From NCBI GenBank assembly GCA_010405405.1, contig MU004230.1, positions 2,204,627 to 2,268,626 on the forward strand: DNA of 64,000 nucleotides, read 5' to 3'. Below, one piece after another: positions 1-64,000 of the stretch. Position numbers and translations under genes: made by a program. The notes beneath the pieces were generated by a model, which was not told the DNA's origin, searched no databases, and saw only the letters and a program-made list of their open reading frames with translations. How positions within the stretch are numbered: the first letter of the stretch is position 1; each line of letters begins with the position of its first letter. Source of the DNA: Microthyrium microscopicum (Eukaryota).

Positions 1-838
1 CTTCCCTACACCGTGTTCGATCGAAAAAATCGATCATCAGGACTTTGTATAGATTCCAATGGGGCTGCGAGAAGCGAAGCGTATGCACGTTTTTCATGTT
101 GGCAATGGCCAGTCGAAGTAAATCGATAGTTCGGCGATCAGTCGAGAGCGTCTGGCGGCCTGAACAAGACCACACCAAGTCGCTGAACAACTCTGGTATC
201 GGCAGATGACAACGATGGGTAACAATACGAACATTCTCTGCGAGATCCGGCCGCGTTGAAAGTAGATAGAGCTTTCGTATCAAAGGAGTATCGTCGTGTT
301 GATCCATACCAAGCACATTTGAGGAACCCGTAAGCGAAGCATATCGACTGTCTCGTCGACGCCTCTCATTATCTGCGACTTCTGCAGGACCCAACGGGTT
401 TAAGTCCCATGACGGATAAACTCCACGGTTGCCGTTGGTTACATCGCCGAAGGGAGCTCGACTGGCTCTGCGAGGGTTCGCGCTTGTTGGCGCCTCCGGG
501 CCAAACACCAGTGGGATACCTGGGAGGGAGTCGGCGTCAAGATCCTTCTCTGGAGCCACATCAGGTCGATAGTCGTATTTGTCAAGATCTCGACGAGGAG
601 AGCAATCGTCCACGAGATCTAAATGATGCCAAATGATAGCTTCGGCATATGGATGAAGATGAGCGCATGTTAAGTTGATCGATTTGAGGGTGTTGCGAGA
701 TAGGTATGAGAAGATAGAACTAAGAATCTCTGATGGTAGCCGAGTGATGTTAAGTTTGCTCTTGGGTGAGGTTGAGGACTCGTCTATGGCGAGATCTGCT
801 AGACCTTCCGACTCGATATTCACTGATGGTGTAGCCAT
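1..838 (-). CDS. F-box domain protein (5' part; runs off the left edge of the window)
   Basis: Manual minus-strand translation from the ATG at 838 (MATPSVNIES...NITRLPSEILSSIFSYLSRNTLKSINLTCAHLHPYAEAIIW) gives an F-box-like motif. The frame stays open toward position 1 (...DQHDDTPLIRKLYLL...VTHRCHLP). It is absent from the ORF track because no stop falls in the window. Confidence 0.8.
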   Translation of the reverse strand, partial: MATPSVNIESEGLADLAIDESSTSPKSKLNITRLPSEILSSIFSYLSRNTLKSINLTCAHLHPYAEAIIWHHLDLVDDCSPRRDLDKYDYRPDVAPEKDLDADSLPGIPLVFGPEAPTSANPRRASRAPFGDVTNGNRGVYPSWDLNPLGPAEVADNERRRRDSRYASLTGSSNVLGMDQHDDTPLIRKLYLLSTRPDLAENVRIVTHRCHLPIPELFSDLVWSCSGRQTLSTDRRTIDLLRLAIANMKNVHTLRFSQPHWNLYKVLMIDFFDRTRCRE

Positions 839-2220
839 GTTTCACATAGCATGAGGTTGATCAGACCAGTGGAAACGGCTCGCTCGAGAATATAAGAAAG
901 CTACAACATCGAGGAACGTAAGAAGGAGTATGCAGAGATTGGAGTTGAGCAGCGAAGAGCATAGGAATGAAGTAGAGTACCTGCAAGAACCATTGATGTG
1001 GCTTGGGAGTAGTCAGGTACATATGTACCCCTCAATCAACAGCCAACGACAACCCCAAGAAGGCGAACTGAAGCATTTGGGCATTTACGAATGAATCAAT
1101 TGGAAAAGGGGTGAATATTGTATCGAGCACAGCTTTTGATATCTCTTCATTGTGGAAATATCACCCTTCTCCAGAACCGAAATTATCATTCAATTGCCCG
1201 CGAATTGACGCGAAAGATGGAGAAGCGTCAAGATAACTGGTATGAGCATGGTCATCATGAGCTGGTCTATTGGACGCGAGAGCTATCATGTAGACCAACC
1301 CGCTGCCGAAATTTATGTCGGCCATTCTGGAGTGTAGTTTTCAGTTTTGATCTCTTATTCACCTCATGTGGTTACCACTAGTATTTTCTGATCCGCTGCT
1401 GATATTTCCTCCTTGTCTACCACGCAACCTCCTGGAAACTAGAAATCCTCCAAAGCAGTGGTGCTGTTCTACCGGTAAGGTTCATACACAGGTAAGTACA
1501 AGCTTCAATAACGGAGAGCCACAATACATACTGAACAAACGTTGTTGAGATATCTCAGCCTCTATGTTTGTTAGTATACGGTTCTGAAATAGGGTAATCA
1601 ATAGCTAAAGTACGCTAATGATAATGGCCTTGCTGGCACGAAGACATCATGCATGATATTAGGAAGGTAGCCATAGAGTGCCATGGGAGCCACAACATGG
1701 CTTATTTCAACACAAGATAATATATGACTAGAATTTATCCAGCTTTTGGAGCTACAAGATTTGCGCTACTAAGCATATTGAAGCTTGCCATTTTATCTTT
1801 GTTGATATTCTGACAGGTACATAGACAAATATCCTGTGAATCAGCTTGTGCTATGGGTCACCTGGTGAATTGCTTCATCTTAATGCGCATCAGATGGGAG
1901 ATCACTCGGACGGCAGATTCACAGGGCAGATACTACGATATATCGATTATAATAGCGCAAACATAAATTGAAGCTCGGAGTATTACCCAATTAGGCATGT
2001 GAGATACTTTGGTGGTGGAGGTGTCAAGTTGCCCCGCGGTGATATTGGTACCCCTCATTGGTCTAAACCAAACGAGCATGGATTTGATATTTGGACGGCA
2101 AAGTGTTTGAACTGACGGCCTCGAGAGTTCTTAGAACTTGCATCACCTTACATTTTCTTCGAGCTTATACCTCATCCAATATCCGACTACCCTCTTCCAG
2201 TAACAATCCAGTTCGAAAAC

Positions 2221-2944
2221 ATGGCAGAGGCATCCACAGCTGTGCCTGCTTTGCAAGTCATATATTGCGGAGGTATGTTGCCATGATCACTTCCAGAACT
2301 CGAAACTAATATGATCAGTCTGTTCATTACCACCCGAGGTATTAGCTCCTGAATGACCCTCGTTCGCGAATCCGTCTGATCCATTTTAGTACTGCGAATT
2401 TGGCGGCACCACCAAGAAATGCGAAGACTGGCTCAAAGAAAATGAGCCAGAAATGCACGAAGAGATCTACTCCGAAGGTACATACTCCACCCATCCTCCA
2501 CCCACCCATATCTAAAAGACATCTCACATAGAAGCGCTCGCCGCAAACATGACCAACCTTTCCGTCGCCGCCCAAGAACGCGCTGAAAAAGACGCTGCCA
2601 AAAAAGCCGCCAAAGCATCTGCCGCAGAGTCCCGCGAAGCCGAGAAACGCGCCACATCCAAAGTCCTGATCAAGCGCGTAGAGCGCAGCAAGCGCAAGTA
2701 CGTGACAGCGGTGCAAGGACTCGAAGCCTTTGGGCTGGACATTAAAAAGGTGGCGAAGGACTTTGGCAAGAAGTTTGCTACGGGTAGTAGTGTTACGAAG
2801 ATACCGGGCGGTGGGGAAGAGATTACGATACAGGGCGATCTGAGCGCGGAGATTGAGGACTTTGTGCTGGAGACGTGGACGCAGATTCCGGAGGATAATA
2901 TTGAGGTTATAGAAGCTAAGAAGAAGAAAGGCGGAGAGACATGA
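2221..2944 (+). CDS. TMA22: Translation machinery-associated protein 22 (DENR homolog, SUI1 domain), 4 exons
   Basis: Spliced reading MAEASTAVPALQVIYCG|VCSLPPE|YCEFGGTTKKCEDWL... joins the ORF containing KRKYVTAVQGLEAFG and KKFATGSSVTK...EEITIQGD. Three GT-AG introns. Confidence 0.95.
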
Positions 2945-3075
2945 GCTCAGATGAGGAAAGGAGCAGGAGAAACATGAGGTCTAGCATGGTATGGGTATAT
3001 TATGCGATATTTGAAATGCTCGCGGTGGTTTGACTAGGTATGTATATTGGAGTGCCGATGCAATGATGTCCAGCA

Positions 3076-5625
3076 CTATTCATCGTCAACTATATCATCA
3101 TCTGAAAGCACGAGGCCTTCAATCTCCTTCTGAACAGATTCGGAACCTTTAGCAAGAATTCCCACGTTCTTCCGTTTGACCGGAGAGCCGTCAACAGGTT
3201 TATCTGTACTCCACTGTTCTGTGCTCTGACCTGCTGTATCTACTTCTTCCTCTTCTTCGTCATTTGCCATTATAGCAGTGATACCACCAAATGAAACCAC
3301 TTTCTCAAGTTGCTTTAGCAGTGAGGTCTTCGAAGCAGTAGCTCGGCGTTTCTCGATGAAATGCACATATGGAAGTCTCTCAAGTAGAAGCTCACCCTTG
3401 GTTGCGCCTCGTGCCACAAGACTCGTCTCTGTCTCGGAAGTTGAAGCGGCAGTTTGGGATCCCAGTGCCCCGGGAAATTTGGAGTTCTTTTGCCATGTCG
3501 TGACGCTACCCAGCGCTTGTTTTGAACGATTTCGAGCTCGGAGCTCGTCCTCAAACAAGCCATTGCGATACTTGTCATTGAAGAGGTCCACCAACTCCTC
3601 GATCTGTTCTTTCTTCCTCCATAGCCGCAAGGACGTTGGATATAGCATCTGGAATGCACTAGTGCCGCGCCCAGTTTTTCCTCGACCTGCCACATACTCG
3701 GGTGGCGGTGTACTACGCTTCACGGGATGCGGTAGATTGAAGAGTATACCTCGAACGCTGGCATTGAAGCTGATTTCATCCTGGCGTAGAGCATCCGTAG
3801 TGGTGCCTTGAAATGTGTATCTCGACTGGTTCGTGGCGAAACGATCAGGACATAATAGATCCGAGTCTGACAATGAATCCAGACATCCATTGACAGTGTC
3901 CAGAGTGTCTTCATCAGTAAGCCCTGAGCACGAGAGAGCGTAGTTTTCGTGCAGTGCCAGTATAAAAATATGAATATCAGTCCCTAGCTCATTCAGTAGG
4001 CCTTCAACATCTATTTCAGATGCTTTCGGACGTTGGTACTGAGGCAACCATGGAGGTGGTTGTGGTGGAGGTGTATCCGTGGCAGGAGGCAATTCTCTCT
4101 TGTTATACACAACCTTTCCCACTGCATGGAAGATGCCCAAGGTGTTCTCTCGTTGTGTGATCATCTCAAGAGACTGCTTTTCCATGCTGGTAAGCTCTCC
4201 TGCAGCTGCGCCTTTCTTTCCTTTGGTGAACTGGATCTTGCCACTCCAGTCAGCCTCGCCGCCTTTGTGAAGACAGAAGAACTCTAAAGCTGAGACGGCA
4301 CTGCGAATATCGCCAGCTTCAGAGATGTGCTGAAGCACTGCTTGTCCAGGTGCAAATCGTCTCCCGGATCTTCGCGCTTCTTTCTTCAAGATGAGATCCA
4401 ATGCTTTGGACATGAATGTGGGCGCAATCCGGTTGAACTCTATCAGGGTAGTTCCAACATGGTTAATGATCTCAGATCCAAGTAGTCTATGCGCCGTAAA
4501 GCTGTCAGCAGCAGCGGTCGAGGTTGTCAATAGGGATTCTGATATGATCATTATTACGGGCACAACAGGGGCCTGGTTGGATTTCTGAGCGAAAAAGTCA
4601 TCTGTCGATGGCGTTGCTGCAGCCAGAAAATGCAACACAGCCTTTCGGAAACCTTGCACGGCGGAGGATGACTGTGAATACGTATTTGGAAATTCTTCGA
4701 CTAATATGGCATGTCCACCGTGTGTCGTTTCCGCGATTTTGACCTGCCCAGGGCCGAAAAGCTCGAGGGAGCCAAACAAGCTCGTTCTACCCACGAATTC
4801 TTCGAATTGAGAAGCAAGTGACATTCCGGGGTCGGTTGAATCTGGATTGCGCCACTCAGTCAATTTCAGACCAAGTTTTTGGGCAAGTAGTTTTATTGTG
4901 GTAGTTTTTCCAGTTCCTGCGCCTCCCTTTAGAATCAGTAGCCTCTCCCGGCCTTTTCCAGAAATTGTGCGAGTCAGCCAATCGCGAACATCCTGAACCT
5001 TCCTCTTGTGTACTGCGACCTCATCAAGGTCCACGGGACCATACTGCTCTGTCCAGGGTCTCTTTTCTTGCTTCGCGATAGCTTGCGGAGCACCGAAAGG
5101 CTGACTTCCTGGTCCATTTGAGCCTGCCTGACTTGGTAGAAACTTCTGGGATGCTGGAGGTCGACCATTACTATCACCATTCACTGGAGTAATCTTCCTC
5201 CTCTTCACAGAAGCAATGGAGTATGCAAATGACGAGACATTGCCATCTTCATCTGAGGAATCAACAATCAAGTCGTCCTCAAGATCAATGCCCTGAACCG
5301 ATCCTTTATCGGGGCTTACAGATCGCTTGAGACTCTGTCTTTGGGTAGCGTTGTTGAAGAACGAATGTATGGTCTTGTTTTTGCTTGCGGGCGAATTTGT
5401 ATTAGATCTCGGTTGGGGAGGTTTGGCTTTCCGCGTTGGAACCGCTCTACGAACGGGGAGTGATGCCTTTGTGGATTTGGTAGGCGATTCTGCTCCAGTG
5501 GTGCCGGATTTGTTCAATGCTGCTCGAGCAAATGCTGCTTGAATGCTTCCCTTGGGAGTTTCGGGACTCGATGGTCCTTTGTTCTCCTCATCAGACTCAA
5601 CTACAGCCCGCTTCCGCCGAGCCAT
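3076..5625 (-). CDS. RAD17: Checkpoint clamp-loader subunit Rad17 (S. cerevisiae Rad24)
   Basis: 849-aa ORF with PWTEQYGP...VAVHKRKV, Walker A GGAGTGKT, ILVEEFPN, GDIRSA and LGIFHAVGKVVYNKR, all typical of Rad17. Confidence 0.95.
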   Translation of the reverse strand: MARRKRAVVESDEENKGPSSPETPKGSIQAAFARAALNKSGTTGAESPTKSTKASLPVRRAVPTRKAKPPQPRSNTNSPASKNKTIHSFFNNATQRQSLKRSVSPDKGSVQGIDLEDDLIVDSSDEDGNVSSFAYSIASVKRRKITPVNGDSNGRPPASQKFLPSQAGSNGPGSQPFGAPQAIAKQEKRPWTEQYGPVDLDEVAVHKRKVQDVRDWLTRTISGKGRERLLILKGGAGTGKTTTIKLLAQKLGLKLTEWRNPDSTDPGMSLASQFEEFVGRTSLFGSLELFGPGQVKIAETTHGGHAILVEEFPNTYSQSSSAVQGFRKAVLHFLAAATPSTDDFFAQKSNQAPVVPVIMIISESLLTTSTAAADSFTAHRLLGSEIINHVGTTLIEFNRIAPTFMSKALDLILKKEARRSGRRFAPGQAVLQHISEAGDIRSAVSALEFFCLHKGGEADWSGKIQFTKGKKGAAAGELTSMEKQSLEMITQRENTLGIFHAVGKVVYNKRELPPATDTPPPQPPPWLPQYQRPKASEIDVEGLLNELGTDIHIFILALHENYALSCSGLTDEDTLDTVNGCLDSLSDSDLLCPDRFATNQSRYTFQGTTTDALRQDEISFNASVRGILFNLPHPVKRSTPPPEYVAGRGKTGRGTSAFQMLYPTSLRLWRKKEQIEELVDLFNDKYRNGLFEDELRARNRSKQALGSVTTWQKNSKFPGALGSQTAASTSETETSLVARGATKGELLLERLPYVHFIEKRRATASKTSLLKQLEKVVSFGGITAIMANDEEEEEVDTAGQSTEQWSTDKPVDGSPVKRKNVGILAKGSESVQKEIEGLVLSDDDIVDDE

Positions 5626-5869
5626 CCTGAGAATGATTTCCGACCGCTATCAGTTCTCATGACTCTATATCGTCCGATCGGGCATTGGCTTGACGGCGTT
5701 CATGCGCTAGAAGGAAGTAGGCTGTTTTAGGGTATTATTTGAGATGTAGATGAGAATTAGTTGCGCAGCTCATACAAGAGAACAAATTGAATTAGGAAGA
5801 AGTGGGAACAAATACAGGTGATGCTTTGCTTTGGGATTTGATAGCATGAGGTCGAAATTCGAGGCCGCT

Positions 5870-5950
5870 ATACCGTTGCCGCGCGGAAAGGATCGCGCTA
5901 AGCACAACGCGCTGTCACGTGTCAGGGGTTAAATTAGTTTAGCGCGTGTT
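5870..5950. promoter_or_regulatory. CGCG (MCB-like) cluster in the divergent RAD17 / coiled-coil gene promoter
   Basis: Several CGCG cores (GCCGCGCGGAAA, TCGCGC, ACGCGC, GCGCGT) within ~80 bp of a short head-to-head intergenic region. Confidence 0.5.
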
Positions 5951-6011
5951 TAGACATTCAATGGACATCCAAAGTTTGTGGGGTCAGAAAAGAGGTTTAC
6001 CAAACGATACA

Positions 6012-7346
6012 ATGGCTTCTCCACCTTGTCCAGTTCCTCTGGTGGAGGATGCGCTTCGACCATATATTCGAAGTCGCCAGGAGGTCCTTCAAATCCGGCA
6101 AGATATCAGCTCTGCCTTGCAGGCTAGAATCGGCAGTCAGATCTCTATAACGCAGCTGATATCAGGCTCTGGAATCCCAGAGTCCGCGGAATCAAGTACT
6201 TCCTCAAGTACGTCTGGCCTGCACAAGCAGTTCTTTGATGCTCTGGCTGCTCATCGCGCCGCTCAAGCGAAATACGAAGCTGCAACCACGGATCTCAAGA
6301 ACCTTCGCCAATTCAGTCGGGACAACCCCACAGCTGCGCCTTCGCAGAATGGAAACGATGTCCAGCGCTACGTCAGATCGGTACGGCAGAGGCAACAGCA
6401 AGAGCGTATGGAAGTGGTCAAAAGAGCGCTAGTGCGACTGGATGAAATGGAGCCTCATGCTGCCAAAGTAGATGTCAAATCAGCCGTGAAGGAGAAACTT
6501 GGACTACCTCCAGATCCTCCATCCATGGCGATAGACCAGGAACACATATCTGGCCAAATCGATGAACTTTCTCTCAAGCTCAAGAAAACCCTACTTCAGG
6601 CCAAATCCGACCTGGCCACATCGAATCAATCGAAACAGCGATCGCAGGAGGAATTGGACAGATTTGGCAAAATCCCGCACGATGTCAGACTAGCGGCCCT
6701 AATGAAAGCTCGACAAGAGCTCATCCAGTGGATCGAAACCGAGCTGAGCAAGGTCTCTGAGGACGAGGAGGAACCGGAGGACGGATTCGAAGATGACCAC
6801 ATTGGACATCAAGACTCTGCGCAAGAAGTACAATTCCAAGTGCAAGGATTATACGAACGATATGTTTCAACTCGACAATCCCTCCTGGACGATATGGAAA
6901 TGGTTGAAACAGGCGCCTTGCCCGATGACCCAATAACCATGCCCAAGCAACCATCCACGCCCGCTGGTCGGAGCAGAGCTGGCACCACACAACCAACGCT
7001 CACAGCATCGGAGCTGTTGGCGGTTCTACCGACGCTTGTGCAGACTTCTCGGGACGAAGCTTCTTTGTTGCAGCGAACTGCATTCTTGCGCAAGCAGGCT
7101 AACATTGCCTCGAGCGAGACTAAGCAAACTGTTCAACGATTGGCTGGAGAGAGCCATCTTGTGCCGCCACAAACAGACAACATTGCTGCGTGGGATGTCG
7201 CGGCGACTGAGTCAACTGAGAAGACACGAGCGTTCGTGAAAGAGCATGTCAAGGCTGGCCTGGATAGCATAGGCCATGCTCGGGAGGTACTGGCAACAAT
7301 CCAAGCAAAAAGGTCCGCACTGGAGCATCTCAAAGGCACGTTATAA
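6012..7346 (+). CDS. Uncharacterized coiled-coil-rich protein
   Basis: Intronless ORF (track start 5946; likely ATG at 6012, MASPPCPVP). Helical, heptad-like composition; no recognisable catalytic motif. Confidence 0.75.
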   Translation: MASPPCPVPLVEDALRPYIRSRQEVLQIRQDISSALQARIGSQISITQLISGSGIPESAESSTSSSTSGLHKQFFDALAAHRAAQAKYEAATTDLKNLRQFSRDNPTAAPSQNGNDVQRYVRSVRQRQQQERMEVVKRALVRLDEMEPHAAKVDVKSAVKEKLGLPPDPPSMAIDQEHISGQIDELSLKLKKTLLQAKSDLATSNQSKQRSQEELDRFGKIPHDVRLAALMKARQELIQWIETELSKVSEDEEEPEDGFEDDHIGHQDSAQEVQFQVQGLYERYVSTRQSLLDDMEMVETGALPDDPITMPKQPSTPAGRSRAGTTQPTLTASELLAVLPTLVQTSRDEASLLQRTAFLRKQANIASSETKQTVQRLAGESHLVPPQTDNIAAWDVAATESTEKTRAFVKEHVKAGLDSIGHAREVLATIQAKRSALEHLKGTL

Positions 7347-7472
7347 TGATGATATGATGTCGTATATGATAAACCGAATGTCGCTATGTAGCCATGAAAT
7401 TCACCATTATCACAGCCGTATTCTTCGTCAAATTAAGCACTACCGAGCAACACTAGCAGCCACCCTTCCTCT

Positions 7473-8770
7473 TCATGGCGCCGTAGCAGCAACATAAACC
7501 TCCTTTGCCTTGAATTTATCAACGTCAGGCGGATCCAACAAATCCCTAACATTCCTCACAACCCTCAACTCCACCGCCTTCGTCAACTTCAAATGTCTCC
7601 TCGTCTCCGCATCTGTCGCATCCTCCTCATCCCTCGTCTGCCCCGTCCTCCCATCTTCACTCTCAATCGCACGTTTCTCCGCCTGATACGCCTGATCCGT
7701 CTTCTTTAGCACCGCCTGCATACTAGCCACCACCTTTTCCGCCGCCAGCGCCAACGGCAACTCCGCAGCCTCCACTTCATCCCCACTCACCCAGCCCTGC
7801 ACTCCATCCAATTTCGCAGTTACCGCAGCTTGCCGTAGCCGGGCAACGAGCAGTGCGGCAAACATGTCGCCCGTGCCGGTGAAGTAGACGGGGAAGTAGG
7901 GTACGTCGATGCGGAATACGCGCGCGGACATGTCGCTACGGGCGGTGGAGCCGACAATGGCGATTGTGTCGGTGGCGTCGCTAAGTTTAGTGCTGGTGAC
8001 GAAGATGTGCGGGAGGCGGTACTTGGTATGCATGAGCTGGATGGCGGAGACGAGGGAGGAGGTGTCGGTTATGGTGGTGGAGGTGAGTGTTTCGAGCTCG
8101 AATTGATTGGGGAGGACGAGATCGCAGTCGCGGAGAATGCTGCGGTAGACGGGCGTTTCGGCTTCGGGGACGTAGAGTTTGCCGTTGTCGCCGAGGACGG
8201 GGTCCAGGACTGTGGATTGGTTAGTTTGCTTGTGCTGACGGGGGACAGGAAGCAGTGTGTATATACCCCAGAAGAAGGAACCGGGTTTGATAGATGCTTG
8301 GAGCCGTAGTTCGCGGCCTATGCGGGCTACGGCTTCGACTGCTTCGGCGCTGGGGATGTAGCCTGAGAGCATCATGTCGAAGTTGACGAGGCTGGATTGC
8401 TTGAGACCTTCGTAGAGATCAGAGATCTGATCTGCGGTGGTTTTGGTTCCTTTGATCTGTCGATAACCAGTATGATTACCTATACTGCATCAGTTCGACC
8501 GCTATGAATGAATTGCATGATATCGTCCTACTGTAGTTTACTGTGTTGATAGAAGATACATCGCATCCTAGTGCTTGCATGACGAAAGTTGCCACTTTGT
8601 TGCCGACGTAGCTATGTAAATCAGCGTGGAAGTCTTATTTGACGACTCTCACACGAACCCATAGACGACCTATGAAATTAGTGGTTGAAGACTACGAGCA
8701 ATATAGCACTTACATGACTGGCAATAGCGAGCACGCGAGTTTCAGGAATCAAATCATTAGCTTCTGCCAT
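7473..8770 (-). CDS. BUD16: Pyridoxal kinase (PfkB/ribokinase family), multi-exon
   Basis: Spliced N-terminus MAEANDLIPETRVLAIASH|VVYG|YVGNKVATFVMQALG...SNHTGY, then VLDPVLGDNGKLYV, PNQFE and FTGTGDMFAAL. Confidence 0.93.
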
Positions 8771-9290
8771 AATCCTGCGAGTGGCTACGAGCCCAATTTG
8801 CACCTTCAAAGAACGTATGAGCTGATTCACGATAACGATCAGCTTTCTCAAAGTTTCTTGTACAATAGAATTCATTTAGGAGTGGTGAGGGACTAGGAGG
8901 TTTTGGAATCCCCGCGATCAACATGAGGGAGATATCGGGATATCGATAAGCCGATGTCGTCTTACCGCTGTTTGCGCCTTTCTTAATCAAAACTGACTGT
9001 TTGCTCTAGTAACATTTCGTGAAGCTTGGAGAAGACGAGGTGTTCAGCATTAAATATATTCAACAATTCGAAAGGCAGAGGTCCAATGTTGTAGCTTCAT
9101 TAGAGTGACCACAGGGATCATCTACATGGAATTATCACCAACACAAGTGATACCATGGTTATGCCCAGTACAAACTTTCTATCGTTTCGCCGTCCCGCAT
9201 TCTGTGTTGTTCTTTTCACAGTGTTATTCGTAAACGCTTGTTCCATTAATACAGCACATAGTGATAGCAGACATTCCATCATCGCGTCAT

Positions 9291-10313
9291 CTATTCATCA
9301 TCGCCGATCTAGGACATAGTTAGCCATTGTAGCTATGTTATGGACAAATTCACAAACCTTGGGCGCGAGGTAGAATCGCAGGTAGCTGCTATTGCCGCCG
9401 CTGAGCTCATACTCGACGAGTAGAGGAACTTCGTTGGAGAGGGAGAGTTTGACCTTGCTGGCAAGGCTGGTGGCTTTAGTGAAGTTGACCAGGTATTTTA
9501 GCGAGAAGCTCAAGGCCACGGGCTCAGAAAGATCAATCTCAACGCTCTGCTCTGGCTTATCGACGTTGCTGTGTTGCTTGAGTGTAACGGATCCAGTACC
9601 AATATCACCAGCAGCAGCGAATTTGACACCCTCCTTGGTGCACTCGATGGACACTATGCAGTGGTTAGAGACTACTTAGATTGAGATAAGAAGTATTCGT
9701 ACCAGACTCGGAGATGTTCATGAGATCTTTGCAGATGCGTTGGAACTCGTTGGAAGGCATTGATATGGAGGCAGCATACTCGGTCTCTGGGATACCCAGG
9801 TGCTCCTGATCAATGTCCATGAGTTTGAGATCGTACTCGCTGATACGGTCCTTCTCTGAGCTCTCGAAGACCAGATTGACGACATCGGGTGCATCTTCAG
9901 CCTTGAGAGTAAGGATATCCGATGATTGTGCGGCGCGTAGGACTTTGGTTAGGGAGCTGAGGTTGATACCAAGCGCAATGTTGCGATCGCATCGGTATGG
10001 AGAAAATGCTTCAGCCTTGAGCATCATGGAAACGAGGGCAACGTGGGAGTTGTCCATGGCTTGTAGCGCAATGCCAGAGTCATTGCAGTCGAAGTTGCAA
10101 TCATTGACGAGTCCGGAGATGGCCTCGACAACTGTCATTGATTAGCCATAGATATTCTTTATATTTTACGCAGGCTGAGGAGGATATATAGGTGATCGCA
10201 GCATAAATGAATAGCTCACCTTTCTTCAGGAGGTCGGCCTGTTCTAGACGTGATTCAAGCACTAGATCAACGGGTCAGAGATAGAAATACCAAGAGGCTG
10301 AAATGGACTCACT
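9291..10313 (-). CDS. POL30: Proliferating cell nuclear antigen (PCNA)
   Basis: [19 protein letters not shown]...[12 protein letters not shown]...YRCDRN...[11 protein letters not shown]...[13 protein letters not shown]. Four introns; the first lies inside the start codon (A at 10313, TG at 10261-10260). Confidence 0.98.
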
Positions 10314-10518
10314 GATGAATGGTGGTGGTTTTGAGAGTTGAGTGGGCAAAAGGACGAGAGACAAGCTGGGTTCTTAGTGGTGCGAGAAAAGAGTTTTGAT
10401 ATGCGATGCGCTAGTATAATCAGGCTTCCGGAAAACTGTTTGTTTAAGAAAAGCGGTTTGTCGATGGCAAAGTCGAGGATGAAATTTGGAGGAGAGGTTT
10501 GAGAGGTTTGAGTGGAAA

Positions 10519-10552
10519 ACGCGTGAAGCAACAGAGGCGCGTGGTTTCGCGT
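10519..10552. promoter_or_regulatory. MCB (MluI cell-cycle box) elements upstream of PCNA
   Basis: ACGCGT at 10519-10524, GCGCGT at 10537-10542 and TTTCGCGT at 10545-10552, about 200 bp upstream of the PCNA start. These match the known MBF-binding consensus for G1/S genes. Confidence 0.7.
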
Positions 10553-11027
10553 TTTGAACGCTTTGGCCAACTTGCCCCGCGCTCTAACAGACCCTGCCTT
10601 CTGCAATTGGATCTACAGGATGGTATATCCTCAAAATCATGTTAACAACCATCTATACCTCATGTCAAACTTACTAGCCATGGACGTTGACGTTGAGGGA
10701 GACCTTCTACAGCATTCGAGGTCAAAAATACTCGCCAAATCGAAACCCCGCACATGATGTTCGATTTACGACAGCATAGTCACAATGTCTATAAGACCAG
10801 CACTGGAGTCTTTGACTTGGGAGCTGATTTTTATCACCTGGCCTACTTGTGATTTATCCATTTCATCTTCTAAGGTATGGGAGATATCTAATGTTTCTGA
10901 GCACCAGTGTGAGGACAATCGAGTGACCCATTGCATATCTCATATGCAACACCGAACCCAGATATGCTTGATGCTTTTGAAAACGTCCCATATAATATTC
11001 GTGATGTGCATGTCTCATATGCTGTGC

Positions 11028-11722
11028 CTACATGGCCATACTATTCTGGTCTCCCTCTTCAGCACCCTCCTCATCCCTAGATCGCTTCGATTGCGAGGCT
11101 CCTTGCTCTTCATTGCCAACTCTTTTCACGCCAGTCCGTTGATCACTGAATTGTTGCCAGTAAGAAGGTACATAAACGTCCATGAAATGAGTAAATGGTT
11201 CTCCTCGTAGCGCCCATCCCTTGATACCACCATCCAGCACGAAGACCTGCGGTGTCGGTGGCATCTCCATCATTTGACATCGCTCCTGAACATAGTCCAT
11301 AAACCAGCCCGCACATCGAGGACCACGGCCATTCGAGGATCCTAAAGTTAGGCATTAGATCTATCAACAAGGATTTGATAGGGCTCCCATAGCTTACCAC
11401 AGTAAAACACAACTCTGCTAATAACAGCCAACCCATCCCCAGCACAAAGTCTAAAAAGCGTCGACATATTCAATGGAAAGCTCTGCGCCGGCAAATTCAA
11501 GCTCCCTCTAATCGTCCCACCCTCGTAATCCGTCCGTCGAACATCAACTAGCAATGTGCCAGCATTCAGGAGATCTCCAAGGATCATAAATTGCCGCACC
11601 AGTTGCTGTGGGTCCATCAGCGGCGCAACGCTGCGGGGCTGAGGGAACTGTGATGCTGGATCGTTGGGCGCGACCATCTTGGACGATGGCGCCACCGGCT
11701 TTGGCACAAAGTTTTGATTCAT
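11028..11722 (-). CDS. Cdc25-like rhodanese-domain phosphatase / arsenate reductase (Ibp1/Ych1/Acr2 family)
   Basis: LLVDVRRTDYEGGTIRGSLNLPAQS. Splicing one intron (~11341-11397) gives the CX5R loop FYCGSSNGRGPRC, followed by VFVLDGGIKGW. The start at MNQNF (11722) is inferred. Confidence 0.88.
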
Positions 11723-12244
11723 GGCTTGTGGGATTTGGACTGGAGTTTGTGGTTGTTGGAAGTCGCTGGGGGTGGATTGTGGGGGATAGGTAGTGGGGAG
11801 GTTGTGGAGCTGGGATAGATAATTGACTTGGTCTTCGTTTAGTGGGATCGTTGGTATAAAGGTTAAAAATAATGCTTGCGGTTGAACGGCCCAGGCTGGT
11901 GAGATTGATGCTATTAATACGTTCTTGACTGGGGTAACAGAAAATCGGCTGGGCTGGGCTTTTGTATGGGTTGCTTGGGTAGAGGACCTGTCGTGTACGC
12001 TAGAGTTTGTTTCGAAATATGTTGCACTGGAGTTTGAAGATCTATGCTGTTTCACAAAACATTGTGTTTCCCCAAAGTGCATAGAGTTTGGAAACTGCAT
12101 GCAGTCAATGGGGCGCAAAGGCTGAATATAGATAGGACCTGACTCAAGAGACGTTATATTCAAACACAGGAACAAAATAGATTCAGGGGTATTATGCTCT
12201 AGGTATAAAACGTCTAGATGTAAAAACGCTAAGATATCAACATG

Positions 12245-14539
12245 CTATTGATGCTTCTTCTCCTTCTGATTATTGACCTTATCCAACTCAGCATGGGAGC
12301 TGGTAGATTTTCTGGTTCCGTTTTCTTTTCCATCTTCTTGTTTCACCTTCTTCAGTATATCTGCATAGGTGACAGGTACAGGACCGTCCCTCTTCCTACC
12401 ATTGCGAATTCGATCTAATTCTTGTTCAAGCTTTTTGCTCAAACGATCGGCAATCCACTGGCTTTCTGAGACTCTGGCCATTAGGGGACTTCGAAGTCCC
12501 ATCCAGCTCCAGACCCTGGTTTCCTCTCCATCGTCCGCTTTCCCAAGCTCATGTGCTCTAGAGAGGTCACTCTTCGAATTTGGGTTGCGGTGAAGAGATG
12601 CATCGGCCTCGTCTTGGCCTAAGAGCTTGAGGAAGAACGCCCAGTCTTGATAATCGTACTTCTTTCCTGGGCTTTCCGTGAGATGTGTCATGACTATAAC
12701 TAGCTCTCGGGTCAACACATAGACATAGTTGAAGGTATCCCGAGCATCAGGGTCCATGTTGTTGCTGTCTGTGCTGTCCAGCGACGAACTTCGAGATTTG
12801 TTCTTGTCGACTTCGTTGTCAGCAATGTGTTCGGCAAATCGATCCAAAATCTGATTTCTCATGACATGATGTGGATCACCTTTCTCGGCCTCTTCCTCTG
12901 GTGCATCACCATCGTTGTCTTCGCGAGGCAAAAATCCTGGTGGCTGATTGGTACCAGCAAATTCCTTCGGGTTGACCTTGAGTCCTCTGAATATGCTGCT
13001 AAAAACGCGTTGAAGGCTCTCGTGAGCTCGCGATTCACCCGGTAAGATGGTCACTGTTCCGGCCCAGATTACCGCATCCGTAAAGCCTCGAATGATAGTG
13101 TCGCCCATGTGAGAGATCAAGACAGTCAAGGTTGGGACGGCAATAATCGTCCACAGAACAAAAAATGGTTTGCCTGAATTGCTTACAGGCTCATAGTCGC
13201 CATAGCCTATTGTCGTAAGAGATGTGAACGAGAAATAGAGTGCTTGAAAGTACGTCCACTTCTGGTCGAACTGTTCAGTGACGTAGAATACTGCTGCTCC
13301 TACTAGCCAGAGTGCCAATGTTGCGGAAGTGGAAACCAGCAAAGCAATCCACCGTTGATGGTTTTCCGCTTGCTCCTCAATCTTTCGCATTAGCAAGAAC
13401 TCCTGTTCTCGACGTCGAGGTTCGCTCATGGTATCAGCTTTTTCTTGGAAATGATACTTTTTGAACCACGACACCTTGATCGTGTTCTTCTCTGTATCGA
13501 TGGATCGAACAGTTTTCTCTCTCTGTTTCTCCAGAAATCGAGCCGCCATCTTCTCTTTCCCGCGCTGCAAGACCAAACTTCTTACAGATCCTATGACCAG
13601 ACCAATGGAGAGAATGCCGGCAATTGCATATGGAAATAATAACGCCTGGCCGAGTGCCGTTTTGGGAGTTAATGGAGCTCCAAGACCAATGGTCAATAAA
13701 GTGAAATCGGCCCAGAAGACTGCATCGAGATACTTCCATTTTTCGATCGATTTGAAGACTAATGCTCCAAGGAGCAGGTACATCAAGAAACCAATGGTTT
13801 GGAGCATTAGTGTACGTTGAGCCGTCGTTAAAGTGAATTCTTTCTCGTAGTGACCCTTGACAGCACCGACGACAGTAAAAATCATCAGACCAGCAACTAT
13901 ACAGTACAAGCCTGCTGCTCCTATGGCGTAATAGAAGGCCTGTGTCAAAGCATGTGCTTCTGGGGGATTGGGGCGAAATCCGGTAGATCGAGCTGATGCT
14001 GCCGCAACAAGTCCAATGAGCATGAAGCCAGACATGAACCATCCTACGATGATAATAGGCTGGGCAATATGTAATGCCAACCTCCGAGCCATATTAAGCA
14101 AAAGAGCTCCATTTGCGATCAAAGCAAAGACGAGAGAGATGGCGTTCACTGCGATGAGCCTAGTGGAGGTCAATAGTGCGACTATAGAGCCTGGTGTTCA
14201 ACTACTTACCAGTGAGGATCTTTGATGTCAACACCTTGGGCTTCTGTACCACCTGGAGGAATGGTAGAACGCCATGGTTGGACCAATGCGCAGATAGAGA
14301 AAAAGCTAGCAATTGGGCCAAATGTGCCAGCTATTAGAGGCACCCCTGTGCTTGCAAACCACCAGCGACTTGCATCCATTAATTGTGTACATATATTAAC
14401 ATGAAGATCAGAGCTTTACATACCTTGGTTTCAGAAAGTTCATAATCTCTTCGGTGTCTTGATTTGGTCCCGAGGGCATATTCTTCTCGATATCTGCAGC
14501 GATCTCAGATATCGGCTCGGCGGTCCCTGGGTCGTTCAT
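12245..14539 (-). CDS. TOK1: TOK-type two-pore-domain potassium channel
   Basis: Two pore loops (TLLTIGLG, SLTTIGYGD) and multiple TM helices. Upstream exons MNDPGTAEP...|SRWWFASTGVPLIAGTFGPIA are spliced to the 642-aa ORF. Confidence 0.92.
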
Positions 14540-15736
14540 GATGTCGGTAGCTGTGGATTTGAACCCACAGTATAGAGTATAACACGGACGATTGATGAAT
14601 GGGTCGCGCTCTTCAACAACTGGTAAGAACCTGACAGCTGTTGGATATGGGTACCTGGCTATGCATAAGCACTCAATAAGTCGCAGTAGAAGACCGTGCT
14701 ACCCGGGTAGTACTCTAGAGTACCTATTGATTGGGTGTCCAATTTTTATGCTTTTCTGGGGAAGTAACGGACTGGCTGGGCGATCTCTTGACAACGAACC
14801 CTATTCATGTATGAAGCATTGGAGGCTGGAGGTGAGGCTCTTCAGGATCTTGATCGCAAGCTCAAATAAAAAAGCAAATACAAGATGTTCATCGAAAATG
14901 TTAATGCATCTTGGATCGTAGGTGTACTGTACGAAAGATTAAGTTGGCGCTGAACGCGTCAAAAAACCGAAATGATGTAATTTTTCAACTAAAGAACCAA
15001 GGCAGAGGCAAGGATGGGCGGATGGATGCAGTGCAGTTGAGAAGCAAGGCACAGAGCACGCGCTAAGATCCGCCATCTTGATCTTCCTCCACCTGCATCG
15101 CAATCTGACTCAGGGTCCTCCATCTGACTTGTATTTTTGTGTAAGATGGGCTGCTTGAAAGCTCGAATACGTTCCGTACGTTGACGATGCATCAAGATGG
15201 AGTGATGACTTGCTTCCATCTGGTCCCTGAGATCCTTGGACCGGAAGGAGCCGACGTCCAGCCACCTAATTTATACAACGAGATTTGCGCACTGGAAGAT
15301 CAACCTTATCTCAACAACATTCATCTGGTCACACTGTGAGACATCACAGTCATTAATCTCTCTTTCTTGAAAACGCTAGGAAATGCTTCAGCTCTCAAAA
15401 GTTCGGCTGCTCGCGTGGCTAGACTGAATGTCATGCAAGACGGCCCAAGTGCATAAAGTCATACTTCTGCCCACTCAGGTCATATCAACGGACGCTCCGG
15501 ATTCTTGACATCGTACCATATTTGGTTCATTAAGGCACATCAGCTAGCCACGATGCCAGCACGTACAATTGAGATATTCCTTTACGTCCACGACCTAGGC
15601 CTGGGCCAATGCACTGGAAATACTCAATGCTATTGCTGCAGATAACTACTAGTAGATAAAGACCCAGGCATTTCATCGAATTGTTCAAAAATATTTTACT
15701 CGTCTCCATATACCCGACCTCTACATTAAAATTATC

Positions 15737-16297
15737 ATGGTTCAACTTACCTCTCTTCTAGTTCCTCTGTTCGCCGTCGCTTCCTTGGCCTCATCCAGTC
15801 CCAAATGTCTTACCGATGATGAAGCCTGGAGTTTCTCAAGAAGATGGCTTGATATCTGGAGTACTGGAAAATTGACCAAGGAAAGTCAATTGTACAAGCT
15901 GGTCACCAAAAACGTCCTCAACCTCGATGGAACGTATGGAGCCGCCACAATCGGTATCGATGCTTTGTACGCTTCTGCTACATACGTAGACCCTCTGGTC
16001 ACCGATGTCGTCCAAAGTCCAGAATTTGTCTTTCACAGTTGCGACTCAATTGCAGCTCGTTGGAGCTATAACGCTGTTTCCACAGGCAATGGATCGTACG
16101 TTCTCCCGTCTATCATCTATGAACGGTAGGATAAGATGCTAACTTTACATAGCACGGTTCCTGCAGGAACAAAGATCTTCCTTGAGGGCATCGAGCTTTT
16201 GACAGTGGACTTGAAATCGCGCCTTATCTACAACTCAACCTCAAGCGCCGATTGGGTTCTTCTCGCAACACAACTGGGACAGACTGTCAATCTATAA
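15737..16297 (+). CDS. Small secreted protein, probably NTF2/SnoaL-like fold, 2 exons
   Basis: Signal peptide MVQLTSLLVPLFAVASLA; CLTDDEA...FVFHSCDSIAARW; intron ~16096-16152; exon 2 TVPAGTKIFLEGIELLTVD...LGQTVNL*. The fold is inferred from motif resemblance. Confidence 0.75.
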
Positions 16298-17309
16298 GTC
16301 AAGCAAAACTTGTTGCATATCATAAAGCAGTTTGGTATCTGCCAGCGGCTAATCACTTGGACATGCCATTCCATATATAGAAAAGCTAGATCGACCATTT
16401 GGCTCATCAATTTGAGGAGTTATAAACATAGAGAATCAAATTTTTGACCAAACTTTAACGTTCGATATTTTGTTGAACATTCCGTCCTTCTGGACAGTGA
16501 TCGGCATCGCGGCACCAACAATCTGTCCGTCGCATATGCAAGGTGCGTCTCAATCTGATCTCTGATCCCAATCCAATAATCAGCCTTCGCTAAGACTGGG
16601 AGAAAGAGGCTGGCCTGGCCTATCTTGGCATGCATTCCACGTGCATTCAAGCACTACTCCACATGAAAATTGTGGGACTATCAAAAGCCTCATTGAAACT
16701 GATGTATGATTGGCTGCCCTACCGGCACTTTTGCAAGCTTTCAGCTTTCCACGCGAAGATGGGGACGGTAGGGCTGTTCTTCATGAATGCCACACTCGAA
16801 AGATATCTACGACTCCTAGGGAGCAAAAGGACGACCTGCGATGAATGACCACGAGTCTTCGATGATACGTGGCAATTACCAGCTCTCAGGGGCTCCCTTG
16901 TGGTTCTAGAATTCAGGCTAAATCGTCTGGTCGTGAGCCACATGCAGATCATAACATCTTTGGCCTGGCCCCAATTCCAATGCGCGATGCGATGAGATTT
17001 GCAGGTCCGCAAAATGGGATAGTAAGATCGTGCAGCCTTACTTACGAAGCAACGAAAACAAGATCACAACTTCGAAAGGGTTTTGTTGTCGGCAGCAGTC
17101 TCCTACCTATTTCTCCTGCGAGTCTTCACGAATCCAACGGAAGCATATCCTTGAACCTTTCGAAGCTGGAAAACAGTCCTTGCATTAATTTCAATCCATT
17201 AGAAACGACTAAGGTACCTATCTATCTCATGGAGCTCGTAAGGCTTTTCAAGACGTCCTCCGCGCCGGCAAATTAATCATTGAAATTGATAGTCACGGCG
17301 TTTGCGAAC

Positions 17310-18122
17310 CTAGTTGCTTACCAAATAGTTCAAATGATCATTTTCGTTTGGTGACCAGGGAGCTAACGACTTGTAGGTTCCCACGGGCTGATAGTTTGGT
17401 TCTTGCGAAGCAATCACCCTCTCCTCGGTTCTTCTTCCAACTATTTTAAGCCACGATTCATCGCCTCCATGGAGTCTGTTCCACAACTCAGGGAGAACCT
17501 GAACATCGCCAACACAGTAAGAGACGATATCGTCGGACATAGGGCGCTCGTTCAACGCCTCAAATGATCCACCACGGTCCGGATCAAACAAATCCTTTCC
17601 TTTTACTTTGGCTGCACCCCAGCCGCTTGCGAAGACGGAACCTCCCAGGTAAACTTTCTGAACATAATTCTCTAGGCTGCCCACGAACCTGCGAGATTTT
17701 GTAGTTGCCCTAGCAGCGTTTTCCATCAGTTGAATGTCCACCACTCCTTGCAATGCCACCCCGAAAAGGGCGAACAAGGCGTCCGAATCATTACGAACGT
17801 CCCAGAAGGCCTTCGGAATCCTTGCATCTTGAAGGATGTCTTTCAGAGTTAGGTTTTGCTGGGTTCCAGCGGTGTCGAATGCTTGCGCTCCTAGCTGATG
17901 AACGTCAATTAGATAGGTGGTTAGGCTTGCATCGCCCGTATCGAGCAGAAGGGTGAAAATGGAAATTGTGCCTTCACGAGAGAGCTGTTCGCCTTCTAGA
18001 TCAATGTACATAGTTGGCTTGGACACCTCTGGGCCTCCATGAAGTGCAACAACCTGGTCGACCAGCTCGCGGATTTGGCCTGCTGCATTGATAATCTTTG
18101 GTATGACTGGCTTTACAGTCAT
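17310..18122 (-). CDS. DEDDy 3'-5' exonuclease domain protein
   Basis: ExoI YIDLEG, ExoII FWDVRNDSDAL, DIQL and ExoIII RPMSDDIVSYCVGDV; intronless. Confidence 0.88.
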   Translation of the reverse strand: MTVKPVIPKIINAAGQIRELVDQVVALHGGPEVSKPTMYIDLEGEQLSREGTISIFTLLLDTGDASLTTYLIDVHQLGAQAFDTAGTQQNLTLKDILQDARIPKAFWDVRNDSDALFALFGVALQGVVDIQLMENAARATTKSRRFVGSLENYVQKVYLGGSVFASGWGAAKVKGKDLFDPDRGGSFEALNERPMSDDIVSYCVGDVQVLPELWNRLHGGDESWLKIVGRRTEERVIASQEPNYQPVGTYKSLAPWSPNENDHLNYLVSN

Positions 18123-18399
18123 ATTTACGACTTTCCTGGTAGGACAAGAGAGTTGTAAGGATTTTGAAAGCTCGAGATGGATTGGAAAGATTCTTCATTC
18201 TTAAGTACTCGTCTAAAGATGCGTATCGAAGCCATGGGTGTTGCCGAGTTGCTACACAACTGTATTAGTTTGTCGTCCATTTGGAAGAAAAAGACTCAAC
18301 AAGTTTGCTGTAAGCTTGTTCTCATGGAGAACTTGACACCAAAGCACCTCATCTGATGCCCCTTTGGGTGGAAATTCACGCTTGACCTCTTTTAGGCAA

Positions 18400-20970
18400 T
18401 CGACACGCTATTTGCGGGAGGAGCCGTAGTTTGTGGCGTTCAAGGGATCAACCATTTCCACCTTCAACCAGATCTTGAATTCCTTGCTTGTTCTGCTTGC
18501 TGACAACTTTGCCAACTCTTTCTGCAACATCCACATCAGCTCACAGCCGTCCGTCGTTTGGCGCGCCGACACTGCATCCCTGGAAGTTGTTGGTATATGG
18601 TCCAACCATCAAGCAGGTCTCTGACCAACACGACACTCCATCGCTCAATGGATCGATGCCTACGAGCAGAGGGTCGGAAGCCTCACTGTGCAAACATTGC
18701 CATCCATCTCAAATTAGACCGGTCATGAGCTATGCTTCCACTGTAATCTGCGCGCAAGCAAAAGGTCATCCTCGCGTTTCTATACCAAACAAGGCCCCCA
18801 TTTCCTTAGCAGGAGGATCTTGCAGGATTGCTTCATCCGATATCAATGTCTATCATGCATCACCATAGACCAAGATGACGAGGTCATTCAAGCGGCTGGA
18901 TCCATCCAAGATGGGAACACCATAAGCTTTATGTCTGCCATGTGCCATCCATCAGGCAAAGCTATGCTCATCATGACTGAGATCGGTCTCGCGCTTGAGA
19001 CTTTGCCTACCTCATTCAGGAAAGTCTGACAAGTCATGGCAAGCGTCTGACCTACTGGCAAATCTCTGATATCAGCAGCGACCATTCTCATCAGACCTTG
19101 CAACTCATCTTCAAGTCCAGTCGGAGCGGGAAGTCGATCTTCATCCTTCCCGCCTCAAGATATATTGCATGCCAAAGACGGCACATTCTCCCATTGCATT
19201 GAATCCAGGAGCATTCGGCAGCAGGGCTAGCTGTCCAAAATGCCCAGTTCCTTCGGAAACTTCGACTCTGGTCTGATTCAGAACTTATTTCCCGACTCAC
19301 ACAGCAAAGTCCTCAAGGGATATGCTTGAATTTCTGCCCAGGAGACAGACACTTTTGCTCTCAGGTTTTGTAACATCGAATTGAAAAATGCTCAACCTGT
19401 TCTCCGATTTCTTCGGTCTGGTCTGCTCGCGTCCAAACAAAATTCAGCAGGCTGTTATGTTTCCACTCAAGAGCCCGTCGCAGAAACATCTCACTGTAAC
19501 AGCTGGCCTTGAGCCACCAAGCCACTCGTTTTCATCTCTTGAGTTTCTTGAATTTATGCCCATGACTCGACCGTCACTCTGAAGGCTTTCTTGCTTGGTA
19601 TAGATTCGACATATGGATTGATTTCGCTGTGCCACGAGACTTCAAGAGCCGGGAAATAATGGATATGGTCGAAGGGCGCGAGCCGCTTCTGAGATCGAGT
19701 GTAAGGTGTCCTTGGTAGTATGTTCAATCTACAGCGACTTCCTGTGATTGATACGGGCACTGATGGTCAGCACTTCATGTTGCTTTGACTGGATTTGATT
19801 CGTCTTTCGCCGTCGTGGTTGGCCCATAGCCCGTGGAGCTTCCGTTCATGGTTTCGCCTTGAAGATTACTGCATCATGCTGTCGAGCAAGCGAGTTCGAT
19901 TGCTTCGTCAACTTTGAAAGAGCATGGGATTCGGGAACGGAATCGGGTTCGTTGTTCTTTGAAGGCATGTTCCTGTACGGGAGTTAGCTTTGTTCTCCGA
20001 GGAGATTATCAACATCTCGACCAGCATTCTGCTGCCGTGAAGAGCATGCCGTGATGCTCTCATCAACTTTCCAAGCGCTTGCTCATCCCATGGTGCGTCT
20101 GGGATAAGGGAGAGTTCTGGCCAGCCCTCGATATAGTCTTCGAGGCGAGTTCGGCTCCGTTCCAGCTCGATATTGCGCTGTATCCCATTTCATCAGGCTG
20201 TGCTCCCCCCTCTTCTGTCTCGGTTGCATCTGTGGCCATTGAAGGCTATTGTCGAATTGCATGTCAACATCGGCGATATATGGGCTTTTCTCGAGGATTT
20301 CGGAGATTCATACGGCCATTGCTGCCACTCCATGCTTTCAGGTCGTTCATTGTGCAATCGTTCGGTATGGATAGGGGAGACTCGGCGGTCTCGTTCACGA
20401 GAGTTTCGCATTTTTCGAGTGAATGGGGACCGACGTCTTCCGACCAAAATCCAGGATGCGAGTTGAAACAAGATTTTTCCGTAATCGAGACAGACAGCTG
20501 CTTGTTGATGACTTTCGACAAGTTGTTTTGACTGCACAAAAAGCGATTGAGAAGGGCTCCAAGAAAGTAGCGATTTGTCGAGGTGTAGAAGACTCTGAGG
20601 GGCGACTACCTGTTAGGACGACGCGAATTTGCCAATGTCGCGTAGGTTGATGAGCGTAAAAGATCTCCAGCCAGATGCCGGCTGGGCTCTTTCGACACAA
20701 TCGGATGAACTGGTCCATGGACTGCCGTGATCAATTTCTACGATATGCGAGAACTTGAAGAGGCAGAAGGATCAACAGCTCACTAGCCACGGCGGCCGCG
20801 AACGCGTTGGCTTAAGCTCAGGAGAGACGCAAAACGCAAGGCATCGCTTTCAGCTGCTCTTGATATCGCAGAGAGCCGTAACTTCATAAGGATTTCATTT
20901 ACGATTGCTTCCTGAGCCAACGTTGGACTGGTGTATTGGCCACATCTCTTGATCATCTTGTCTTCCAAAA
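18400..20970 (-). pseudogene. Possible decayed gene remnant
   Basis: A chain of short, protein-like minus-strand ORF fragments in shifting frames separated by stops. No intact gene and no family could be assigned. Confidence 0.25.
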
Positions 20971-21990
20971 ATCCTTTTCATCCAGCGTGAGACAGCTCCT
21001 GCGCACAACATACTCATGCCAAAGTACGAGTACGTCTACCTTGAGATATGCTTCGGTTCATGACTGAGTATTGCGACAAGGACCTCACATCACCTTGGCT
21101 ACTACACATTGCTACTCTACTGCCGCGAAGGGATTTGGACCTGTCGCTTCCCGATAACTATACAGTGCTATGCTCCTTGCCGCTCATGGCAATGCAGCTT
21201 ATTCTGAGAAAGAGTCTTTCGTCCTGGCCAGCCTACAAGGCAACTATGGTAGCGACTTTGAATGCTGACTGGAACTCTTGTTTACTCTATTCGACTTCAA
21301 CATCTGACATTGAACATTGGAATCAGCCTGATCGGTCTAGTTCCTTCTTGTCTCAGGCGTCGTCCTCTTTCCAATCATTGCTGTTGCTCTCCAGCACGTT
21401 CTTCTCGCTTCTAGCTTGACGTCAACACCGTGTCCCTCTTCCCATCGGCATCTCACCTACCTCTCCTAGATTACCCGAAGTTCATCAGGCTAGCTTGTAA
21501 CAGACACCGCTTGATTGAGGCTCACAATTACTGTAGCTTCTCCACCACACCTGAGTAAGAGCAAGAGCTCCACGAGCCAGCTACTGTTGACCTATCAACT
21601 TGTTTACCTACGACATTGGCGTATCTACTACCGTCATCAGGCTGAAGTTGGTGTCTCAGGAGTTGAGTTTAGGCATCGTGACTTCCCTTCGAGCACCCTT
21701 GCTCTCGTACCCGTGGCAGGAACGGTGTCCATTGAAGGCCATCCCGTGTTGTTGCCTACGGCCTTTTGTACTTCCGGACCGTGCGTTGCCTCAGCAGCAC
21801 TCAATATTTAACCAAATTCTCAATCGTCTTCGTCTACTTCATCTTCACTTCACCAACTTCATCCTCCACTCAACCGCCTCTTCATCCTCCACTCTCTTCT
21901 CTTCACACATCTTCTGTACACTCACCTTTTCTACACCTTCTTCACTATCCTCAGCAATTTGCGCACTCACTTCGATCACCAGTGCTCAAT

Positions 21991-23687
21991 ATGTCAGACG
22001 CAGGTTTCGACTCCGGCCCTCAAGTAGCCAACGACAACATGTCTGAGGCGCCCATTGACGACGAGATCTACGCAGCAGCATATGCCGCTGAGAAGGAGAA
22101 CTTCGCCACCTACGAGTTCCTGGACGAATATGGTGATGTTCCTCCGCATGACGAGGAGCTTCGTCGCAGCCTCTTCGAGAAGCTTGCCGAAACTCTCACT
22201 CTAGAGGGTGAGCATATGGAAGTGCTCAACACACTCAACGTCCAAATCGAGGGTCGAGGATCGGTCCCTCCAATCAAATCAGTAAGTCAAATTCTCTTTT
22301 CCCTGGTACCTTATCTAACTGTACTCAGTTTGAGGATGCCGGCCTGCATCCGGTCATGCTGGAGAACTTGTATCTCTGTGGCTATAAACGTCCATCTCCG
22401 ATCCAGCAAGCTGTGATTCCAGCTATCCTGAACGACAATGAGGTGCTCGCATGTGCTCAGACTGGCACTGGCAAAACCGCCGCCTTCCTAATTCCCATCC
22501 TCTCAAAGCTAATGGGGAAATTCAAAGAGGTTGCTGCTCCTCGCCCTGGTCTGGGTCTACCGACCGGGGTCATCTGTCGGGCAGAGCCTTTGATTGTGAT
22601 CATTACGCCAACTCGAGAGTTGGCACTTCAGATCTTTGATCATGCACGCCGCCTCTGCTACCGCACTATGTTACGTCCGGTCTGCATCTTTGGCGGCGGA
22701 TACAAGGATGGTGAATACGGCCAAGATGCCCAGCTCAATAAAGGATGTGACATCCTTATCGCCACACCAGGTCGTCTCATTGACTATCTCAATCGGCCAC
22801 AGTTCATTTCGATGCGTCGTCTAAAGTATGCTGTGCTTGACGAGGCCGACGAGCTTCTCTCTGGTGATTGGGAAGATCCTATCACCCGCATTCTCTTTGG
22901 TGGAGATGCAAACCTTGATTGTGATCGAAAGCTTTTCCTTTGTTCGGCAACCTTCCCTGAAGATGCCTTAATCACAGCCGAAGAATACCTTGGACGTGAT
23001 TTCAACATGATCACCATTGGACGTATGAGTTCCACTCATTCCAACATCGAACACAACATCATGGAGATCGACTTCCGTGACAAGCGTGACCGAGTTTATG
23101 AGCTGCTGTCGGAACAAGTGAACGTCAAGCGTACTGTCATCTTCTGCAATACGAAGGTGGAGTGCGATCGCCTTGACGACTTTCTATACAACAAACAACT
23201 TCCGGTCATCTGCACTCACTCTGGTCGACCTCAGCTCGACCGTGAGAGCGCGATGAAGATGTTTCGTGAAGGCGAAAAAGCTATTTTGATCACCACTGCC
23301 GTCTTCGCTCGTGGCATGGATGTTCGCGATGTCACTCAAGTGATCAACTACGATATGCCATCTGCTGCGCAAGGAGGCATCAACGAGTTCGTCCATCGTA
23401 TTGGACGCACTGCTCGCATGGGCAACGTTGGTCATGCAATCTCATTCTTTACTGATCGCAATGAAGACATTGCAGAAGATCTGGTCAAGCTTCTTCGCGA
23501 AGTCGGTCAACCTGTTCCAGGTTTCTTGGAAATCCTTGTCGAAGGTCCAGGAGCTGTCGAAAATGGCGATGCTGGTGAAGGCATTGAGGGCCTAGATGAT
23601 GCATTTGGCGAACCCAATGGCAATGTCACCGTCGAGGACGATGCCTTTGGTGCACCTGCTCCTCAAGCTAATGATGACTCTTGGTAG
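21991..23687 (+). CDS. DEAD-box RNA helicase, Ded1/Dbp1/Vasa-like paralog, 2 exons
   Basis: Q motif GYKRPSPIQ, AQTGTGKT, PTRELA, TPGR, DEAD, SAT, ARGMD, HRIGRTAR; intron 22282-22328. Confidence 0.92.
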
Positions 23688-24890
23688 AACAGTCATGGCA
23701 TGTCTACCTTTCACGTCTTTGCTTCTGTCTTGTTTTGCCAGCACACTCTACGATGCCCAGCGATACCCAACAATTGCGATTTTCTTCGATACAAGCACCC
23801 AAACCACACTTCTGTCTCTTGGGCGCTTTCTGCCAGCGGCAACTCTGGACATCTTCGGTTGATCCGGCCAAGTTGTCTTGATAGTCACCGGCTTAAAAGC
23901 ATTGGCTTTTCACTACTAATCCCATCCTTCCTACCCTTTGATTAACTTGCCAAGTGGACACCATCATGGACTGGGCAGTCAGTTGTGCAGCAACATGGAA
24001 AAATTAACAGGCAAAAAGTGCCCTTCTGCAAACGGTGCGAGGAAACCAGAGTATGACAAAAAAAAAGAGGCTTCTTCGGAAGTCCAAGGGCGGTTGAGAA
24101 CAGGTTGTTTGATTGTAGGATAGAGAAAAGGCAGTAATTGAACTGGATTACCAAAAACTGATTCTCGTGCTTCTGTTTGTGACTTGTGAGATTGTTGTTT
24201 TCTAGTAGGCGGTTAGCACCAGTACCAGGATTTATGATTATATCGGTTCATGGTCCACTTTATTCGGAATGTCCTCGAGGCTGTGATAAAGACCGGAAAT
24301 GCTAGTTGTGAGAAGATTCAACATCTTAGGAATGCACCTTCCTGGTAATGGCACAATTTTTAATCAAAACATCTTGCAAAGCGTTCATTGGAAACTCCAG
24401 TGCCCATCTCAGCTTCTTGTAAAGACCCACAACATCAGGCTTCAGAATCGTGGTGACTTGTATCAGTGTTGAGCCTCAAGGTGAGCTAGCGCAGGCACAT
24501 GAACAAGTCAACCAAGAATATCAACGTAAGATCCACTGAATGATGCAAGTCTAATAAATTATCCGAAAGTTAGCGGCACAATTGACAGGGCGCCAGAGGT
24601 AAATGTTCCGACGAGAGTTGGTGGTCAACCACCTGCAGAACAGGGCATTGGGTCATTTTCGGATGAACATCAGTTCGTGAACACCAACTTGGCCATGGCG
24701 TGAACCATTCCAACCTCTCGGGTACAGAATAAATAATATGACAAGAATATCCGCAGCCAAAGTGATTGTGAGCCTTGAAACGGGATGATGGGCCAGCCTT
24801 CTTACGGAAGTTTGGGGGGCTGGTTGGGCTGCCCGCCACACCAGTTCAACGTTGGATGGCGGGTTAGGAGCGATTGAATAAAAAGGCTGC

Positions 24891-27800
24891 ATGAGAACTT
24901 GGGATGGCACTAGAAATGCAGACTACCCTATAACAATTACTAGACCAACAACAAAAGATAATCAACTCCAAAACTCCACCAGACGTGGATATTTGGAAGC
25001 ATCACCAGATCAGATCGGTACTGGTTGGAGGACGAGGAAAATGAGCCACACCACCCTGGACGGTCCATCTTTTCTTCAGCAACCCAATGGTGAGTTGTCT
25101 GCCAATCAACCCCAAATATTTCTTGAAAGTACATCTTTTCCACTAACACCTTCTCCTTTCGCAGTCAGCTCAGCCCAAGTTGAACGCAGCAGGTCACAAC
25201 AGTCTGTAGCTGTGTCGGACGACTATTACTCCCTTTCCGACCACGCTGGCGATGATCGCGTCGTCCCCGACTCTCCTCGAAGAACCTATCCCGAATTCCA
25301 ACATCTTCAAGACCCGACCCATCTTACACCACAGCGAAATCCTTTCAACGACCCTCTCTCCAGTCAGACACATATCTTCTCCACTCCCCCCGAGTATCTA
25401 CACTCCCCCGAAGACCATGCGCACGAGCACGAGCACGCCGCAGACTCTGTCGTGACGCCCACCAAGCACGCACAACACCACGCGTCCAGCTATTCACAAC
25501 GCGTTTCGCAACCACACGTGCATGGTATTTCACCACCACGCGATCCGCTACGCGAGCATCCTGTCGATCCTTCACTTGCCCACCATTTTCGTCGAAAACC
25601 CGTGTCTAGCGACGGCACGGAAAGCACCTGCGCGTCACCCAGCCACGCGGAAACACACTTTGTTGGGCTAGAGAGCAAGTTGGAGGACGAGATGGATCCT
25701 ACGTTGCGTACAGGCACACCTGGCGTGGACGATTCGCCGTACATTCGCTTTGCGATTGATCAATTGACAAGAGATGAAGATGTTCGAGGCTCTAGGCGGT
25801 ATCCGTCCCTTTTTCCCAATGACCGGGAGGAGTCGTCGGGTGATGAGAATGGACCGATGCTACCGCGGATTGGTTCTCGACCGGTGTCGAATGTTCCGCG
25901 GCCATTGTCAAACGTTGCGCGGCCAGTTGCGACTGTCGAGGGTGCCAATGCACATAGAAGAAGTTACGCGGCAAGGGATGACTCGATACAGCAAGCCAGG
26001 GACAATCATCGAAATAGTCGGCGAGACAGTCGGCGCGAAAGCTATCGCGAGGACATGATTGAAGCAGAGCCGCGACGTAGCTTCGTTGCTACTGAGAAAG
26101 AGATGAGAGCAGGACCACCACCGCGCCATCCGCTGGAGCACTCAATGGCAGGCCCAGGAAGGAGAGTTGCGTCGAATTCCTCATTCCTACAATACGATGT
26201 ATTTGTACCATTTGATCCTCCGTCATCCTCAGCAGAAACGCCTCGACTCACGTACCTTCCCCGTATCCTTACTCCTCTTTGGATGGGACTGTTCACTTTC
26301 TTATGCATATTGATGCTGGTCGGATTGATAGTTTCAGCCGCCTGGTCAAAAGGTCATGACGGCCTCTGGGACTATCACACTTTTGGAGACAACCGATATT
26401 TTACTTTTGAGTATCTTCCAACCTTATTTGGCATGATTCTTTTACTCTGGCTTATGCAAATCGAAATCGCTGTCCAAAGAATAGCTCCGTTCATCGCACT
26501 GGCTTCAAATTCAACACGCTCCAGATCCGAAGCTGCGTTTTTGGACCTTTTCCCCACCCAATTCATCTACCCAAAGCTGCAGTATTTCGGCGCCCGACAG
26601 TGGGTTCTTGGAAGCTGCTTGGTTACCTTCTGGCTATTTATATTCACTATTCCATTACTGGCTGCATCGTTCAACGCCCGATATTTCGGAGACTATCCCG
26701 CTGGTGGATGGCGCTGGGTTGCAACTCAAGGAGTCATTTGGACCGTCGTGACATTGTACATCTTACTCATCATCGCTCTAATTACTCTTGCCGTCTATCT
26801 TCGCCGAAACCGGACAGGACTCAAGTGGGACCCTCGAAGTATGGCTGACCTGATTGCTCTACTTGAGCGGGCAAACATCATGTCGGATTATGTCGATTCA
26901 GAGACATTTGCTGGAAAGGGCCAATTCCGACAGCGACTACGAACACGAACCGATAGACTTGGATATTGGCATACTTCACGCCGGCCCCAAGAGATATTCT
27001 ATGGCCTTGGGGAAGAAGGTGGTGCCACTCGACGATATTCGCTCGAGCAGGGCCGAATTCGTGAGAAGCAAGTCTATGCACAATCTCACAATTCTTCCAC
27101 ATCAAATCTTGAGCACCCAGCAGTCGCAGCGGATGTTGAGCATGGAAACGCCACTCGTCTAGATCTTCGGAATCACTCTACCCTTCGACGACACACTCCA
27201 TGGACCATGTCTGCCACTGCTCTCCTAGCGTTTATGCTTGTTGCGATAATTCTCCTGGTAGCATTCCTGGTCGTGTCGTTTGTGCACAGTGCCAGCACAG
27301 CAGGCTTCTTCCCAAAGCTTCAGGCTCCATCCGATGCGAATGGCTTTTCCCCAGCCAACTTCCTATACTCCTTTCTACCTGCGCTACTGGGTCTCATCCT
27401 CTTCCTGGCTTGGCAACCCATCGACTTTACTCTGCGCCGCATGGCTCCATATTCCGCACTGGCGCGTCCTCATGGCTCATCTGCGGAGCAAAGCATTCTC
27501 CTCGACTACCCTTTCCTGCCTCCATTCTTATGCACACTGAAGGCGCTCCGAAATCGCGATTGGCTGGTTGTTCTCTCATCCGCTACCACTCTCCTCGCCT
27601 TCCCAATCCCCATTCTTGCTGGCGGTGTCTTCTGGGCACAGTTCTATCCCGACACTTCCATCAAAGTCTCCGCCGAACCCGCAGGCTGGTACGCACTCTG
27701 TCTATTCCTTGCGCTTTACGCCTTTGGCTTCGTCGTGCTTTTCGTATCTGGCGTCCTCAGCCGAGGCCGTGGCATCGTCCCCGCCCTGCCACATGAGACA

Positions 27801-28322
27801 ACTTGCCTCGCGGAAATCCTCAGTTGGCTCTATATGAGCCCCCTCCTCACCGACTCTACATTTGTGCGCGCCTCAAGCAAGGCCGCACTCGTTCGCCGAC
27901 TGCAGGCTCCTGATACCCAACGACCCGCCGGCCTCGGAGAGAAGCCCCGCCTCCCAGCCGTCCCGGAAATTGCGGCCACCAACCCACCACGCCTTACAGT
28001 TCGCCTCCTTGAAGACGGGAACGACAACTACTCCGCGCCACATAACCGCCTTCCCGATGACTACGCCGGCTCCCACTACAACCCCGAAGACCCATTTGTC
28101 TCACGACCATCAGTCAGCTCCATCGATGGTCCTGCCGAAGGCCACATCACCCGTCCCCTAACACCACTGAGTGACCCCAGCGGTCCCGCACGCTTCGCCT
28201 TTGGCATATACATGGGCCGAGACGGCCGCGAACATCTCGGCATCGACCGCTTCGTGCGTTCCGGGCGCGAAATGGTCGTCCACGGCACACAAGCCAGCAA
28301 AGGAAGCTGGATGTGGCGCTAA
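24891..28322 (+). CDS. Multi-pass membrane protein, DUF3433-type, with a long disordered N-terminus
   Basis: 1143-aa ORF (true start may be MSHTT at 25041) containing TPGVDDSPYIRFAIDQLT and two repeated TM blocks, each with an (Y/F)LPxLxG...W...R(I/M)AP(F/Y)xALA motif. Confidence 0.8.
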   Translation: MRTWDGTRNADYPITITRPTTKDNQLQNSTRRGYLEASPDQIGTGWRTRKMSHTTLDGPSFLQQPNGELSANQPQIFLESTSFPLTPSPFAVSSAQVERSRSQQSVAVSDDYYSLSDHAGDDRVVPDSPRRTYPEFQHLQDPTHLTPQRNPFNDPLSSQTHIFSTPPEYLHSPEDHAHEHEHAADSVVTPTKHAQHHASSYSQRVSQPHVHGISPPRDPLREHPVDPSLAHHFRRKPVSSDGTESTCASPSHAETHFVGLESKLEDEMDPTLRTGTPGVDDSPYIRFAIDQLTRDEDVRGSRRYPSLFPNDREESSGDENGPMLPRIGSRPVSNVPRPLSNVARPVATVEGANAHRRSYAARDDSIQQARDNHRNSRRDSRRESYREDMIEAEPRRSFVATEKEMRAGPPPRHPLEHSMAGPGRRVASNSSFLQYDVFVPFDPPSSSAETPRLTYLPRILTPLWMGLFTFLCILMLVGLIVSAAWSKGHDGLWDYHTFGDNRYFTFEYLPTLFGMILLLWLMQIEIAVQRIAPFIALASNSTRSRSEAAFLDLFPTQFIYPKLQYFGARQWVLGSCLVTFWLFIFTIPLLAASFNARYFGDYPAGGWRWVATQGVIWTVVTLYILLIIALITLAVYLRRNRTGLKWDPRSMADLIALLERANIMSDYVDSETFAGKGQFRQRLRTRTDRLGYWHTSRRPQEIFYGLGEEGGATRRYSLEQGRIREKQVYAQSHNSSTSNLEHPAVAADVEHGNATRLDLRNHSTLRRHTPWTMSATALLAFMLVAIILLVAFLVVSFVHSASTAGFFPKLQAPSDANGFSPANFLYSFLPALLGLILFLAWQPIDFTLRRMAPYSALARPHGSSAEQSILLDYPFLPPFLCTLKALRNRDWLVVLSSATTLLAFPIPILAGGVFWAQFYPDTSIKVSAEPAGWYALCLFLALYAFGFVVLFVSGVLSRGRGIVPALPHETTCLAEILSWLYMSPLLTDSTFVRASSKAALVRRLQAPDTQRPAGLGEKPRLPAVPEIAATNPPRLTVRLLEDGNDNYSAPHNRLPDDYAGSHYNPEDPFVSRPSVSSIDGPAEGHITRPLTPLSDPSGPARFAFGIYMGRDGREHLGIDRFVRSGREMVVHGTQASKGSWMWR

Positions 28323-28660
28323 ACCACACCTACTAGATTACCTGTAACAATATCCTTAGAACGAACCGACATGAAGAGATGGAAATCACGACCGACGAAA
28401 CGACAATCTGTAACAACAACCACGAATATCTCTGTCACCACATACCACTGCCTTTTTTCTGCAGATTTCGCATACATACAGCATTATTATACATTTTTTT
28501 GGACTGTCAAGTCCTCCTTCGACGATTGAAGAAAACGCAAGATACCCCCTTTGCATTGTAGTTTGGATACATGCTACTATTTTTGTTGGTGGCTTTTTGG
28601 TTTTTGCAGCGATATTTGTTGAATGATAATTTCTACATTTTTGGGAAAGATTGATGAGTT

Positions 28661-28714
28661 ATGGATGGATGATGGATGGATGATGGATATATGGATGGAT
28701 ATGATGGAATGGAT
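28661..28714. repeat. Imperfect (GATG)n / GGAT microsatellite
   Basis: ATGGATGGATGATGGATGGATGATGGATATATGGATGGAT... Confidence 0.8.
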
Positions 28715-29416
28715 ATATATTTCATATAGAAATAAGCATAAATATTGCCTAATTCACTATTCTACAACTGGACTTGCCTATAGATTTGCTTTGCTCGAGA
28801 AGTTGTGTAGTGGAGTTGGAATTGAAATATCTGGCGTTGTGCTCTTCCTTCAATGTTGTTTCGGCTGCAATCACCACACGTGGATCATCAATTTTAGTGT
28901 GGATATTAACACCCTCGCTCAGCCTTATGGCTAACTTCACCTCTTCATGAAATGTAGACAAATGTCGATATAGGCACATTTAGAGGCTGAACTCGGGTTT
29001 CAATGAGTATTTGAGTAATTTGAAATTGGAAATACATTTTTATGACTGAAGAGACGTACCAAAAAATACTCTTTGCGGCGAATTGGCTTTGATAGAGTCT
29101 TGCACAAAAGGTACAACTGACCAGGAGTTGGTGGACAAGCTTATGGCAAAGGGTACATTTATGTTCAGGCCTGGCCACACTATTTCTTCGGAAGAGCGAG
29201 CTCAGAAATTAGGCGGGGCTGCCGCTATTTAGTGACAGCAGATCTTGTGGGTTTGACGTTGGGTGGCAACCAGAGCCCAATTTGATGCCCGCCGGATAGG
29301 GAGATGAATTAGTGGGTAAGAGGGGCTCTGTCAGTGAGCTCGTTGGGTGCTTGCGCCTAGAAGGATTGCTGCCTAGGCGGGTTGGCCTTTGAATATGTCG
29401 GGCTACGAGCTGACAC

Positions 29417-29482
29417 AAGGGACATATATTACACAACAGTCAAAAGGGACATATATCACGCAGTTGTCAAAAGGGACATATG
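29417..29482 (+). repeat. Three imperfect tandem copies of (CAA)AAGGGACATAT
   Basis: Copies at ~29417, 29441 and 29468 (~27-bp period). CAAAAGGGACATA recurs at 54565-54577. Confidence 0.75.
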
Positions 29483-30488
29483 TGTGGGATGGGAAGGCCG
29501 CTCGCTATTTTAGTGGTATGTTAGCTTCGGCCTCAGTGAGAGATTGCCACTAGAGGCCGTCGAGCAGGAGATTACTAGGCAGTAGGGTCGCTAATAAATA
29601 TTATGACACCGCTGGCGTGGGTCAGGCGGGCTGCTCACTGTTGTATAGCAGGCGCCCGTAGCTGAATGAGCAATTTGGCAGGAGCTCCTAGCTAATTAGT
29701 GCAGCAGATACAGCCTTTGGTTTGCGAGGTTAGCTACGTGCCTTGGTGATTTGCACCTGCTCAACTCGCGAAGGCTGGTTTGCTCGTTGCCACTAACAGC
29801 TTCTGAATTAGAGGCTTTGTCACTGGCAGTTCTTTCCAAACAGTGGCCTACAAGCACCACCTGCCCACTGAAATAGCAAGGTTTGGCGCTAAGATAATCT
29901 CTCTACAGCGAATTTGGGCCTTTTGTTCCTACCACTGTTGTGCTTGATGTCAGTGACATATCTCCCACATAGTGAGTTTTTAGTGACTGGCAGGATGTCT
30001 ACAGGCCTTGACCCTCCAAATTGAACAGCCTTATGGAGCAAAAGCGCCATGATAGCGCAATATCAGCGAGGCTCTGATTTTGCCTAGCAAGAATTCTGTG
30101 TTGCCTTGGACGCACGTTGATATTAGCTGCATCCCACCACCAAATAGCGATGGGACTCACTAAGCTCGTTTTTCGTCCAACTAAAGTTATCCTGTTAGGG
30201 CACACTCAGCAAGACTGTCCCTGTTGTTGTTGCTCTGAAGTTCCCAGTAAAACTTCATTATTCCAGTGGGCTCTTAAACTAAATACAACTAGACATGAGT
30301 CTCGACACCACACAACCAAGTTTCTCAGCAGCGATAACCCAACCCACACTCCTCTAGAACCACTTATCAATACCACAAAATTGTCGTGTGAAACTGAGCC
30401 GTCTATGTACGCCACCAAAAGCGAGATATACTGAATGATGGGCTAAATCTAAATAGAGCTACGAAAAGGCTTCTCATATATCGAGACG

Positions 30489-31621
30489 CTAGAACAGTTG
30501 TTCATAGAAGCCCAAAACTTTCCCTGCTGCATCTTCCTATTGCAGATCATTCTGGAAATGGTGCCCTGCACCTTTGACTTCGAGATATTGCACTGAGCTT
30601 GCCTCATCGCGGCCAATATCCAGCTTTTTCTCAGCAACAAGATGCTTCTCAGCGTCACCATAGTCACTGGCAAGTTTCTTTGCTATAAAGGTCGTGACCA
30701 GCCTGTCTTTCTCACCTGCGATCACCACCAGTCTGCGACTGGTGCCGCCAACGATTAGTTGAAGAACGTTCTGATAAGTGGCGAAGCGGAAGGTATACCC
30801 AAGCCGCCAGAGAAAGCTCTCGTATTTTGGCATACGAGTCTCAATTTCTCTTGCCTTCTGCAGTGGATACTCTGTACAGAAAAGAGCTTGCTTGACTAGA
30901 GCCGTGAAGTCCAGGGGTGACATCGGGTGTCCAAGGTAGAAGAACATTCTGGGTATGAACCAAAGATCCATTGCCATACACGGGTTCGAATTTATCTCAC
31001 GACTACGAAGAGTCGTTGGTTAAAGTGCCCTTCGAAAGAAACAGACCACTTACGATCCGGAGCCAGGAATGGCCGCAAGTAATGCAAGCCCAGTGACTGT
31101 GGCATCGCCAGAGCTCAGCACGAATTGACTCAGTCCACCACCACTGGAATGGCCAACAAGCATGACCTTCACAGCGTGTCCCGTCTTTTCCTGCTCTATC
31201 TCTTCTGCTTTCTTATGCCTGCTAGCATATCATTCGCGAAAGCTCGCTTACCAGTGAAATACATCTGTATCAAGCTCGGATACCTGTGCATAATGATATT
31301 GTCAGCACCATCTGTACCGTCTGTAGGCCCTCAAAAAACACTTCGGTGTTTGCCAGCTTCCTTCATGACCACTATAAGAAACAACGTAACATGGGATGCC
31401 TTTCGCGGAGAAATAGGCCATGAATTCTAACCAAACAGCAGCTCCTCCACAGCCGCCATGTGCAAAGAAGATAGGTGCTTTTCGCTTGGCATCATTGTCT
31501 TTTGGCTCGGCAAAGAGCAATTCAAGATTTCTGGATGGTGTTCAATATATGTGCGTTCAATGCCAGCGGGAAGGGGCACCAGATGAGGAGTCAATGGACT
31601 GCAGATGCTGATCTGAGGCAT
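30489..31621 (-). pseudogene. Alpha/beta-hydrolase pseudogene
   Basis: FFAHGGCGG, GHSSGGG nucleophile elbow, GEKD and GAGHH motifs. Disrupted by 1-bp deletions near 31542 and 31210, a TAG at 30537-30539 where W is expected (NDLQ*EDAAGKVLGFYEQLF), and an atypical GCAAAC donor at 31353. Confidence 0.85.
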
Positions 31622-32581
31622 TTTGTGTAGGAATTGTACTACTGTTCAGATGCGCTGTATGGGGATTTTAATGAGGCACGACTTGATAAAGCCTAACAGG
31701 TAGCAGGAGAGTACTATTGCATAATAGTTTGTATAGAGCAGTGCAGCAGAACAAGCTTAAGCACGCTTTGCCTTTCGTGTCAACTTGGCCTAGATTAGGA
31801 TGTTATCCTCGGATTGAAGCCGAACCTGGTCTCTGTCACGGGCGCAATGCTTCGTGTAACGAGAATGAGATTATGCCATGTTTTGCGCCTGTAGTCGACT
31901 TGGCTGTTCCTTCTGTTGACTTGGCGATAGCCATTGGACCAGACAACTCGCAAGTCTGTCACTGGAGAATCTGCCGGAGAACACATTTGAAGTCAGGCAC
32001 TATGCGATTCGAGAGATTACAGATCGTGTTTCGCTCTTGACCTTGTTGAGGCGATTAGAGTTGATGAAATTGACGTATTCCACCACAGCACCACTGGAGG
32101 AGTGAGAGAGTTGCCGCTAATTAGTGGTAGCGCTCACTAATTTAGCGGCAGCAAGCCCTGGCCTAGGCAGTTTGAGATAGCTCGCACGTGTTCAGCCCCT
32201 GAACGTCCATTTATTTTGCAACGACTCTCTCGGACTTTCAAGTCAAATTTCTGCAAGAATTTTCTAATTTTTCCCACTTGCTCTGAGTCCTCACAATCAC
32301 CCATTATTATTTTTGACAAGTTTTCTGAGAGATCATTGGGGCAGGACTGGAACCAAGCAAATGCTTCCTTCCCAATCACTCACATTGCAGGGTACACTGA
32401 AGCACAGTCGACATGACAGCTTCATCATCCACTTTCAGCTTAAAGCTCAGAAATGACGTCTATGATTATGATTGACTGATTTATGGTTGGATGTTTTCAA
32501 TTTGTTTGTAAAGATTCAGAATTCAAAAAACATTCGCACTCAACTCACCACCACCTTTCAAACATTTCCTCAAAGTACAAC

Positions 32582-33610
32582 ATGAACGCCATACGCAAGA
32601 CTTTAGCGCAGAACGTCCCCCATGGAAACCTTTTCGCCAAGGAGGGTGAAAAGTTCACGCTGGACATGATACCAGACCTCAGCTCGAAAGTGGCTGTTGT
32701 TACTGGCGGATCAGAGGGCATTGGATATGGCTGTACCCATTCTCTGCTCAGCAAAAACATCTCAAAATTGTTTATTTTGACCCCAAGCCAAGAGGTGGCC
32801 GATGGAGCCCAGGACGCCATTCGCGAGGAAATGGGAGGCGACGTTGCGGAGAAAGTTCAATGGATGAGATGTGACTTGTCGGACTGGAAACAGACTGGGC
32901 AGGTTGCCTTCGACATTAGGAAGAAGGTTGATCGACTGGACATTCTCATCAACTGCGCTGCTCGAGGCATAATGACCCAACAGCTCACACCTCAGGGAGT
33001 AGACCTCCACATGTCGCTGAACCATATTGGACATGTTGTTTTGACATCGCATCTGCTTCCTTTGATGAAAAAGACAGCAGAATCTGGCAACAAAGTCCGC
33101 ATCGTCAATCTTGGTTCGAACATCCATGAGCAAGTGCCTGAGGATTTCAAATTCGGAAGCATAGAGGAAATCAACAAAGACTACGGTCCAATGAAGCAGT
33201 ATGGCATTTCAAAGCTAGCGGCAATTCTCTACGCGAAATATCTCAGCAGACATCTGACGTCGAAGTATCCAAACATTCTGGCGAACGCCTCTCATCCTGG
33301 AATCGTGGAGACTCGACAATCCTCTGAACACATCTTTGAGCCATACCCACTGGGCGGATACGCCATGAAATATGGAATGGCCCCTTTCAAGAAAGATCAA
33401 TTTGAAGGTGCTCTCTCCACGTTGTATCTCGCAACTGTCACAGAGAACTCGGGAGAGTATGTCTGTCCACCAGCAATTGTTGAAGAGGGCAGTAAATTGG
33501 CAAACAATGAGCAGTTGGGAGAACAACTGATGACTCTCACGAAGTTGATTGTGCGGGAAAAGGCAAAGGCAGAGAGTGTAGACAAAGGTTGTCCTCTAGA
33601 AGCTTTTTAG
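32582..33610 (+). CDS. Short-chain dehydrogenase/reductase, bli-4-like oxidoreductase
   Basis: VAVVTGGSEGIGYG, CDLSD, LINCAARG, YGISK (YxxxK), HPGIV. The N-terminus resembles the Neurospora bli-4 family. Likely start MNAIRK at 32582. Confidence 0.9.
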   Translation: MNAIRKTLAQNVPHGNLFAKEGEKFTLDMIPDLSSKVAVVTGGSEGIGYGCTHSLLSKNISKLFILTPSQEVADGAQDAIREEMGGDVAEKVQWMRCDLSDWKQTGQVAFDIRKKVDRLDILINCAARGIMTQQLTPQGVDLHMSLNHIGHVVLTSHLLPLMKKTAESGNKVRIVNLGSNIHEQVPEDFKFGSIEEINKDYGPMKQYGISKLAAILYAKYLSRHLTSKYPNILANASHPGIVETRQSSEHIFEPYPLGGYAMKYGMAPFKKDQFEGALSTLYLATVTENSGEYVCPPAIVEEGSKLANNEQLGEQLMTLTKLIVREKAKAESVDKGCPLEAF

Positions 33611-34208
33611 CGTTTTGAATTCTGTTGTTTTCTGGCAGGCCAATTTGTGCCGAGCTGGCTGTTGATGTATTATTAGCAGCACTTCAAATCTCACATCACT
33701 CAATTATACGATACAGACTAATCGCTCTTCTATTAACCTTTGACCTTAGTATGTTTGTTGTTTAGCACCAAATACAATATCTCCAGGTTGAGATGTTGTT
33801 GCTGTATACAAATCGCGCCCAATTTTGAGCCGATACGCGCTTAAGCCTTCGATTCACATGATGCCATGGATTAGAATTTGGGGTTAATTTTGTAGCTGTG
33901 GTGCCAAAACTGGGACGCCATACATGCAAGATTATGAAATAGCGAAGAATGACATCTGGATCTCGGCATCATCGATCGGAATCTCAATTCCCCATATTTC
34001 CCCCCCCTTGCCCCGCTGGCAAGCCCTGCAGGTACCAACAGTGCATGACGTTGATATGTGATCATTGGCGAGTGAATATCACTCGAATACAATGATCGTA
34101 AATCCTCCTTGCTATTTCTGAATCACAACAACATTCTGTACTTGCTACCATCGTCTCAATAATTGGTTTTGTGTTACGCTGACATCAAACCCTCATCCAT
34201 CCACAATA

Positions 34209-34618
34209 ATGGCCTCAACTTCTCGCTCACTCGCACGCAAGCTTGCAACCATCAAGCCGTCGTCAATGCCGAAAACTTTGTCTGCACACTCTCGATCATT
34301 CAATGCTTCTGCAGCAAGCTACAAAAAGGCAGAGACATCTTCTGGTGGCGACATTTCACAGGACAAGCACATGATGGAGAAGGATCATTCAAAGGATCCA
34401 CAAACATTGGGAAAAAACAGGGCAAAATCGTGAGCTTTTGGACAGTATCATTGTATAATCTGCATAGCTAAAGACCGTTTAGTCAACAACAGGCAGGTGA
34501 AGGTGGCAATGCAGTGCAAGGAGATAGTCAGGGTGCGACTGCGAAAGCAAAACGCGAACATCCAGAGGCACCACAAGTTATTGGAATGCAAGATGAGAGA
34601 GGAGGAAAAGGCGCTTGA
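34209..34618 (+). CDS. Small hydrophilic protein with a mitochondrial-presequence-like N-terminus, 2 exons
   Basis: Basic, Ser-rich N-terminus MASTSRSLARKLATIK...RSFNASA; intron ~34430-34482; C-terminus AKREHPEAPQVIGMQDERGGKGA*. Confidence 0.8.
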
Positions 34619-34747
34619 TAATGTTGGAAGTTTGTACGAAATAGCAATAACAAGAACATGAGCAATTCGAGACAATTGATTTTTTTACATTATATGTTCA
34701 TTGTCTATTGAAAATAGCTACGTGCCCAACATGAATGAACCTTTCGT

Positions 34748-35146
34748 CTAGGAAGTTTGACCACCCTTCTTTCCCGCCTCAACAGGGTCGACTTTGCCGT
34801 GGGCAAATTCTGATGAAGTTAGTTTTGTGTGGGATGAATTACACGTGCAACTTACGACCAGCTCCGCTTCCTTGGTTGGACTTTGATCCGGAGTTTCCAG
34901 AACCATCTGAAGTCTTTCCTCCTTGAGCTCCAGCATCAACAGGATCGACCTTGCCGTGCGCGAATTCTGAGATGGTTAGATATGAAAAAAGAAGAGAGGG
35001 ATGTTGACTAACCACCAGTGCCGACACGCTTGTCCTCGGTTCCGTCTTGCTTCAATCCACCGTGCTCTGCTGTTGTTAGCACCATGCTTGTGAATCAAAC
35101 GCATGAGCATGTTGTGCTTACCAGTTGGCTTGTATGTGTCAGACAT
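34748..35146 (-). CDS. Small Gly-rich stress hydrophilin with KGG-like repeats, 4 exons
   Basis: MSDTYKPT|EHGGLKQDGTEDKRVGTG|EFAHGKVDPVDAGAQGGKTS...GAG|QFAHGKVDPVEAGKKGGQTS*; three GT-AG introns with CTAAC branch points. Confidence 0.85.
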
Positions 35147-36801
35147 GATGAGGAGTTGGAAGTTGTTGATTGGTTTTGATGATTGGATTGTATGATTGAA
35201 GGTTTGTGAAGATTGGAGTTGTTGAGAAAGTAGTGTTCAATCCACGGAAATTGACATTACTTATACACTTTCCCGACCACCCAGAAGTCTGCTTGTAGAC
35301 TTCGCAATTGCGGTCGGTCTTGACAACATCATTGTAGCAAATGACTGTGGATGACGCCGTGGCTGGGATCGCTCTTGAAGGCATTTGGTATTTGGGCCAA
35401 TTAAGCACTATTCAAGGACGAAATTGTTTCAGTATATGCTAGCAGCCGTGAGAAAAGTGGCACAAGACAGTCATTACTGCCTGATGTAGGGGGAATAATA
35501 GCCCTCAACGACATCATGATCGGAAAGTGACTTCGACTGATCATATTGTGCATTGATTTTTGCACGAGATCGCGAGATCGTGATGTCATGAACCAGCTAC
35601 TCTTTCCTTGAGGCTTATGGTCATCCATTTAGACATCGATTTCTGAGCAAGGAATCGAGCCAAGGTGATACAAACGTATAATTCCAGATGTTTCCTTTTG
35701 GAACGATTTGCCATTTTGAATGCTCAGAACAAATAACAGTTGAAAGAAAGCTGTAAAACTTCGATTTGCCAATGCAGGATTGCGCGTCTGCACTTTGGGT
35801 GTTACCACGCAAGAGAAATGATGAAATATTCTTCAGGCTCGCTCAAAGTACAGTTTCCTCTTGAAGCGGCGGCAAGTACATGTAGAAAAATTCGACGAGA
35901 TGGATGAAGGAATGAGCAAGGAAATCATGAGGTGTATTCTGTTCGGCGTGCGCTATGGTCAATGCTTCCAATCAACTGTCCAGTGCCGATCACCAACACG
36001 TCGAAAGTTTTTCAAGATGCATAACTTCGAGATTTCGGTAAGTGGTAGAGCAGTATTTAGATATATGCTGGTAGTAAGATCTCACAATCTGGTGCCTTGA
36101 CTCGTTGAGATTATGTTGATCTTGATTCGATTAGAGCTAGTCGGCTCAAATTTCAGCCTTGGCCTCTCAGCCTTATACAGGGAGATTTATCACTAGCGTC
36201 GCACTAAGCCCGATCTGGCCGATGTTGGCTATTTATGCTACCCAAATCATCACCGCATATTGTTGTCATGAATTGAGCTATGGACGAGTATGCAATTTGA
36301 TGTCAGCTTATGCCGAAACCGCATCACTGGCATTTATTTTAAGAGTATTGATCAGTAATATCCAGTATTGACAACCGTATAGCCTCGCACTAACTTCTCA
36401 TTGGGTGAGGCATTAGGCTGCGAAAAACTAGCGGCCAATAACAACTCAGCGTTTTCCAACTCCAGAGTAATCTTCCTATCCTTTGCGGCTGTGCACCTTT
36501 GCCGCCTAATGTATAGCAAATCAGACACTCTTTTTTGATGGAATTTCCTAGAAAGCGGCTGATGTTGCCTTATCTTCCTTGTGCCATGAAGGCAGAAAGG
36601 ACGCGAGATCAGCAGACTTCGTGTTGGGATGTCAAGATGCTTAATTCCAACACGCGTATAAACGAGGAGCCTTTTCGCGTCCATTGCAGCATCAGCTCCA
36701 TCTCATTCTGTCTGGTCTTCGAATTCTGAAACCAGACATATCAAGTCCTTCCCTGTTCGCACACTGTACTTATACTACTACTTTGAAAGCCCCCTGACAG
36801 C

Positions 36802-39800
36802 ATGGCATCCCAGGTCCTACCCACGTTACCCAGCAAGATGGGAGGGTTTGTCTCGTACTTGGCTAAGAACCCAACTCGCCCCATGGTCCAGCTACTTGAG
36901 CCATACAAAGCATTTGAAGGCAAGCTCAGGGAGGTGTATGCTCAAGAGCCAGATAACCCACTTCTCAATGACCCACATATCAACACAGTGCCTCTTTTCG
37001 ATGGCCAAGAGAACGAGCTCAAAATTAGAGCTCGTGACATCGCCGAAGGAAATGAAATTGAGAAGAACAAGTACATCATGGCCCTTCCAGACAAAAAAAG
37101 AAAAGCCAACGGGTCCCCAGCCATTGTATCATCCCTACAGGAGTTTCAACAACACTTCAACATCTTTTCCGAGTCTTCTCTTTCTGATATGGACTGGAGC
37201 AATGTGGTTGCTGCTGGAAGTTCAGTTTTGACTTCTTTGATCCCTGTGCCTGAGGAACATTCAGGATCCAAGCGAGCACTTCGAAACTACTATCACGAAA
37301 TTGTGGCTCCAGCATCCGATGTTGATCTTTTCTTGTACGGACTCACGGAGGACGAAGCCAAGGAGAAAATCAAGAAGATCGAGCAGACGATCAAAGATTC
37401 TATCTTAGCGGAGACAACAACTGTTCGCACCAAGAATGCCATTACGATTGCTAGCCAGCATCCTGTTCGCCACGTTCAAATTGTTCTTCGAATTTACAAA
37501 TCTGTTTCTGAAATTCTTACTGGATTTGACGTCGATTGCAGCGGAATTGCTTATGACGGGAAGCAAGTTTACGCTACTCCTCGAGCTATTTCTGCTTTGA
37601 TCACCCAAGTCAATCATGTGGATTTGTCACGCCGTTCCCCATCATACGAGAATCGCCTGTCCAAATACTCACATCGTGGTTTCGAAGCTTACTGGTCCGA
37701 ACTTGACCGCACAAAGATCGACCCAACCATTTTTGAGCGATCATTTCCACGAACGTTTGGCTTGGCTCGTCTATTAGTTCTTGAAATGCTTCCCAAGGAT
37801 AGTGATCGTGTCAGCTACGAAGCCAAAAGACGAGCTGAACGAGGAAGACCCGCAAAGAATACTTGGACTGTTCGCGGAAAAGGTGGCAACTACAAAGATG
37901 ATCATGAGGACGAAGTTGCAGATTGGGCCGACGAAGACGACATCTCAAACTATCATAGCTTTACGATACCGTATGGTCCAAAGTTCCACGCTCGTAAAAT
38001 CGAGAAGCTATTCTACACCAAAGATCTTTTGTTGAATGCAGAGTGGAACACCAAAGAGCGCGAGTCCAAACTTCATCGCCATCCTGCATTTGTTGGAGAC
38101 GCTGAGTTCGTTTTTGGCGACTGTTGCGGCTTCTGTCCTGCCCCTGAGACGAAACAGGATAAATTGCTAGCTGAAGAAGAAGCTGGCATCTACATTTCTG
38201 GAGAAATGAAGTTCATCACCGACAATCCTGGTCGTCAAGCTATCGGGTCCTTCAATCCACTAACGAGCGACGATTGGACGGATATGGCCTACGTATCTGC
38301 AAATGGTCGAATGTGCCGAGCCGTCGTGGACCATGATTTGACAGAAGTTGAAAAATGCTTGCTTGAAGGAATCGATCCAAATCGCCGCGACTATACAGGT
38401 CGTACTTTGCTTCACCTCGCAGTGATGACTTCAACCGTCGACATCGTCAAATGCCTTCTCAAGCACGGAGCATATATCGTGCCACGCGTCTCGGATGGCC
38501 GTACAGCTTTGCATATGGCTGCCATCAGAGGTGATGCAGACATCATACATGCTCTTCACGAAAAGAACGAGGAAAACAAAAATGCTAGAGAATCCGCCAA
38601 AGCTGCAGAAGATGCAAAGGCTGAAAGCACTGAGCCAAAGAAAGAGACGGCCAAGAAGACATCTGCCGATTCGGAAGACTCTAATATGTCAGATTCCGAC
38701 GAAGCCGAAATTCTCGACCACTCTGACGCAGACTCAGTGGCAGACTCCGAAGCCTCTGCTGGGCTGGACACGAGCACCTTTCTAAAGGTGGAGACTGTTG
38801 ATCTCAAGAAAGCTAAAGCAAAGCCCGCGGAAGAGAGCGCTGAGCCTTCCAAAATTGAGCCGAAAGATGATATCCTAGACCCTATTATCCCGGCTTGGGA
38901 TACAGCATGCACTCCACATCATCTTGCCATCCTTTTTGGAAACTCCGAAGCCCTTGAGAAGCTCGTCAAAGAATTTGGCTCCGATCTCAATGTCCCAATC
39001 AAGCTATGGAACTCCTACAACAACGAACCAAGTGGGGCAATACTCAGCCTGGTTTTGGCATTGAGCTTACCTCCGGAGCAGGCTGAAGAGATTGTCAAGG
39101 TCATGATTAAGCTCGGTGCCAAATCCTCCCAGGCCAATATGGACGGGTCAACTGCTTTTCAGTATTTCGTAAACCACAGTGTCGAAATGCTGGAGCTTCT
39201 GATGAAGTATGACATGAAGCACGCAAAACCAGCACTTAACTGGATTTCATTCACGGATTCTAATGCCTGGAGTCCAAAGTATAGCACGCCACTCCGTACT
39301 GCTATCGAAAACCGAGATGGTGAAGCAACTAAACGCCTTCTTGATCTTGGCGCTGACTACGAGGTCAATTTTGAAGAATGGCAGGTAGCAGTGCAACGTC
39401 AATTCAAGGACGAGAATCTTATGATGGACAAAGACAAGTTCTGTAGTAATACAGAGCAGCCCGTCATGGTTGCGGCGAGTCAAGAATGTCCGGACATTGT
39501 ACGCCTCCTGATCGAAGCTGGTGCGGATGTCAACACGTCAAATACTGCGGGTCAGCAAGTCCTGCTCGGGGCCTCAACATACATCAGCGGCAACGCAGAA
39601 ACACTGCTTGACGTGGTGCAAAGCAAAATACAACAGCTCCAGAGTGCTCACGAGCTCCGCGATTCGGAACAGCCTGAGCACGCGATGGAGGACTATGACT
39701 CTCTGATGAATGAGTTTGAGCCTGGGACCTACAAGCATTGGGCTGCGTCTCGATACGTAAAATTGCAGAAGGATACCTGGCAGGCATTTCTGGACAGATA

Positions 39801-42207
39801 CAAACAGCAACAAGAACAAAAAACGGGAAATAATGCTCTTCAAAACAAGGTCAAAGCAATCAACGATTTGATCGCACAACTCAAATCTCTGGAAAAGTAC
39901 ATCACAGACAAAGGTGGAAAGAGCTTTGCAGAGCTTCATCTCGACCTCAAAGATCCCAACGGTGCCTCTGTCAACGCTACCTCTAACTATCAAAAAATGG
40001 TTCAAGCCGCACAACGAAATCATGCGGCTCAGAACCGGCAGAATCAAGCATCTAGAGCTGTGTTCAATTTCCATGCTCCGGACATGACTGATGCTAAACG
40101 TGGAGAATACGTCGAACTCATGGAAGCAGCTTGGGAAGGAAATTTGTGCAAGGTCAAAGAAATGACGACGATTCCGCGTGGTGAGAAGGGCGATCAACCG
40201 CCTTTGACTATCACAGCGACTGATAATGAGGGTCTTGGTGCATTTCATTATGCATTCCTGCGAAAACACGTTGATGTTGCCTTTGCGATGCTAGACATTG
40301 CCCAAGCTCAATATGTCCCTCGTGACAGCAAGCGATCTTTTGTCATCGCTCCTGAGAATGATGGGGAAGACAGTGAGTGTGACAGCGATGGTTCTGATCA
40401 AAGCTCAGATGGCCTTAATCTCTACGAGCGTCTGCCTGCATCAATGCGCAATCAGTTCACAATCGAAGACATCACTCAGATATCAACTCTTGTCAAATCA
40501 GAAACTTCACCAATAGCATTTCTTAGACGACACATTTGGGTCGAAGCTTTCAAGCAAGTCATGGGTATGGAAGACGACAGCCAAAAGTCAGCGATCACCC
40601 TGGATGAGTACGCTATACTGAAGGACGACATGGATCTTTTCAACAAACTGCGAGAAGTAGAGGCGAAATTCGACAAGATCCAGGCAGAAATGTTACCAGA
40701 CAAGTCTGCAGACTACAAGTATCACTTCAGCTCAACTTTGTTCGATTATGCCCTGCGTTTAGGTCGTCTGAGATTTGTGGCCGATTCTATGAAGCGTTTC
40801 GGCGCTGGGATCCCATTGAAGCATCTGATCAAGACTAGCGGCATTGAAGTTCAAGAAAAGCCAAAGTATTACCAAGGACTGTCAATCCGTGGAAAGAAGA
40901 ACCAGGAATGGGCCAAAGGATATCGACAGAATTGGATGACAAGCTCTATTGATGAGCGCCCTCCACTCATGAGAGCTTGCCATGATGGAGCACTCGATGC
41001 TGTTGAGTGGTTGCTCAGCGACGCTCCGATGAGAATGTATGAAGAGTTTGCAGCTCAAAATGGGGACGACGAGAGTGTCAAACTGCTGTCACAGGCACCA
41101 GGAGGGCTCAGAAAAGCCGTTCAGGATTGGCTCAACACTAGACGTGAGAATTTGACTCTGACGTTGCTAAGATATTCTTGCTAATCATGATTTATAGGTC
41201 AATTGGCCATTCACAGCGCCATGTTATGTGGAGACGTCGAGAAACGACAGAAGCTAATTTCCTATCTCATCAAGGCCGTTCCAGAGAGTTTGAACGGTAA
41301 AAGCAACGATGGCCGTACTCCACTCCATCTAGCCTTCGCTCGACGCGATACAGCCACGGCAAACCTTCTGATTGATGCAGGCGCCAGTATTGAGGCCAAG
41401 ATGGACAATGGAGACAACATTCTCCACTCGCTGCTTACCATATTCCGTTCGCCTCAGTCATGGAGTTCTCACCAGGCTCCACTCGATCATGCTAGCATCG
41501 ATAAGATGCTCGCTCTCCTTGACCCAGCTCTTGTCAAGAACCTTCTCCTCATGCGCAACACATATCCAGCTGGCGCACGAACACCACTCCAAAAATGGCT
41601 CGCTCTTGATCCATACACTTCAAAATCCCGATCATCCAAGAAACATTGCTGTGCTTCCGAGACCCTCCGCCTCATCCTCCGCTATTCGGACACAGAAGAT
41701 CTCGACCTCGTTGATGGTGCCGGGGATACCATAACCCACAAACTCGTCGCCTCCACGAAGCCACGCCTTCTCAGCATAATCTTCCAAGTTCGACCATCCG
41801 TCATCCAGCGAGAAAACGCCGTCGGTCGCACGCCCATGGAGGTCGCGCGCGACGCCTGGCTTGCTGAACAAGTACGGGAGCCACCAAAGGTTGGCCTGGG
41901 CAAATATCACTGGAATGTGCGAGCGCGCAATCAGAATGTGTTACAGAAACCGTTGGATTGGTTCAAGCATTCTCGCGAGGAGCCAGATATGAAGACAGTG
42001 GTATGGGAGATGTGTCGCGCGCAGTTCGAGAAGTGGACTGGGAAGAGACGATTGGTGTCGTTGGCAGAGGCGAATGAGGTGGCGAAGAGGCTGACTGGTT
42101 CAAAGAGCGATGAGGTTATTCTTGCGCGGACTGGCGATAGTGCTTCGGATGAGGTGAATCAGTGGTGGACTGAGCCTGCTCTTGGTGATTGTGATGATAA
42201 GGCATAG
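36802..42207 (+). CDS. Large ankyrin-repeat protein with an N-terminal nucleotidyltransferase-like domain (1783 aa, 2 exons)
   Basis: Intron 41144-41197 joins the 1460-aa and 334-aa ORFs in frame (5352 nt). Ankyrin motifs GRTLLHLA, GRTALHMA and GRTPLHLA. N-terminal AAGSSV...SDVDLFL...FDVDC...RLSKYSHRGF. Confidence 0.9.
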
Positions 42208-42584
42208 ATATACTGGGATCGCTTTAGGATGAGAAGAGTGATTGATGCTTGTTGGATTGACAGGGTAAATTGGTATGATAATAATCATTGGCTGTGCAAA
42301 AAGATATCGCACTGGCTTCAAATGTATTCTTTACTGTTCTGGTTATGAAAGTGTTGCAAGGGGTGTGTTATACCAGGAAGAGAGAGTAAAGAAGAGAATA
42401 GAGAAGGAATAACTGTGAAAAAAATAAGGAAAAGAACAATTTGATAAGCCGACAGTACTTCGTATACCACCAATTGAATCCAAATGGGTATAAAGCTGCC
42501 TCCCGCCCAAAACGCCAGACGCATATCCGTTGCCTATAAAACACCTTGCGTTAAAACAGACCTAAATACCGGGCAAAATAACCT

Positions 42585-43318
42585 TTAGAAACCGTCCTGG
42601 GGCGACTGCTTCCTATCAACAACAGCAAAGACTCTCTCGTCGAGAAGCTGCTCGCCCAGGAAGACGTCCGTATCAACGGCATTGGGATCGACTTCAGCCC
42701 AACAAGCCACGAGAGAGTAACCAAGACTAAGCGTCTCGACCATTCCCATCTCCGCTTGATAACGCGACGGGTAGCGGATGAATTGATAGACTGGATCGCC
42801 AGGGACATGAAACCCAATCTTGACGTCCTGGAGCATGGCCTTTCTGATAATTACGTGCATCGCATTGTCGGGTAGACCTAGAACTCGACCTGCTAAGGTG
42901 GGCCCGCTGTTGACCTGAGGCCGGATGGGCGGCTGAATCTTGCCACTGCCGACCCCGTTGCCCTCGAGGTCACTCCAGCGCTCGGGCACGCCTCGTTCTC
43001 GCAGACGCTTGAAGATTTGAAGTTGGTTTAGAACGCCATCGTTGGGAAAGAAGGTGTACACGATGTGGGAGGACCCTGCGAACATGACTCGGTGGTTTCC
43101 AACAGCATCCCAAATCTGCCAGTTGGTCAGAGGTGGAATAGGGTCGAGATATGTGTCGATGTACTGGTCGCTAGTGTCCTGTGTTGGGAACAACTCCGGT
43201 GGTATTGCCGAGCCTAGGGAGACTGACTGATGTAAGGCGTTAGTTTAAGCTCTCCTGATTCTCAAAACATACGCACATTTTGAGCATGAGAGCTCGCAAG
43301 TGTTGACTGGACTGGCAT
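42585..43318 (-). CDS. Hypothetical protein, 2 exons
   Basis: ATG at 43318 (MPVQSTLASSHAQNV); a GTATGT...CTAAC...CAG intron joins it in frame to the 202-aa ORF. No known motif recognised. Confidence 0.6.
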
Positions 43319-43873
43319 GGTTGTCTGGTTCTCCTTTGACACACTTGTTAATACAGTGTTGTATGGAGCCATATGTAGTCGGCCCATGCTTGTAATGGAG
43401 CTAATCGAACGACACGAACTACTCAACGTCGACGGGAGGAAGTGGCTATGAAATAGGCCGAGTTCAAGGCCATGTTGCTAATACTAGAAGTTTAAAACCG
43501 TCCCAGCTTCAAGCTAAGCCTTGTCGGAGAGAACCTTCCGCTCCCGATGCATTGAATCCGCATGAATTTCTAGTCATTAGACCTTGTCTGAGCGAATCAA
43601 TGTCGTAAAAATCATGGCAGAACACTGAAGCTAGAGGCGCTAGAAAGCACAATGGCCTTGTTGTCTCACTCAGTCAGTTCATCAGTTGCGGCCGGCGAGA
43701 TCCGTGCCGTAGAGGTAAAGTGGGTGGGTTGTCCGACCAATTGCAAGCTCAATGGCTGTTGCACGAAATGCACGATGGCATTACTATCACGATTTTCCAG
43801 TTTTGGAGTGTCGCCAATGTCACATTCTTCATCCATTAGCAGCGTTCTCTGCGGAGGGTGGCCTCAGCTACGC

Positions 43874-43911
43874 CAATACAATCTGCAATACAATCTGCAA
43901 TACAATCTGCA
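43874..43911. repeat. 12-bp tandem repeat (CAATACAATCTG) x3
   Basis: Three exact adjacent copies. Confidence 0.9.
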
Positions 43912-44584
43912 GTTGCCTCGCCTGGGCCGCAGTGCGAACCTTTTGACGCAGTTGACGCGGGAGAGTTCACTCAGGCGTGGCGGCGTAGTTCATGGCACAA
44001 AAGTGGACGTGAGATGCAGCTTGCTTGTTACGGCTCGCTGAGCGTGGAGACCAAGCCTCGCCAGTAGCAGATTGTCAAGTGCTTGCAAAGAGACACGTCA
44101 GGATTGCCTGTAAGAAGCGATAACTCGATTAATGCGCAGGCCTGCAATTAGATTCGATTTGGCCAATGAACTGTTCGCGCGCGCTTGGGAAGGTTGGGAA
44201 GTGAGACATAGAAGTTGGAACTGGGCCGTTTACGAACGCATTGAAAAAGGTGTTGTTTCTCTTCCTACCAAGCGGCTAGACATCAAGCGGCGAGGAGGAT
44301 GTTTTCTCACTTGGCTCCGTATGTGCGAAGGTGGAGAAGCAGTTAGGTTGTTGCCGTCTTTGTCTTCAGATTGGAGGTTGGAAGAATCACGATCTAATCT
44401 AATCAATGTAGGATAAACTAAGAACAAAATGGGTAAAGCGTAGGACAGACAGAACAAACCATATGACTAAGCGTTGCCAAGGCCACACCACGCTGCAACG
44501 AATTCGTTTGACCCTCTCCAGAGTCCACACCATCTCAACAACTCTGGTCACCACTCCAACAATACCACATATCCCTCCTTCAAA

Positions 44585-45120
44585 ATGACCAAGAGAACCA
44601 AGAGTATGTATCTGAACCTTTGCGCCCTCTCCAGAAAAATACTAATGCTGTTACAGAGGTCGGTGTGACCGGTAAATACGGTACTCGGTATGCCGCCCTC
44701 AATCCTCCCAATTCGCGCCCAATCGCAATCCTAATCCTTCAATCACAGTTATGGTGCCTCCCTCCGAAAGCAAGTTAAGAAGATGGAAATCTCACAGCAC
44801 GCCAAATACAGTAAGGACTGACGCTTGGAATTGACATTGGACAAGGGATCTGACTGGTAAACAGCATGCTCTTTCTGCGGAAAGACCACCGTGAAGCGTC
44901 ACTCTGTCGGAATCTGGACCTGCAAGGCCTGCAACAAGACCGTTGCTGGAGGAGCCTGGACTGTATCGTAAGTGCACAAGAGCGTCGCGAGGAAATGTCG
45001 GCCCTTGACGAAAACGTTTATAAGGAGTATCAGTACTAACTGCTGAACCTTACTAGAACTCCCGCTGCTGCTGCTATCCGATCAACACTTCGTCGTCTAC
45101 GAGAAATTGCGGAGGTCTAG
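44585..45120 (+). CDS. RPL43: 60S ribosomal protein eL43 (L43/L37a), 5 exons
   Basis: [60 protein letters not shown]...[27 protein letters not shown]. Confidence 0.98.
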
Positions 45121-46515
45121 GCATATCAAAAAGAGATGGTGGGATGGAGTTTTTGCTGCATTGTCTGGGTATGCTCATACACCAAGCCTGACGAATGGGA
45201 AATCGATTAGGTTCATTCAATACAATCTTGACTCGGAATACAGAGTCGAATCCATTCTCATTGCGCTCTTCGAGACCTGAACCATTAACGTTTGAACACT
45301 CGCGACTGATTTCGGCATCGGTACTACAATGAATAATAACAGCGGAGATCGATGTCTTTCTTGCTTGTCTGGAATCGTCAAGACTTGGACTATTTAACGT
45401 GTGTCGCCAAGTGATGGACTTGTCCGGTATGCTCTCACCAACGAGAAAATTGTGATTGTTCTCTTTTCATGTCTGCCTGAAACATACGCCTTGAATGGTG
45501 AACCGAGCACTTGTGAAGCAAAAGCGCCCTCGGTCGACTTGCAGCCGATGGGCCACACCAAGTGAATTACTCATGATTAAGCCGGCTACCACGCTCCAAC
45601 ACCTACGAGATATTTGAGACATCTGAATTCTGCGAATGAATAACACGGCCATCGAAAAATATGGCTTCAGTCAGTCAGCAAATTGCGAATAATGTGAGAC
45701 AGAGTTGTCACTCGGTGCTTGATCATCAGGCTGACGAATAGGGAAAGGTTGGAAGTGAAAGTAGCGGCTGACTCTTGAAACAGGCAAGCAAATTACTCCG
45801 TTCACCGATTGGTACTGTACCAAATAGGCAACAGGCTGTTTATAGGCAGAGTCAGTCGTCGATGCATTGGAGCAGATAAACGAATCAAGGCTTGAGCTCT
45901 GCCACTCTGGGCATCCATCACGTGGAAATAATGAATGGTCTGCTACCTGGACTCTGGAGTTGCCAGCACAGCACCAATTTCTAGTATGTGGCAGGCGGCA
46001 AATGAGATGTCTTCGATTTTGAACCTAAGCAGTGAGAGTTGCGCAACTTTAGCTTCCTAACCCGTTCTAGATGCTATCTTGTTGCATTGTTCAGCCACCT
46101 GCAAAGTATATTGCTTCGGATGACAGGAACACGAATTGGCTGGTGCATACATTGCTTGAAAAGCATTGAAGCGACATTAAGAAATTGCATACCGATTACC
46201 GGCCACTGCCAACAACTTGGTCAACATTAGCAGCAGCGGTTAAGAAAACGAAGTAAGAAAAGTCTCAACTGCTCACGGCGTTTGATACAGAGGGCAGGAC
46301 CAAGTTGACTCCTTGAATCCTTGACTCCATCTTCTAAGTGAAGGATAATGCTCCTAGCCCAAAGTAGCTTAGCCTACTGGCCAGACTATTTAACGTGCAC
46401 CTCCCCCCCATCCATCTCACGAACCTCCTCTGCTCCAAATTCCAATATCTACAGATTCCATGTTGTACTTTGGCCTCTACACCGCCTTCTTCAATCCTGC
46501 CAACACCCATAGCAA

Positions 46516-48490
46516 ATGGCCGACACTTGTATAGTCTGTCTGGCTGACCTACGACCTGCTCCAGACCCTCGTCAATCCACCGTCTCTTCCGACAATGGTA
46601 CTCTCTTGGCAGAACCCTCGGCCCTTGATGCTTCAACTAAAGCCATTTCTCGTCCTGCTACTCCTCCTAGCCTAGATGAGGACGAGTACATTGCACATCT
46701 TCTGCCATGTGGTCACAATCTTCATGATAGTTGTCTTCGCCCATGGGTGGAGCGTGCCAACAGTTGTCCGATATGTCGAACTATCTTCAATATGGTAGAA
46801 CTCCGTCACTATCTCGATGGTAAAATTTCACCCCTACTTCAATGCCTAATAATCACCTATGCTTACTTTCCTTTTATTAGGTCCGACTGTATCTTCATAT
46901 CCTGTTCAAGATAAAGCTCAGAAGGCCGATATTGAAGATCCCATCGAAATCGACGACGAGACGATTCCCCCATGCATGGTCTGCGAAACATTTGGCGATG
47001 ACAGTCTGCTGTTGCTATGTGATGGTTGCAATAACTCCTGTCATGTTTTCTGTGCCGGTTTGGATTCGGTCCCGGCTGGTGCTTACTTTTGCTACGACTG
47101 TGTGAACGATCCAGACATCTCTGCGACAGCTCGTTCTCCAGCTCGAACCCCAGTTCGTCGAATTGTTCACACCAGCCATGGCCGCCCTTCTCGATCTAAT
47201 CGGCCAGCCCGTCAAGCTCCTCGCGAACGAGTGGGAGATCGAGCCACGTGGGCCCGACTTTGGCGAAATGTACAATCGCGCACAGATATCGATCTCGAGT
47301 TTCCTTTCGAACAAGAAGAAGATCCAGCCGACCGAGCTAGAGTAGAGAATGAGCGGCGGGAGCTGATGGTTTGGCAGAGACGATTTCAAGTGGCTCAATT
47401 TAGCGCGGGCGTGGATGCCGCAAACCGAATTCGCCAAATTGCTTCAAATCGACAACCAACTCCTCCAGCTTCGGAAAGCCAGGACGAGATCAGAGCGTGG
47501 AACGCATTTGAGAAGGCCCGAATAATACTCGAATCTGACCAACCCCGTGGACGCCAAAAGAGAAAGTCTCGATCCCCTCCAACTGCCGATGAGCGCGCAG
47601 CAGAGCCTGAGCGCAAGAAAAAACGTCCTCGGACTTTGAAAGATCCAGATTGCGAGCCATCTTCAGACTCGAATCAACCTATCGCAGAATCCTCTTCTAC
47701 TGCGCAGCGCCGAAATCCACATCGCCATGCCCCAATTCCTGCGCCTCGTGCTATTAGAACTCGAATACACGCAAACGCTGGTCCTACCTTTTTACAATCT
47801 TTGCTGGAGGAAGTCGAAGCACAACCACTTCGAGTACAATCCGACGAAATGAATGATGATTCAAATGTCAACAGCGACTTTTATGCATCCGGAATGGAGC
47901 GATCAATTTCACCGGACGGGTCTATTGCTGCCTCAAATCCAGCCAGCCCACGCGCTATGACGCCTCCACTTCGACCAGTATCTCCAACTGGCCTAAGCAC
48001 GTACCTCGCTCCAGCATTCCCACCGGTTCCCGAGTTCTTAAACAAATCGACTGACAATGAAAATTCGGAACGTGCTCGTTCTCGACAACGCGGTCACCCT
48101 TCGTCGCGCTCTCAGTCATCCAGCCCAATCCGAAGACCAGAATCGCCTCTTGCGGTGGGATCCCCAACATCCAACCACTCGCCTTCTAAGGTCAGACCCA
48201 AGCCTACCCATAATTTGGGACTAAAAGCAAAGACCGACATACAAGCGCTTGTGAAAACTGCTCTGCGACCGCATTACCGCCATCATAGCATTACTGCGGA
48301 TCAGTTCACGGACATCAACAAAAGCATTTCGCGGAGCATGTACGAGCAGGTCGGCTCGGAAAAGAATCTAGAAGACACGGCTAAATGGGAGAAGGTTGCC
48401 GCTGATGAAGTTACTCGTGCGCTGGCTGGCCTCAAACCAAAGACAGAGACAGTAAAGGCGACGACGCTTCCCATTCGGGATGGTCTCTAA
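46516..48490 (+). CDS. RING-H2 + PHD finger protein with a C-terminal SRI-like domain (Asr1/PHRF1-like), 2 exons
   Basis: CIVC...[32 protein letters not shown]...[15 protein letters not shown]...YFCYDC; C-terminal VKTALRPHY...[11 protein letters not shown]; intron ~46820-46880. Confidence 0.88.
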
Positions 48491-48797
48491 CGCCTATGGA
48501 CATCATCTGCATTTGCATCTGTTTGCTTGGCGCTTGGTGCTTAACGATTTGATGGTGGATGAACATGTAACGTGTAGATACCCCTCATGCCAGCATTTTA
48601 AATGGCGGGCTTGGAGTTTTAGCGTTTTCGAGCGAGATTCACATCTAGATGCTTGAACCTTTGAATTTATATCTTATCATGTCATACTTATTCCAATCGA
48701 ATACTTTTTGAGATTTCTTTCATCATCTTTCAATCACACTCTGCGTCCATATCTGTCATATCGTTTTAATAATTTGAAGTCTAAGTGATTAATTAGG

Positions 48798-50116
48798 TTA
48801 TTCTAGTTTGTCCATCATCTCTTTCACGATACTCTGCAACCCGCGCAATCGAGTACTCCTGTTCTCACCAAGAAACAGCGATGCCACTGGCCAAGCATGG
48901 ATTGCACCGTCCTCTATGCATTGTACATCTTCACCAGCTGCCCTTAACAAGCTCACCAAGTCTCGCGCCTCGTCCGCCAGCACTTCCTCCGTGCCGTACG
49001 ATATAAACCATGCGCCCTGAAAGAACCAGCCCGTCCCCGTCTTCCCTGAAACACTCGCCTTCTCCTTTCCACTTTTACGAAATGAACAGTCCGTCCTCTC
49101 CAAAGCCTTCGGTCCCGCTTGCGCCCATCGCCCGGGATCTTTGCAGCGCGCTGGATTCGCTACATCGTCTGCATCTCCATCCGATCTACCCAAATACCAG
49201 CCAGCGTACATCTTCAGCGTCTCCGCATCAAGATAATCGCTCGCCGTATTGACGTTCTTCCCGCCCTCCAGCGCCACCCACGGACTAATCAGCGCAACGA
49301 AACCCGGCGGCTGCATAGCTCGCTTACGCGCTATATCCAGCAGCAAGCTCAGTACCAGTGCCGCACCTGCTGAGTCGCCAGACACACATATGCGTGCTGG
49401 CTGGCCGCCTGTGCGCAGCAGAGCGTACTTGTAGGCCGCGCTGAATTCTTGTACTTGGGTAGGGTACACGCCGTCAGGCGCAAGCGTGTATTCCACGGCG
49501 AGGATGGCGGGATTGGATATTCCGCGGGCGCGTAGGAGTGTGAGCCATGCGAGTAGAAATTCTGCGTAGAACCATGCGCTGCCCATGGCGAAACCGCCGC
49601 CGTGTGCGTATATAATGACTATATCTGGCTCCTTGTGTGGGTTGGGGCATATCCAGAGGCCATTGAAGTCTGGCCTTACGAGCTCCGTGATGGGCAGCGT
49701 CCTTGGATTATAGCCATGGCGGAGCAGACGGAAGTATAGAAAGGGCCTAGAGACGGCGCGGGAGAAGAAGGTCCGGCCGATGGATGAGGGGAGGTTTGCG
49801 AAGGCGTAGCGGACGTAGGAGATTACCAAGTCTTGGAATGCTGTTGCATGGCGCGTGAATGGTGGGCGCTTGTGGATAGGAAGGATGTAGCGGGTGTGGA
49901 GGAACTTGATGGGGATGGTTATGACGATGGCGGGAAGATTGAGGAGGACCCAGAAGATTGTTCTCAGAACACCGATTTGGAAGAGGAGTTGGGGAGTTAG
50001 GAGGAGGAGGAAGGCTAGGCAATCTGTGGAAGGTTAGTATCGTGATCGATGGGGTGGATGGAGTGGAGAAGGTAGAGTGAGTACGTACCCAAATAGGATA
50101 TCTGGGTCAAGATCAT
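48798..50116 (-). CDS. Alpha/beta hydrolase (HSL/Say1-like lipase-esterase) with an N-terminal membrane segment
   Basis: HGGGF oxyanion motif, GDSAG nucleophile, ISPW and IHAWP. First exon MILTQISYL is spliced to DCLAFLLLL... Confidence 0.88.
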
Positions 50117-50703
50117 GGCTCTATGAGCTGGTTTCATGGATGTGGGTGTACGAATGGAAGCATTGTCACAATGGAATAGAGTTTAGAGTTTGCTATCACT
50201 ATTACATTGTGATTGTATGGCTAAGTAATCGTCATTGAACCAGATACTGCGTTGGTGTTTGCTAAGCACAAGCAGTGATCAGATGAGCGAATGTAGCTGT
50301 ATAGGCTCAAGCAGGGTCAAGATCGCATGGCATAGGAAGAGTAGGGGCAGAGAACACAAAAGAAATAGGAATGAGTATTGTTTAAGGAGTTTATATTGTA
50401 ATCAAGGGAAATCAAGAGATGGATTTCAAAAAGAAGAGAGAGAACTTGAGAAGATCCCCGCGTAAAGCTTGGACCAGGTTGAGCACACGCGCTCCTTTGC
50501 ACGTCCCAACGTCTTCTTCCATTTGGAAAAGTCACCTCCATCTATCTCCCTTCTCCCTTCATCCTTCATCCACCACTCCCTTCATTATTGCCAGCTTTGT
50601 GCTCTTGTATTCTCTTGTCGTTGCTCTTGTGTCTTTGGCGCTCTGTCGCATGTTCCTTGCGCCATGACCTGCACCACATTCTAATTCCACATCATCAATC
50701 CCG

Positions 50704-53700
50704 ATGGCGGCCGTTGCAACTCCCAACAACGCCATGGAGCTTGCTAGGTACACTTCAAACCCTCAGCATCTCATTGACCGATCTAATTCTCCAAATAGCT
50801 CTTTATCAAGCGATGATATACCCGTCAAACTTCGATGCGCCACTTGCTCTCAACTGGTCATCAATGCCTCTAGGCTGCCATGCTGCGATCAAAATATTTG
50901 CGAGACCTGTACGTTGCTCGCGTGATCCACTATGTAACAGTCGCTGATATCGAACGTTCAGGTCAATCCACTCTCCCCGAGACTTGTCCAGTCTGCTCCC
51001 ATAAACCCATCGCCGCCGCGGATTGTACACCAAATCGAGCTCTGCGTCTCACAATCAAAGCCTTTCTCAAACAAGAAGAAAAGAAGCGTGAGAAGGAACG
51101 ACTTGCAGCTGCTGCGCCTCCAAAACCCACCACTCCCATAATACTAAGCGAGGCCGAGAGCTCGAAAGATACCGTTTCAAAAGCTGAAAATACAGAACCT
51201 AATGGCTCTTCCGCTCAGAGCGACGGGCAAGCAGCCGAACAGCCTACTGAAGGTACTCAAGACGTAAGTTTTGTCATGAAGAATAATTGCCTAGCAAGTA
51301 CTCATGCTTCATATAGGATATCACAGATAGCAAGGGACCTGATGGCACTGAAGAGGTGGTAGCAGTTCCTGACAACTCCGACGTTGCTGCAGATCCGACC
51401 AAAACAGAGGGTGAGGATGAAGTGGAAGCAACGTCTGGAGACAAACCGGTTGAAGCTGGTACGAATGTGCAAGGCGCAAATGCGACGTTCAATCAATTCG
51501 GGCTCGGTGGAAATCAAGGAGCATTTCCCGGTATGGATTGGTCCCAGGCAAACGGTGGTTTTAATCCGATGATGCAAATGCAAATGCAAAATGCCATGAT
51601 GAATGGTAATTGGGGCTTTCCAAACATGATGGGTAAGTTGTTTTCTTCATTCACATGCTTATCTCAAACTAAACAAAACTCCAGGGATGCCAGGAATGAA
51701 CATGAATCAAATGGACATGTCTCAGGGGATGTTCGGTGGCTTTGGAATGTCAGGCATGAACGGGATGAATGGCATGATGGGCAACGGTATGGATTTCAAC
51801 CAGCAGGGATATTGGAATGGACAACAAATGTCTAGCGACTTTGGCAATGCTTCTGGCAATTATTTTGCTGGTGGTGGCCCTGGATATAATCAATCCCACC
51901 AGAGTCATTTTGCCCAACGGCAAATTCCCAAGAATGATACACAAAGCCAGAATCGTTTCAATCAGCGACGAGGTTCAACTCAGACCCCAAATCAGGTCTC
52001 ACCAGAAGATGAAGCTAAAAAGGGCACTTCTGTGGGTGCGACCAGTGATGGTGCGGCGAAAGATGGTGCTGTTGAAAATGATGCATCTGCTGCTGCTGAG
52101 TCGGAGCCAAAAGGTTCCCCAATGGAAGTCTCTGAAAACAAGCATGATGGTAGTAATCCTCAAAATGACTCTGAAAATGCGGCAGATTCCAACACTCCCA
52201 ATGCTAATATGAATGATGGCCAAGGTGCAGATGGTAATGATACTAATATGACAGAGCAAGACCAGACCATGCCCGACGCAGAAACTGGTAATGATGGAAC
52301 TTGTTCCCAGGACGGATACGACAATGATCAGCAGTATGGCATGATGCAGAATGGTCAATATATGTCGAATTATGGTGACAATGGTTACATGCAAGCTCCG
52401 TATAACCAAGGTCAAGATATGCAGTACAACTATATGCAAGATCCATCCTACCAAAACGATATGGGCGCAGGCGGCTACCAATACACTGGCCGTGGTCGAG
52501 GCCGAGGTTTTGGACGTGGTGGCTGGCGTGGTCGTGGTGGGTTCTACAACAACAATTACAACAATAACCAATATAGCGACTCCCAGGTCGTCACCCCTGC
52601 TGCACCAGTTGTTGTTGAAGGTGCTCCCACTGGCCCCCGTGCTATGCGCGAAGGCCAATCAAGAGGAGGCTTTAGAGGTCGTGGTGGTTATCATGCTCGA
52701 GGAGGCTATCAAGGAGGCGATCAATCAAGTGGTCCACAAACTGGTCGTACAGACATGACGAGGGAAAGTTCGCCCAAAGGATCTACTGCCGCCATTGGTG
52801 AACAAGATGGCCGACGGACTGGGCGGTCGCGAACACGATCCCGGTCGCCATCAAGAACTCATTCAGAGTCGAGAGACCGTCGCCGTCATCGCTCCCGAAG
52901 TGTCACTGATGACCGAGATGCCAACGATAAGGACCGTAAGCGTCGCCACCATCGATCTTCGCGCTCCAAGCACGAACCCGACGAGGAGCGAGGTTATGAA
53001 GAAGACCGATACGAGGATTATGCTCCACGCCGTTCTCGAGAGCTTTCCGTAGCAAGCTCCAAGTCCCGCCACCGCAGCCGCCGCGAAAAGGAAAAGCACC
53101 GCTCCTCCCGCTCCCACCGCGACTCAAGCCGCGAACGCCGAAAACGTCGTCATCGAACCCAATCACCAGCCCAAGACGAGCAGCCCCGTAATGACGAAAC
53201 CTACGAAGTCAAAGACAGCAGCCGTATCCCCTCCGAAAGCGACCGTAGAAGAAGTCGCACTGAGAGACACCGAGACCGCGACCGAGGAGGTGATCGAGAT
53301 AGAGAAGAACGTCCTCGCGACAAACACCGGGATCGCAAACACTCACGTCGTGACCGCTCTCCCTCGCCCACAGCCGATACACATCATCGCTCCTCACGCC
53401 ACAGCCGTCGCGAATCAGCACATCAAACACATGATGATAATATCCCAAGTGACGAATTCAAAATCCACGGCCGCTCAAAACTCTCATCCTCAACCAGCAC
53501 CCGCAATCCACCCGCCGGCCCACGCGCACTACTCGCAACCCTCAACCCACCAGCCCCATCGTCCTCACGACGCATGAAACCACCCACCCCAACTTCTGCC
53601 ACACCCGCCGAGTCGCCCGTGAACCCGCACGACGTGGAGCGCGAAGCACGAAATCGTGAACGCATGTTGAAGGAGCAACAGCGTAGAATGCAATTGACGG

Positions 53701-53837
53701 GCAAACGACCACATGGGGACGCCGAAGCAGCTCCTCGGAAGCGTGGACGACGAGGCGGTTACTATGAGGAGGGAGAAGATGAGGAGAAGAGAGCGCGGAG
53801 AGTTGAGAGTGAGCGGGAAGCGGCAAGATGGAATTAG
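50704..53837 (+). CDS. RING-finger protein with M/G/N/Q-rich, RGG and RS/RD-rich regions, 5 exons
   Basis: DIPVKLRCATC...LPCCDQNICETC|QSTLPETCPVCSH (RBBP6/Mpe1-type RING spacing); four GT-AG introns; long final exon with RGRGG repeats and RS dipeptides. Confidence 0.85.
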
Positions 53838-55186
53838 AATAGCTGCTCCCAATGAGCTTCCACTCATGCTGAGAAATTATGTGTAGCATAAAGGATAATC
53901 AGGGATTGTTGTGTAATTACTTAAAACTCCATATGAGTTGTAGAAGCGATCGATTATTTTCATGTCGGTTGAATAAAGACTTTGTCTGATCATTTATCCC
54001 CGCCTCTTCGCCGTGATGTCCATGCTTAAATGTTTCTTGAAGGCCATGTGTGCTTGCACTTGTGTTCTAACTGGCATTATGAATGATATTCGATTACTGC
54101 TAGACCTGAGGCTACCGTCTCTGGCTGGCTATCGGATACATTGTTTATTCTTGATTCACTATGCAGCAGAACACTATTTTGGATTCGTAGAAGTGGTTAG
54201 AGAGTCGTAGAAGTCAAGATTTCATGTTCTCTCGATCGAAATACTCCAGTTCGGCAGCCAGATATCCACTGAAGGACAAAACTGTTTTCGTTGAAGGTTG
54301 AGACTTTTTTTCTTCACCAAGTGAACCGCAGAGAAATTAGACTCTGCCGGAAGATAAATAGCGAAACTGCTCGCTAAGTTAGCTAGAGCTCCCGCTATTT
54401 TTGTTTGCTTCCAGGCAACTGGGGCGCACACGCATTTAGTGGGAGGAGCCAGTAGGTTAGCCCCTAACAAAGGGTACAAAAGGCCCCAAGATGGCCACCA
54501 GCAAAAGGGACAACAATACAAATATCATCTCCCCCACTATGTCTTAGCCCGCCGGAGTCATTAGCAAAAGGGACATAGACCTCGTGGCCACTAATTTAGC
54601 GAGCTCGCTAGCTGGCCTCTTCCATTTCAGTACTCTGTACGGAGTATCAAGCTGCCTGGCACTCCGTACTCCGTAGACCAATACTTCTCCTTTTCATATT
54701 TTGCAGAGAGATGTTTCGCCAACTTCACACTACGTCAAAGACCATGCCACACCTCTTGTTTTCTTCCAGCAAGACTGGGTGCTTTTATTCGCTGGAGAAA
54801 CCATTCCCGTTGGTCGTTAATAGTCTTGCTCCAAGGCTCCAAGTTAGAGTAGAGCATGGTTTGCCTCAGACGGTGGTTTGAGAGCCAATCGAAGATATAA
54901 AACAGATCATTCTCGTTATCTTGGTACAAAGTTCAGGTCTTCAAAAGAAAATGTCACAATTCTGAAATGACCAGTCGTTAGAATATGAACCAAACTTATA
55001 CGAAGCTAAGCTGAGTTTGATAAGGTCAACCGTTGCCGCATGCCGATCTAGGACTTGCCCCAGGAATTTTGACATCCAATACTTTTCTTCCAACATCTCC
55101 ACGTGTGAATCTGTCGATCAACACCACAGCCTGCTTCTTTGCCTAATTTCTCGCCTTCCCTTTGCGCTCATGAACTCATATCTCTC

Positions 55187-56753
55187 ATGATGTCGGAGGA
55201 TAAAAGGGCTGAGGCGGACACCCCGCTGATGGATATATGCGAGCCAGACAGCAATCGCCCCGCTTGGTTGGACTCTGAGCAAAGAAAATCTTCGAGGTGG
55301 ACTCAAATAGGTCTTGTTTCATTGACTCTCTTAGTACTTGCAGGCTTTACGTGAGTACATACTGCTCTGACTGTTGTCATTACAAACTAATATACAGGGA
55401 AGAGTGGTCACTGGCAAGTCTAAATGCAACACTGTCCAAAAAGGCTTTAACTGCCAAGGGGAACTCTCACATCTTTGGGGTCAATATTCGCCTTGGTTCA
55501 GTGTGAAATCAGAGATCAGTCCAGATATCCCAGAGAAGTGCACAGTGACATTTGCGCAAGTTCTAAGTCGCCACGGATCTCGCGACCCAACTGCTGGAGC
55601 AACTCTGAAATACGCCGCGCTGATTGCCAGCACCAAGACGGTTGTCAAGTCTTTCCCAGGCAAATATGCATTTCTCGCCAACTACAGCTACACTCTTGGT
55701 GCCGACCAGCTCAATCATTTTGGTCGGCAGGAGCTCATCAATTCTGGAGTCAAATTCTACGGCCGCTACAAAAATTTGGCCAGAAAAGTCTCCCCATTTG
55801 TTCGATCTGCTAGTCAAGAAAGAGTCGTAGAATCAGCACAAAAATTTGCTCAAGGTTATCATAATGCTCTGCTGAAGGATAAATCTCACGGCAAAGACAG
55901 CTATCCTTACCCTATCGTTGTCATCTCCGAGGATAGTGGAAGCAATAATACGCTGAACCACGGTCTCTGTACTGCATTCGAAAATGGCACGGTATCAGTC
56001 GGCGACTCGGCTCAGAAGAAATGGCTGAGTGTTTTCGGGCCTGCCATCCAAAAGCGACTCAACAACGACCTCAAGGGCGCCAACTACAGTCTCTCTGACG
56101 TCGTCTCCTTCATGGACTTGTGCCCTTTCGAGACCGTCGCTTCACCGACTGGTGTACTCTCATCGTTCTGCGTCCTCTTCACCAAAGATGAGTGGAAAGC
56201 GTACGACTACTACGAATCTCTTGGTAAATTCTACGGCTACGGGCCGGGCAACCCACTCGGTCCCACACAAGGTGTTGGCTTTACCAACGAGCTGATTGCG
56301 CGGCTCACTAACACTGCCGTCCAAGATCACACTAGCACGAACCATACCCTTGATTCCAGCGCATCCACGTTCCCATTTGACAAGAGCCACGTGCTGTTTG
56401 CGGATTTCAGCCACGATAACGATCTGACTGGAATTCTGGCGGCATTGGGTGTATATAATAAGACAAAACCGCTCAGCAATAGTACCATTGAGACTGCCAA
56501 ACAGGCGGGTGGATATTCGGCGTCTTGGACTGTGCCGTTCGCGTCGCGCATCTACTTTGAGAAGATGACATGTGGAGGCAAATCGAGTGGCAAGAGTAAC
56601 GAGGAGCTGGTCCGAGTGATTGTCAACGATCGGGTATTGCCGTTGGAGCAATGCAAGGGGGACAAGCTTGGACGATGTACTTTGCAAAACTTTGTTAACA
56701 GTCTTTCGTTTGCTCGAAATGGTGGACTCTGGAATGAATGCTTTCCAAGATAA
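55187..56753 (+). CDS. phyA: 3-phytase A-like histidine acid phosphatase
   Basis: RHGSRDP active site, DFSHD, HLWGQYSPWFS and GNPLGPTQGVGF. An upstream exon carries a hydrophobic segment; the exact intron acceptor is uncertain. Confidence 0.92.
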
Positions 56754-58016
56754 AAGGCCTGCTTTTATCTGTGCAAACGCTTTCATGATTGATGTAGACT
56801 ATATGAGATAATTCCTAATGTTACACCCATATTATCACAGATTACTCTTCTTCTGGAAGCATTGACAATGCTTCATTGAGCTTATGGGACCACCCGGTTG
56901 TCTTTCTTGGTGTCATCGGCATAAACTCAACCAGGCTGGAATCCGAAGCAAGGGAAAAGTGTTGACTGTGTTGGTTCCACAGAAAAAGCACTGTATCCAG
57001 ATATAATATATATCCGCATAATATGGCAAAGTGCATGTCCACACTGAAGTGGGTAGGGCTTACTTCTAAAACAGCTGCATCAAAAAAGACGAAGTTGAGC
57101 TGTATGAGCCTGCGTTACCAAGAATGGCATTTATTTGGCTGCTCTGTAGCCATACTTAGTGAGATTATCCAGATAATGCTGCCTTTTTATACGAAGTACG
57201 AAGTAGTGTGGGTTGTACGAAGCTGCAGGGACCCAACCCATGCGAAAACCAAACGCCATGTCTCACAATCCCAGCTGAAGATCGAGGCTCATGCATGGCG
57301 CACGTTAGTTTCATGTGGAGATCGGACCCCTGAAGCCAAGATATCAATGTCTATTTAACTACATCCCATCCCCCAGATATTTCCTCTTTTCTAGTTTTTT
57401 TTATCTTTCACTTGAAACTTGATTTGGGTGTCCCAATCTTTGCCAAAGTGTGTTTTTATGTTCCCTTCATCGATTGGGGGGGATATTGTTGCTTGGATGT
57501 TGATACATTTGATGGAAGTCTTCAGTCATATTGATCAAGTTGATGTGAGATTGGTTGACTTGTATGGGTGCGGGAGCATAATGGGACGGGAGCAGACTCA
57601 ACGTTGGGACGGAGTTAAGAGCTTGTAGAGCAAGTTGGGCGGAGTTAATATGAGCCAGTTTGTGGTGGCAGCTTAGCAAAGTGAAGGGCCAAAGCTGTCT
57701 GCTCCACAGGAGAATGGCCAGCTGTGCCATGGAGGGGCTAAATTTTTTTGGGCTACTTCATGAAAGAATTAGTGAGAGATCACTAATATTTAGCGACAAA
57801 TTGCCATCTGTTGGCGAGCAGTCCTAAAATTTCATAGCCTGCTGAACCTCCCAACTCTGTCAAGGAGATGATTGGCAATGCAAAAATGACTTCAAGCTTT
57901 CTTCGGAATTTCTAAAGTCATTACCTGAAGCACAACCGTATGGTAAAGTGCGGAAGGAATTGATCTGTGGGCAATAGCTCTTAGTTAAGCCTGTATATAC
58001 AGATTTGGAAGGCTAT

Positions 58017-58250
58017 TTGAAGTCAGTGATCCGCTTTCGGCGGGATCTGATGAATAAGAACCTTCTTCTTGATTTAAGGCAACTTGAAGTCAGTGATCCG
58101 CTTTCGGCGGGATCTGATGAATAAGAACCTTCTTCTTGATTTAAGGCAACTTGAAGTCAGTGATCCGCTTTCGGCGGGATCTGATGAATAAGAACCTTCT
58201 TCTTGATTTAAGGCAACTTGAAGTCAGTGATCCGCTTTCGGCGGGATCTG
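58017..58250 (+). repeat. Perfect 67-bp tandem repeat, 3.5 copies
   Basis: Unit TTGAAGTCAGTGATCCGCTTTCGGCGGGATCTGATGAATAAGAACCTTCTTCTTGATTTAAGGCAAC starts at 58017, 58084, 58151 and 58218. Confidence 0.97.
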
Positions 58251-59510
58251 TAGAATGAACGCCCTCTTGTTTAATTGTACATGTCTGCAACCTTTGGTCT
58301 TCCCGAGGACTTGGAGCGCGGAAAGTGATTGAGAGAGTTTTATGGATTATGAATTATTTACTACGTTCCAGTGGAGCTTCGGAGTAACTGAACTATAAGT
58401 ATCATATTCATATGACTGAGTCCTGAAAGATGACTTTGCAATGTCAATACGAGGCGCGAGTCAGTGTTGGCTTGAGATGTGCGATACCAGCACTGAGGTG
58501 AATCGGTGCTTGCTGGAGCTTGCAATACTGAAACCAGAATAACCACCATAGAGAGAAAACATGTGATTCTGGACCAAGACTTGGGCAATCTTGAGTGTAT
58601 TTGCATATAATAATGAATTATCTTTCAAAGATAGAAGAGCATCTGAGCGAACTAAATAACTGCAGTAAATCAGAACTGATTTGCAGTTCTCCCATGTGGA
58701 TAACAGAGGTTGTTCTTGGGTTCCCGAGAGTCACCTGCTTCACGCGGGTGGCTCTCGGGGGTGTGAGGCAAGCCTCCAATTTCTAGATCCAGGATACATT
58801 GCGTTTAAGTGAATTATTCTCTAGAAATATCCGCGTAGGGGGTATGCAAACATTACTTTCAAAGTTCTGTTCTCCCTGATGGCCAAGTCGACGGTTTCCA
58901 TTGTGGTGTGGAAGTCTGAGCTTGCTCACAAAGCTGAAATACCTGACCGGCAAACGTATTGTAGAGTACTTACTAGAGTACTTATCATTTCTCGGGCCTC
59001 AAAACCTGTTACGTCCCTGCCTCTCTTGCCAAGTTGAGCGGAATGGTTCCGGAGAATCTTCGTATTGCTTTCAGATATGTTTAGTTCTCAGCAAAGCCTC
59101 AAGTCATCTTGAGGTGAGTTCTTAGACGGTACTTTGGTAAATGTTAGCGTTACAGATTCTCAAGAAGTTCAAGCGTACTGTCTAGTGGTTTCTTGAGCCA
59201 CTTTTCAGAATTGGGGTTTAAAAACCTGCTGCGTACTTGTTCATCTTTAAAGATACCTGAACGGCTGTTTGTATTCTCAGTCGGGATGCTATCTTAACAA
59301 CTATAACCCCGCTGGTGTTGACATGTCGCAAAGAACATAAGTTAAAGTGCCCTGCCTTTCTGGGAGCCACTCGCTTGATGCCTTTTCTACCATTTTTTGG
59401 TATGTGACATGTTGGCGTAGGCCGGCGTGCGTGGACTCGTGGGTGTGAGGAGCAAGAGAGAGTGGAATCGTGGAAATCGTTTTGGAGGGAGGAGTTGATA
59501 ATATGGGTGG

Positions 59511-59692
59511 TGCCATTCGACTCGCAAACGGACGGACGGACGGATCCCTTCCCCCCAACTGATGGGTAAGCGAAGGGATGTGCCACTCGACTCGCAAACG
59601 GACGGACGGACGGATCCCTTCCCCCCAACTGACCATCTCGAGGAATTGGCGGCCCGAGATGCTCTCCTTCAGTGTTGGGTAAGCGAAGGGAT
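59511..59692 (+). repeat. Direct duplication of a GGAC-repeat + stem-loop unit
   Basis: TGCCA(T/C)TCGACTCGCAAACGGACGGACGGACGGATCCCTTCCCCCCAACTGA at 59511 and 59581, each followed by TGGGTAAGCGAAGGGAT. Confidence 0.92.
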
Positions 59693-60547
59693 ATGGGTTG
59701 CGCCTTTGACGACAGAAAACGCATATGGGTTGCACCAATCTACTCAGATTTCCAACACCCATACGGACGACGACGGGCCTTGAGCTGTCAACGGGAGCGA
59801 GACTAACCAAAACGACACGGACGGACGGATGACGGGCCTCGAGCTGTCATACAGGGGCGACTACATGCCATGAGCATTCAGAACAGAACATCAGCATTTG
59901 GACCAGTCGACGGGCAGGGCTCCTTTTTGGACCCGTAAGACCCCGACTGTTTACTCGGTTTACTGGGTGGCAGTCGGGGAAAACCGCAGACTTGAGCTAG
60001 TGATTTTGCAAAAGCTGGAAATCATTAGCAAGAGGAGAAAAGCATGAGTCTCCCAATAATGAGTGACAGGATGGAAACAGCAGAACTGTAAAATCAATTA
60101 TCAGTGTGAATATTCTTATGGAGCAGAGCCACCAAGATGGACTCAAATTAACTTTCATCGAACGAAGAGAACATTCGCAAGCTTGAGCTGGGAACGACCG
60201 GGAGTTGTGCAGTTTTGAAAAGTATCAGATTCACATCTGATATGCTTTGAAACAGTACAATGACCTAGGCATGTCGTTAAACTGCCACTCGGACGGACAA
60301 AGCTGAAAAGGCCTTGGTAGCGCTGCTCACTTCACAGAGGGGGGCAGAATGATTGACGCCTTGGAAGCTTTTCCATGAGGAAAGAGGGTGGAAAATTTAC
60401 TATTGAGATAGATAGTGCTACCGACCTCACAGAGGGAAGTGGAATGATCGACTCTAGTATATCCATGCCTAGCCTTGGAGTGCCTCAATGGCCTTTCCGA
60501 ACTTGGACGGCAACTCTTTGCCGGATGAAAAGTTGAATCTCCAAGGT

Positions 60548-61400
60548 CGCCTGGGCATGTAGTTCTGCTATATGCCCAGGCGGGAAGAAGAGGGAGCAGA
60601 GAAGTAGTGCCGTGGGAGTTGGGGCTGGGAAATTCAGTGTTTGCGGAATGTATCTTGCTTTGGCTAGATAGAGAGCTATGCCCAAACACAATGAATTTCC
60701 CATCAAGCCAAATATATTCTCTATCTAGTCAAAGCAAAACCATTGTAAGACTTCGGAGTTGTAAGCAACTCGTAATTTGTAATCTGTAACTCGTAACTCG
60801 TAAAATATTTTTTTGAAAGCAAAGAACCGCTTCCGACCTAGTCGCTGGCCTTGTGCTGGTGCTAGGGCGGGTAATGGCAGAATCGTCTTGAATAAGGCAA
60901 TCTGACGCAAGAACTGAGGACTGAAGGCACAAACCAAAAAAACACGGACTTGAAGCGGACCTGGGTATGTCGTTGGCAAACTGCCCCTCGTGAGCGATGA
61001 GTTCACGAGTACTGCTAATTTGTAGGCGAATCGGGAGCGGGACTAACCTACAGGTCGAACGGGAGCGGGACTAACCCACAGCTCGGCCGGCCGAGGGTAC
61101 CTGAGCATGTCCCCATATAAGAAAGTAACTGCTCGTAGGGAAGTGTGATGAGGAAAGGAAGGCTCGGGGAATTCGGTTTGCAGATGTATCCATGCTTTGG
61201 CTGGATAGAGAGTAAAAGTCTCAAACATAACGAATTTCCCGTATAATGCCTTCTATAGTGCGAAAAATCTCTCTATCCAGTCAAAGCATAACTGTAAATT
61301 TGCCTAAGCTATTCTCAATACTTTAAGAAAATAAATAAAATAAAACCTAGTCATTTCCGATTTATCTATTGGCCTTGCGCTGGTGTTAGAACGGGGAGAA
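60548..61400 (+). repeat. Two diverged copies (~60550-60880 and ~61100-61400) of a structured module
   Basis: Shared ordered blocks CCTG(G/A)GCATGT, GGG(A/G)AATTC, TGCTTTGGCT(A/G)GATAGAGAG, GAATTTCCC, CTCTATC(T/C)AGTCAAAGCA, ACCTAGTC and TGGCCTTG(T/C)GCTGGTG. Confidence 0.88.
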
Positions 61401-62544
61401 CAATTGGTTTCTCAACGAGTTTCTCTTGGCAGAAACTGATTTCTCAGATTTTATCGAGAGGCGCATGATCAAGAGTTGTTAAAGTTTGTGGAACAGACCA
61501 TGAGTAGATGTTGAAAATATTCAACGAGAGGATTGTGAAGCATGGTGGTGAACACGGCATTGTATAGAGAGTCCTGTATTGTATAGAGAGTCCGAACATA
61601 CGAAATTTGTTTTTGTTTTACGATTGAACCAGTCTCTCCATACATGGGCTTTTTTTCTACACGGAATTTATCTTCTTAACCTAGAGGATAGCATTTTGTG
61701 CGAGTAGATAGCGAAAAGCTGTCCTAAGTGCGTGGAAGCTTCTGCGGTCCTTCGGTTTTTGTCCAGGCTTGCACATGCATCAAGTTGTGTGGCAGGTTGC
61801 TTGTGCTGCGTTGAATCTATTAGCCTTTAGTGTTAAGCAGGTTGTAAACCTTAGGAGTGGCCGACAAGGTACATTTATTAGTCTGTTATGATTTGATTGC
61901 TATAATACACACAGTATATTAGCAGATGAGCCTTACCAAGTCAGTTTAACTCTGTGGATCTATTAAAAGGAAATGCAGCTTCACAATTGGCTTCTTTGGA
62001 AAGATAATAATCTACAAGGTAACTGTTATTCTCTAAGATAATAAGCCATTATGTTGTACCTTTTGGTTATACCGTTTGGCCAGGTAGCTATAGTCCATGA
62101 CATAGCGTTCGGGGCAGTAGATAAGTCCTCATGAGATCTCTGAAATGACTTTTGAGTAATCTATCTCCACTCTGATTCTCCACAGCTTGGCTCTAATGGT
62201 TGCGTTCGTTGTATTACCTTGTAGACAGTCAAGTTTGCGCATGTGTGCCCTACGGTAAACTCATTGCCGTAGATTTACTTTGTTAATGAAATCGAGCCCC
62301 AGTAACAACTTCTAGTCCGGCAGCTATAAATCGTGCGCAACGTCCGCGGACGAAGCATAGGGCCAGTGCCCAGGCCCCGGAAGTCGATACTAATTACTCT
62401 TAACCGTCAATCTTCAGGCCTTGCCACTGAAATAGCCCATATATATAGGAAAGTAAGGCCTAGAGATCACATAATAGCAGCCGAGCCACTGTTATTATCG
62501 TGAAAGTCCCTTAGTTATCTAAGCACTTTGAAAGAATAATAGCC

Positions 62545-63891
62545 ATGAAGTCTTCAGCCGCCTTCTTACTCCACGCCGCGCTGGCGCTGGCTCATAGTGG
62601 AATTAGTAGAGTCACGGTGGATGGCACAGAGTACGTGCTTATTCTAGAATCTGAACCAGAAAGCATCTAACAACAATGGCAGATATCTCACATGGGATCC
62701 CCGAATCGATTCTTTCCTAGGCGATGTTAAGCGCGTTGGATGGTCATACGACACATTGAAAATTGCAATGCCTAATGTTGGCCCGGTTTCTGGGCCTCTC
62801 TCCGCTAACTTTGCGCCTGTTTCAAACATCGAAAGTCCCGATCTTGCCTGTAAGCTTTCACGATTCGCTGCTGCTAATCGAGTTTGCTAATACTTCAAAG
62901 GTGGAAAAAATGCTAAAGCACCAGCACTGAAGGCTGTTACTCGCGCAGGTGCTCCTGTTAGCGTTAAGTGGTCTAACATCATTGAGATGCACCGTGGACC
63001 AATTATCACTGTAAGTTGTCCCTTTTGAACGGCATACATACTACAGAGACTAAGACACCTTCAGTGGATGGGCCAATACACACCCGGCATGTCGCCAAAC
63101 GAAGTCAAATTCTTCAAGGTAGACGCACCAAGCTATGATGCTAAGACAGGTAAGACATGAATCTCTATCTTTGTGGAAGAAGTTATAACATGAACAGATA
63201 CTTGGGCCAACGAACGGGCAGCCAGGAACAACCAGACCCACACATTCATGATTCCCAGCGATATCAAGCCAGGAGCATATGTTGTAAGAACCGAGTTGCT
63301 TGCACTTCATACCAACTCGCCATCTTTTGCCCTGACCCCTCTTGGAGGACCAGAATTCTATCTTGGCTGCTTCAATGTAGACGTTCAAGGCAGTGGAACT
63401 GCTACTCCCGAAGGTTCAACTTTCCCAGGAGCATACAAGAAAGGAGACAAGGGATTGACGTTCGCCCCATACTACGGTACTGGATCCGGTGTTGAGGTAG
63501 ACAGCAAATACGTAAGCATACGCGCCATAGTGAAAGAAAGTTGTCAATGAGTGAATCTGACTTTTCATAGGTTGTTCCTGGACCAGCCCTTTACGAAGGC
63601 AAGCACGACGCCCCGGCCGGCTCACCACCCGCCGTCAAGGAGACGGGCAAATACGCTCCTGCACTTCAAGCCAAGTATGACGTCCTCAAGACCGATATGG
63701 AACAAAATGGTGGAGCGATCATCAAATTGGTCAACAAGGCATGGCCAGCAAACCAGGAGCTCGCAGAGGCTGGATTGAATTACATCAAGATGCAGTTTTC
63801 CACCGAATGGCGGGATACAATGTCGAAGTATGAGGGTACTAGGAAGGAAGTAGATAACTTTAAGGCAGAGCTTGATAAACAGAAGCAGTAG
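62545..63891 (+). CDS. AA9 (GH61) lytic polysaccharide monooxygenase with a C-terminal extension, 6 exons
   Basis: Signal peptide MKSSAAFLLHAALALA followed by His1 (HSGISRV); SPDLA|CG, HRGPI, FFKV, IPSDIKPGAYVVRTELLALH...PEFYLGC, FPGAY and VVPGPALY; stop at 63891. Confidence 0.92.
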
Positions 63892-64000
63892 ATCAAATGA
63901 TCTCGAGCTTCTTAAACACTATGTACTTGTACTGATCTTAATGAACACCCTTTCATCTGAAGAATGGACATATCGATCATCGTGTTATGACTCAAGGCGG

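Follow-up and report, generated by a model that had tools for sequence, protein, structure and literature searches.

A tandemly duplicated module of crossing inverted repeats upstream of an AA9 gene in an ascomycete: a possible pseudoknot-like RNA element

Introduction

What keeps two crossing inverted repeats paired, in the same order and in tandem copies, within ascomycete DNA that carries no gene? The question is raised by a locus in the window, by which we mean the whole 64-kb stretch of DNA that was analysed, where two modules of this kind lie within a gene-free 5.6-kb interval of an ascomycete genome. The left neighbour of the interval is a histidine acid phosphatase gene, phytase A-like, with its closest clusters from Ascomycota. 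The right neighbour is a gene for an AA9 lytic polysaccharide monooxygenase (formerly GH61; 62545-64000, + strand, start at ~62545), whose product carries an AA9 domain and opens with a signal-peptide-like start, after which comes a His; the gene is intron-containing and extends past the window end; the modules are located 1.3-1.9 kb upstream of this gene.

Conservation of higher-order structure has seldom been documented for fungal long non-coding RNAs (lncRNAs), and in the accessible part of one recent review on the subject (PMC12566771) the words 'pseudoknot' and 'hairpin' occur 0 times each. The module described here is a genuine feature, not a product of chance, that has been conserved between paralogues and is probably transcribed. 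The explanation that we tentatively favour is a lineage-specific structured non-coding element, that is, a pseudoknot-like RNA module under selection for pairing.

Results

Architecture of the module

In both copies, the crossing inverted repeats A, B, A' and B' follow one another in the same order (Table 1). The four arms of each module are disjoint, and helix A and helix B have no nucleotide in common. Sequence inspection and an inverted-repeat search placed the arms of both copies where the original prediction had located them, correct to the base. Helix A measures 16-18 bp and helix B 20-21 bp. The three loops are 11, 7 and 14 nt long in the first copy, compared with 11, 9 and 27 nt in the second. 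The length of loop 1 (11 nt) and the A-to-A' spacing (66 nt) are therefore identical in the two copies. The prediction had also offered a two-state switch; in its classical form such a switch does not fit, since the A and B arms do not overlap and only steric exclusion is possible.

The repeating unit is ~330 nt in size, and the tandem array consists of two good copies and one decayed, possible third copy. The alignment of the copy 1 and copy 2 modules gives 70% identity over 135 columns, and conservation between the copies breaks off at the helix ends. Outside the modules, the copies share only a 26-nt stretch that is 84.6% identical and a short CCTGRGCATGT motif upstream.

Table 1. Coordinates of the module arms, the accessory hairpins and the associated transcript features in the window
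Feature	Position	Strand	Details
Upstream hairpin, copy 1	60548..60582	+	15-nt arms, 5-nt loop, 93% complementary
Helix A, copy 1	60626-60636 with 60692-60702	+	11-bp core; repeat search, alignment
Helix A extension, copy 1	60637-60643 with 60683-60689	+	7 bp; 2-nt bulge before core
Helix A 5' arm, copy 1	60626..60643	+	11-nt core and 7-nt extension
Helix A 3' arm, copy 1	60683..60702	+	Extension, 2-nt bulge, core; within helix B loop
Helix B, copy 1	about 60655-60674/60675 with 60717/60718-60737	+	20 nt, 95% complementary, 43 nt between arms
Downstream island, copy 1	60832..60871	+	15-bp G.U-rich hairpin
Weak upstream-hairpin counterpart, copy 2	61100..61139	+	CCTGAGCA / TGCTC-GT-AGG, by eye
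Helix A, copy 2	61165-61175 with 61231-61241	+	11-bp core; sequence inspection, alignment
Helix A extension, copy 2	61176-61180 with 61222-61226	+	5 bp; GTTTG with CAAAC
Helix A arms, copy 2	5' 61165..61180; 3' 61222..61241	+
Helix B, copy 2	61192-61212 with 61269-61289	+	21 nt, 95% complementary
Downstream island, copy 2	61356..61395	+	Same hairpin as copy 1; 61370-61395 is the 26-nt, 84.6% match
Possible decayed copy 3	61559..61656	+	Weak model match, alignment, direct-repeat list
Joined X5 contig	60343..61183	-	797 nt, 0 other letters; covers 60343-60980 and 61048-61183
Putative intron between copies	60981..61047	-	67 nt, GTTAGT...CAG; X5 joins 60980 to 61048

Pairing is kept between the copies while the loops diverge

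The two-copy alignment contains 39 pairs, and all of its cells (76/76) are paired. Specifically, four pairs are changed on both sides, namely T-A/C-G and A-T/G-C in helix A and A-T/G-C and T-A/A-T in helix B, in accordance with the four compensatory changes that had been claimed, and two further changes are one-sided and of the wobble type. The single G-U that helix B was said to keep is found in both copies as a G.U at position 9. Sliding the 3' partners by 1-3 columns brings pairing down to 28-47%. Column shuffles equalled the two-copy pairing in 32 of 500 cases, a figure that has a floor of about 1/16 when the alignment holds two rows.

The arms are identical at 65 of 76 positions (9 transitions, 2 transversions and 2 gap columns) and the loops at 14 of 34, with 15 further gap columns, a difference with a Fisher p of 5e-6; the linkers have thus diverged in sequence and in length, as predicted, and loops and flanks alike now approach randomness. 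When 11 changes are placed at random in the arms, all pairs are spared in 13 of 200000 trials, or in 728 of 200000 if all changes are transitions.

The module contains the strongest inverted repeats in the 64-kb window, and chance is excluded as their source. Fifteen inverted repeats are listed in the window (at least 14 nt, within 150 nt), among which only four reach at least 90% complementarity, all of them within 60548-61289. According to our own calculation, chance alone would yield ~3.5e-4 instances per 64 kb of a 20-nt arm pair that has one mismatch or none and lies within 100 nt. The B-arm motif has 4 matches in the window versus 0.03 expected; when up to 3 mismatches are allowed, the four arms are still its only matches there, and no complementary target appears. 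A metagenome scan with the 20-nt B arm returned 5 loci, which we take as chance matches since no partner arm was seen within 120 nt on either side at any of the five.

Parallel mutation and template switching as possible sources of matched arms

Three of the four two-sided changes are transition pairs for which the two arms present an identical CpG or CpA context: CpG to TpG/CpA accounts for two of them, one at either end of helix A, and CpA to TpA for the third, in helix B. Because an inverted repeat shows the same context on both strands, context-driven parallel mutation could mimic compensation. The window-wide indices (CpG observed/expected 0.86; TpA/ApT 0.63) give no sign of strong CpG decay or RIP behind the paired transitions, and a local effect could still contribute. 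The claim that both crossing helices are under selection is partly supported, in that the arms are kept far better than the loops; it is weakened in that the comparison set consists of 2-3 paralogues from one ascomycete genome and in that these three same-context transitions could be mimicked by parallel mutation or template switching.

As described in the accessible portions of two reports (PMC8794818, PMC13100816), template switching can create perfect stems and fix the pairing of existing stems, and it homogenises imperfect inverted-repeat arms, often in yeast promoters. The module could accordingly be a DNA-level feature, in which template switching between nearby arms during replication produced the inverted repeats and kept them matched, and in which any action would be that of duplicated cis-regulatory DNA, for example as paired protein-binding sites far upstream of AA9 or as the promoter region of a non-coding transcript. 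We regard this as a substantial minority possibility. In its favour, the element has a gene downstream of it, and A and A' are spaced by exactly 66 bp in either copy. The near-perfect 15-bp hairpin at 60548-60582 is present in copy 1 only, as a recent switch would leave, and both this hairpin and helix A are compatible with single-tract template-switch events. Furthermore, a DNA-level feature has no strand requirement, so that the conflict between strands described below vanishes.

Template switching matches arms within a copy, however, and leaves unexplained that the arms are 85% and the loops 41% identical between copies, so some selection on the arms is still needed. In addition, the G.T at helix B position 9, which we read as ancestral, sits between the covarying positions 1 and 12 and persists as a mismatch in both copies, which argues against a single copied or converted tract as the source of both covarying positions of helix B. 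Typical protein-binding sites span 6-12 bp, and the module departs from them in that its conservation is even across 20-21 nt and stops exactly where the helices stop. The motifs of XlnR/Xyr1 (GGCTAR), CreA and the heat-shock element fail to fit both copies, and the same applies to the Ndt80 motif. The comparison covers paralogues of one genome, and a DNA-level origin by template switching consequently stays among the candidates.

A possible degenerate third copy and the question of a mobile element

A covariance model of helix B, searched over the window, recovered copies 1 and 2 together with a weak match at 61566-61681 (12.7 bits, E 0.38). The possible copy 3 reads ATAGAGAG, then an A'-like stretch, then TCTCTCCATA, with its B-like arms at 61573-61590 and 61634-61648. 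With copy 3 added, 56 of 57 cells of helix B are paired and 5 pairs are changed on both sides, two of them by transversions; this result was matched in 4 of 500 shuffles, with the outer part of the alignment being uncertain. By a hand count on the alignment, helix A keeps 7 of its 11 core pairs in copy 3. Since helix B survives in copy 3 while the helix A core drops to 7/11, helix B seems to be the core of the module.

The 5' arm of copy 3 forms a perfect tandem duplication, in which two 16-nt copies, at 61559-61574 and 61578-61593, are separated by 3 nt. A T7 run lies at 61650-61656, 1 nt past the copy 3 3' arm, and copy 1 has a T7 run at 60804-60810.

A decaying array may also be the relic of a mobile element (a MITE or foldback element) or a decaying local tandem repeat, in either case with no present function, an explanation that we consider very unlikely. 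It agrees with the abundance of small diverged direct repeats in the region 59.5-61.7 kb, with the clear decay of copy 3, and with the length of the inverted repeats, as ~20 bp is typical of MITE ends. The outermost arms of the module (A at its left, B' at its right), however, are not inverted repeats of each other, no target-site duplication surrounds B...B', and the bases flanking B and B' in copy 1 are not direct repeats. The original prediction had named a high-copy MITE, homogenised at the DNA level, as an explanation that would overturn it, and none was seen: only the tandem copies are found within the 64-kb window, and a contig of the DNA run X3 (7729 nt) runs unbroken over 59603-64000 at a single-copy depth of 1025, with neighbours at 966-1041, versus ~2750 near 58020-58208. 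Being based on exact 31-mers, this depth argument excludes only a young family whose members have exact 31-mers in common. Moreover, all copies have one orientation and one common context, and a neutral relic would not hold arms at 85% identity beside loops at 41%.

Several other repeats occur in the same part of the window. The X3 contigs break in 57515-58208, where short pieces reach ~2.7 times the single-copy depth (the ~2750 near 58020-58208), and a contig of run X5 (depth 160) over 57515-58046 carries no Pfam-matching ORF; the segment 57515-58208 is probably a dispersed repeat and is possibly transcribed. A 70-bp tandem repeat (59505-59632; 2 copies, 95-98% identity) carries an ACGG-type microsatellite (ACGGACGGACGGAT), and the motif recurs a third time at 59817-59830. 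Diverged direct repeats (CACAGAGGGRAGTGGAATGA-like) link 60318-60452, which precedes copy 1, with the purine-rich 61137-61151 just before copy 2, from which it follows that the unit boundaries have been reshuffled by insertions.

Accessory hairpins

The upstream hairpin of copy 1 (60548-60582) has a folding energy of -30.9 kcal/mol, with a z of -6.2 on the + strand and -5.5 on the - strand, and its pair probability is 0.92-0.996 on either strand in the fold of the 774-nt contig sequence. The counterpart in copy 2, identified by eye, is limited to GAGCA/TGCTC plus CCT/AGG, and folding this region automatically to a consensus gives a result that is not significant (z -0.13). The original prediction had this hairpin covarying between the copies; the copy 1 hairpin is indeed strong, whereas the claim of covariation is weak, because the copy 2 partner is weak and the consensus fold is not significant.

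The downstream island is a conserved hairpin that is significant on the + strand only. Between the copies it contains one two-sided change, four wobble-type changes and 0 broken pairs, and column shuffles gave a z of -3.96 on the + strand (0/500) and of -1.73 on the - strand (33/500).

Predicted folding of the two helices

When the energies of the separate helices are added up, hairpin-loop costs included, copy 1 comes to -48.1 kcal/mol and copy 2 to -48.7 kcal/mol, while the best nested folds reach -36.4 and -41.0 kcal/mol, respectively. As the helix sums beat the nested optima, a pseudoknot with both helices is favoured unless its penalty exceeds about 8-12 kcal/mol. In nested folding of the 774-nt contig sequence, helix A has a pair probability of 0.001-0.007 and hairpin B one of 0.94-0.98 on either strand, the latter range including the 5' arm of copy 1 helix B (0.94-0.98). 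With no nucleotide common to the two helices and with B prevailing in every nested fold, helix A would be relevant only if it forms alongside B.

In the pseudoknot-like reading that we favour, helices A and B would form together and give an H-type pseudoknot-like fold with long stems, connected by three loops that measure 7-27 nt. By estimate rather than by computation, loops of 11, 7-9 and 14-27 nt look long enough to accommodate both helices.

Transcription, splicing and strand

None of the sequencing runs is on record as RNA, and the RNA-like nature of run X5 is our guess. Its contigs are identical to the window where aligned. The joined X5 contig includes copy 1 in full and, from copy 2, the first arm, and skips 67 nt between the copies, the ends of which are CT..AC on the + strand and hence GT..AG on the - strand (Table 1). 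The DNA run X3 passes straight through 60981..61047, and the joined form is absent from it. Together these observations suggest that a spliced minus-strand non-coding RNA covers copy 1, with the kind of X5 being guessed; alternatively, the joint in X5 could reflect a 67-bp deletion allele. Parts without X5 cover, namely the intron except for its joint, 61520-62021 (including copy 3) and 60212-60342, were left out as evidence, and an adapter fragment found where the X5 contig ends at 60343 was set aside as an unreliable hint of strand or transcript end. Another X5 contig begins at 62405, suggesting a 5' UTR of ~140 nt for the AA9 gene.

The internal non-Watson-Crick pairs are all G.T on the + strand, and thus A.C on the - strand; they are located at helix B position 9 in both copies, at helix A position 5 in copy 2, and at one site in the 60548 hairpin. 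The + strand has a GC skew of +0.146 and folds better in most 120-nt windows of the region, and its G-richness and better folding almost everywhere partly explain this wobble bias. The two strands are therefore in conflict: the structure signals, that is, the G.U pattern and the downstream hairpin, lean plus, whereas the splice junction leans minus. The original prediction had written the module on the + strand; the sole RNA-like strand evidence, the X5 splice junction, indicates the minus strand instead.

A 19-nt motif, AACGGGAGCGRGACTAACC, occurs three times (61015-61076 and 59790-59808), and two of these occurrences fall within a tandem duplication of 28 nt. Read on the + strand, the motif resembles a branch point with a YAG (ACTAACCYACAG); read on the - strand, it gives GTTAGT, the 5' splice site that the X5 joint employs. 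Upstream of the motif, at 60965, the + strand has a perfect GTATGT, and mirror-image intron signals overlap here.

Small-RNA precursors and other known identities

Helix B, with 20-21 near-perfect bp and one central wobble or mismatch, has the size of a miRNA-like duplex, as the original prediction had pointed out. The modules may accordingly be a tandem cluster of milRNA or hairpin-siRNA precursors, in which hairpin B would be cut from the putative spliced non-coding transcript into 20-22-nt RNAs and helix A would merely shape the loop, a reading that we judge quite unlikely. Conserved arms with variable loops and tandem duplication make up the usual pattern of miRNA clusters, and the module has all three, with loops that change freely. 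The duplex is of the right length, hairpin B has its high pair probability on either strand, and an X5 contig, of guessed kind, covers copy 1. Helix B is also the best-kept part of the module, surviving in copy 3 where helix A has lost 4 of its 11 core pairs. However, no lower stem beyond 21 bp is common to both copies, no complementary target is present in the window (the four arms are the only matches with up to 3 mismatches), the miRNA models of Rfam stay at 18-24 bits, below their gathering thresholds of 62-83, and the retention of helix A in copies 1 and 2 is left unexplained.

Searches for other known identities in the window returned none. Rfam gave 0 families at threshold over the whole window, and the best match at E up to 10 had 24.4 bits against a gathering threshold of 72; a tRNA search likewise found none. 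With respect to coding potential, every frame of the 774-nt contig sequence is interrupted by stops, no ATG frame in 59500-62500 is longer than 73 aa, and two small minus-strand ORFs have no Pfam match. By eye, a GUGAUGA precedes copy 2 only and is accompanied by no D box, so a snoRNA was rejected. A CR-I-like motif of RNase P/MRP fits the A arm of copy 1 and not that of copy 2, and has no Rfam support. A CTAACCC that might suggest a telomerase template belongs to the thrice-repeated splice-signal motif. The literature search returned no match for 'interleaved inverted repeats' or for the 20-nt B arm.

Discussion

We infer that pairing in the module is selected in a single-stranded transcript. 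In the pseudoknot-like reading, the module would act as a cis-acting signal for recognition, stability or processing of an upstream non-coding RNA, a guessed role in which helix B would be the core. A bolder form of this reading, which we think unlikely, is a long-stemmed pseudoknot (16-18 bp x 20-21 bp) with accessory hairpins, amplified in tandem as a lncRNA module beside AA9, e.g. as a decay-resistant or protein-capturing fold. If true, the module would represent a structured-RNA class without a described relative.

If both helices form at once, the module would also offer a compact, mutable test case for the origin of such structures by duplication, compensatory change or template switching, and its proximity to AA9 offers a simple phenotype, the expression of the enzyme on cellulose. 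If the module is instead a DNA-level repeat, it would be an example of misleading 'covariation' between paralogues.

H-type pseudoknots serve in viral frameshifting and as exonuclease-resistant elements, and flavivirus 3' UTRs carry some of these as tandem duplicates. The module resembles them in its A-B-A'-B' order, disjoint helices, three connecting loops and tandem duplication. To our knowledge, the stems of known pseudoknots stay under about 10 bp, whereas those of the module measure 16-21 bp and would far exceed them if, as proposed here, both helices form simultaneously. The module also differs in its middle loop of 7-9 nt, with which the stems need not stack, and in its host, a fungal nuclear non-coding region, and it has no sequence or Rfam relation to the viral elements.

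Like MITEs, the module is small (83-130 bp) and has inverted repeats of ~20 bp; unlike them, its repeats are not terminal, no target-site duplication is present, and it is not multi-copy in the window or, at the 31-mer level, in the DNA assembly graph. It shares with milRNA precursors a 20-21-bp near-perfect duplex, tandem paralogues and a site in a putative spliced non-coding transcript, and it departs from them in having no conserved lower stem and in carrying a second crossing helix in the loop.

As far as the accessible parts of the two reports on template-switch inverted repeats go (PMC8794818, PMC13100816), the module is similar to those repeats in being short and closely spaced, in its multi-base 'compensatory' changes and in lying far upstream of a gene. 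It differs from them in that the ancestral mismatch of helix B persists in both copies and in that the arms are also conserved between the copies. Finally, HAX1, according to the accessible part of its description (PMC12566771), is a Trichoderma reesei lncRNA tied to cellulase regulation, for which a role as a protein decoy has been proposed. The putative transcript described here would be, like HAX1, a non-coding RNA of a filamentous ascomycete linked to plant-cell-wall-degrading enzymes, the link in the present case being one of position.
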